From positions 1,426,001-1,490,000 of the forward strand of contig OX597815.1 in the NCBI GenBank assembly GCA_951406725.2: 64,000 nucleotides of DNA, given 5' to 3'. The DNA comes from Octopus vulgaris (taxonomy: Eukaryota). Shown piece after piece: positions 1 through 64,000 of the stretch. The position numbers and the translations under genes are program-made. Under the pieces are notes generated by a model. It did no database searches. It was given only the letters and a program-made list of their open reading frames with translations, and had not been told where the DNA came from. Within the stretch, counting starts at the first letter, position 1; each line of letters opens with the position of its first letter.

Positions 1-244
1 CAGCAAATATTGCCATTTATCAATATCTATTTTATTGATTAACTTAAACAAATAACTTTGTGTGTAATGTTTTGGTTGCCGTAGTTTCATCGATGCTCGT
101 TGAATGGAGCAAGGCCTTTCATCTTCTGAATTTTTCTTATTGCTTTGACTGATGATGGTGATGATGGTGGTGGTGGTGGTGGTGGTGGTGAAGGTGACCG
201 TGACAGTGGTTGTGGTGTTGGTGGTTGCTTGTGAGTGTGTCTGT

Positions 245-278
<34 letters not shown>

Positions 279-761
279 AAGAGGTTAGTCCTTATGATGA
301 TGATGATGATGATGGTGGTTATAATGTGAGTGTTCAGAGAGAAAGAGAGAGACAGACAGAAACAGGCCAGTGTTGCCTTGTGTTTTATCCTTGCACCATT
401 CAGTTGTTATTATTATTATTATTATTCAGGTCACTGCTTGGAATCGAACTTGGAATCTTGGGGTTAGTAGTCCGCACTCTTAACCACTACGCCATTTGCC
501 TGTGGGCAATTATGGAGTGAATTTTAGGGCATATGGCGTATGGTTAATAGCGCAGGCTACTATATACACACACACACATATATATATATATATTCTATCC
601 CACTCTATCTCGGCATCATAATTCTACAAATGTTACACTACAATGTGACACAGAAAATATCACCCTTTTTCATATGGTTTTTGTTCTACCATTTGAATAG
701 TGCTATGCAGACCATTGCTTGTCTTTATCTATCTATCTACCTACATAGCTACCTATCTATC

Positions 762-1330
762 TATGTGTCGGTGGCACATAAAAACACCATCCGAGCGTGG
801 CCGTTTGCCAGCCTCGTCTGGCACCTGTGTCGGTGGCACATAAAAAACACCATCCGAGCGTGGTCGTCTGCCAGCCTTGTCTGGCACCTGTGTCGGTGGC
901 ACATAAAAACACCATCCGAGCATGGCCGTTCGCCAGCCTCGTCTGGCACCTGTGTCGGTGGCACATAAAAAACACCATCCGAGCGTGGTCGTCTGCCAGC
1001 CTTGTCTGGCACCTGTGTCGGTGGCACATAAAAAACACCATCCGAGCGTGGTCGTCTGCCAGCCTTGTCTGGCACCTGTGTCGGTGGCACATAAAAACAC
1101 CATCCGAGCGTGGCCGTTTGCCAGCCTCGTCTGGCACCTGTGTCGGTGGCACATAAAATCACCCACTACACTCTCGGAGTGGTTGGCGTTAGGAAGGGCA
1201 TCCAGCTGTAGAAACACTGCCAGATCTGACTGGCCTGGTGCAGCCTTCGGGCTCTCCAGACACCAGTTGAACCGTCCAACTCATGCTAGCATGGAGAGCG
1301 GACGTTAAATGATGATGATGATGATGATGA
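762..1330 (+). mobile_element. RTE-LINE 3' UTR fragment with an internal ~62-64-bp tandem repeat (~6 copies, 762-1160) and (GAT)n tail
   Basis: Unit TGTGTCGGTGGCACATAAAAACACCATCCGAGCGTGG...CTGGCACC, followed by GGTTGGCGTTAGGAAGGGCATCCAGCTGTAGAAAC and GGACGTTAAATGATGATG, as in the UTR attached to the RTE ORF at 11737-12501. Confidence 0.8.
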
Positions 1331-1618
1331 TATATATAAAAGTAAATAAATGGTACAACGAAGCACCGATATTTACTGGAAAATAGCGAATGTAATAAAT
1401 ACGACGCTATTTTCCAGTAAATATCGGTGCTTCGTTGTAGCATTTATTTACTTTTATGTATAATTTTACCCTCACGGGCTATCCTTTACTAGAAAGCGAT
1501 ACTCTCGTATTGCATTACTATTTTTTATATATATATATATATATATGTGTGTTACATTTGCAGATGGCTATTTTGCCAATAAACACACACACACCAGTTA
1601 TTTGATCTTCACTTTAGC

Positions 1619-1659
<41 letters not shown>

Positions 1660-3790
1660 TGATAGTCTTACTGGAATCTGTATATTCTGTGATAAGAGAA
1701 ACAGAGAATGAAGGAGTTGCTGCTCAGGGGGAGATAATCGTTTCTTTCATCTTGTGGAAAAATCTTTTATTCAAAGAGTGAGAAGAGCCTCCACCTTTTT
1801 GCCTAGAATTCTTTTATTACTATTCTTTATTATGTATCATTTCATCTTCTTTTTCATTATATTATTATTATTATTAGTTATGTCAGAGTTCTTTTGTCTC
1901 ACAATATGTAACCTCATCATTGACTGTCTGTTTTTCAGACCCCCGCCTCTTCTCTTTGGTCTTGTCCTGTCTCAGATAAGATGGGAATGCCATGGTCAGA
2001 CCTCTTTTATTATAATAGAAGATGGTCCGCTCAATCATAGCTTGCCCGTGGTTAAACGATACCACCACTAATGGTTTTGATCTCACTGATGTCTGGTCTT
2101 AGAGCAAGTCTAACCAGACCAGCCTCATCGGTATATTCATTTTATAAAAGATGCCGATCTTGGCACAAATGGCTGCTTTGAGAGTCAGTAATTCTTCATT
2201 AAACAAAAAATACATGAAATAATACATCATCATCGTTTAACGTCCGTTTTCCGTGCTGGCATGGGTTGGATGGTTTGACCAGGGTCTGGGAAGTCAGGAG
2301 GCTGCACCAGGCTCCAATCTGATCAGAAAGTGTTTCAGACTGGAGCCTGGTGCAGCCTCTTGGCTTCCCAGACCACGGTCAAACCATCCAACCCATGCCA
2401 GCATGGAAAACGGACGTTAAACGATGATGATGAATGCAGAACTGAAGAAGTGTTGGCTTTGATGCATCATCAATTGCTGCATGTTGCATTCGGTCAGAAA
2501 ACAAAGAGAGGTACAAGCATGGCTGTGGGGTTAAGAAATTTGCTTCCCAACCAAAAGGTTCTAGGTTCAGTCCCATTGTATAGCACCTTAGGCAAGGGTC
2601 TCTTACTATAGCCTCAGACTGACCAAAGCCTTGTGAATGAATTTGATAAATAGAAACTGAAAGAAGCCTGTCGTATATATGTGTGTGTCTTTGTGTTGGC
2701 GTTTACCCTCCCCCACATGACAACCCATTTGTCCCCCACATGACAACCCATAACTTAGTGGTTCAACAAAAGAGACCAATAGAATAGTACCAGGTTTTAA
2801 AAAAATAGAGTCCTGGTGTTGATTTATTTGATTAAACGTTCAAGGTGACATCCCAGCATGGCTGCAGTCCAATGACTGAAACAAGTAAAAGATACGCCTG
2901 TCCACTCCTACCATCTGCAAACCATCTTTGCTTGATAGCATATATACACTGATGTTTTCCTCTCAATTTTCTACTTTCTTGACAAAGAGCTACATGCTTG
3001 AAATATTGAAACCTCCTTCTTTGTCTTTATGGAAAAAACATGCTTTTTACATTTGTTAATATTTTTTTGCTGTCTTTAATGAGAATTTAGATTCATCATT
3101 ATCCATGTTCCATGCTGGCACAACTTGTTTGGTTCTGTTATTGAGTTTTCATTGCAAAAAAACCTTTCACTGAAACTAAACTTATACACTCCAAATAAGT
3201 TGTTGTCTTTTTGTTTGTAATGAGAAGTAAAGCTTCCAGCTTATTTATTTACATTTATTTACAGAGAAAACTTTTCAACAGCTTGTATACAACAGCTGGA
3301 ACATCCGTCTTCAAAGATTGATTTCTTTATAATTCTCTGGGTTCCTGACCTAATAAATATAAAGCTATTCTTTGTCAGAAAATGACAAGAAAACAAAAAA
3401 CAAAAAAACAAATATAAAAGAAACCAATTCTGGAAACAGAAGCAAAACAAGGATATTCTTTGAAAGACATCAATGATGGTTTCCGCAATTGATGCAGAGA
3501 AGACAAGCATCCTTGACAGCTGTCTCTTATTTGCATTCTTTCATTATCATCGTTATAATTATTATTAAGGAGGCAGTGAGCTGGCAGAATCATTAGCATG
3601 CCAGACAAAATGTTTACTGGCATTTTGTCCTTTATGTTCTGAGTTCAAATTCCACCAAGGTTGATTTTGCCTTTCATCCTTTCACTTTCAATAGAATACC
3701 AGTCAAATACTGGGGTCAATATAGTGGAGTTGCTCCTTTCTCCAAAACTTATTGGCCTTGTGCCAAAATTTGAAACCAATAGTATTATTA

Positions 3791-3836
<46 letters not shown>

Positions 3837-3847
3837 AGTGATGTAAA

Positions 3848-4185
3848 GGTGGATGGTTCAGTGGTTAGAGCATCGGTTTCACAATCATGAGGTAGTGAGT
3901 TCGATTCCTGGACTGGACTGTGTTGTGTTCTTGAGCAAGACACTTCATTTCCCATCACTCCAGTTTGATCAGCTGTAGAAATGAGTTGTGACATCACTGG
4001 TGCCAAGCTGTATTGGCCCCTTTGCTTTTCCCTTGGATAACATTGGTGGTGTAGAGAGGGGAGGCTGGTATGCAGGGGTGACTGCTTGTCTTCCATAAAA
4101 CAACCTTGCTTGGACTCGGAGGGGAACTTTCTAGGGGCAATCCCACAGCCATTCATGACCACAGGGTGCCTTTATCCTTTTACCC
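3848..4185 (+). mobile_element. tRNA-derived SINE of a third family
   Basis: TGGTTCAGTGGTTAGAGCA...GAGTTCGATTCC head followed by CTTGAGCAAGACACTT. Confidence 0.6.
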
Positions 4186-4276
4186 TTTTCAGGTGACAAA
4201 TTGGCAGAAGGGTCAGCACAAGGGACAAAATGCTTCGTGGCATTTCTTCCGGCTCTTGGCATTCTGAGTTCAGATA

Positions 4277-4496
4277 CTCTTTTACTTGTTTCAGTCATTT
4301 GACTGCGGCCATGCTGGAGCACCGCCTTTAGTCGAGTAACTAGACCCCAGGACTTATTCTTTGTAAGCCCAGTACTTATTCTATTGGTCTCTTTTGCCGA
4401 ACTGCTAAGTGATGGGGACATAAACATGCCAGCATCGGTTGTCAAGCAATGCTAGGGGGACAAACACAGACACACAAACACAGACACACAAACACA
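4277..4496 (-). mobile_element. tRNA-derived SINE, 3' half (5' half at 10316-10519), split by the Helitron
   Basis: The same sequence is contiguous in intact copies (47546-47945, 14733-15080). Confidence 0.85.
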
Positions 4497-5473
4497 TCTC
4501 TCTATATATAAACGGCAGTTTGTCTGTCTGTGTGTCAGGTTGTACCCTCACCCTGACCACGGCTTTCAACCGATTCTCATGAAACTTGACACACACATAG
4601 CCCAATGTCATAATTCAGAACTAACGCAGCGAAAATTTTGAAAAGTTCCCCCAGTTCTGAGAAAAATCGATAAAATCGACATGGGGTCGAGAATCTAAGC
4701 TTTTTATATGCAACACATTTTCTGTTGTAGTTTTTGCAACTTGCAATCGATTTTCACCAAACTCATGATGAAGCTTAATGTTACCCTAAGAAACTTAATT
4801 CTGGTGTTAGTTTTCCATGCAATACCTTACCACCAGAGAAAATCGATAAAATCATGCCATTTTGGGAAATCGTGTTCAAATTCAAGATGACATATTTTCG
4901 ACAATATCTTTCACAAATTGGCAGGAATTTTTTTTTAAATTCACAGCGAGCATCATGTCTGGTCCAAGGAGCTATATGGGCCTTTTTATTCCAATATGAT
5001 ACTTTATTACTGGAAAAAATCGGTTAATTAAATCATATGTGGCACACATAGCAAACCGATTTGTGTATTAAACACAAACCACAGACTTTCTAGGGGACGC
5101 AATTGGTTGGGTTGAATTATCGATAGCTGTTTGATAGTTATTTGGGAGTGAAGAGAAGACATTGCAACCTACACATGCGCCTTCGTTCCCTAGAGGGAAA
5201 GGACTAGATTGGGATTATTTCCTTATGTGTTTACGGATGGTTGAATTTTGTGTGTGTGTGTGTGTATACATATATGTGGGGGTGTGCGTATGTGTGTATA
5301 TATAGCGGGGGGAGCATGTGCAGGCTTTCATATTACATGCAGCTTACGTCAGTTGTTCATGTATACAAAGTTGCATTAAACACACACATGTATGTATGCA
5401 TGGAAAAATGTGTGTGTGAGTATAATATATATGTATGTGTGTGTGTATGTATATATATATATATAATATATAT

Positions 5474-5504
<31 letters not shown>

Positions 5505-5854
5505 TTCTTCTAATATTCATACGCATCTTTGAATATATGAATATATATCTATATACACACACATATATATATATATATATCTCCATATCTCTCTCTCATA
5601 TATATATATATGTGTGTGTGTGTTTGTGTATATATATATATATATATATCAAAATGTGACCTCGGGTGTACCGTTGGCAATTTTTTCCCTCTGTCTTCCC
5701 TTCTCTGGATCTTTCCTTCTCCTATGTTTCCGCCAAAGAGCTCCGCTCGAAACGTTAAACCCTCCTTCTTTCCTTCTTTCTTGAGCGTCCAATAATACTA
5801 TATTTGCTCCACGTCCTCGCGTTGTTGTGTTTTTTTGTGCTTTCGTGTTTGGAT

Positions 5855-5891
<37 letters not shown>

Positions 5892-6168
5892 TTACAGATA
5901 TAGGGTGAAATATAATTAATTTAATAAAATCAACAAATTTCACCTAGTAGTATTTCGTTATGGAAAAAGACCATATTCAGTGAAAAACTTATATAATTAT
6001 AATAAAAAGGGTTTTTGCAACAAGTTGCTTGACCACATACCGAAAATTTTAGAAATAGCAGCCAAAGGGCTACTATATAGTAGTAAGTTTGCCTTTTTAT
6101 TGTCTTCAAAAGTTAGTGTTTGGATAATATTTTTTATGTAAAAGTTGTGCAACAACTAATAAATACAA

Positions 6169-6441
6169 AATACATTCGGTTGTGCCAATTCCTTGCACGG
6201 GAAACCTGCCTTTGTGTGGCGTGTTTCCCCATTTTGTAAATTCGTCTTCGGCTTTCCTCGCCATTCTCTGCTTTGAGCATGGCGACTTCAAAGCCATGAA
6301 GTCGTTCTTCGAGAAGAACGGTGGTCTCCTTGGCAACGCTTACGACGTGTGTTTTCCCTCCCCTCCCCTTCCCCACTGCTTCACGAGGGAGGGAAAGAAG
6401 GGGAGGAGCAAGACAGGTGCAGGTGCGAGCATAGACGCCGA
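6169..6441 (+). repeat. ~275-bp direct repeat, copy 1 (copy 2 at 9690-9970)
   Basis: AATACATTCGGTTGTGCCAATT...GGTGCGAGCAT(A/G)GACGCCGA is nearly identical at both positions, on either side of the CAC array. Confidence 0.92.
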
Positions 6442-6504
6442 CACACGAAGAATTGGAAGTACCCAGACGACAGCTTCACAGTCAACCACATCTACGGACA
6501 ACTC

Positions 6505-9458
6505 TGCCACGACCACGAGCACAATCACCACCACCACCGTCGCTACCACCACCATCACCACCACCACCAACATCACTACCACCACCGTCACCACCACCAT
6601 CACCGCCACCACCACCACCACCACCACCACCACCATCACCACCACCACCACCATCACCACCACCAGCATCGCCGCCACCATCACCACCACCATCACCACC
6701 ATCACCACCACCACCACCACCATTGCCGCCATCATCACCACCACCACCACCACCATCGCCGCCACCACCATCACCACAACCACCATCCACCATCACCACC
6801 ACCACCACCATCAACACCACCACCATCACCGCCACCATCACCACAACCATCGCTGCCACCACCACCACCACCATCACCACCACCATCACCACCACCATCA
6901 CCACCATCACCACCACCATCGCCGCCACCAACACCACCACCATCACCGCCATTACCACCACCACCATTACCACCAACATCACTGCCACCATTACCACCAA
7001 CATCACCACCACCACCACCACCAACATCACCACCACCAACTCCACCACCCCCACCACCACCACCACAATCGCCGCCACCACCACCACCACCACCATCACC
7101 CCAATCACCACCACCATCACCACCACCACCATCGCCGCCACCATCACCACCAGCACCAACATCACCACAACCAACACCACCATCACCACCATCGCCGCAA
7201 CCATCACCACCACCATCACCACCACCACCACCACCATCACCACCACCATTGCCGCCATAATCACTACCACCACCACCATCGCCGCCACCACCATCACCAC
7301 AACAACCATCACCACCACCACCATCACCACCACCACCATCACCGCCACCATCACCACCACCATTGCCGCCACCACCACCACCACTATCACCACCAACATC
7401 ACCACCACCATCACCACCACCATCGCCGCCACCATCACCACCACCATCACCGCCACTACCACCACCACCATTACCACGAACATCACCACCACCAACTCCA
7501 CCACCACCACCAACTCCACCACCATCACCACCACCAACTCCACCATCACCACCTCCACCACCACAATCGCCGCCACTATCACCACCCCCACCATCACCAC
7601 CACCACCATCGCCGCCACCATCACCACCACCACCACAACCATCACCACCACCACCATCGCCGCAACCATCACCACCACCATCACCGCCACCACCACCACC
7701 ATCACCACGACCATCGCCGCCACCATCACCACCACCACCACCATCACCCCACCATCGCCGCCACCACCACCACCATCATCACCAACTCCACCACCACCAT
7801 CATCACCGACTCCACCACCACCACCATCATCACCACCACCGCTGCCGCCACCACAACCATCATCACCAACTCCACCACCACCACCACCACCACCATCTCC
7901 ACCATCACCACCACCATCATCACCACCATCATCACCACCGCCACCGCCGCTGCCGCCACCAGCACCATCACCGCCACCACCACCACCACCATCATCACCA
8001 CAACCACCACCACCACCACCACCAACTCCAGCACCAACTCCACTACCACCACTACCACCACCACCACCACCACCACCACCACCACCATAACCACCATCAT
8101 CACCACCACCACCACCACCACCACCACGATCGCCACCACAACCACCATCATCACCACCACCACGCCGCTGCCGCCACTACCACCATCACCACCATCACCG
8201 CCACCACCACCACCATCACCACCACAACCACCACCACCACCACCAACTCCACCACCAACTCCATCACCACCACTACCACCACCACCACCACCATAACCAC
8301 CATCATCACCACCAGCACCACCACCACCACCTCCACAACTACCATCATCACCACCACCACCATCACCACATCACCAACTCCACCACCACCGCCATCGCCG
8401 CCACCATCACCACCACCATCACCGCCACCAATACCACCACCATCACCTCCACCATCGCCGCCACCATCACCACCACCATCGCCGCCACCAATACCACCAT
8501 CGCCGCCAGCACCACCACCATCATCACCAACTCCACCACCACCACCATCACAACCGCCGCCACCACCACCATCATCACCACCACCATCATCACCATCATC
8601 GCTGCCACCACCACCATCACCACCATCACCGACTCCACCACCACCGCCATCGCCGCCACCATCACCACCACCATCACCGCCACCACCACCACCACCACCA
8701 CCACCACCACCACCACCACCACCACCACCACCACCACCACCATCTCCACCACCATCACCACCACCACCAACTCCACCACCACCACCACCAACTCCACCAC
8801 CACCGTCATCAACAATACCACCGCCATCACCGCCACCACCACCACCATCACCACCACCACCACCGCTACCCACCACTCCTCCACCACCACCACTACCACC
8901 ACGACCACCACCACCGCCGCCGCCATCTCCACCACCATAACCACCATCATCATCACCACCACCACCACCATCACCACCACCATCGCCACCAACATCACCA
9001 CCACCATCCCCGCCACCATCACCATCACCATTGCCGCCACCACCACCACCACCACCATCATCACCACCACCACCACCACTCCAACCACTACCACCATCAT
9101 CACCAACTCCACCACCACCACCACCACCATCATCACCACCACCACCACCGCTGCCGCCACCACCACCATCATCACCAACTCCACCACCACCACCACCATC
9201 ACTACCATCACAACCGCCGCCACCACCACCATCATCACCACCACCACCACCACCATCATCACCATCACCACCACCATCGCCGCCACCACCACCATCACCA
9301 CCATCACCGACTCCACCACCACCGCCATCGCCGCCACCATCACCACCACCATCGCCGCCACCACCACCACCATCACCACCACCACCACCACCACCACCAC
9401 CACCACCACCACCACCACCACCACCACCACCACCACCACCACCACCACCAACACCACC
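6505..9458. repeat. degenerate (CAC/CAT/CGC/CAA)n trinucleotide array inside the Helitron
   Basis: ~2.95 kb of ACC/CAC triplets with occasional 1-nt register shifts; the source of the poly-T/H/P and poly-V/G/W pseudo-ORFs. Confidence 0.97.
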
Positions 9459-9689
9459 AATTTTCCGTGTGTCGGCGTCCAGGCTCACACCTGCACCTGT
9501 GAAGCGTTGTCAAGGAGACCACCGTTCTTCTCCCAAAAATTCTAAACTTCGTATTCTTGTAGAATCTGTCAAAATAAAACATTTTTTTCTCTTGGCTTTA
9601 TTCAGAAAATTCTAGAGTTTCTAAGATATTTGCTGTTTTTTCTTCTGCAATTTCAACCAATCAATGACGTCTATTGCGCAACAACCAAT

Positions 9690-9970
9690 AAATACATTCG
9701 GTTGTGCCAATTCTTTGCACGGGAAACCTGCCTTTGTGTGGCGTGTTTCCCCATTTTGTAAATTCCTCTTCGGCTTTCCTCGCCATTCTCTGCTTTGAGC
9801 AATGGCGACTTCAAAGCCATCAAGTCGTTCTTCGAGGAGAACGGTGGTCTCCTTGGCAACGCTTACGACGTGTGTTTTCCCTACCCTCCCCTTCCCCACT
9901 GCTTCACGAGGGAGGGAAAGAAGGGGAGGAGCAAGACAGGTGCAGGTGCAGGTGCGAGCATGGACGCCGA
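9690..9970 (+). repeat. ~280-bp direct repeat, copy 2
   Basis: Matches 6169-6441 with a few substitutions and small indels. Confidence 0.92.
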
Positions 9971-10314
9971 CCTTCAACTAACGCTATCATCTCAGAGACC
10001 CTGCGATGCAAGTTGACCAAAATTGAGAGTATGATAGAACAAGGCTTGCTCTTCCTTCCGTAGAAGAAAAAATTAAAATCGGGCCATGTTAACACCAAAA
10101 ATTATTTACATGAAAAAGGTGCTTTTTTTCTATGAAAATCCCTATTTTTTACGATTTTTTGACTGCTGTGTCACCATTTTTCGGTGTATTTCAACCAGAA
10201 AAATGTTCACTTAAAGAGAATAACAAGCTACATAATGCAAAATACTTTTACTTTACAAAAATTCCAATTCTAAAGGGTCGAAAGAAACCCGAGCAACACC
10301 GGGCGATACTGCTA

Positions 10315-10315
<1 letters not shown>

Positions 10316-10346
<31 letters not shown>

Positions 10347-10519
10347 CATATATACGTCGGGCTTCTTTCAGTTTCCGTCTACCAAATCCACTCATAAGGC
10401 ATTGGTCGGCCCGGGGCTATAGCAGAAGACACTTGCCCAAGGTGCCACGCAGTGGGACTGAACCCAGAACCATGTGATTGGTTAGCAAGCTACTTACCAC
10501 ACAGCCCCTCCTGCGCCTA
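10316..10519 (-). mobile_element. tRNA-derived SINE, 5' half
   Basis: Pol III A/B-box-like head GGCTGTGTGG...GGTTCAGTCCC and ACCTTGGGCAAGT motif on the minus strand. Confidence 0.85.
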
Positions 10520-11736
10520 CTGGTGAGGTCAATTTTGTTTGTCATCCTTTAGGTGGTTGATGTAATCTACTCACCCCTCCCCTCGAAACATTAGTTTCCT
10601 GCTGCCATTAGAGAGAATTAACATAGGACCATGCTCAAGAATAGCATTAATGTAACTACAGCATATATATATATATTGATTTCGACTTCGATTTCACTTC
10701 ACCGAGTTTGATTTCAAAGTGAAATCAAACTCGGTGACTGGCATCCGCTGCTAGTGGAGCGCTAAGAGTACCATACGAGTGAGATCGTTGCCAGAGCAAC
10801 AAGCTGGCCTTTGTGCCGATGGCACATTAAGCACACCATTCGAGTGTGATCGTTACCTGCGTCACCTTACTAGCACTTGTGCTGGTGGCATGTGAAACAT
10901 TCGAGTGAGGTCGTCGCCAGTGCCGCTGGAGTGGCTCCTGTGCAGGTGGCACGTAAAAAGCACCATTTAGGTGTGGTCGTTGCCAGTACCACCAAACTGG
11001 CCCTTGTGCCAGTGGCACGTAAAAGCACCCACTACGCTCACAGAATGGTTGGCGTTAGGAAGGGCATCCAGCTGTAGAAACTCTGCCAGATCAGATTGGA
11101 GTCTGGTGCAGCCATCAGGCTTGCCAGCCCACAGTCAAATCGTCCAACCCATGCTAGCATGGAAAGCAGACGTTAAATGATGATGATGATGATATATGTA
11201 TATATATATATACACATATATACATACGCAGAGAAAGATATGTGTGTGTGTGTATGTCAAGTCATTTGTGAGGTCTGTCAGGAGTTCTGTTGGTGACATG
11301 GAATCCAGTAGAACTGGTTGCATAGTCAGGGGCCAGCAGCAACTAAACCAGCACCACACCACCAGGGTGGCCTGGTGGAGAAGGTTGCTAGAAACCCAGC
11401 AGGACTAAAAACAAGACCCAATGTAGGTCCAGCCCCTATCTAGCAACAGCAGGGGCACTCAGAAATTCCAGGCTGGTGTCCAGCATGATGGAAGATCACT
11501 GGGAAGTACTACTCAGATTTTGTTAAAGCATGTTGGAACCCTTTGCTGGTGCTTGAGATCACAGGGATCCCACTTCCTGAGCCCTATTAGCATTAGGTAC
11601 CTTGCCTAAGTTTGTCTCTGAATTATGACAATAGGGTGGAATGAGTCTATGAGATGTGCCAAACCATTTGGACCCGTAATTTTGAACAAATATTGCTTTT
11701 GTCATTGATGGTCATTCTTGTTGACAGACATCTCAT

Positions 11737-12501
11737 ATCATCATCATCGTTAAATGTCCTTTTTCCATGCTGGCATGGGTTGGATGGGTCGACTGGGGTC
11801 CCCAATCTGATCTGGCAATGCTTCTACAGCTGGATGCCCTTCCTAATGCCAACCACTCCGAGTGTGTAGTGGGTGCTTTCTACATGCCACTAGGGCAAAG
11901 GGCCAGAGGAGCTGGCATCGACCACGATCGAATGGTGCTTTTTACATGCCACCAGCATGGAAGGCAGTCAAAGTGGCACTGAATTCGGCCATGTTCGGAT
12001 GGTGCTTTTTATGTGTTCCTGGCATGGGCCTCACAACTACAATTTCCATTTGATTTCATTTTGATATTGCTGATGTTGATGTACTTGACTCAGTAGGTCT
12101 CCTCAAGCACGGCATGTCACCCTACGATCCGAGGTACTTTTAAGTGGGTTGGTTATGCGACACTGGTGTAAGTTACAGCTGTGAACTCGCTTTATTTACC
12201 GGGTCTTCTCAGTCACAGCATATCGCCAGAGGTCTCGGTCTTTTGTCATTGCCTCTGTGAGGCCCAGCGTTCGGTCATGCTTCACCACCTCATCCCATGT
12301 CTTCCTGGGTCTCCCTCTACTCTGGATTCCTTCAACTGTTTGGGAGTGGCACTTCTTCACACAGCTCTCCTCATCCATCCGTAGTACATGACCATACCAA
12401 TGCAAACGTCTCTCTTGCAATCCGCATCTTAAGTCCAGCATTTCTCTCAGGGTGCTTACACTCTGTCGTGTGTGCACACTGACATTACACATCCAGCAGA
12501 T
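11737..12501 (-). mobile_element. 5'-truncated RTE-clade LINE (ORF C-terminus, 3' UTR, (GAT)n tail)
   Basis: ORF 12196-12504 contains ERRLHWYGHVLRM...GRPRKTW...DRDLWR, characteristic of RTE C-termini. Confidence 0.88.
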
Positions 12502-12920
12502 CACCTTCTTTCCAGTTACTTCCAGCCACCCATATCTATTACTGGGTAGTTATGAATCTCCTCTCTATCAAGATCCTTGTCCCCCTGCCATTGTCATAAC
12601 CTCTCAACACTTGGCACAAACTCACTTCCCTCACTCATTTGGAGGGTTGTCTTGCAAATTACTCGGTCACTTCACTAGTGCTGGTGCCACATAAAAAAAA
12701 AAACACCCAGTACATTCTGTAAAGTGGTTGGCATTAGGAAAGGCATCCAGTTGTAGAAAGCCAGAACAGTTGAAGCTTAATGCTGTCCTCAGACTTATTG
12801 AATCCTGTTAAACCAGCCAACACATGCTGACATAGGAGAGAGAGAGATTATATGATGAAGATATTCACGATAACACACAAAGACAGGTGATAATCTGGTT
12901 GAATATCTCTTTCACTTTCA

Positions 12921-13067
12921 CTCTTTCACTTGTTTCAGTCATTTGACTGCGGCCATGCTGGCGCACCGCCTTTAGTCGAGCAAATCGACCCCGGGACTTA
13001 TTCTTTGTAAGCCCAGTACTTATTCTATCAGTCTCTTTTGCCGAACCACTAAGTGATGGGGACATAA

Positions 13068-13098
<31 letters not shown>

Positions 13099-13262
13099 CG
13101 ACGGGCTTCTTCTCAGTTTCCGTCTATCAAATCCACTCACAAGGCATTGGTCGGCCCAGGGCTATAGCAGAAGACAGTTGCCCAAGATGCCACGCAGTGG
13201 GACTGAACCCGCAACCATGTGGTTGGTTAGCAAGCTACTTACCACACAGCTACTCCTGCACC
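12921..13262 (-). mobile_element. tRNA-derived SINE
   Basis: Same family as 15640-16040, in reverse orientation. Confidence 0.85.
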
Positions 13263-13296
13263 TATAAATATGTTTACCTTCAATTAATAGTTATAA

Positions 13297-13600
13297 TGGG
13301 GAGGCACATGGCCTAGTGGTCAGAGCAGCGAATTTGCAGTCGAGGGATCGTGGGTTCGAATCTCAGACCGAGCAATGTGTGTGTTCATGAGCGAAACCCC
13401 TAAGCTCCACGTGGCTCCGGCAGAAGGTAATGGTGATCTTCTGCTGACTCTTTTGCCACAACTTTCTCTCGCTCTTTCCTCCTGCATCTTGCAGCTCACC
13501 TGCGACGGACCGGCGTCCTGTCCAGGTGGGGAACCTATACACCAAGGAAACCGGGAAAATTGGCCCTTATGAGCCAGGCATGGCTCAAGAAGGAACAAAC
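13297..13600 (+). mobile_element. tRNA-derived SINE of a second family
   Basis: A box TGGCCTAGTGG and B box GGTTCGAATC followed by a non-tRNA body; no closing acceptor stem. Confidence 0.65.
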
Positions 13601-14732
13601 AATATATGTAACAGTCAATATTTCTTTACAGTGAAGTTCTTCATTTTTAGACAATCATTTAACCGGTTTCAGACTGGCCTTGCTCCGATCAGACAAGCTT
13701 CCTGTTTTAATCAAAATTCCCCATTAATTAATGTTCCAAAGTTATTTTATTAAAAGCTTCATCATTTTCTAAACTACCTGAAATAAACAGAGTCTCTACC
13801 AACGGAAATATGGCAAGAAAAGTGCTTCTTTGTTAAGGTCAGGTTCCTGGTTATATGTAGGTAAACTGAGTGGCTTATTCTTTTACTTGTTTCAGTCATT
13901 AGACTGTGGCCATGCTGGGGCACCACCTCGAAGAATTTTAGTCAAACAAATCAACCCCCACCCAAGACTTCTTTTTTTTAAATTCCAGGTACTTATTCTT
14001 ATTTCCTTATTCCCCACAAGGGGTTAAACATAGAGGGGACAAACAAAGGGATCAAGTCAATTACATCGACTCCAGTGCGTAACTGGTACTTAATTTATCG
14101 ACCCCCAAAAGAATGAAAGGCAAAGTCGACCTTGGCGAAACTTGAACTCAAAACCTAACAGCAGACGAAATACCGCTAAGCATTTCACCCAGCCTACTAA
14201 CGTTTCTGCCAGCTCACCGCCTTATAAATCCCAGGTACTTACTCTGTTAGTCTCTTTTGCCAAATTGCTAGGTTATGGGGACGTAAACACACCAACACTG
14301 ATTGTAAAGTGATGTGTGTGTATGTGTGTGCGGGGAGACAAAGACATACACATGCATACATATATACAATGGGCTTCCTTCAGTTTCCATCTATCAAATC
14401 CACACAGATGGTTTTGGTCAGTCCAAGGCTTTTGTAGTAGACACTTACCTTAGGTGGGACAGATCCTGGAGCCATGCATTTGGGAAGCAAGCAGCTATAC
14501 CTGCATCTGTATTATGTGAGTTTTGTAAAAATACTGAACACCTGCTCCTGATTGCAAACAGGTACCATAGAACATCAGAGGTCAGCTGGGAACCTGATAG
14601 GGAAGAAACCTGATGCTTATATATTTAGAAGGGTCACTCTGAGCAAATATTCCCAGGATTCCCATGATGGCATACAACCCCAAGAAAAAGGATGGAGGTA
14701 TCATTCTTGATTGATCTTTGATAATTCTAACT

Positions 14733-15080
14733 TACTCTTTTACTTGTTTCAGTCATTTGACTGTAGCCATGCTGGAGCACATTGACCCCAGGACTTATTC
14801 TTTGTAAGCCTAGTACTTTTGCCGAACTGCTAAGTTATGGGGATGTAAACACACCAGCATCGGTTGTCAAGCGATGTTGGGGGACAAACACAGACACACA
14901 AATACATATATATATATGACGAGCTTCTTTTCAGTTTCCGTCTACTAAATCCACTCACAAGGCTTTGGTCGGCCTGAGGTTATAGTAGAAGACACCTGCC
15001 CAAGGTGCCACGCACTGGGACTGAACCCAGAACCATGTGGTTCGTAAGCAAGCTACTTACCACACAGCCACTCCTACTCC
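14733..15080 (-). mobile_element. tRNA-derived SINE
   Basis: Family motifs TTGTTTCAGTCATTTGACTG...TTTCAGTTTCCGTCTAC...GGGACTGAACCC. Confidence 0.85.
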
Positions 15081-15639
15081 TTGTGTTAAAACTTTAGCAC
15101 AAGACCAGCAATTTTGAGGGGAGGGGGCAATACTTGGTGCTACATTTTATTGACCCCCAGAGGGATAAAAAGGCAAAGTTGACCCCGGTTAGAGTCCAGG
15201 CCAAAGAAATACCACCAAACACTTTGACCAGCACTGGAACAAGTTTGCCAGTTTGTTGCCCTGTTTTCAGTAATTATATTTATTGTAAGAAAGTGATGAG
15301 AATAGAAGCAAAGGAGTATAGCAAATTTTACTAACCTCAGTACATGACTGGTATTGGATGGTACTCAACCTTCAAAATATGAAAACAAAGCTCACTCAGC
15401 CTTAATTGAAAATCCCAATAGAGATTATTGTGAGGCCCAACAGCCAAGTGAACTAGTTTCAACCATTGCACTTATTGTTCCAAAGTAATAATTCTGATTT
15501 TGGCCCATGTCCAGCAATTCTGAAGAGAGGGGTCAGTTTATTACATCACCCTACTCACAGAATGAAAGACCTCAGTGCTATTTGAACACAGAATGCAAAG
15601 AGCCGGAAATTTTTTTTTAAAATGCCACTAAGTAGTTGT

Positions 15640-16040
15640 AGGTGCAGTAGTGGCTGTGTGGTAAGTAGCTAGCTAACCAACCACATGGTTCCAGGTTCAG
15701 TCCCACTGCGTGGCATCTTCGGCAAGTGTCTTCTGCTATAGCCCCGGGCCGACCAATGCCTTGTGAGTGGATTTGGTAGACGGAAACTGAAAGAAGCCTG
15801 TCGTATATATGTATATATATATGTGTGTGTGTGTGTGTGTTTGTCCCCCTAGCATTGCTTGACAATCGATGCTGGTGTGTTTATGTCCCCGTCGCTTAGT
15901 GGTTCGGCAAGAGAGACCGATAGAATAAGTACTGGGCTTACAAAGAATAAGTCCCGGGGTCGATTTGCTCGACTAAAGGCGGTGCTCCAGCATGGCCGCA
16001 GTCAAATGACTGAAACAAGTAAAAGAGTAAAGAGAGAGTA
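15640..16040 (+). mobile_element. tRNA-derived SINE, near full length
   Basis: Head TGGCTGTGTGG...GGTTCAGTCCC, central (TA)/(TG) microsatellite, tail GACTGAAACAAGTAAAAGAG. Other copies at about 2518-2895, 29815-30175, 46270-46640, 50530-50870 and 54937-55290. Confidence 0.88.
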
Positions 16041-17846
16041 AGCATTTTGTGTGACTTGCTAATGATTATTGTTTTAATAATAAATTCATTAGTGATAGCC
16101 TAAAACCACTTTGGTAATGCTTGTGCACATGGGGTGGAGTAGGAGGGGGTCTTCCCCACCCTCATCTCATCCCCTAACACTCATTACTTCTTTGTGGTAT
16201 TAGTCTGCTGTTGTAATCACCTGAAAGCAGAACTATACCCCACCCCCTTCAGTTACCTTTGTCCCCTTCTTGGAACCCCATGTGCCACCTCCAGCCATTG
16301 CTCTGTCTCTGCTACACTCTATCTTTAATGTCTTTCATATCTGCTTTCATCCTCAATTCTCTACACCACTTATATTCACCCCCCACCCCACCCCGCCTCC
16401 AGGATATGTCCTAACACATCTCCACCACCAACACTCTTTCACCCTGTCATTCTATCTTCCTCCCTCCCTCCCTCTGCTATACATTAACCTCTTACCAACT
16501 GGCACAAAGCCACAGTCAATGGGTCTTTAGGTTGCAAGTTACTTGGTAACCCTGCCCCGTGCTGGTGCCACCTAAAAAGTACCCAGTACACCCTTTAAAG
16601 TGTTTGGCATTGGGAAGGGCATCCAGCCATAGAAAACATTGCCATAACAACCAACAGAGCTGGGCTCAGCCCTCCAGCCTTGCCAGCTCCTGCCAAACCA
16701 TCCAATCCATGACAGCATGAAAAAAAGATATTAAATTTGAGTCTATTGTTGGCGATTAACAAAACACTCATCACTTATATGGTGCTCCTACTACCAGTTG
16801 TGAGGTATATGTCTTTATGGTATCTATTTACAGCTAAGTGAACTGGGCCATTAAACAGATTTATTTGGTGACAAGGATTAAGTCGTCAATTAAGCATCTC
16901 TAATTCCAACTATCAATCAACTTGGCTTATGTTATTGCTGCGATAATGACGATTATTAAAAAAAAACAAAAAAAAAACAACAAAACGAGGAAATGAAAGG
17001 TTTTTTTTTTATAAAGAAAAGACAAATAAATTCAACAACAAAAAATTGGTAATGGAATAAAAGAATTGTTTATAAAAATATTGTTAAAAAAAAAAAGGTT
17101 AATGTTTAACATTTTAAATTAATTCATATAAATTAAGAAGTATGTTACACCATGTGTAACCTTAAAAATCATTTTGATCAGCAGGTGGTACATGTCATTT
17201 CTAAAATCATGTGATGAGCAGGGGTTTATATTTTCTGACAGTCATCTGATCAGAAAATGTGGGGTCCATCATTTCCAAAATCACATTGATCATTAGAATG
17301 TATAAGAATTGTTTAAACTGTTCAGCTCAACGAGGAGGATTATTTCTGGAAATCATCCAGATTAACGAGTGTGTATATAATTGTTTGTTCAGATGGATGT
17401 GTGGGAGGATGGGTGGAGTGGGGGACGAGCTACGATTAAAACTGACAAACTCGATTTGAAGTATTTTGTTTTAAGACAGTGGTCAAGCTCACCTTGGAGT
17501 TCTGGGTGAGTAAAGGAGTGGGATGAAGGATAGAGAGGGTGGTGGTGTTGTTGTTCCAGCAGTGGTTGACACTGTACTAGTCTGGAGATCAAAATTCCTG
17601 GCAAACTTTGCATGGAAAGTAAATAATTACTGAAATACTTCACATGGAAAGCAAGAAAAAAACAAAAAAAAACAAAACAAGGTTTTGAAATTAAAAAAAT
17701 TTAGAAAACAAAATAAAAATTATGGCAAACCATGTTGGTGGCTAACAATATAAATAAATTGTAAAAAACAGGTTTTTAATTTGGTCAAGAGTGGATTTTC
17801 TAAAACCTTGAAAAATAGTTTCAAAATCTGCAGTGCAACTGGCATT

Positions 17847-18608
17847 CCTTGTGGTGCACCCAGACACTCTTCATGGTGCATCTGCTTATCCCTTGTGGTG
17901 CACCCAGACACTCTTCATGGTGCACCTGCTTATCCCTTGTGGTGCACCCAGACACTCTTCATGGTGCACCTGCTTATTCCTTGTGGTGCACCCAGACACT
18001 CTTCATGGTGCACCTGCTTATCCCTTGTGGTGCACCCAGACACTCTTCATGGTGCACCTGCTTATCCCTTGTGGTGCACCCAGACACTCTTCATGGTGCA
18101 CCTGCTTATCCCTTATGGTGCACCCAGACACTCTTCATGGTGCACCTGCTTATCCCTTGTGGTGCACCCAGACACTCTTCATGGTGCACCTGCTTATCCC
18201 TTGTGGTGCACCCAGACACTCTTCATGGTGCATCTGCTTATCCCTTGTGGTGCACCCAGACACTCTTCATGGTGCACCTGCTTATCCCTTGTGGTGCACC
18301 CAGACACTCTTCATGGTGCATCTGCTTATCCCTTGTGGTGCACCCAGACACTCTTCATGGTGCACCTGCTTATCCCTTGTGGTGCACCCAGACACTCTTC
18401 ATGGTGCACCTGCTTATCCCTTGTGGTGCACCCAGACACTCTTCATGGTGCACCTGCTTATCCCTTGTGGTGCACCCAGACACTCTTCATGGTGCACCTG
18501 CTTATCCCTTGTGGTGCACCCAGACACTCTTCATGGTGCATCTGCTTATCCCTTGTGGTGCACCCAGACACTCTTCATGGTGCATCTGCTTATCCCTTGT
18601 GGTGCATC
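17847..18608. repeat. 44-bp minisatellite, 17 complete units plus a partial unit
   Basis: Unit CCTTGTGGTGCACCCAGACACTCTTCATGGTGCA(C/T)CTGCTTATC; unit starts at 17847, 17891 ... 18595. Confidence 0.97.
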
Positions 18609-19699
18609 CAACTGGCAGATGAGAGCAACTGGATTGGAGTAAAATTATGGACAAGAGTGGAGAGTGAGTGTGGCTGCCACGGGAGAAGAGAAAACTGAAG
18701 ACAAATAAAGCCAGAGATGAGTCGAGTGTGAGTGTGATGGGAACATTAAATCTAGGAGGGATTTATTGCCTGAGTGGAGTGTGGAGTGATTGTCTGAATG
18801 TCCAGCTAAGAACAGACAGACGTGAGATTGCTGAATAAAACTCAATAGCAACAACATGGAGTTTAGTTTCAATGAGGAAACCGTTTTGCTTTGTCTTTTT
18901 TGAAACAGACCATTCCAGTATTCCAAAGAGTTGTTCTGTAACAGAACAGCCAAACTTACAAAGCAGAGAAAAACAGATTTCCTTCAAAAAGTAAATGAAT
19001 GTATTAATCTTAATATTAATTATGATCCTTGTTAGAAATATTTAATTAATTGATAACTAATAACATTTAGCAAGGAAGAAAACTTTTATGAAGTGAAACT
19101 TCATTCAAGAAATTTCTACGTTTCTTTTAAAATGGAAGACCAGACAATTTCTGTATTCCTTGTAAAAATAAAGATTATAAACTGAAGTCCAACAACTTAG
19201 GACAATACTGACCACAATAACAACAACAGTGACATAAAAGGAGTGAAGGTCAAACAAAGTACCACAGACATACATATATGTACACACAACCTCTCCATAC
19301 ATACATATATATATATATACACACACACATTAGTTTCAAATATGGCAGAGGGCCTGCAATTTCGGGGAGGGGATAGATCAGTTACATTGAGCCGAGCACT
19401 CAAATGGTGCTTATTTCATCAACCCCAAAAGGATGAAAGGCAAAGTTGATCTCAGTGGAATTTGAACTCAGAACCTAAAGACAGATGAGATGCCTCCAAG
19501 CATTTTGTCCAGTGTGCTAATGATTCTGCCACCTTTCTACCTTTATTTATATTCATATTTATATATATATATTGTGTGTGTGTAGGTATTGAGTCAGTAA
19601 GTTTGTAGTTAAAGGCAATATGAGAAAATAAGACATTTGAGGTGGTGTTATTGATTTGGGTTTTAATGGGTAACACACACATTATACATACCCCTATGC

Positions 19700-19749
<50 letters not shown>

Positions 19750-19799
19750 AGAGAGTTTCATGGCAACTTTCTTTCACTTCTCAAGGTTCATTCAAACAG

Positions 19800-19854
<55 letters not shown>

Positions 19855-20445
19855 GAACAAACAGCTAAATGAATGTGTGTGCATTTAAGCAGAAAAGCTG
19901 ACTCCATCTGGTGAAATAGAGTCAGATTAATTCAGAGTTGAAATACTGTGATTCATGACTCAGAATGACAAACTAATAACAATAATTATAATAATATATA
20001 TATGTATATACACACACACACACCTCATGTACACACCCTAAGTATCTGATTAACCTCTCGGCTGCAAGAGTACCCATGTAGAGCTGGTATCATCATTAAC
20101 AACAACATTAGCAAAAAATAAAAAAAAAAGGAATATCCTGAAAGAAACTTCTAAATTATTCAGTGAACTCAATTCCAATAAAATAATGGTAATATTTTAT
20201 TGGCACCAGATGTATGTATGCAAAGTGAACAGAGGCAAGATTTGAGTCAAGAATGAAAAAGAATTACAGAAAATACAAGGTGTTTAGTCAAAAACCATTC
20301 CTGTCAACTTATTTGGCTGACTTTCTCAAAATATTCTCTTAAATTCTATTTTTTTTCCCCATTTTCATGTTTTAAATATTTTACAAATCAAATGTGTTAA
20401 ATGAGAATTAATATTCTTCTAAAATAACAGTATTACTATAAATAA

Positions 20446-21022
20446 TATTGTTATGTCTTGGGAGGGCCATTATCCCAATAACACATGCACTGGTTCAATA
20501 TCGCTTCCTCATTGTCAGTCAATTGGTTATATATCTAACCAACTGACTAAGCGATAGTCTGTTTAATGTGCAGGTTAAACACTCAACCGACTGTTTCTTG
20601 GTCAAAGTTCCTTTGTCGCTGTCTGTGATCTTTTCAGTGACTTAGTGACTTTTCCTCTCACTTCAAGACCAGCTCTGTGTCTGAGAATTAGTCTTGTGTC
20701 TGGCTGTGTGTGTGTGTGTGTATGTTTGCTTAGAAGAGGAAGTAAGGGTGAGAGTAAATGGTGTGTGTGGTTGTGTGTGTCCATTAGCCATCTGTGATCT
20801 CTTTAAGGGTTCAGACTTTAGAGTGAGAGGGGAAGTTGCTAAAGAACAGCGACTAAAGAACTGACCAACAAACAACCGATTGACTGTTTAACCAGCACAT
20901 CAAATAAATGATCGATTAGTTAGTTGGTTAGATATAAACCAACTGACAAACAATAAAGAAGTGATATTAAACCAGTGCATGTGTTATGATTGGTGTAACG
21001 ACCCACCTAAAACACAACAAAA
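20446..21022. mobile_element. MITE-like element with long (~150-180 bp) diverged terminal inverted repeats
   Basis: ATAACACATGCACTGGTT...ATATCTAACCAACT...GTCGCTGT is mirrored by ACAGCGAC...AGTTGGTTAGATAT...AACCAGTGCATGTGTTAT. Confidence 0.7.
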
Positions 21023-24000
21023 CTTCTTTTGTGACATGAATTCACATTCTTGCAAACCAAATACAAAAACTAAGTAATCTTAAATAATAATTTTACTTCG
21101 AACATTTTAAAAAAACAGTTGAGGGATATTTTTTATAAAAAAGAAAATATATTCATTATGTAAACAAAAGTTAATTAAAACAACTTTAATGCTAATGAAA
21201 TATAGTCAACATATCGACCACAATAAAAGAGACATTTATCATATTGCTTTCAATGGATGAATAATGGTCTAAGGCTGTGTCAGGAACCATTACAATAAAA
21301 AACAATTTGGTTATTATCAAGGGTTGTGCCTTTCTCAAAGTCAATAGCAGTGAAATATAAATGGTTTATAGGAAATCTCACTGTAAACATTTTTGGTGTA
21401 GGAAAGTGCTATCATAAAATTGACCCCCCCCCCACCGATTTCTTAAAATGGCAACTTCATCAATTAACCCACCAATTAGAGGCAGGTAATTTCTTTAAAA
21501 TGAGTTATCTAGTTTACAGTCTGCAGGTGTGCCTCCTTTACAGCAAAATTTCCCACAGCAAAAATGTTTATGGTGAATTTTCTGGACATGAATATAACGT
21601 ATTTGGTTTTAACTACGGAAGCAAATCTGGGTAAAAACAGTCGGCTTTCTAAGGACTCAATACTGGCGTCTTTGTTTGGCAGTAAGCCACATATTTATAG
21701 AACAGGAGGAATAGGATTATATGACATTCATGCCTTTCCAAGAGTTATTTGTGGCAAAAATGAAAGAGCTGCAACCAAGAATTAAGGAACAGGTTGCAAA
21801 TTAATTGCTTCAACAGTTTACCAATTTCCTGTGTGTGCGTGTATACACACACTGCAACTAATGACATACAATAAATAAAAAAAAAACATTAACAAGTCTT
21901 AACAAATTGTCGTTTATAACAGCAGTTTTAAAATTTTGTTTTAGTAACTATTTTTCAACAAAATGTTAAAATTTTAACAATTGGTGACAAAAGATTACTT
22001 TGCTTTTTTGAAAAAAAGGGGTTTTCACTGGTAGAGCATCAGAACAACATTTGAATATTTTCTAAGTTTCTATTTAAGTAAAGAATTCTAAAATAATTAA
22101 ATCAATAAGCAACATGAAGTCAAAGGCCAATGTGAAGAAACCACTGCATTCCATGTTTAAGAGTTTTGAAACTAGCTGTGAATAGTCACAAATATATATA
22201 AATACATACGACACACATCTATGTTCTGTCATATTTAACCTGTTCAGGTCTGCTTGGCAGTTGGAAGCCCTTTCACTATTGTGGAAACGTTGGGTTACAG
22301 ATGATGCTATCAGCTCAACTGATGCCTGCATTTCTGCGTTGTTGTGCTTTGCCAATTATAAATACTATATTTGTTCTTAGTTACCTGATGCAGCAGGAGA
22401 GGATGGGTTCAGTATTTGTAGCTGATGCCATGCAATAATGCAGAAATGCATGTGACTGCCAGCATCCATCGCCCAATCTGTTCTTTCACACATTATTCAT
22501 GAAGAGAAACTTCTTCCAAGAATATTTCCACAGCAATAGGTCTTCTCATCTCTGAATGGGCATCAACAAGTAAAATATGACTGTACACGTGTGTATGTGG
22601 TGTGTGTGTAATTGAGTCACAAACAAATCCCATTTGTGTTAGCAGCCACAGTTTAAAATATATAAAAATGTATTTTTAGTTGAATCTCAGATTAATGTTC
22701 AAAATATGATTAAAAAAAAAAACGCCCTCATTTTCCCCCACCTCCCCCCATTAATTAATTCACATTTTCCTTTGTTTTTATGACATATTTTTGTTTCAGC
22801 TGAACAAGCACAATGTATGCAAGTAGATGGGGCTCTGCATAAAGCCCACTACTTCACATGTTTTGTGCAGGAGATAAAAACCAGAACAATCGATTTGTTT
22901 GTGTTCCATCATACAACAATAACAACAACAACTTCTACTTATGTACAACAACGCCTGTCGGCCAGCAATGCACTTTGGTATTGCACACTGTACACACCTT
23001 GCCCATTATATACACACTGTACAATGTACAATCCCTCATATATATACATTGTATTTATTTAAATGGCACAAAAAATGAAAACCTCAAAATTTATTGGAAA
23101 ATTGGGAAAGTTTAAATGCTGTGAGTGAGGGGTGCAGAGTCTGAGTGAGAGGGGTGAAGGGGGTCAAACAGTTTGGGTGTTCGACTCTTGAGAAATACAG
23201 AGAAAGTGGTGTGGTCATTGGCAAGAGACTGGGGAGTGGTAGGAGGTGAGAGAGGAGGAGGAGGGGTAAGTCAACCGAAAATTGGAAAGGGAATGTATTT
23301 TCAAAATAAAGATTGTCAATACTGATAATCCTTTCGGCCATTGCCACAAGGCCTGACATTTGGGGTGGGGGGGGAGATAGTTGAATACATTTGACCTCAG
23401 TACTTAACTGGCACTTTTATTTCATCAACCTTGAAAGGATTAAAGGCAAAGCTGACCTTGCCAGAATTTGAACTCAGAACATAAAGACAGACGAAATGCC
23501 TCTAAGCATTTCGTTTGGCACATTAACAATTCTGTCAGACTTTTGCCTTGTTTTGCTTTTGTTATCAACATCAGAACTTAAAATTCCAAGAATGAGGAGA
23601 AATAGAATAGATGACAGTCGCAGCAGCAGCAGCCGTCCAAGAATTTGGACCTGGAGATCTCCATTTCCAGCGACTTCGAGGGTCACCTCCCAGTGGTGTC
23701 AAGCATCACCAAAGAGCCCTTGACTACAACAAGACGACCAAAGTTTTTTTTTCCAGGTCTGGGGTCTCCCGCCCCTAAGCCCTAGACCATCACCTAATCC
23801 CCCTTACCCGTCTTGTTGTTTAACAACAACAACAGTAGTAGTAGTGGTTGTCATAGTAGCAGTAGTAGTGGCAGCAGTAGTAGTGGCAGCAGTTAGATAA
23901 TTAGTAAGTGCTCAAGACTTAATCCTTTAGAGTAAAAGAGTAACTTTCCACTGTACCAAAGTGGTGAGTTGCAAGAACTTCAGGACCAGCAGGGGTCACA

Positions 24001-25257
24001 TCTGGGATAAGAAAAATAACGAATCCTTTATTTCACAAATACCCAACAAACATTAAACTACTCTTGTTGTCTTAAAGCTTCAACCTTTTTCGTTTGGATT
24101 TTGGGGACTTCATTAGAAATGACTTCAAATCTGAATTTAGGCAAAATTTTAACTGTGGGAATCATGGGTAATACACCAGGCAACATGTTTAAAGTTGAGA
24201 GTTTTGGTTGTAAGCCCAATTGGTTTGTCCACCAAGAGTCTCTGCAGAGTGAGATAATGTTGATAATTCCAACCAATATTTTGGAAGATAGATTCCTTAG
24301 CTAGGAATTAGGGGTAACAAGCCCCATATACATTGCCCTATAGTAAGTAAAGGGTGGACAGCAATCATGTTAACTGTGCAATCCTTTAGCCTTGTGTTGT
24401 GGTTCCTTTAGAAATTGCAAAAAGAATTAGGTCACCATATTTTCAGGATCAACATTATTTCATATGTGGTGTGTCTTCTCCAAATGCACAACGAATAGAG
24501 TTAGGTTTGAAGTCATGACCACATGGGCCTCAAAGTTAAGAAATTCTATCATCATTTTAATTCATTTAAATCTTAAGTAATTCATTGACTGGTACCAGCG
24601 GTCATGTGTATGTAAAAAGTTTGCCTCCCAACCACATGGTCTTGAGTTCAGTCCTATGGCAAGGCACCTTGGGCAGATGTCTTCTACAACAGCCTTGGGC
24701 TGGCCAAAGCCTTGTGAGTGGATCTGGTAGGCAGAAACTGACAGAAGGCTATTACATATGTGTGTGTGTGTGTATGTATTTGCATGTATATGTATGTGTA
24801 TGTGAGCGTGCGTATTACTGCCTCCTTGTCTAGATATCACATGATGGCATAAACGAATGTCACCCTCACGCAAGTGGTATCCATTTCCAATCTAACATGA
24901 AAACATGTTTGGTGATGAAGACTTACTTTACTTGGAAACGGATGAAAGGTTAGCAACAGGAAGAGTATCCAACAGCAGAAAATCTGCCTTATGCGAACAT
25001 GGAAAAGTGGACGCTAAATGACAGTTATCTTCATTTTAATGTCCCCTTTATGATGCTGAGATGCATTGGACACTGGCATATGTGTATATATATATATATA
25101 TATACCAATTATATATGTCTTTATTATTTTCTTGCAATTTACTTAATCATCGGTATATTATTGTTATTTTATTTTTAATATTTCTATTATACGTAATTTT
25201 CTAGATGGTGTAATTTAATTGTTCATTTTGAATTGATAAAAGGTGTTTTTTTTTCAA

Positions 25258-25312
<55 letters not shown>

Positions 25313-27641
25313 TGTGTGAAATTTGATTTAGTATTTCTAAATTGAATTTTTCCCTGTAAGTTAGGATTAATATTCCCTCAAATAATTATTATATATATAT
25401 ATATATATACACAAGCATGTCATTTGTTTGTGCCCCTACACACAATCTGTCTTTGACAAATCCCTTCCCTTCCAAACACTCACCCCTCCATCACTCTCCT
25501 CACTACGGCACCATTCTCTCATCTGCGGTAATTCTATGACAACGGAACTGCACATTTCATCCCCGATCATGTATACCTTCTCATTTTACCAAAGGTAGTC
25601 CCCTACTGTTTCCACCCCTCTATCCCTGGCACAGTGCATCTCTCTTGCACCCCACACCCACACACTTCCCATAATCCCCACTGCTACCTCCCTCCCTCCC
25701 ATTTCCACCACCTTTCACCAGAAGCTGATATTCACAACTGATCAGGCCTCCACCCGTTTCTGCCATTCCCCTCTACCCATGTGTCACTCTTTCATACTCC
25801 AGTGAACTTGCCTGTCCCCTGTATTACTCAGACCTTCCTTTTCTACGGAGGTAGTCACAACTACTAAACTACGTACATCCATTGGCACACAAGAACATAA
25901 TCAGGCAAACCTTATTCCAGGAACTGCTGAACTATTGGTGGTGGTCCCTGTTAGCAGGAATCATCAAAGACATACAAACAAAAGCTATGTTATGTTGGTG
26001 TACTTAAGGAAGAAGTACAAATGCTGCATTAGCCAACATGTCTTGTGCCAGTCCAAGATCTGCTTTTTATATCCTGCGATTTCTGCAAAACTCCTGAAGG
26101 AAATGGAAATGGCTTGCAACAAGCAGCAAAATTAGCTGAACTAGAAAAGACCATTTCTAACTCATGCTAACAGGAATTATATCTCTTTGCCTAACAATAT
26201 CATCATCATCATTGTTTAACGACCATTTTCCCTGCTGGTATGGGTATGTATGTATGTATATATAATTAAATAAGGGTAGAAATTGATATTTATCAATTAA
26301 AACCAGTGGCCTAGCATATTTCAAAAAAATCTGAAGATGAAAAATTTTTTTACATACAAAATTTAGAGGACTGACCACTAAAAGTGGACAGCCTATATGC
26401 TAAACATAGACGTCAAAATTGCCATTTTCCATGAAGAATGTGGATCAGGGCTAAGGATTAGTGTCAAGTTTTGTAATTCTTCATGGAAAATGGCGATTTT
26501 GAAGTCTATATCTAGCATATAGGCTGTCCATTTTTTTAGTGGTCAGTCCTCTAAATTTTGTATATATATATATATATATATAATTTACTGTTCTGTTATA
26601 GTAAGATCAACCAAAAAATGTATTCCATTCAGTGAGGGAGGTCATTTAATGAGATCACAGTATAAAGATAGGAGCTGCTAATAGTTTGTTGAAGATTGCT
26701 TGGAGACACAAGGTACGTGTCTCAAACCTGCCTCGAAACATGTCTCCACAGCAAGAAACTATTAGCAACCCTTATCTTTATACTCTGTACATTAAATTAT
26801 ATATATAAATATATATACACACACACCACATACACATGTATTTATGCATGGAGATGTATGTTAAATTATACCTAATTAGAAGAGTAATGAAGGAACACAA
26901 TCATAACCGTACATCTACAGGAGTTAAATTTAGCAATATAGTTCCATATGATACAAAGGAGTACCATTATCTATGTATCTGATACACCATAGATGCATAC
27001 ATGCACATACATATACTGTTTATGAATCTATCTATCTATCTATCTATCTATACACATAAACACACACTAAGTTTCACCATGTGAACTGTAACTGGAAAAA
27101 GGATCAGAGTCCTTCATTTGCATAACATAATCGTTAGTTGTATGATTCATTAGTAAGTTAAGAAATATTCATCTCCATACTGGAGGTTAATTACTGTATT
27201 AAAGAGTGTGAATGTTTATGTATATAATTTAGTTTGAGTAGGGTAACGCTAAGTTGCCCAGGCTGCAGCATAGGGAACAGCTGGGTGAATAGGGCTAAGG
27301 ATTAGCGTCAAGTTTTGTAATTGTAGGAATGATCTTTAGGGCAAGTGTTCCCTGTTACCAACCCACCAACTATTGTTGAGAGAGAGAGGGGGGGGGCTGT
27401 TACAAATAAAAAATAAACAGAAAGTCTATATAAATTATGTAAGGCAGACATTGAATATGGAGAGACGACAGCATGAAGAAGAAGAAGAACTGGATGGGAA
27501 GAGCTGGAGGAGGAAAGAAGAAGTGCCAGTAATTTGTCACAGGATATCTTAAACCTATCGGTCAGTTTTAACTGACCACTTGAGTTTTTGAAATAATTTC
27601 AGGTTTTGTCTTTTGTTCCTTTTGGTAATATATATATATAC

Positions 27642-27691
<50 letters not shown>

Positions 27692-27698
27692 TGGTATC

Positions 27699-27807
27699 TC
27701 AGAGGCGTGAATAACGGCCGATAAAATGAGAACAGTTTGGACATGTGTGGACAATGTCTTTGGTACTATCCATGCAGAATGGAATTAAGCAACAGCCACA
27801 AATACAA
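27699..27807 (-). CDS. LITAF: LITAF-like gene, last coding exon (CICGCCLIPFCMDSTKDIVHTCPNCSHFIGRYSRL*)
   Basis: Acceptor ttttcttttcttttccAG, phase 2 matching the previous exon. GCCLIPF...KDxxHxCPNC is the canonical LITAF-domain C-half. TGA at 27701-27699. Absent from the ORF track because it is too short. Confidence 0.95.
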
Positions 27808-28090
27808 CTGGAAAAGAAAAGAAAAAAATACAAATAAACAACAAAATAAAGAATGAAATCTAAAAATTACCAAATATCATTATTGTTTTAATTAATAATA
27901 ATATAATTGTTTTAATTAATAATATTACAATGGTTTGAAGCCTTAATTAACCTTTTGCACACCAACCTGCCTCAGATCATTATTGTTTCTGATACAAACT
28001 TCCTGTTTTAAAGGGATCTTAATTAAAACCTTTCATTAAAATTTTATATTAATTTACGTTTCAAAGACAAGCTTAAGAATGACAAAATTA

Positions 28091-28655
28091 TTGGGTTGTC
28101 CGGAAAGTTCATGCCAATTTATAGTAGCTTACTTTCGACTTATCTTAGAACATGGTTGAGTCCATAAAATAGGATTTGACTACACCTCCATTTAGAGCAC
28201 AGGTTAAGCTATCTTTTCGTGGAAGAAGGTTTATGTTCCTATAACCTGTGTTAATTCTGTAACCCTTTAAAATGGAAGATAAGAAATTTCATTTTTGGCA
28301 GTTGATGCTTTGGGAACCAGACAAAAATTGCTGCAGCTCGGCTGGGATGTGTTACCCCACCCTCCGTATTCACCAGATATTGCTCCTTTGGATTTCCATT
28401 TATTCAGGTCTCTGCAGAATGGTCTTAATGGTAAAAATTTCAATTCCTTGGATGATGTAAAAAGATACCTTGATGAATTCTTTGCCATGAAAGCCCCTCA
28501 ATTCTGGGAAGAGGGTATTTTCAAGTTAAAGGAAAGATGGAGATGCATTGTGCAACAAAATGGTTCATATTTGGTTGATTAAAAATGTAATGGCAAGAAT
28601 TTATTGACCTTTTTCATTCCTTTAAAAATCGGCAAGAACTTTCCGGACAACCCAA
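28091..28655 (+). mobile_element. internally deleted mariner (Tc1/mariner) element
   Basis: TIRs TTGGGTTGTCCGGAAAGTTC / GAACTTTCCGGACAACCCAA with TA on both sides; transposase C-terminus LGWDVLPHPPYSPDIAPLDFHLFRSLQN...ERWRCIVQQNGSY. Confidence 0.93.
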
Positions 28656-30549
28656 TATTTTACTAAATTTTTCATTATTTTCAAAATTAATTGAAACTAA
28701 GGCAGCAAAGTTCAACAGAAACAGAATAAAGGGTTAAACTTTTACAGATGAAGACATGAAGACAATTTTAGCATCTCCATTGCATGTCAATCAGTTTGAT
28801 CTTCAATCATCATCAGGTGGGTTCGGTCAGTCTGGCACCATGCATCTATCCACACATAGAATATCAAAAATTATAGTTTTATCTCAAAAGATGAGGTCAT
28901 CAAAATCAAAATCGATGACTGGCGTCTGTGCTAGCTAGGTGCAAAGAGCACCATACGAGTGTGATCTTTGACAGAGCGGCTAACCGGCTTCCGTGCCAGT
29001 GACACTTAAAAGGCACCATTCGAGCGTGATCGTTACCAGCGTTGCCTTACTGGCACTCGAGCCCCGTGCTAATAGGGCGTTAAGAGCACCATCTGAGTGT
29101 GATTGTTGCCAGAGCAGCCAACTGGCCTCTGTGCTGGTGGCACGTAAAAGACACCATTTGAGCGTAATCGTTACCAGCATCGCCTTACTGGCACCTGTGC
29201 CGGTGGCATGTGTAAAAGATTCGGGCGAGGTCGTTGCCAGTACCACCTGACTGGCACGTAAAAGCACCCACTACACTCTCAGAGTGGTTGGCATTAGGAA
29301 GGGCATCCAGCTGTAGAAAGTCTGCCAGATCAAGATTGAGGCCTGGTGCAGCCATCTGGTTTGCCAGTCCCCAGTCAATCGTCCAACCCATGCCAGCATG
29401 GAAAGCGGACGTTAAACATGATGATGATAATTTTATTAACAAGAAGCAAATCCTAGACATTAAAACATTTCAGAAAAGGTTTTAGAAAACAGATTTATCA
29501 AACACGATCACTGGACAATCAACTGCATTGAGTTGAAGTGGTGTGAACTAGCTGTTGTGATGTTCATGCCTGTGCTAAGGTTTGTTAATAAATCCAGGTT
29601 TTACTTTTTATAGATAGATGTGGCAAAAGTGAATCAGGATGCTGTGATATTCAAGCCTTTCTCAAAGGTGTTAATGCAGTGGAAAACATGTATGAATACA
29701 GGTGTGTGTGTGTGTGTGTACATTCTCTCTCTCTCTTTCTTTCTCACTCACATTTTTGACAACGTATCAGTAGTAAATGTGAATTCCAGGTGGACCCTAT
29801 TTAGGGTACAGCTATCTTTTGCTTGTTTCAGTCAGACTGTGGCCCTGCTGGAGCACCACCTTGAACCTTTAGTTGAATGAATTGACCCCAGTACTTTATT
29901 TTAAACCTGGTACTTATTTTATTGGTGTTTTTTGATGAACCACTAAGTTACTGAAATATAAACCCTACCAACACCAGCTGTCAAGCAGTAGTGGAACTCA
30001 CACACACACACAAACAGGTTTCTTTCAGTTTCCATCAACCAAACCTACACCCATGGCTTTGGACAGCCCAAGGTTATAGCAGAAGACACTTGTCCAAGGA
30101 GCCACACAGTGGGACTGAACCTGGAGCCATGTGGTTGGGAAGCAAAGCTTCTCCCTACACAGCCATGCCTCTGCCTATATACCTATTTCTTTACTTCCCA
30201 CAAGGGGCTAAACACAGAAGGGACAAACAAGGACAGACAAATGGATTAAGTCGATTATATCGACCCTAGTGCGTAACTGGTACTTATTTAATCGACCCCG
30301 AAAGGATGAAAGGCAAAGTCGACCTTGGCGGAATTTGAACTCAGAACATAGCGGCAGACAAAATATCGCAAAGTATTTTGCCCAGCGTGCTAACGTTTCT
30401 GCCAGTTTTCCGCCTTTATATACCAGTAATACACTGTCTCTTGTGTGTCCGCTTTCCCGGCTGAATTCCCCACCATTTCAGTTTTAAATGAAGATCAGTA
30501 TTTGAGAGAAAAGAAAGAAGTTGATTCTTGTTTATAATTTTTGACTTAC

Positions 30550-30718
30550 GCAAAGAAACTGAGGAGGAGGCAAATGACCCAGCTGAGGTTACCAGTTTCA
30601 TAATGGATACTTGTCATGATGTCAGCGTTACATTTGGGGCAACGAGTTTGTACGGAGGATTCACCAAAGTGCAAAATCTGTGGGTGTTGCTGGATGACAA
30701 CGGTCGTCTGTGGGAGCA
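30550..30718 (-). CDS. LITAF: LITAF-like gene, exon encoding the N-half of the LITAF zinc domain (VLPQTTVV...RCPKC...LSWVICLLLSFFA)
   Basis: Acceptor ttctctttgattgcAG, donor GC|GTAAGT, 169 nt, phase 1-2; first CxxC knuckle followed by a hydrophobic membrane-anchoring stretch. Confidence 0.93.
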
Positions 30719-30835
30719 CTGCAATCAAAGAGAAGCAATTGAAGAAGTAAGTAGCGTTTGGGGTGAGAAGTTGGCACAAGGCTATCCACCATCTTCTAAG
30801 CAAAAACCTTGGCCACCTTTTTGAATTTCATTTAC

Positions 30836-31135
30836 CAAACATTCATGAACATGCTTAGAGAATCAAAGAAAATACAACACAGCCCTAATGACTTTTGGAA
30901 ACATCTTTTCACACTCAGAATTGCTGAAGCATGGAACAAACTACCTGCATCAGTTGTAAGATGTTGGGAACCCTACGCCTAATGCCCCACCCCCCTCTTA
31001 TTCCTGTGGACTTATTCCCTGTTCACTTCCTGCACATTATTCTGTGCACCATTCCTGCAGTTTTGGTTACTTATTCTGATCAGCTGCAGAGCAGCACCTG
31101 AACAGCTCTGTAGACAATGAGTTTATTATGATTAT
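30836..31135 (+). mobile_element. degenerate CR1/L2-like LINE 3' end
   Basis: TTTTCACACTCAGAATTGCTGAAGCATGGAACAAACTACCTGCATCAGTTGT matches 53748-53800. Confidence 0.7.
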
Positions 31136-32171
31136 CATCAAAGAATGGAAATGTTCTCTGAAAATTATTTTGGATTTCATTTCTAAAGGAAATAAAACAG
31201 AGTTTGGTGAGATAAGAAGACATGAGGAAAAACCCCTTCAAATACAGTAGTGGATAGTGTGGTGGTGGAGGGAACGCATGACTAATGAATAAAGAGATAA
31301 CAAGACTAACAGAGGGATTACATGACTAAAGTAGTGATAGCTATTACTTGACTAATGAATACAGAGATAAGACTTGACTAATGAATAGAAGGTAAACACT
31401 TGACTAATGAATAGAAATTAGATGCTTGACTAATGAACAGAAACCAGACACTTGACTAATGAGATATTTCTTTCATGGTAAGTTGCAGACACTTCCCGGT
31501 CATTCATTGTCAGTCATGCAATGAACCGGTGATTAATCCACTGGAAGCCTATAACCAATAACATTATACAGGGTTTAACTGTGTGTGTGTGTGTGTGTAT
31601 TATATATATATATGTAATGTTTGACTACACACACACACACACAGAGTAAGACCTGACCCCAGGAGACTACTAAACCTTGCAAGGGAGATGACAAGGGACT
31701 GTGGCTAGTTGCAAAGTGCTGTATAAAAGAGGTGTCACCTAACCCATGCCAGCATGGAAAACAAGATGTAAAATAATGACACTGATGCTGATATTTAACA
31801 TAAATGTATAGACCGAACCAAAACACAATTCAGAGTATATGATGATTGACTCTATATATATACACACACACACACACATACTTACACACCCTCAAACAAA
31901 TATAGACAGACAAAGATTCCATCACATTTCTTACATTAAAATTGGCCATGTGTGTGTGTAAGTGCTGGTGCCACATAAAAAGCACCCACTACACTCTCAG
32001 AGTGGTTGGCATTAGGAAGGGCATCCAGCTGTAGAAGACCCCCTACACAAGGTGACATGAAGTGGAACAGAACCCAAAGCAATGCGGTTGGGAATTGAAA
32101 TTCCACACCGAACAGCAATGTCAGCACTTCACACTTGTGTGTGTGTATGCATTGCACACACACACACACAT

Positions 32172-32204
<33 letters not shown>

Positions 32205-35200
32205 CACACAGATTTACATCCACGTAAGGAAATATATCAAAGTTAAAAGAAATAAAAGAAAAATTAATTAAAAATCAGAAATGATAACAAAATTAGATGA
32301 GGAAGAGAATCTGCAGAAAGAAACCAAGAAAACCCGATGAGAAAACATGTGTGGGTGGTAGTGTGGGTGGTGGTGGGGTGGAAGTGATGCGGATGGGGGT
32401 GTAATAAGTCAAATTCCAAAGAGAGATTGAGAGAGAAAATAAAAGTATTTACTTCTCTCTCTCTCTGTATATAAAAGATTTCTGACATTATAATCAAGAA
32501 TTAAGCCTAATTAGTAATTAAATGTTAATTAGTTTCACCTATTTTCTTGTTTAGTTTTGATCGTCATCAGTAAACAACGAAAGTTATCTCTTTAGGGGAC
32601 TTCCTCTGTGTGTGTGGAGGTGGAGGTGGAGTGTTGGCATACAACTCAACTGGTGCAGACGGAAACTCCTTAAAATTCTTGCAAAACTGTTTATTTTTCT
32701 GATAGAAATCTCAGCAGATTTTAGAATTGATGAACCATTTAACAAGGAGGATTCTTCATTCAGGAATTTCCAGTGAAATTCAGGAAGACTTGCAGACATT
32801 TCAGTGTCACCCTTAATTAAGTCATATACAGACAAGTGTAGACTTTAATACTTGCTTTCTTTTAGTAAAAGTTACTTGTAACTAATTAACAAACAGCTTC
32901 ATTATAATCACAGATGGAGAGGTAGAAATATCTCTATAGGTCATTGATGTCGTTAACCTTTTGTCAAAGATAATCGTTATCCATTCTCATTGTTTACAGT
33001 TAATCAAGCTTTATCTTATAGCTTTGATATTTCAGTGTTGTGATTTATTTTTAGAATGACTTTGTAGGGTCAGTGTGAGAGACCAGATCTGGCGAATTTG
33101 AACATAAAAGGGTCAGGGTATTTTTAGCCAAATATGGCTGGTTCAAATATTAAAGAGTCAAAGTGGAATTCTTGAAGGATGTCTTCCTGTGTCAGACAAT
33201 TCTTTTATTGCTTTCAGTTACTGGGGCAACAGCTTCAAGGTTTTGGTCAATTCCATGTGGTGAACCCAACATGAAATTAGGGGTGAACAACAAGTTATAA
33301 AGTGGGATCAAAGGTTGGCTGATAGACACAAGAGTTTGTAGTAAATGTGTAAGAGGGGTTGTTAGTTCTAATAAGAGTATTCATTAAATTAAGAGTACTC
33401 ATTAAATTAAGAGTATTTATGAAATGAATCTTTGTGAATGCTCAGAGGATTCCCTAAGAGTAGCTTCGTTACCTAGGTGACTTAATTAGCAGATGTTGCA
33501 AAGTATTTTAACCAATGAAAGGACAAATGAAAACATGTTTAGGAAGCTGTTACTTTAGATGGGAATAAAGGGAATCGTTCTACAAGTGGGGAACCTATTG
33601 CATGAGGTTTGTGTTCAGATAAGGACTGCAGTGAAATAAGGGCCAGAGGTCAACATGAGTAAGTCTGTTGAAGGTGGTGCTCCATCATGGCCACAGTACA
33701 ATGACTAAAAAGCAGAGGCTGAAGACTTCTGACAGAGAAAGAAATGCCAGTTATTGGCTGACCACCAACTCAATGCCATGACCTCTCTTGAAGACAATCA
33801 ATTGACCATAGCTCGTAGGTTATTAACAACAATTAAACTTTGAACTTTAATCCACTCAATCACTCATTACCAGGTGTACCAGGTGATGACATGAGTGGAC
33901 TGTACCAGTTGTTGTTTAGTTCCAAGTCAATCTTGGTCCAGCCGGCCTAAGACCAAACCCATCTCAGCAGTGACCATCCCCATCTCTTCTGCTTATACCA
34001 AGAACTAATTGTAGTTGTGATACCTGTGCTGGTGGCACGTAAAATGCACCATCCGAATGTGGCCGATGCCAGCGCCGCCTTGACTGGCTTCTGTGCCGGT
34101 GGCACATAAGAAGCACCATCCATACATGGTCGATGCCAGTGCCACCTTGACTGGCCCCTGTGCCGGTGGCACGTAAAAAACACCCACTACACTCTCAGAG
34201 TGGTTGGCACTAGGAAGGGCATCCAGCTGTAGAAACACTGCCAGATCAGACTGGAGCCTGGTGCAGCCTCCATGGCTTACCAGACCCCAGTTGAACCGTC
34301 CAACCCATGCCAGCATGGAAAACGGACATTAAACGATGATGATGAACTACATTATTGAATAGATTCTTCCTTTTCTTTAAAGATGTAGGACATGATTTCA
34401 GAGAGAACTGGCAGCTATTTTGAGAGGGGTGGGTGGGGGTGGGGGGTGGAGACCAAATTGAGGCCTAATCTCGGTGTTGCGAGTTAGATAGGGACAGAAA
34501 TTCCTAGAGACCTTCTTCATAATGGAGGCCACAGAAAATGAAGAAAAGGGAATAAAAAGGAAGAATGTGAGGGGTTAGGGGCCAGCAAGGACTAAAACAT
34601 TGCCAATAATCAGAGCTGGCCAGTGGACTGGATCTTTGATACTTGTCCTTGAGGGAGAGCTTATATTGTGGGCCAGACAGCATCTTAGGAAGAAGCCAGA
34701 CTCTGGATGGAAAAACTCAAGAACGACTCTCATCTAATTGACATGGGAAGCCCCACCCCCTTCCACTGAAGACTGACCCCCCCCCACTCCTGGTTCAGAT
34801 GCATCATGGATTCAATAGAAGATACCCTTAACCACCAGAGAACAAGAAGGAAACAAATGGAATTTGATTTGCTCAACGGGGCTAAAAGACTGCTTGTCTA
34901 ACCCCCTCGTGAATGCGGGGAAAGCAGACCATATTTCATAGCATTGCCATGTTTGTTATTTGCCACCCGATCCTTGCAACACAAAAGACTTTGCAGGGTG
35001 GCATGAAAATGTAAAGAAATGGGAAACCTGTGTCAGCATTACACTTTGAAGAATCAAAAGAAGAAACGGCTGTGTCCAGTTATGCTTCAGTGAACTCAGA
35101 ATCGGGAGAATCGAATGTGTTTGGACCAAGCATGCACTGAAGGCAGAGTTTCAGGTACATTGCAAACCATTCCAAGCTCAAATAGGTCTGAAATCTAATC

Positions 35201-37690
35201 TAACCCCTTTTTCACACTGCTCCCCACCTCATCTGAATTTGTCTATTAAAGGGTTTCCTATTTAAATTCGAAATCTTGAATGAAATGTCAACAGGTAAGC
35301 ATTTATCTATTGCTATGGAGCTGGAATTTTAGAAATTTGAACACAAAATGGAATACCTTCTAGTTAAAAATATGACCATACGGGGTGAAATATTTGTTTC
35401 CATTTACTAAAAGTCATGGAAACCAAATGTAAAATAGAATGGATAAACTAGAAATTGAAACCTCGATGGAAAGTTTGGATTTGAAAGACTTAATTGCTAT
35501 GGCATACACACGAATACAGGAGACCATAAAACAATAAATTGTTGAGATTTGGACAGAAAAGGTATAATATTTAGAAGGATGTTGTGGCTTAGTCACAGGC
35601 CAGCTGTGAACAAGCAAACCTATGGTGTAAAAGGCATTCCAGCCATGACCATTCTGCCTTATCTAAGCAGTGTATCTAGGCTTACTGCTGTATATGTCTA
35701 AAGAAACAGAAGCTATTATGGCAGAAATAACAAGCCAACAAGGGAGCCTCGAAGTCAACAGCTCTCAGCTACACCTCCCAGGGCCACATGCAGCCCTCAA
35801 GCAACCTTCTGGTGACCCTTGACAGTCTTCCCTCTATAAATATAAATTTTTCTTTAATTGATTTGTGTTTTACTTTTTTGGTGGGCCCCTAAAAAAGTCC
35901 AGGCTTTGGATCTGACCCGGATATCAAAAAGGCTAAAAACCACTGCCCTAAGCAGTCAGCTGACATGCTAGAAATAGCAGTCAAATAAATCACACTGTAT
36001 TACAAAAATAACAAAATAATACAGGTTCACTGACGAAACATTATCCTCATTGATTTAACCAATCTGCTAGCCAACAGTGACCACCACTACCAAAAGTTCA
36101 AATACTGTTCATTCTCTTCATCTTCTAGTTTATACTTCCTCCACACAAAACTTAGAAATGTCCCCATTATCATCCTTTAATGGCCATTTTCCATGCTGGC
36201 ATGTGTTGGACGGTTTGACAGGGGCTGGCAAGGCTGGAGAGCTTCATGGAGCTCCAATTGTCTGTTTTTGTCTCTAGTTGTCTGGATGCCCTTCCTAACA
36301 CATTAACCCCTTTACAGAGCAGACTGGGGTGCTTTCCATGTGGCCCCAGAATGGGCGCTTTGAATGTGCTGCCAGTATAAAACAGAAAGGCATAAAAGAA
36401 ACAAAATAACAAATGCAAGTTGCTGTTTAACCCTAGGTCAACTACGACAGGGCAGCTCTATGATCCAGATATTCCAGCAGGTTTTTCTTTCTTTTTTCCA
36501 TGTTTGCATGGGTCAGATGGAATTTGTTGAGACAGCTCTTCTACAGCTGGATGCTCTTCCTGTCATCAATCCTCGTCTGTTTCTAAGGAAAGTAATATTT
36601 CTCCATGTCTTTACAGAAGACTAGAAACCAAAATGACCCACTTATAGGATGGTGACATTCATTTACAACTACCACACAATGTCAAGGCCAACGAGACACT
36701 AACACACAGGATGGGCATGTTCCAGTTTCACAAGGCTTTTGGTTGGCCCAGGGCTGTCGTAAAAGACATTTGCCCAAGATGCCACACAGTGAGATTGAAC
36801 CCAAAACCATGTGGCTGGGAAGCAAACAACTTAAGCACACGGCTATGCCGAATCTAATTTTCTTAGGGTAGTTATGTTATTTGTCTGCTATTTCTAGCAG
36901 ATGAAGTGACCATTTAGAGGCTTTCTCATTAACATAGAATTTCTTCCCACCCCCTCCTAATTCTTCAACTTCCTTTTTTAATCTGTAGTCTCACAACCTG
37001 CAAGAAATAACAACCAAATGTCCTTCAAATCTTCATAATAATAATAATACACTGCCTAAAAATAGAAATAAATAAAAGCCATTTTAGTTTTTGAAGCCAA
37101 GACAAGGAATTATGTCTGAAGCACAACAACGATTCCAAAATATCACATTTTTAGATTTCTCACACAATAAACAGGTCACTGGTTCCTTAATCTATTCGGA
37201 TTCAATGAAGAGAAAAAGAAATATTTAAAAAAAAAATGATAAATAAGATAAAAAAAAGTTGAGCTGAAAAGCTCTTGTAGAAAGAAGAGAGGAAGAATAA
37301 TGGCATTATCTGAGATGATGAAGAATGGATTTAGTTTCTAAAAATATTCTCAGGATTGAAGAATATAAAAGAGAGTTTGGTGGTGGAAGAAATCTAGAGA
37401 ATGTTCATACGATTCTTTTGTGAGAAAAAGAGATTGCTGGAAATGTTATTCTCCAATACTAAATATGGGCAGGGGGTGAGGTGGTTTTGTTGGGGCGTGA
37501 CTAATGAATAATGGGGATGATACCTGACTAATGAATGGTAAAAGAAAATTGCTTATTCTTTGATGGGCAAGAAAAACGGAAGTGATTGACAATATCAATG
37601 AATTTAGGTAGACTGTGACACTTTTTACATGTAGCGATGGTGAGAGGGAGGAGAGGATGGAGGAAGAGGGAGGGAAAGAAGTGAACTTAC

Positions 37691-37717
37691 CCGGAGCTGT
37701 TGGCATCGGCCCATAAC
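37691..37717 (-). CDS. LITAF: LITAF-like gene, 27-nt microexon (GYGPMPTAP)
   Basis: ttttatatttttAG|GTTATGGGCCGATGCCAACAGCTCCGG|GTAAGT; phase 1-1, encodes a PTAP motif. Confidence 0.82.
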
Positions 37718-40700
37718 CTAAAAATATAAAATAGTTTTGATAACAATATTAAAGACAACAACAACAACAGTTATGAGAAAAATATTTGGAATATTCAAAG
37801 CCATCTGTTAATAACAATCTACAATTTAGAAATTTGAAAAAGATAACGAGAAAAATTAATTAAAATTTTTTACAATGAGAAATTTCATGAATGGCAATGT
37901 GGTTTCATATCAGAAAGATTTTGATTAGTTTCTTTAACGAGGAAAAGAAATTTAAATTGAAATTTACATTCAGCTTTGTTGGTCTCGTATCCAAATCCCT
38001 GTATGTCGATGTCATATCTGTACAGCTGTTTCGTGTTTATTGTATCTGTACTCCTAAATATATATATATGTAATATCTGTACTTTCGTTATACATACATC
38101 ATACTTGCATTCCTGTGATATATACGTGTCATACCTGTACCTCTCTTGACCTAATTACATCTGCACGTCCCCTCACCAACTCTATGCACTCAGAAATACA
38201 AAACATCACCGTCACAAAATAAAACAAGACAATAAAATAGAGAAGTGAATTTTTGCAATAAAATTATTTTTTAAGTCAGTTTAGTTTATGTGTACACATC
38301 TTCAACTCGTTGTTTTGATTTTTTTTGGTCCAGTCCTCATCTGGTTGTGGGTCCCTTTGGGTTCTCATGTACGAGTGCTGATCTGTTTCTCTTCCCATTT
38401 CTTTATTTCCCCTTCTTCAACCCCTTCTCCTCTATCTATTTACCAATCCCGATACATTTACATATGAAGTGGGTTGGTTCATGATCCTCATTCAACCCAT
38501 TTTCCATGCTGGCATGGGTTGGATGGTTTGGGTGGAAAGTGGCACGGCTGGGAGTGGTGGCGAAGGACCCATACCAGGTTCCAGTCATCTATTTTGGTAT
38601 GGTTTCTGTAGCTGGACGCCCACCCTCAACCATTTCACAGAGTGCGCTAGGTATTTTTCACATGGAACCAGCATGAGTGCTTCTCACGTGTGCCGGCGTG
38701 AGTGCCACCCTCATGGCACTGGCATGAGTGCACCATCATCATTTAACGTCCACTTTTCCATGCTGGCATGGGTCAGATTCTCTATTGTTGAGGCAGATTC
38801 TCTATGGCCGGACACCATTTCTATCACCAATCCTCACCTGCATCCAGGTGAAGGTAATATTTCCTTCCTATGGTCGGAGAAGTTTTAACGCTTGTAGGAC
38901 AGTGATGCTTGTTTACAGCCATCATCTGATGCCAAGACAAGGAGACAGGAATGACCTTAGCAACAACAGGAACAATATCACTATTCTTTACATCAGGAAT
39001 AATAGAAGTACATGTAAATGATGATGATGATGATGATGATGAATAAGAAGATTAAGCAGTTTGCTAATTGAACTCCACAGAAACAAAGATGAAGGGTTGC
39101 AGGAGCTGTTACGGGTTCCATTCTGTGTCCTGGCCATGCACTTCCAGCTGCTTCCTTTCCGCTCTTTTAACCTTTCCCAAAGAGTTATACAGCATCCAGG
39201 CAGCAGTGTGGTAAGAAGTTTGCTTCCCAACCACATCAGTTGTAAGACTATGACCATGCTGGAGCACTGTCTTTATTCTTCTATCAGTTTTGTTGTCACT
39301 TTATGGCTGGAAGTTGGCCTATAATTGAGTGTTGTTGCAGCTGATCTTCCCCGAGTGTATCCTTGAATGCTTGGCTGGTCTGGTAGCATCATTAGGAGTT
39401 CATCCCATGTTGTTGTTTTTTAATGTTACAGTAAGTGTTTTTTATTTTTTCTGATTTCTTTAGGAAAACAGTTGAAGAGTTGAGGACCCCTAAATATTAG
39501 ACTGGCACAATAGAGAGTTTTAGCTTGTGATTTCAAAGATGGTACTTTTGGAAGCTGACAGTAGCCACCAATTCATGCATTAAAATCTTCTCTAATACGG
39601 AAGTTTAGAAAATGCTCCTTCAGGATTTTGCTGAACTGCTAAGTTATGAGGACATATTCAAACCAACAGCAGTTGTCAAGTGGTGGTGGTGGTGGAAGAC
39701 AAACACACACACAAGTGATTTCCATCAACTATATCCACTCAGAAGGAATTGGTTGGCCCAGGGTTACAGAAGAAGACACTTACCAAAGTGCTGTGCAGTG
39801 GGATTGAACCTGAAGCCATGTGGTTCCAAAGTAAGCTTCTTAACAACACAGCCTTGCTTTTATTTGTTTTATCTATTTTTTTTAAAACCTAAAGCATTCA
39901 AACTGGCCAGATCTGTCCTCTCACACCTACCCCACAATGTCTTTCTAAAAATCAACAATTATATCATTGAAATCTCAAAGGTACCAGATAATACACAATT
40001 AATTCAAAACAACTGGAATTAATAAGGATCGCACTTGACAAAATAGTCTGAATGCCAAAGGGTCAAAGAGATCCCTGATTATATCCAATAAACATTATTT
40101 ACTGAATGAAACTAGAATAATGGTTTCACCTTTTGGCACAAGGCCAGCAATTTAGGGGCAGAGTGGGGGATAAGTCGATTGCACTGACCCCCCTCCCATC
40201 CCCAGTGACCAATTCATACTTATTGACCCTGAAAGGATGAAAGGCAAAGTGAGCCTCAGCAGAACTGAACTCACAATGTAAAGAACTAGAACATTTTGCT
40301 GAGTTCCTAGTTCTGCCAGTTTACCATTTTTAGTGAAACTACAATATAATATTGATCATACTGTACAGTTATTGTTTAATCTAAATCTTGACTAATTAAC
40401 TAATCAATATTTTAACTCGTTAATATGCTTAAATGAGCTCTTAACTCTTCAAGACAAGTTTTTTCTAAGATTGAAATGCAGTTAGAAAGTGACTATGGAA
40501 CCAAAAAAGATGGTTTTCTTCTTTGAAGACTTTGGAGAAAGAAAAAAACCCCAACAAAACCTCAAATATCTTTGTTAATTTGTGTTGTTTCTGAAAATGA
40601 ATTGGAGATCCCTGATGAAAGAGTTATTTTCAGAACCATTATATGAAAGAAAGTAATTTTTTTGTTTTGAAATAACATTAAAAAGTGAGAGACAACCATG

Positions 40701-41035
40701 TCATTAGATAAATCATCAAAAGAGATAAAAATATAATGTTTAATGCACAACAGCAGGAAATAAAACATTTGTATAATATAAAGACACGTTCAGTGCTTGA
40801 AACCTGCAATTTATTATTATTATAATTAATAATGATAATAATAATAATAATAATAATAATAGTGATCCAGAAGACAGTATTATTGGGCACAGCTCACATT
40901 CTAAGGAGAATATTGTCTCTTTGAGTCACAGAGGAAGGCACTACTTGAAACCTTTGGTGATTTGTTATTGTCTGCTTTCGAGTAAGGAACATCTGGTAAG
41001 TGAGAACTATGCCAGAGTCTTTCATAATAATAATG

Positions 41036-41069
<34 letters not shown>

Positions 41070-41206
41070 CAATAACAACAACAGACGTTCAAAATGTGTA
41101 AAAGGAAAACACTGACGGGTGATTTCTAGCTTTTTGTCATCCCAAGCTGTTTCTTTATGGAACTACTACCACTTTACTACAACAGGTACTACAGCAGGTG
41201 ACATAC

Positions 41207-41239
41207 TGGAGAAGTGAGGGGTGGGGGACAATGGAAACA
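41207..41239 (-). CDS. candidate additional 33-nt cassette microexon (VFPLSPTPHFS)
   Basis: cctccacctgcatcAG|TGTTTCCATTGTCCCCCACCCCTCACTTCTCCA|GTATGT; phase 1-1 and stop-free, but with weaker sites and less typical composition. Confidence 0.3.
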
Positions 41240-42093
41240 CTGATGCAGGTGGAGGTGGAGGTGGTGGGTTGACACAAAAAAAAATCAACAGAAAACAATG
41301 ACAACCAGGAGTGAACCAATCCCATGTTGACAAAGATTTTACAATTCATCCTCTTTTATGTGTGAGGTGGAATAGAAGTTGCCAGAGAAAAGTAAATATT
41401 TTGGGATGTTGCGTCTCATTTCGGCAATTCGCTCTTCAAGTGCACAAACAGCCTAAACCTACAATCAACTAAAGAAGTGGAAATAGAACACACACACACA
41501 CACTGCACAGTGAGAATGAGTGCTCAACACCACATTGATGGAGAAATATTCTTAATTTGGGGATTAATAAGGCTACTGAGGCTTTCATGTGAAGAAATCC
41601 TCATAACGGTTCAAGCGTACCACATGGAAGTGTTGGTACTCATCTTTATTTTGGATGAGAATCCAAAATGGGGAGGAGTACCAACACTTCCATGTAGCAT
41701 GCTCAAACAATTGTGAAGATTTGTTCACATGAAACTATTGGTAGCCTTGATACCCCATAAATAAATAATATTTATCCACTAATGCTGTATTGAGTATTCA
41801 TTCTCACTGTTCAGTATTTGTGTGTGAGTGTGTGTGTGTGTGTGTAAGGCATGAATCAATGAAGATGCAGGGATTAAAATATTCTTTTGTTGTATCCTTG
41901 ACGGTTTCACAACATGAGATGATTAAAATAAGGAGAAGTGACAAACAACAGATGGAGCATTATTTAATGTTCACCAGAGGAACATGCAATGTTATCAATA
42001 ACCAATACAATTGATATACGGAGGAAACAACCACAACCACAGGGTGATAAAACGAATCTGCAATGAAATCCGTGGCATGCAGTGAGGACTTAC

Positions 42094-42111
42094 CTGGAGG
42101 AGGGGCCCAGG
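42094..42111 (-). CDS. LITAF: LITAF-like gene, 18-nt microexon (AWAPPP)
   Basis: ttgttacccaacAG|CCTGGGCCCCTCCTCCAG|GTAAGT; phase 1-1, perfect donor, upstream aaCTAAT branch-like motif, sequence similar to the 33-nt exon. Confidence 0.75.
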
Positions 42112-42936
42112 CTGTTGGGTAACAAATTTGTTAAAATTTCATTAGTTTCATTGAGACGAAAAGCAAAATGATTAATATGCAAATTCATGCGAGGATGTCA
42201 ACAGATTAACTCGTTTGATACCAATATGCCCAAGATCATGTTTGCTGTTTTAAATCAAAACCTTCCATGAAAATTTAATGTTAAAATTCTAAATGTTCAT
42301 TTAATAATGACAAATTTATTTTAGTAAGTTCTTTATTATTTTCAAAATGAATTGAAACAAAGGAAGCAATGCTTTTCAACAGAAATACGGTAAGAAAAGG
42401 GTTCTGATCAAACAGTTCCAAAATTATGATTAATGGTAGCAGTGGAAATATCTCGGTCTCCTCTTCATTTAAGGTTTCAAATTTTCAGAAGATAGAGAAA
42501 TGAGATTCTGTGTCATGTTGGGTCGACTAAAGAGGTAGCAGAAAAACTAGAGGAGTTTGTTGGACACTGGCTGAGGTACTCAGAGTTGTTCTGATGTGGA
42601 GGGCAACGGTACCTTGACTATTAACGAACTTAGTATAATGGAATGTAACATGTGAACATTTGCCATGATCACAGACGTCCCATCCATGACCATTCCATTT
42701 TTTACTTTTTCCAAATCTTCCAATAAGTATTTTCTTTCCTAAATTTGTTTTAAAGTTGTTAGAATATTGTGAAGATTTGGCTACTGTTTCTAGCAGACTC
42801 AGTGACCAGATTCTCCACTGAAACCATTTCTATATATAAGAGAAGCAAAAATATTATGAAGAAAACAATCTGAAAAAAAAAAACAAAATTTGGATTTAAA
42901 AAATCCTCTTGTTCCACATCGAAGCAAATGTAAAAT

Positions 42937-42969
<33 letters not shown>

Positions 42970-43473
42970 GATGCATGCAAGCACACACACAAACACATGC
43001 ACACCATACACAGCTCTTTGAAGAGAGAAAATCTCTTAACATGTGGCTTCCAAGTAGATTGAAACAATATGGACTTTCTTCTTCGTTTTACATCATGTAA
43101 TTGCATCATGTTGTTACTACATGTTGTAAGAACACTGTGTCATGTTAGTGCAGTTGATCCCAAACTTAGAGCAAACAGAAAAAGTATTTTAGAGCATTTT
43201 GTGAAAAAAATGTCAGGCACTTGTACAGGTTTTTGGTAATATACTAAAAAAAGGTGGGGGGGGGGGTGATTTATCTATTTTAACTAATAAATGATTTTAA
43301 ACATTAGTAAATCAAAAAAATTTTTTACCCAAAGTATAATTATGAAAACAATATGTAAAATTTGTGTATTTTTTAAATATAATTATTTCATTTTCAGAGC
43401 ACAGTTTGAAAAGTCCTGTATTAAGGTCCACATTAGGTTAGACCATTTTGTTAGCATTTACATATTTAGTTAA

Positions 43474-43695
43474 CCCTTTCATTACCAACCCGGCCAAAAC
43501 CAGCTCTGGCTCTGTCGTACAAAGTCTTGTTTTCATAAGTTTTGAATTAAAATCTTCCACCAAACCTTAGTCACAGTTTACGTTCCTAACACTAGCTTAA
43601 ACGATAACCAAGTTATTTTACTAAATTCTTGGTTATATTTTAAAATGATTGAAAGAAACACAGAGCATCTCAAAATAGATACAGTAACGAAAGGG
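43474..43695. mobile_element. piggyBac-like MITE
   Basis: TTAA|CCCTTTCATTAC...GTAACGAAAGGG|TTAA. Degenerate relatives at ~27948-28738 (interrupted by the mariner), ~42206-42405 and ~13655-13820. Confidence 0.8.
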
Positions 43696-44298
43696 TTAAA
43701 TATTCAGTCGTAAATATTTCCACACCGACAGTGAATATCAAATAGACTGCAGAGAAGATTTATCAGCCAATGGGGAATATCAACATTCAGCAGTGAATGT
43801 TAAACAGTTATCAATGGATATCAAACAGCTTACAGTAAACTGTTGCTAGCCAGCAGTGAATATTGAATGGAAGGCAGTCAATGTTTAAAAACTTCTGCAC
43901 CAATTTCTGTCCATGGGAATAAAGTTATAAAGATTTTGAATTTGTTTTTTTCATATTCCTGAAAACAATGTCTGTTGTTGCTTTCAGTAAACAGTGGAAT
44001 TTGGAGAGACGGTAGCTGAAGGCCAACCATTTTGTACAACCAATGGTTTCAGTTGGTATCAAAGAATGTAAGATATTTAAATGACAAAAAAAAAAGAAAA
44101 AAAAAAAAGAAAAATTAGCATTGATTGATGACAAGACCCAAGATTAATGAGTGAGGATTAGGTGAATGAGGCCACTGACTAATGACTTTTGATGAAGACT
44201 AGGTCTTAGACTTAAATAGTCAACACGGTGCAATGTACTACATGATTAGGGTTAGGTTAGTGTGCCACATGAGTGGACGAGGAGGAATAATAACTTAC

Positions 44299-44331
44299 CA
44301 TGAGGAGGAGGTGGAGGAGGAGGAATCCAAG
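44299..44331 (-). CDS. LITAF: LITAF-like gene, 33-nt microexon (AWIPPPPPPPH)
   Basis: ttctaattcctgtctttcAG|CTTGGATTCCTCCTCCTCCACCTCCTCCTCATG|GTAAGT; phase 1-1, consensus splice sites, polyproline. Confidence 0.8.
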
Positions 44332-44836
44332 CTGAAAGACAGGAATTAGAAGAAAAGCAGGCTTAATTAGGGTATTTAGCAGATGAGAACAAAGGGTTTG
44401 AAGAATTTGGAAAGACTTCATTGGGAAAGAAAAAAAAAACAATGTTATCAAAAACCCAAAATGATTCTGAAAAATTAAATAAAATAAATATATTTTGGTC
44501 TTCATCTGAATATAAGAAAATATTCCATTAAGTTTTAACGTGTAAGAGTAATTATCATATATTACAGGATAAAATCTGGAATCTATGGAAAATTAAGGAG
44601 GGGTTGCAGGGACATCATCATAATCCTCATTTAATATCTGTTTTCCATGCTGGCATGGGTTGGATGGTTTGACAGGGGCTGGGCAAGGCTGGAGAGCTGT
44701 ATCAGAGAGAATTAGTCTCTTTTGGTTTCCACAGGTGGAGGCCCTTCATAATGCCAACCACTTTACAGAGTGGACTGGGTGCATTTTATCTGGCACCATC
44801 ACTGACAGGGTCACCACATACCTTGCAAGATGAAAG

Positions 44837-44902
<66 letters not shown>

Positions 44903-45404
44903 ATACAGAATATTAATATGTCTAATTGATGAACCTAATTAATCTCTGACATTCATCATCATCATCATCATCGTATAACGTCCGTTCTCCATGCTAGCAT
45001 GGGTTGGACGGTTCGACTGGGGATCTGGGAAGCCAGAAGGCTGCACCAGGCTCCGGTCTTATCTGGCAAAGTTTCTACAGCTGGATGCCCTCTCTGATTA
45101 TACATCTGTCCTTGTTTATCTTGGAAGTTTGGTTCCAAAATGTTGTGTGGACACCCCCAGATGATAAGTAGGCTAGTCCAATACGTATAAATAGTGGACG
45201 TGATAGCTAGATGAGAAGCGTCAAGTAGAGCAAGTCGGAGCCGTTGGTAGAGTAGACGTCGAGTTCTGTTGAGTCGTCGGAATTGAGAGTTTGGTAGTTG
45301 AGTGGAGGTACATCATTGGCGAAGGTACACCATCCGAATGTGCGATAAAAAACAAAAGGACAACAAGGATAAATGAATTAGTTTCCATGCACTTTGTAAA
45401 GGCA

Positions 45405-46070
45405 ATCATCATCATCATCGTTGTTGTTGTTTAACGTCTGCTTTCCATGCTGGCATCGGTTGCACCAGGCTCTCTAATTTGATCTGGCAATATTTCTACA
45501 GCTGGATACCCTTCCTAACACCAACTACTCCAAGAGTGTAGTGAGTGCTTTTTACGTGCCACCAGTATGAGGGCCAATCAGGCTGCACTGGCATCAACCC
45601 ACGCTTGAATGGTGTTTATTACATGCCACCAGCACAGGTGCCAGTCAGGTGGCACTGGCATTGGCCACACTTGGAGTTTTTTACGTGCCACCAGCACGGT
45701 CACAACTACATTTTCCATTCCTGATTTCAATTTTGATTTGATTTTTGACTTTATTTCACTCAAAAGGTCTTCTCAAGCACAGCATATCGCCTGATGATTC
45801 AAGGGTACTTTTTAAATGGACTGGTTATGCAACACTGGTATAGGCTACGTCTGTGATCTCACTTGGCCTGCCAGGTCTTCCCAATCACAGCATATCTCCA
45901 AAGGTTTCAGTCTCTTGTCATTGCTTCTGTAAGGTCCAGTGTTCGAAGGTCATGCTTCACCACCTCATTCCATGTCTTCCTGGGTCTCCCTCTTCCATGG
46001 ATTCCTTCCACTGTTAGGGTGTGACACTTCTTCACACAGCTCTCCTCATCCGTCCCATGAGTGTACCATA
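45405..46070 (-). mobile_element. 5'-truncated RTE LINE, same family
   Basis: Collinear with 11737-12400 (CATGTCTTCCTGGGTCTCCC = GRPRKTW; CTTCTTCACACAGCTCTCCTCATCC). Confidence 0.82.
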
Positions 46071-47545
46071 TTAATTCTGACCCCTGATTAATGAATTGAT
46101 GACAAACGAGGTTACATGAATTATAGTTAATTGTAATTAGCTGTTAATTGCAAATAACTGCTAGCTGCTTCTACCGTTCTACACAAAACAACGACTGCTA
46201 ATCTGTTTAGAAGAAAAAGTCATTTGAAATTCTTGGAAACTTGTTTTTTTCAGTTTCCCCTCAAACCATGTGACTGTGTGGTAAGAAGCTGGCTTCCAAA
46301 CCACATGGTTCCAGGTTCAGTCCCACAGCACGGCACCTTGGGCAAGTGTCTTTTACTATAGCCTCAGGCCAACCAATGGCTTGTAAGTGGATTTGGTAGA
46401 TAGAAACTGAAAGAAGCCCATCATCTATATGTATATGCATGTGTGTTCTTGTCTGTGTTTGTCCACCCCACCCCCACTGCTTGACAACCGGTGTTGGTGT
46501 ATTTACATCCCCATAACTTAGCGATTCAACTAAAAAGACTGATAGAATAAGTACTAGACTTAAAATAAGTCCTGGGGTTGATTCATTTGACTAAAACCTC
46601 TTCAAGGTGGTGCCCCAGCATGGCCATGACTGAAACAAATATCCTTGCCTAAACAGCCTGGGATAGTTATAAATAAATATCGTTTTCCGTGTTCCATGGA
46701 AAACATGCTTGGAAGAGAGGAGGGTTGGTGACAGGAAGGGCGCCCATCCAGCTGAGGAACGTTTGCTTCCATCAGAGCCAAGATAAGCATTGAAAAGTGG
46801 ATGTTAAATGAGGATGCTGAAAGGGCAGCACCTGTGGCTTTTCACAGGGCCTCAACCCAGACCACAACCCAAGACTGGGTAGTGGTGGTGGTGGTGGTGG
46901 TGGGGAAGTGAGGAAGAAGGAAGTTTTCATCAGAATATCTGCAACAGACAGGACTGTGAAAAGGTGGGTGATGTAGTATTGGAAACAGATTACAAGAAAT
47001 GTCAGAGTGTCGGGTGGGGTGGGGAGAGGTCATTGGTGGAACAACAACAATTCCTAGTTTGGTCAATATTTTGTAATAGAGTCCAGCTGGAAGAATTGTT
47101 AGCACAGCAGGCAAAATGCTGAGCGGAATTTCGTCTGTCTGTCTGTTTGTCTTTCCACACTGCATTCAAATTCTACCGTGGTGGACTTCGCCTTTCATCC
47201 TTTCAGGGTCAATAAAATGAGTACCAGTTATACACTGGGGTCAATGTAATTGATTAGCTTCTTCTCCAAACTTTCTGGCCTTGTCCCACAATCTGAAATC
47301 AGAACTGTATACAACAGCAACAACAACAAGTAGAAACATTGTAGGTAGTGGTGATGGTGGAGGTGGTGATGATGATGAGGAAGATGAAGATGGCAGTGAT
47401 GGTGATGAAGCTGAAAGCTTGAAGAAATAAAAGTTCCAGTTTACCTTAAAAAAAAAAGAAAAAGAGTTTTAGATAAATTAAATCTGAAAAAAAGCAAAAA
47501 GGGAAACAATTTTGTCATAACAAAGGCCTTTTGGTTAATACTCTT

Positions 47546-47945
47546 TTACTCTTTTACTTGTTTCAGTCATTTGACTGCGGCCATGCTGGAGCACCGCCTT
47601 TAGTCGAGCAAATCGACCCCCAGGACTTGTTCTTTGTAAGCCCAGTACTTATTCCATCGGTCTCTTTTGCCGAACCGCTAAGTGACGGGGACGTAAACAC
47701 ACCAGCATCGGTTGTCAAGCAATGCTAGGGAGACAAACACAGACACACAAACATACACATACATACATACATACATATATATACATATATACGACAGGCT
47801 TCTTTCAGTTTCCGTCTACCAAATCCACTCACAAGGCATTGGTCGGCCCGAGGCTATAGCAGAAGACACTTGCCAAAGATGCCACACAGTGGGACTGAAC
47901 CCGGAACCATGTGATTGGCAAACAAGCAACTTACCACACAGCCAT
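47546..47945 (-). mobile_element. tRNA-derived SINE, near full length
   Basis: Reverse complement of the 15640-16040 family. Confidence 0.88.
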
Positions 47946-49010
47946 AGCTTTGATTTCAATGCTTCACAGATGGCCATCCAGCCTCAAGTCAATCCATATC
48001 CATCTTAGATACTTAAAATAGATTCATCAGTGATAGATTTGTCTCCATCATGAACAAAAGTAATGCAAGCAAACTCTATATAGTCTCTGGAACTGCTAGA
48101 AATAGCAGCAAATTCTTAAAATCACACCTTATTGTCTTAAACAAGGAAAGAATACATACATCCTTACACAATGCTAAAAAGACAGGATGCTCATGGCTGG
48201 AATGTCTTTCATTATAGGTTTACTTGATCTGGACTGACCTACAGTTAAACAACAGCAGGATGAATATAAATTGATACAACTAAACTAAACTCAACAAAAT
48301 CTGGAATAATGGTTTTCTCTCAATTCCTGGATCGAGCAGTGCAGTTTGTTCTGAAGCAAAATGCTCCAATACACACTGCTTCAGTCCATTCAGCTGTAAA
48401 TAAGGACCCTTGTGAAGGGAATGTTGTGACCACGGTCACTTATACCACATGGAAACAAGATGGCCGAGCCCTATTAAGTTTAACGTCCGTTTTCCATGCT
48501 AGCATGGGTTGGACGGTTTGACCGGGGTCTGGGAAGCCAGGAAGCTGCACCAGGCTCCAGTCTGATCTGGCAGAGCTTCTACAACTGGATGCCTTTCCTA
48601 ATGCCAACCACTCCGTGAGTATAATGGGTGCTTTTTATGTGCCACCGGCACAGGTGCCAGGGGAGGCTGGCAACGGCCACGATTGGTTGGTGCTTTTTAC
48701 ATGCCACTGGCACGGAAGCCAGTCAAGGTGGCACTGGCATCGACCACGTATGGATGGTGCTTTTTATGTGCCACCGGCACAGGTGCCAGGGGAGGCTGGC
48801 AACGACCATGATCAGTTGGTGGTTTTTACATGCTGTGGATGAAAATGTAAGTTTGGACAAAATTCACTTGAGTGGATCACTGAAGGTTTTATATCCCAGA
48901 ATTCCATCCGAGTCGAGAGAGACAGAGACAGGGTTTGGATATTGGACCTGTCATTCATGGTTAAACTGTTGCGTAGGAATCTAAAAGGAAATTGTTGAGA
49001 TAATAGTTAC

Positions 49011-49040
49011 CTTGGCCACCAAGGGGAGCTGGTCCATATT
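49011..49040 (-). CDS. LITAF: LITAF-like gene, 30-nt microexon (EYGPAPLGGQ)
   Basis: cttttaatctgtttcAG|AATATGGACCAGCTCCCCTTGGTGGCCAAG|GTAACT; phase 1-1, in frame, Pro/Gly/Tyr-rich like the first coding exon. Confidence 0.78.
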
Positions 49041-50016
49041 CTGAAACAGATTAAAAGATGAGTATGAGAAAGTACTGAGAGGGAGAGAGAGAGGAGAAAA
49101 AGACAGAGAAGAAAACAAAACAAAATTATAAAGGGAGCAAAAGAGGGAGTTTGTGCCGGAGTCGCAAGAGTCGACAGGCAACACACACTTTGAGTTGGCA
49201 CAGTTTGCAATAATAATCAGATATGAATTTTTTTAATCCTTTAACACTCAGATTACTGTCAAATATAATGCTTATTTAATCACGAGCTTTTAATTAATCC
49301 TGTTTTATCTTGTAGCTTGAAGATTTTGAAAATGTGATTGTTAATGACATTGTAGGGTAGGTGTGAGAGGCTGAATCTGGTCAGTACGGACATAAAACAG
49401 GTAGAATATATGGGCCAAATATGGCCAGTTTAAATTCAAAAGAGTTTAAGATAAAATATGTGTGTGTGTGTGTGTATCTATCCTTCTATCTCATGCTGTC
49501 TGTTCTATTTGCATCTGACGTTGATCCCCCTGCTGAGCCACTAAATTCTCTCTCCTTCGTCACACCCCCCTCACCCTTTCTCCCATGCAACCTCTACCCA
49601 CCCACACACCCTGTCCCCACTCCTTTTTACTCACGCAACACCTTGAGGGTCCACCCTCACACCTCATCCCTATTTCTATTTCTTTTCAGCTCCACCTCCC
49701 CAATCACCCCACCACCCATGTAGCTCTTCTTCAGCACCGGACCTTTTCCTCTTCTGGTCCCTTCTCTCGAACTTTAACCCCCTCATCTCTGAACACAAAA
49801 CTCCTCACTCACAATCCATTGTCTTGCAAGCTGTACGGTCAGTGTTGGTGCCACGGAAGAAAGCACCCAGCACACAATGCAAACGGGTTGGCATTAGGAA
49901 GGATGGCCACCTGTAGAAACCATTCCAAAGTGGACAGTGGAGCAGGATGTAGTTCTTGGACACATTGGATTCAGTCAAACTGTCCAACCCATGCCAGCAT
50001 GGAACGTGGATGTTAA

Positions 50017-50295
50017 AGATGTGTGTGTGTGTGATGTGCGTGTGTGTGAGAGGATGTGCATGTATGTGTATGAGGATGTGCGTATGTGTGTGAGAATGTG
50101 CGTATGTGTGTGTGAGGATGAGCATGTGTTTGAGGATGTGCATGCGTGTGTGTGTGAATGTGCGTATCTGTGTGTGAGGATGTGCGTGAGGATGTGCATG
50201 AGTGTGTGAGGATGTGCATGTGTGTGTGTGAGGATGTACGTATGTGTGTGAGAATATGCATGTGTGTGTGTGAGGATGTGCATGTGTGTGTGTAT
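50017..50295. repeat. GT-rich minisatellite (GTGTGAGGATGTGCAT units)
   Basis: About 11 degenerate copies interspersed with (GT)n. Confidence 0.85.
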
Positions 50296-51074
50296 AAACC
50301 CATCACTGCTGTTCAACATTCACTTTCCCACATGTGCCACATGTATGGGTGGCACAAAATCTGTTGAGATGAATCTAGCTGGATGCTCTTCCTGTCACCA
50401 ACCTCCACCTGTTTCTAATAAAGGTAATATTCTGCCCCCCCACCCTCAATCAGACATACTTTCACAAAAGATTGGGAAGCAAAGACTGTTTTGATGTCAA
50501 GCCAAGGACACAGTAACGCACACACACATTTAATCTTTCACTTGTCATCAGACTGTGGCCAGGCTGGGGCACCACCCTGAAGTTTTATAGTCAAACAAAT
50601 CAATCCCAGTACTTATTCTATTGGTCTCTTTTGCCAAACTGCTATGTTACAGGGATGTAAACACACCAACACTGGTTGTCAAGCACTGGTGGGGGACAAA
50701 CACAAACACACAAATGTATGAGAGGCTTCTTTTAGTTTCCATCTACCAAATCCACACACAAAGCTGTGGTTAGTCTGTGGCTATAGAAAACACTTGTGCA
50801 AGGTGTCACACAGTGGGACTGAACCAGAACCATGTGGCTGGAAGCCAAATTTCTTACCACACGCCCACAAATATATCTGTATCTACACACACACACACAC
50901 ACACTGTTCAATGTAATTTCAATCAACTAATTGTCACTGATGAAGTCTTGGATGGCCCAGAGTGAAAGTAGAAATCACTTGGCCAAGAAGTGGGTTGGAA
51001 CCTGGAACCATTAGCAGCATTGAGGTTTGAAATGGTAGAATGGCAGCAGAGGTGTCTTTAGATGGTCTCACCAT

Positions 51075-51105
<31 letters not shown>

Positions 51106-51314
51106 ACACACACAGTGATACAGACTTATAGGCAAGGAATGAATATTTATGCCCCACCCCACGTTGTAGCAGTGGAATATAAAGAGTAAAGTGAGATCAA
51201 ATATCCATCAATGGGTGATTAAGTGATTTGAGCAAAAGCAGGGCACAATAAGTGCAGCGTGTAGACATTAGGGCCTTCCCTTCACAGCTCAGAAAAGCTG
51301 AGAGTTTGACTTAC

Positions 51315-51483
51315 CTTGTGGGTGCATCATTGGTTGTGGGGGTGGGGGTTGCATATCAGGTGCCGTGGGGTAAGGAGCGGCTGGATAGTATGCTCCTGGG
51401 GCTGATGGTTGAATGCCACTCTTTTCAGGAAGAGGATAGGAAACTCCAGGTGCACCGGGATATGGAGGAGGTGGGTCATTCAT
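51315..51483 (-). CDS. LITAF: LITAF/CDIP1-like gene, first coding exon (MNDPPPPYPG...QPSAP...YPTAP...MMHPQ)
   Basis: Acceptor ttttgttcttcAG (exon starts 51511), start context tcaccATG at 51483, phase-1 donor G|GTAAGT at 51314. Encodes PPPY, PSAP and PTAP motifs typical of LITAF/SIMPLE N-termini. The symbol denotes the family; LITAF versus CDIP1 orthology is unresolved. Confidence 0.9.
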
Positions 51484-52580
51484 GGTGACTGATTCTCTCT
51501 TTCAAATGAATCTGAAGAACAAAAACAAAAAATAAAAACAATTTAATCTTAACAACAACAACAATAACAACAACAACACTACAGTTGAAAGATTTTAATG
51601 TCCACTTTCCTTCCATTCTTGTAGGGGTCATAGGGAATTTGTTGTGACAGATTTGTCTACAACTGGATGCTCTACCTGTTGCCAACCCTACTTCCAAACA
51701 GGGTAATATTTCCCCATGGCCAGACACGTTTTTCACAGAAGACTGGGAATGGACAACCCCACTTGTATGACGGGGATGCTCTTTTACAACAATCATGGGA
51801 TGTCAACACAAGGACCCATGCAAACACACATACAAAGGGCTTTAACAGCCTAAATATTATCTTTTGGTACTAATACTGCTTCTGTAGCCATTATTCTTTA
51901 ATAATCCCATGTGCTATTTGCAGTACCAGGGCCTGATTAGGCACCAAGATTCTAAGTATATCATTGATGGACGAACTACTGCTATCTCTAGCTTTGGATG
52001 TCTACCACTGACAAAGGCAAGGAAGGCTGAAATCACATGATCTGGTGGTCCCAGCAGCAATAGAAGCTGATTATCTCCTGCTAACAATATAAACGAGAGT
52101 GCTTATATGCACCAAAAGGTTCTCTCATGGTGGCTCCTGCAGTTTTCTGTGTTCTAAAACAACATCCATTTTTAGTGGGGATAAATGCTACCATTTGCTT
52201 CTGTCACAATTTCCATCAACTAAATCAGCTCTTTGGGCTTTGGTCAACTTGGGGCTACGGCAGAAGACCCTTAGGTCAAGGTGCCATGCAGTAGGACTGA
52301 ACCCAAGTCCACGTGATTGGGAAGTAAGCTTATCAACAATTTAATCCTCCAGTTAAAACAACAACAACAACAATACAGCAATATTTATACAGCTATAGTG
52401 GCCACTGCTTATGAATGGAACGCTTCAAAGAGCCAATATAAGAAATGTCTAAAGATTGGAATAGGATTAGTGGCAGTGTTGAGGTAGAAGAGAAGAATCT
52501 GACATTTGAGATGTGATGGTACTTGACACAGGTTGCCAGGCAACGACACATGATAAGAAATGATAAGAAACCAGACTAAA

Positions 52581-52857
52581 TAATTATTATTATTATTATT
52601 ATTGTTATTATTATTATTATCATAATTGTTATTATTATTATTATTATTATTAATTGTTATTATTATTATTATTATTATTGTTATTATTATTATTATTATT
52701 GTTGTTGTTGTTATTATTATTATTGTTATTATTATTATTATTATCGTTATTATTATTATTATTATTATTATTGTTATTATCATCATCATTATTGTTATTA
52801 TTATTATTATCATTATTGTTATTATCATTATCGTTATTATTATTATTATTATTATTT
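52581..52857. repeat. (TTA/TTG/TCA)n microsatellite
   Basis: Direct inspection; similar tracts at 40813-40860, 41025-41082 and 57081-57230. Confidence 0.95.
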
Positions 52858-53071
52858 AAGGCAATGAGCTGGCAGAATCATCAGCACACTGGATGAAATG
52901 CTTAGCAGTATTTTGCCTGTCACTATGTTCTGAGTTCAAATTCCACCGAGGTCGACTTTGCCTTCCATCCTTTTGGGGTTGATAAATTAAGTACCAGTTA
53001 CACACTGGAGTCAATATAATCAACTATCCCACTCTGCCACAATTTCAGGCTTTGTGCCTATAATAAAATGG

Positions 53072-53075
<4 letters not shown>
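52858..53075 (+). mobile_element. SINE family with a GCCTTYCATCCTTTYGGGGTYGATAAATTAAGTACCAG core (Nin/Deu-domain-like)
   Basis: Head GAGCTGGCAGAA...GAGTTCAAATTCC. Related copies at about 3570-3780, 14000-14222, 19330-19535, 23330-23550, 30180-30416, 57915-58150 and 58450-58645. The domain assignment is from memory and was not searched. Confidence 0.6.
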
Positions 53076-53106
<31 letters not shown>

Positions 53107-53659
53107 CATTATTAGTTGAGGTGGTGAGCTGGCAGAACTGTGAGCACCACACTGGCCAAAATGCTTACATTTCGTCCATCTTCACCTTCTGAATTCAAAT
53201 TTCACCGAGGTCGACTTTGCCTTTCATTCTCTCAAGTACCAGTTGCACACTGGGGGGGTCGATGTGATCAACTTCCTCCACCCCCAATTGCTGGCCATGA
53301 ACCAGAATTTGAACTCACATCACCAAAGTGAAGCTTGGGTACAAATATGCAAAGCCCAGTGTACCCATCATGACTACCTGTCTGATAAGGGTACACCGGG
53401 CACATGCATCACAACCATATGTGCATAACATAGTGATCTCATATATCAAGATATGAATAATATATAGTCTACTGACTAATTTTTCTACATGCTAGGCCAC
53501 TGGGAGTAAAAATTTCTAAAATCTTTTCTTACCCTAATATTATTAATTATATATATATATATGTTTGTGTGTGTGTATGTTTATATATATATGTGTGTGT
53601 GTATGTGTGTATGTATATATATATATATATATATATAATTTAAATTATGAGAAATTAGA

Positions 53660-53916
53660 TATTAATTTTGATCTCCATGTGTCCAACACACGTGGACATG
53701 CCTACAAAGTCAGAAAACAACACAGCTCCCATGACTTTCGGAAACATTTTTTCACGCTCAGAGTTGCTGAAGCATGGAATAAACTGCCTGCGTCAGTTGT
53801 TGACTGCCATGACACTGCATCCTTTAAGGCCCTCATGCTTTCCGAAATCCGCCGAAACTACACCTGATTATATATACACTTTAGATGAGTTGTAGTGCAC
53901 CTGAGCACTGTACACA

Positions 53917-53958
<42 letters not shown>
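53660..53958 (+). mobile_element. CR1/L2-like LINE 3' end with (TTA)n tail
   Basis: Translation NTRGHAYKVRKQHSSHDFRKHFFTLRVAEAWNKLP is the typical CR1-group ORF2 C-terminus. Confidence 0.85.
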
Positions 53959-53961
<3 letters not shown>

Positions 53962-56900
53962 ATTGATTTCACAGCAGTGGTCTAGCATATAAAAAAAACT
54001 GAAGGTTCAGTAAAATTGTATTATATACATATTAGAGGGAAACCATTATGTGGACACCCTTTTTAATTTTAAATTTAAGTTAATACGTTCTCTGACCGGC
54101 AAAGGCCACTGCAGTAGAGTATTATCTGCAGCATCAGTTTTTCCGGTAATTTAGCATGCCAAAACGAGGGCATTTGAAATAGTAATCATGAGTGTAATGG
54201 GTAGAACTGTTTACAAATCTAACTTTGTGTGGACATCCTAGTATGCAGTCCTGCAAATTATATAAATCTGGATGGTCGCACCGATGATCTATGGACATTT
54301 ATGTAAGTAAAATTACATAATATGTTAATAGTGAAACATGTTTGCGAATAATCCATATTTTCATTGCTTTTCTTTTATCTTGCTCGATTACGTTTTGGTT
54401 GTTTTGCTAAATTTTTCTTGAGAAACCATGGAAACCAGGCCAGAGCAGACATGACATGGAGCCTGGTGCAGCTCTCCAGCCTCGCCAGTTCCTGTCAAGC
54501 TATCCAACCCACGCCGGCACATGGAAAACGGATATTAAATGATGATGATATTGCTAAAAGAAGTCCTGAAAGAGTGAACATTCGTATGTAGTGCTCCAGC
54601 ATGGCCACAGCCAACTGACTGAAATCAGTCAAATAACATTATTGACTTAAGAGAAATGAAAGTTAAAGTTGATATTGGTGAGACTTCAACTCAGAATGTG
54701 GAATGGTGAAGCACAAAAAAAGCAGAACCGAATCATTTTGGTAATTTGGAGGAATCTAAGCAAATCAACAATTATGGCACCAATGTCTATTATTCTAACT
54801 GAACACCAATTAACAGATTGGCCAACAGCAGAAATAAGAACAGGACTAGAAATACCACAGAATTCTCCATTCCATTCTTAATATGATGGAATCTCAAAAT
54901 GGTCCAATGAAAACTAAGTCAATATCTTAACTTTCTTACTCTTCTACTTGTTTCAGTCATTTGACTGTGGCCATGCTGGAGCACCGCCTTTAGTCAAGTA
55001 AATTGACCTCAGGACTTATTCTTCGTAAGCCTAGTCCTTATTCTATCGGTCTCTTTTGCCGAACCGCTAAGTTACGGGGACGTAAACATGCCAGCATCGG
55101 TTGTCAAGCGATGTTGGGGGGACAAACACAGACACACAAACGCATATATACATATACATGACGGGCTTCTTTCAGTTTCCGTCTACCAAATCCACTCACA
55201 AGGCTTTGGTCGGCCCGAGGCTATAGAAGAAGACACTTGCTCAAGGTGCCACACAGTGGGACTGAACCCGGAACCATATGGTTGGTGCAGACATGGTTCC
55301 AGGTTCAGTCCCACTGCGTGGCACCTTGGGCAAGTGTCTTCTACTATTGCCTCAGGCTGACCAAAGCCTTGAGAGTGAATTTCATCATCATCATCATCAT
55401 CGTTTAACATCCATTTTCCATACTGGCATTTGTTGGATGATTTGACTGAGGTCTGGAGACCCAGCAGGCAGCACCAGGCCCTAATCTGATCTGGCAGTGT
55501 TTCTACAGCTGGATGCCCTTCCTAATGCCAACCACTCTCAAGAGTGTAGTGGGTGTTTTTTACATGCCACTGGCACAGGAGCCAGTCAGGCGGGCCTGGC
55601 ATCGATCACGTTCGGAAGATGCTTGGTAGACAAAAACTGAAAGAAGCCCAGCATGTGTGTGTGTTTGTCCCTCACCAGCATTTGACAACCAATGTTAGCA
55701 TGTTTATGTTTCTGTAGCTTAGCAGTTTGGTAAAAGAGAATGATAGAATAAGTACCAGGCTAAATAAAGGCGTTGCTTCAGCATGGCCACAGTCCAGTGA
55801 CTGAAACAAACAAAAGATGCAAAGAACAGTAGGGTCCTTGTTGAAACATCACAGAACTGTTGTGCTTCTGTGGTGGATTACAACCAATATCTTTGCAGTG
55901 TGGTTTTTAAATGGCTCAAATGAGAGTTCCGCTTGACCGGATCCAACAAATGATGTTAGGTGAAGTCATTAAACAATTATAACTCGAACAAAATTATGAC
56001 AAAACTCTGGGTTCCATAATCGATCTTCTTCCGTTGCTTTGCACAGTAACAATATCCACAGACAATATGGAATAATCCATTGGTCACATGACTAATTATT
56101 CTTGGATATTTCACATTTTATTTGCATTTTATTACTGGTTCTGAAGACTTAAATTTGTAGTTGTCATAGCAACAACTTCTAATGTTACTTCACACAAACT
56201 GTTGATGCTGAACAGGCTACCATTCATGGAATGAGATGTCTTGGATTCTGGAATTGGTTTGACACTTCTGCAGCAGAGGTGGCTGTGTCACATGCAGAAT
56301 GAATTGTAGTTCCATAAATTTTCAGAAACAAGTAATTTCCTGAGTAATTGTCAACCTTGAGCTAACGAACTGGTTATTAATTAGTCATATAATTAATTGA
56401 AACCTTGGGATATTCTTATTAACAGATTCTCCAAATAGTGAAGGACCTGGCAGTTCATTATTTATCAGACAATGTTTAGACCAAGCTCAATCTTAATTAC
56501 ATAGATATGTGATGGAAGACAATCCAGATATGACCAATCAGTCAGTTTTTGGAATTACACATCAAAGTGTGCATCACCCAAAATAACTTTTCTTTAAAGA
56601 CAGATGGTTGTGATTTGAAGGCAATTTGGCTGCTGTTTTTAGCAGGTTGGGAAACCACATGGAGGCACCTACACTGGCCGGATGTGTCTTCTGTCGTCTG
56701 TTAAAAGCTATCAGACCGCAGTTGGTTGGTTTCAGCAAGTCGAGTGATCACATGACAGGTCTTCTAGTAAACCGACTGAAGAAGTAAATATATATATATA
56801 TATATATATACACATTCATATATATATATATATATATATAGGGAGAGTTTACAAAAAAAAAAACAAAAGACGAAGACAGGTGGTGTACAAAACAAACAGA

Positions 56901-57078
56901 TGTATTAGTATAACGCTTGGGAATAGAAAAAGGTCTTTTATGTTTCGAGCCTACGCTCTTCTACAGAAAGGGACACAGAAAAAACAAGGAGAGAGAAAAA
57001 GGAGAAAAGAAAGAGAGAAAAAATATATAAATATATTTATATCTTGTCGAATTATTGTCCATTGAAAAGGCAGCAATT

Positions 57079-57109
<31 letters not shown>

Positions 57110-57195
57110 GGATAATAATAATGATAATAATAATAATAATAATAATAACAATAATAATAATGATGATAATAATGATGATACTAATGATGATGATA

Positions 57196-57226
<31 letters not shown>

Positions 57227-58167
57227 TAATGCTACTCCCACCACCATTGCTTAGCAACAGAATCGTTAGGGAAATGAATACTTTAGCTTGTTTACAACAC
57301 CTGACTGACAGGTAATTTAAGAAATCCAATATAAGCTTTTTTCAGTGAAGGAAGTTTGCCAAAACAAAATTAATGCAAAAGTCATTCTACATGTTTGCAC
57401 AAGAGATGGAGAAGTGGGTGGGGGTTCATTACTGGGTATTGATTAGTTATAACCAACAATCAGAAAGAGAAAGAGAGAGAGAGGCCAACAACAAGAAGAA
57501 CAATAAAAATAATTTGTAACAGGTATAAAGATTACCATTTTCAAATCTGACCCTGTTAGAACTGGTGCCACATAAAAAGCACCCAGTCCACTCTGTAGAG
57601 TGGTTGGCATTAGGAAGGGCATCCAGTAACCATAGAAACCATGACAAAGCAGACACTAGGACCTGGTGTGGGCCCTGAACTTGACAGCTCCTCTCAAACT
57701 GTCCAACCCATGCCAGCATGGAAAATGGATGTTAAATGGTGATCTTTTTTTAAATCACAGGTGTAACTGTGTGGTCAAGAAGCTCACTTTCCAACCCTGT
57801 GTTTCTGGGTTCAGTCCCACAGCACAGCAACTTGGACAAGTGTCTTTCACTGTGTGCTCCAAGCCAACCAAAGCCTCATGAGTGGATTCATTAGACAGAA
57901 GCTGAAAGAAGCCTTAAGGTGGAGGGAGCTGGCAGGAACGTTAGCACGCCGAGCAAAATACTTAGTGGTATTTCGTCTGCTGCTACGTTCTGAGTTCAAA
58001 TTCCACCGAGATCAACTTTGCCTTTCATCCTTTTGGGATTGATTAAATAAGTACCAGTTACACACTGGGGTTGATATAATTGACTTAATCCCTTTGTCTG
58101 TCCTTGTTTGTCTCCTCTGTGTGTAGTCCCTTGTGGGCAGTAAAGAAATAAGAAACTGAAAGAAGCC

Positions 58168-58221
<54 letters not shown>

Positions 58222-58934
58222 TTTACTACTTTCAGTCATAGAACTGCAGTCATGCTGGAGCACCACCTCAAAGAATTTAGTCAAACAAATTAACCTCAGT
58301 ACTTGACTGGTACTTTATTCTATCGACCTCAGGAAGATGAAAAGCAAAGTTGACCTCAGCAGGATTTGAACTCAAAACGTAAAGATCTGAGACTAATACA
58401 GTAAAATATTTCTTTTTTATGCTCTACTTGATTCTACCAATCTACGGGTTTCAAACTTTGGCACAAGGCCAGCAATTTCAAAGGAGGGGTTAGTTGAGGA
58501 CATCATCTCCATTGCTCGACTGGGATTTATCATATCAACCCAGAAAGGATGAAAGGCAAAGTTGACCCTGGCAGAATTTGAACTCAGATTGTATGCTATT
58601 AAGCATTTTGTCTGGTGTTGCTAATGATTCTGCCAGCTCACTGCTTTATACAACAACAGAATCACCAAGCTTTGATGGTGAACAATGAAACTGAACCAAG
58701 ATAAACAGGTTGGTGAAAACTCTTCAGGTTTCCCCCATCAATAAATGTATATTCCCAGATGACTTGCTTTCAACAACCATCTTACATTTTATATTAATAT
58801 CTTTGTAACCCAATCGGAAGGGTATTCCACAGAGATTAGCTTCAATCAGCTGCCTTGAATATGGTGGAATATCAGGTTTGTTGCAAACAGAACAAACTAT
58901 GGAAGGACAACCATCCACAGTGGTGTGTTTTGTA

Positions 58935-59770
58935 CTGAATCAAAAGTTTTGCAGAGTTTTGGTGGTAATTTACTTGCTTTCTCAAGTTACGACAAAATCA
59001 GCCAAGCATTCAAAGTAGAGGCCACTGTGTTGGATTGTCTGAAGCCACCTTTCAGACAGTTCTTTGATTCTATGCTGATATCAGTTCTTGTCTTTCAGGA
59101 CAAAGAATTCCTTCACTGAAGCTTTCAACTCCTCTGAGTTGATGAAGTGTTGTGAGTGCAGAGAGAGAGTCATGGAACAGAACAAATAATAATCGGAGGG
59201 AGTAAGGGGCCGGACTACAGGCTGGGTGTGGCATTAGTTTGACTCCCCTCAAGTTCCTGGAGATTATTCTGGGTCATATGAGCTCACTTCCTGTTAACCA
59301 ATGCTGAATATTTCTGCCACATAATCGCATGCATCCACTCCAGTTGTTCAAAGGAGAGGTTGGCATTGAGAGTTCAACCATCCGAAATAAAGTCAGTGAA
59401 TTATCTCATCATCATCATCGCATCAAACGCAGAGCAAGCATCACCTTGTGTTTGAAATGCCCAGAAGCTGGCCCTTGCTTAACCCCTGCTTAACCCCTGT
59501 TAAGATTGTGGAAAAGTGTCTCTCTTGGATTGTTATTTGTTCTGATCCGTGGCACACTACCTGCGCTCAACGAAGACGAGGTGGAAGGTTTAGTGATGGA
59601 GTTCTTTGCCTCGAAAGACAAGAACTGATACCAGCACTGGATCAAAGAACTGGCAGAAAGGCGGCTTCAGATGGTGTAAACACAATGGCATCTACCTTGA
59701 ATGCTCGGCTGCTTTTGTTGTAAGCGGATAAAGCAAAAAAGTTAGCAAAATATTGCAAAACTTTTTCTGC
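58935..59770. mobile_element. degenerate mariner derivative with two transposase 3' ends in opposite orientations
   Basis: Minus strand encodes LMPHPACSP...PSDYYLF (frameshifted); 59550-59770 on plus is an inverted homolog of 58940-59190. Confidence 0.7.
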
Positions 59771-60351
59771 TTTACAAGTTGAATTTTTCAGACCAAAAAT
59801 TCCACAGGAAATGCAGCAGAATTTGGAAAGATAGGGACAATATTTGAATGTCTACACACTATGTTGACTTATTTGCTAGAAAATATGGTGTATAAAGGAC
59901 TTGAAAGTTGTACTGACAAGATGATGGCAGACATGTAAATACTTAGATAATTACAAACAGCATAGAGTTTTACAAAGGTATCAACCTCCACACACACACA
60001 TTCACTTGATGAAATTAACTCTGTTACAAATATTGAGTATATTAATTATATCCTTTTACGTCTGCTTCCTGTGCTGGCATGGGTTAGATGGTTCATCACA
60101 GTTCAAGTCACTTGTTATAAGGAGCCACTGCTTCCATAAGCCGATGCTTGTGAGATTTGGCGTTGCTCCTACATCCGGATGCTCTTCCTAACACACCAGC
60201 CACTTTATTACTTGTTGTGGGTGCATATATTTGTGACACCAACGCTTGAGAGGTTAAACAGTCCTCAGGCAGGCAGGGCTAAAAGGACCTCATAACCTCT
60301 GCTCCCAAAGCTGACCGACTTATAATGGAAAAAGGAGGGGGTAGGCTTGTA

Positions 60352-60948
60352 CATCATCACCATCATTATCATCGTTTAATGTCTATTTTCCATATTAGCA
60401 TGGGTTGGATGGCTTGACTGGGGACTGGCAAGCCAGGAGGTTGCACCAGGCTCCAATCTTGATCTGGCAGTGTTTCTACAGCTGGATGCCCTTCCTAATG
60501 CCAACCACTCTGAGAGTGTAGTGGGTGTACAGGGGCTGGAGGGGCTGGCGACAACCATGATCAGTTGGCATTTTTTACATGCCACCAGCCTAGAAGCCAG
60601 TCAAGGCAGTGCTGGCATCGGCCCCGTTTGGATGGTGCTTTTTATGTGCCACCAACACAGGGGCCAGAGGAGGCTGGCATCGGCCACGTTCGGATGGTGC
60701 TTTTTATGTGCCACCAACACAGGGATCACAACTACAATTTCCATTTGATCTTGATCTTGATGTACTTGACTCAATAGGTTTCCTCAAGCATACCATGTCA
60801 CCCTATGATCCAAGGTACTTTTGGGTGGGCTGGGGTTGGTTATGCAACACTGGTGTAGGTTACAGCTGTGAACTCACTTTATTTGCTGGGTCTTCGCAGT
60901 CACAGCATATCTCCAGGGGTCTCGGTCTTTCACCATTGCCTCTGTGAA
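60352..60948 (-). mobile_element. RTE LINE 3' fragment
   Basis: Same UTR and ORF end as 11737-12260. Other UTR-only copies at about 10740-11192, 28915-29428, 34008-34345, 48478-48835, 55383-55620, 62697-62849 and 63300-63600. Confidence 0.8.
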
Positions 60949-61699
60949 GCTGTGAAAAGAGAAGATACACACACACACACACACAGTCATTTGTCCCTCA
61001 ATACTACTCTTGCAGTTGAGAGATTCTTACCTTGCAAGGTAAGTTGTTGATCCACTTAAAAAGCATCCAGTACACTCTGCAAAGTACACACATATATATA
61101 TATATGTGCATGTGCATGCATAGGTACCCATGAATGTGCATGCACATGCGTGTGTGTGAGCACATGCATGTATGTAGATATGTATAACTTTAGACAACAC
61201 CCCCTGGTGTTGGGTGGGGTGGCATTAAAAATCCAACCAAGACACTGGATACTCTAGAGTCTGCAACATGGTTGGCGTCAGGAAGAGAATGCAGTCAGAA
61301 AATTCAAGACTAAAAGGAATTTAAAGAGCGAGGGAGGGGGGTTGACCAACCTGTTTGGGATGGCAGTAACCCCAAATAAGGACTGAGATGAACTGTATGG
61401 ATTTGTCTAACCCATGTCAATATGGAAAGGGGACGTGTGATGATGATGATGTGTGAGTATGTGCGTGCATCTTTCACAGAAATACACAAACAAACATCAG
61501 TGAGAAAGCCAATAAACCGATAGTTTTGAATGAAGTCCTTTGTGATATTTCTTCTGCAATGAGTTACAGACACTCCCTTGTCACTACTGCCACCAAAAAA
61601 CCCCAGTGAACCATTGATTGGTTGCCTGTAATTAATGACACTAACTATTCACTAATTATAAAATTTCATAACAGACACACTATTGCAGTAGAACAACAC

Positions 61700-61735
<36 letters not shown>

Positions 61736-61861
61736 GATACACACAGACACACACAGACACACACACACAGACACACATACACAAAGACACACACACACAC
61801 ACAGACACACAGACAGACACACACAGACACAAAGACACACACACATACACACACACACAAA

Positions 61862-61907
<46 letters not shown>

Positions 61908-62014
61908 GACACACACACACACACAGACACACACACACAGATACACACACACAGACACACACACACACACACAAAGACACACAAACACACAGACACACAC
62001 ACACACACACACAC
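61700..62014. repeat. interrupted (CA)n microsatellite
   Basis: Direct inspection. Confidence 0.95.
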
Positions 62015-62161
62015 CTCTGACGATGAAATGCTGATGTCTGGTCGCCGTGACATTGGTTTCTCATTGATTTGTTATCGCTGTATCAGTCTTTGTTCACTTC
62101 ATAATGGGGGAGTGGGGATGGGGGAGACTGCTCAGGAAATCACACACACACATGCTTACTT

Positions 62162-62199
<38 letters not shown>

Positions 62200-64000
62200 A
62201 CAGTGAATGATTGACTAATGAATGAAGAATAAGCAAACAGAGAAACCTCCAAAGCTAGAAATAGCCACCGAATATTCCTCAAAATGAGTCCTGCTGTTTT
62301 AAAAAGAACACAATGGACAATGTAATTCCTGAAATACAAAAAGTTGGGATGGTCATGGTTGGAAAGCTTTGATTATGGGTCAACAGTATCAAGGATTACC
62401 TTGAGGTTAAACAATATGGAAGGTTAATGGAAAAGTCCATTTGTGAAGAGACATCGACAGAGTTCAGAGCCAAAGACGAGTGCCATCTTGGAATTGGTTG
62501 CAGGAATGTGTTGCACTGAAGGTCAACAGGACCATGACCAGAGGGGTTCCCTCCATGACCATTCCGTTTTTCTCTAGGCTAATATATCTACAACTACATC
62601 ATTAAGCAACGCATCCTGCTTTTATACACTCATACACAATCACAGATATACACACACATATATATATATACAGTCACAAATATACACTTACACTTTATGG
62701 CGTTAGGAAGGGCATCCAGCCGTAGAAACATTGCCAGATAAGACTGGAGCCTGGTGCAGCCTCCTGGCTTCCCAGACCCCGGTCGAACCGTCCAACCCAT
62801 GCAAACATGGAGAACGGACGTTAAACGATGATGATGATGATGATGATGACATATACACACACACACTCTTGCAGGAACATCTAACTGCTATTATTAGCAG
62901 GTTTTTGCAACCACATGATGTCACCTCTGTTGGCTCACAACGATGTAAAGAGACAGGAGGCAGACTGATGCAGAGTTTGGGCTAAAAAAAATAGGTGACT
63001 TTTTAACGGTGAAGACATTTAACCATTTTCATATTTCTAAAGAGGAAACCATTTTAATGAGACACAAAAGGAATGGAGTCCTGGATACAAAGACAGGATG
63101 GTCATGGCTGAAAAGCTTTTGATCCCACGTTTGCTCAGTCAGGGTGGACTTGCAATTAAACAACAACACAAACCTATCAGAGCAGTGGTTCTCAAACTTC
63201 TCCAAAAATTTCACGTGCCAGGCCCCCTTTTAGTTTTTTCAATGATCCGTGGTCCCCTATAAAACACAGAACTTTATATAACAGGGAAAAAATGACATAC
63301 ATTCATCAACATCAATGTTTAATGTCCGCTGCCATGGGTTGGATGTTTTGACTGTGGGCTGGCGAACCAGATGGCTGCACCAGACTCCAATCTGATCTGG
63401 CAAGGTTTCTGCAGCTGGATGCCCTTCCTAACGCCAACCACTCTGAGAGTGTAATGGGTTCTTTTACGTTCCACTGGCACTGGCATCAGCCATGTTTGGA
63501 TGGTGCTTTTTATGTGCCACCAGCACAGGAGCCAGTTGGGGTGGGGATGCTGGCATTGACCATGTTTGGGTGGTGCATTTTAAGTGGCACCTGCACTAAC
63601 AGGGTCACCAAGTACTTGCAAGACAAAAAAATCTTTTGATAGGGGAGGAGGCATTGGAGGAGGTGATCCAATGTCAGATGATGAAAGGTTATAGTGAAAC
63701 AGAGACAGAAACAGGTGTCTTTCTGTAGAGGAGGCACAAGATTACCTGGCCAGAGAGAGAGATCAGGAATGAGGGCAGAAACAGGTGTGCTGCCACAAAG
63801 GAGATACATAGTTACTCAACATGAGGGAAGTGCAGAAGAAGAGAGAGAGTGGAAGACAGCAGGATAGAGGTGGTGGCAAAGTGCCAGGCATATTCACAAG
63901 GGACAGGGATCAGAATATAAATGGGGATGTAAAGGCAGAAAAAGATATGGATAGTGGCAAGTACCAGGGCAGAACCTCGAGGTTTAATAGTCATATATAT

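Follow-up and report, generated by a model that had tools for sequence, protein, structure and literature searches.

Two of four proline-rich microexons in an octopus LITAF-family gene are very likely alternative and may tune the N-terminal arm of its product

The Octopus vulgaris gene Ov-Litaf carries four short symmetric exons, here called m1 to m4, in the region that encodes the N-terminal arm of the protein, and the public isoforms indicate that two of them, m2 and m3, are very likely alternative. The reading that we prefer, which we judge from the sequence to be evenly poised, is that m2 and m3 would be cassette exons under separate regulation, adjusting the length of the arm and its avidity for WW ligases in a graded way while the ESCRT-I sites stay fixed. 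This narrows the picture to two regulated exons instead of four, and it is testable. The window analysed is a stretch of 64,000 nucleotides (assembly GCA_951406725.2, contig OX597815.1, positions 1,426,001 to 1,490,000); coordinates below are those of the window and all features lie on the minus strand.

The first coding exon (51315..51511) has 169 coding nt with the ATG at 51483, ends in phase 1 and matches the public protein P0001. An acceptor AG is located immediately upstream of 51511, and the exon encodes PPPY, PSAP and PTAP. It is followed by m1 (49011..49040, 30 nt, EYGPAPLGGQ), m2 (44299..44331, 33 nt, AWIPPPPPPPH), m3 (42094..42111, 18 nt, AWAPPP) and m4 (37691..37717, 27 nt, GYGPMPTAP), the last of which supplies the third P(S/T)AP motif. 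The first LITAF-domain exon (30550..30718) encodes the CPKC knuckle and the start of the hydrophobic stretch, and the last coding exon (27699..27807) encodes GCCLIPF, the HTCPNC knuckle, the terminal YSRL and the stop. Splice sites are canonical throughout. The acceptors of m1 to m4 are pyrimidine-rich; every acceptor of the gene's listed exons ends in CAG or TAG, and every donor is GTAAGT except that of m1, which is GTAACT. The m3 acceptor has a weak pyrimidine tract (13/22) and an AG-free zone of 96 nt, and the tract of m4 is modest (14/22). Microexons are defined, in the abstracts used here, as exons of at most 51 nt or strictly of 3-27 nt; all four exons fall under the first limit, and m3 and m4 alone have 27 nt or less. 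The initial annotation had proposed four microexons of 30, 33, 18 and 27 nt with AG/GT sites and phase 1-1, and both the coordinates and the splice sites were confirmed. It had also stated that any subset preserves the frame; this is borne out, as all 16 combinations read in frame to the same stop and yield proteins of 148-184 aa.

The full product of 184 aa, as translated in the initial annotation, agrees with our translation and is 100% identical to the public O. vulgaris model CAI9716857.1. A published forward qPCR primer for Ov-Litaf (PMC5736919) has a single match, at 30627-30646, inside the first LITAF-domain exon. The gene is the already-studied Ov-Litaf. In a PF10601 profile search the two 3' exons score 37.1 and 46.1 bits against a curated cut-off of 23.8. 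The LITAF domain has two cysteine knuckles on either side of a hydrophobic stretch some 22 residues long, and it is a monotopic membrane anchor that is stabilised by zinc (PMC5095921, in the part available). In the octopus product CPKC is found at 119-122 and HTCPNC at 169-174, and the stretch between the knuckles (residues 140-161, 22 residues) has a mean hydropathy of 2.6. The protein ends in YSRL, which may be a sorting signal. The octopus gene is a LITAF-family member, and LITAF is known as an adaptor of the endosome type. No relatives of solved structure were found in the PDB at E up to 1. As for placement with CDIP1 or with LITAF, the forks are open in a tree of 46 rows and 88 columns that was built without human proteins, and the NCBI names within this group are a mixture of both labels. 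A second LITAF-domain gene is present on another contig, C5, of the 2.8 Gb genome (the window lies on C2).

How strong is the case for the exons themselves? In the 20.6 kb that separates the flanking exons, a loose scan returned 16 frame-keeping candidates. After a stricter filter, which required at least 20% Pro and a GTAAG, GTAAC or GTGAG donor and whose thresholds were set after the exons were known, 5 candidates were left in the 20.6 kb, compared with 5 in control sequence totalling 102.9 kb. In an earlier, stricter scan m3 had gone undetected on account of its weak pyrimidine tract. The fifth in-gene candidate (47853-47833) shares one common peptide pattern with all 5 control candidates and was rejected as a further microexon, as it resembles a copy of an interspersed repeat common to them; a regular expression for counting copies of this repeat gave zero matches. 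The scan of the 20.6 kb revealed no convincing additional hidden microexons. Stronger evidence than the chance scan is provided by identity with public proteins and by shared junctions. Three subsets of the window exons give translations that show no difference from public O. vulgaris proteins (P0001, P0006 and P0005), and the same exon junctions are found in O. sinensis and O. bimaculoides models. The exons m1 to m4 are almost certainly real.

Isoforms were compared in a cluster of 10 members from three Octopus species, all of which were examined and most of which are gene models. RefSeq isoforms are backed by RNA-seq. The CAI models of O. vulgaris, however, probably derive from the assembly of the window itself and are therefore not independent of it. 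A search of sequencing runs listed 20 that contain part of 27400-30800, none of them recorded as RNA and 14 guessed to be RNA, which speaks neither for nor against alternative use. Both inclusion and skipping forms of m2 and m3 are found among these 10 public isoforms, mostly models, and only inclusion forms of m1 and m4. All four exons are present in 3/10, m3 is skipped in 3/10, m2 is skipped in 1/10 and both are skipped in 3/10; m2 is included in six of the ten and m3 in four, and m1 and m4 are retained in every one. The sole source of the m2-skipped isoform is eukprot. The m3-skipped protein is also GenBank AUR53648.1, which by its name appears to be the product of the published transcript MF467267. 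Each of the ten isoforms has three P(S/T)AP motifs, and the P(S/T)AP of m4 is constant in the available evidence because m4 is never skipped.

The arm is proline-rich, with a constant PPPY and three P(S/T)AP motifs. The longest run of prolines is 7 with m2 and 4 without it, in agreement with the suggestion in the initial annotation that alternative use alters polyproline content. The exon m3 ends in PP and m4 starts with GY, and a PPxY motif (PPGY) is formed at their junction solely when m3 is included, so that the protein has two PPxY motifs with m3 and one without it. The Argonauta protein has three W-x-PPP units and retains AWAPPPGY. The peptides of m2 and m3 (AWxPPP) and those of m1 and m4 (YGP) are alike; DNA alignment of these pairs of exons with 150-nt flanks gave short matches only, and an origin by duplication is unproven for either pair. 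WW domains and PPxY motifs are a textbook binding pair, and the m3/m4 junction PPxY is a predicted docking motif for a NEDD4-family ubiquitin ligase. PPxY motifs bind ITCH/NEDD4 and P(S/T)AP motifs bind ESCRT-I (PMC5095921). For human LITAF, the available text of PMC3033906 reports that a single PY mutant still bound Itch, that Y61A, in the second PY, did not significantly change Itch binding, and that binding was lost only in the double PY mutant. That human LITAF needs no more than one PY to bind Itch argues against a strong effect of the junction PPxY. A measurable effect through it would be possible rather than probable. The junction PPxY, the elements behind m2 and m3, the existing annotation of the gene and the recurrence in molluscs were all absent from the initial annotation.

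A bipartite QKI/STAR-type element, with an ACTAAC and then TAAY half-sites, is located at 44245..44261, 38 nt downstream of m2, and two TGCATG (RBFOX-type) elements are located at 41983..42081, at +13 and +106 downstream of m3. An ACTAAY or TGCATG motif is thus present within 50 nt of 2/2 alternative donors and within 300 nt of 0/4 constant donors, a contrast that is post hoc, covers 6 donors in O. vulgaris only, followed inspection of about four motif families, and is suggestive, not proven. The background of either motif is 0.044 per 50 nt, or about 0.002 for both alternative donors, and that of the stronger motif pattern is 0.023 per 120 nt. It is known that binding of QKI or RBFOX to such motifs downstream of an exon favours inclusion of that exon (PMC12064062, in the part available), and the elements behind m2 and m3 are predicted to be inclusion enhancers. 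We lean slightly towards QKI/RBFOX control of m2 and m3. A STAR_dimer gene is present in the genome; a search with Fox-1_C, the RBFOX C-terminal family, gave no match and was uninformative. No TGC occurs within 25 nt of the four microexon acceptors, the distance generally expected for UGC in eMIC-type exons, and the nearest is at -28, at m2.

In the mechanism that we propose, a STAR/QKI protein would promote inclusion of m2 and an RBFOX protein would promote inclusion of m3, and the two exons would be controlled independently, probably in muscle or neural tissue. Inclusion of m3 would raise the avidity for multi-WW ligases, and inclusion of m2 would make the arm longer, adding a Trp and a polyproline spacer that is rigid. 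All three TSG101 sites would be constant in every form. The net effect would likely be that of a dimmer rather than a switch.

Similar variation is found beyond Octopus. Isoforms that differ by single in-frame arm blocks were observed in scallops, oysters, mussels, clams, abalones, other snails and the nemertean Lineus, and those of two Logan sets that group with octopods likewise differ by short in-frame arm blocks; for three clusters the members listed were the best 15 of 19, 15 of 23 and 15 of 48. Outside Octopus the blocks are mostly 5-15 residues long, and nearly all can be read with G, A, V or E as the first residue, as is expected if they are phase-1 exons with a terminal G. The exceptions are three small blocks (1, 3 and 8 residues), which resemble differences between compound variants. 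To judge from the proteins, the blocks outside octopus are probably exons. In the tree described above, the octopods and the two Logan sets form a clade (100/95) and the link to other molluscs is an open fork; the one feature in favour of orthology with the bivalve and gastropod cassette genes is an N-terminal PPPYPG common to 15/15 sets. As to conservation of the exons elsewhere, a check suggested in the initial annotation, the junctions recur in O. sinensis and O. bimaculoides and AWAPPPGY in Argonauta; the cassette sequences differ between lineages.

The last point bears on the rival explanation that survives best. The variation may simply be tolerated, a disordered arm of Pro, Gly and aromatic residues accepting duplicated short symmetric exons whose skipping has little functional effect. 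The cassette sequences are replaced completely from lineage to lineage, with W-PPP in octopods, GMYGPP in the Logan sets and YGQP in scallops and oysters. Among 23 hand-picked isoform sets (15 + 8), of which the M. gigas set mixes two genes, the P(S/T)AP count is invariant in all 23, being zero in 19 of them, and the PPxY count is variable in four, namely three Octopus sets and Biomphalaria. With so few sets varying in it, PPxY number is not what the cassette has been conserved for. That one PY is enough for Itch binding (PMC3033906) fits tolerated variation as well. It is harder to reconcile with the skipping of the identical two exons in three Octopus species and with regulator motifs behind just m2 and m3. 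In addition, the paralog on C5 shares the phase-1 intron after its first coding exon, yet no comparable Pro-rich microexon cassette was found when it was scanned. We consider tolerated variation unlikely.

Somewhat less likely again is that what counts is how many aromatic-plus-proline repeats the arm has, rather than any single motif, and that this number would govern weak multivalent binding, either to ALG-2-like partners or through condensation. Arm length and aromatic count vary in 15/15 sets while the short motifs are fixed in 12/15, a count that excludes three long models of M. galloprovincialis. The human CDIP1 arm binds ALG-2 via PQPGF, and m3/m4 forms a similar PPPGY, but the ABM-2 consensus given in the available text has F or W where octopus has Y (PMC7865452). 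The Octopus exons also contribute 2 aromatics only, raising the count from 7 to 9.

The initial annotation favoured a model in which each of the four exons can be included or skipped independently of the others and m4, with its 27 nt, adjusts binding to TSG101. The frame is indeed kept in all subsets, rare isoforms can escape gene models and the tract of m4 is modest. However, only 4 of the 16 combinations occur in public isoforms, with m2 and m3 as the only exons skipped, and QKI- and RBFOX-type motifs are absent within 300 nt downstream of m1 and m4. Tuning of P(S/T)AP content by m4 is not supported, given its constant retention and the fixed count of 3; the remaining two P(S/T)AP motifs do not vary either, and most isoform sets lack the motif altogether. 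This model is very improbable. What stands of the initial interpretation is the symmetric microexons, the LITAF family and the change in polyproline; four-way toggling and P(S/T)AP tuning do not. Least probable of all is inclusion by the SRRM3/4 (eMIC) neural microexon programme, which is described as ancestral in bilaterians (PMC10551640, in the part available) and would suit the 18 nt, weak tract and long AG-free zone of m3, but not the absence of a nearby TGC at all four acceptors.

Returning to separately regulated m2 and m3, a wider proposal, tentative and rather doubtful, is that the ancient phase-1 intron of the molluscan (perhaps lophotrochozoan) LITAF/CDIP1-like gene is a nursery of fast-turnover microexons, with a two-input QKI/RBFOX ligase-recruitment code in octopods. 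Under this proposal the octopod exons would be under separate QKI/RBFOX control, one of them making a ligase docking motif at an exon-exon junction, and microexons would adjust the arm of this endosomal adaptor differently in different tissues. The mollusc cassettes offer a natural comparison between selection for specific motifs, for arm length or valency, or for none.

Public annotation already contains the gene and its exons, and there is precedent for alternative microexons that modify motifs within disordered regions. The parts worth testing are the junction-made PPxY, the division of regulator elements between m2 and m3 and the mollusc-wide cassette pattern. No published description of this cassette as microexons or isoforms was found, within a coverage that leaves out most subscription journals, the venue of mollusc LITAF cloning. 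The main text of bioRxiv 10.64898/2026.09.05.749416, which covers O. bimaculoides, does not mention LITAF or CDIP1, and its supplements may list the exons. For mussel LITAF, alternative splicing plus duplication has been suggested (PMC4101229), and LITAF-like contigs may be splice variants (PMC3308963); the available text of neither describes microexons. Mollusc 'LITAF' transcripts tallied as several genes or as one marker may include splice forms. In the available parts of two octopus studies Ov-Litaf is used purely as an expression marker (PMC5736919, PMC4199593), and the published qPCR is blind to splice forms because the amplicon lies in a constant exon.

Among known systems, the closest are the public Ov-Litaf isoforms (CAI9716855-57, AUR53648.1, XP_036356589.1 and XP_014772878-81.1), which come from the same gene and have the same exons as the window. 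Human LITAF/SIMPLE and CDIP1 resemble the octopus protein in having a Pro-rich arm with PPxY and P(S/T)AP and a domain whose two knuckles flank a hydrophobic stretch of 22 residues. Two PPxY motifs are present in human LITAF (PMC3033906), whereas the second PPxY of octopus is created by splicing, and the PxPG[FW] ALG-2 motif of human CDIP1 is absent from the octopus protein. The Snap23 microexon, controlled by QKI and RBFOX2, belongs to a trafficking gene, is likewise short and alternative, and has ACUAAC and UGCAUG elements downstream (PMC12064062, in the part available). In octopus, by contrast, the elements are split between two adjacent exons, which would permit independent control.

A second LITAF-domain gene is present in the octopus genome on another contig (G000:C5 93890237-93910950, loci L005-L007). 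The exons of this gene, as joined in this analysis, encode a protein of 167 aa that lies on a long branch in the tree, and the first coding exon carries PSAP, PPPY and PPNY motifs. The C5 gene and the LITAF gene of the window have a phase-1 intron in common. A scan of the C5 locus found no Pro-rich microexon cassette.

AATAAA/ATTAAA signals are clustered at window positions 25040-25219 on the minus strand, ~2.5 kb beyond the stop of the window LITAF gene, and this cluster is a candidate for the end of a long 3' UTR. A degenerate (CCA)n array of 2.95 kb (6507-9459; ~985 copies, 76% match) is responsible for strong GC and AT skew. What looks like an abundant interspersed repeat contains a ready-made, in-frame pseudo-exon of 21 nt bounded by AG and GTGAGT, for example at 47853-47833. 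Six hits to this pseudo-exon, with the peptide pattern A.G[RW]P.P, lie within the window, and the repeat is a possible source of new microexons.

Variation among isoforms was also observed in related proteins. Logan proteins P0012-P0016 and P0091-P0094, which are transcript-like sets, cluster with the octopods in the tree. The number of copies of a seven-residue block, GMYGPP[PST], varies from 0 to 3 in these proteins, and the four main forms have contig counts of 12, 13, 31 and 21. Several bivalve isoform pairs (P0053/P0102, P0132/P0037, P0123/P0128 and P0144/P0141) are distinguished by a single residue on the C-terminal side of the first CxxC, which may reflect tandem acceptor use at the final exon. 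In the snail Biomphalaria (P0264 and P0267), isoforms gain or lose a second PPxY with an independent cassette block of 10 residues, EYPMPPAYLQ. This parallels the effect of octopus m3, the 18-nt microexon.
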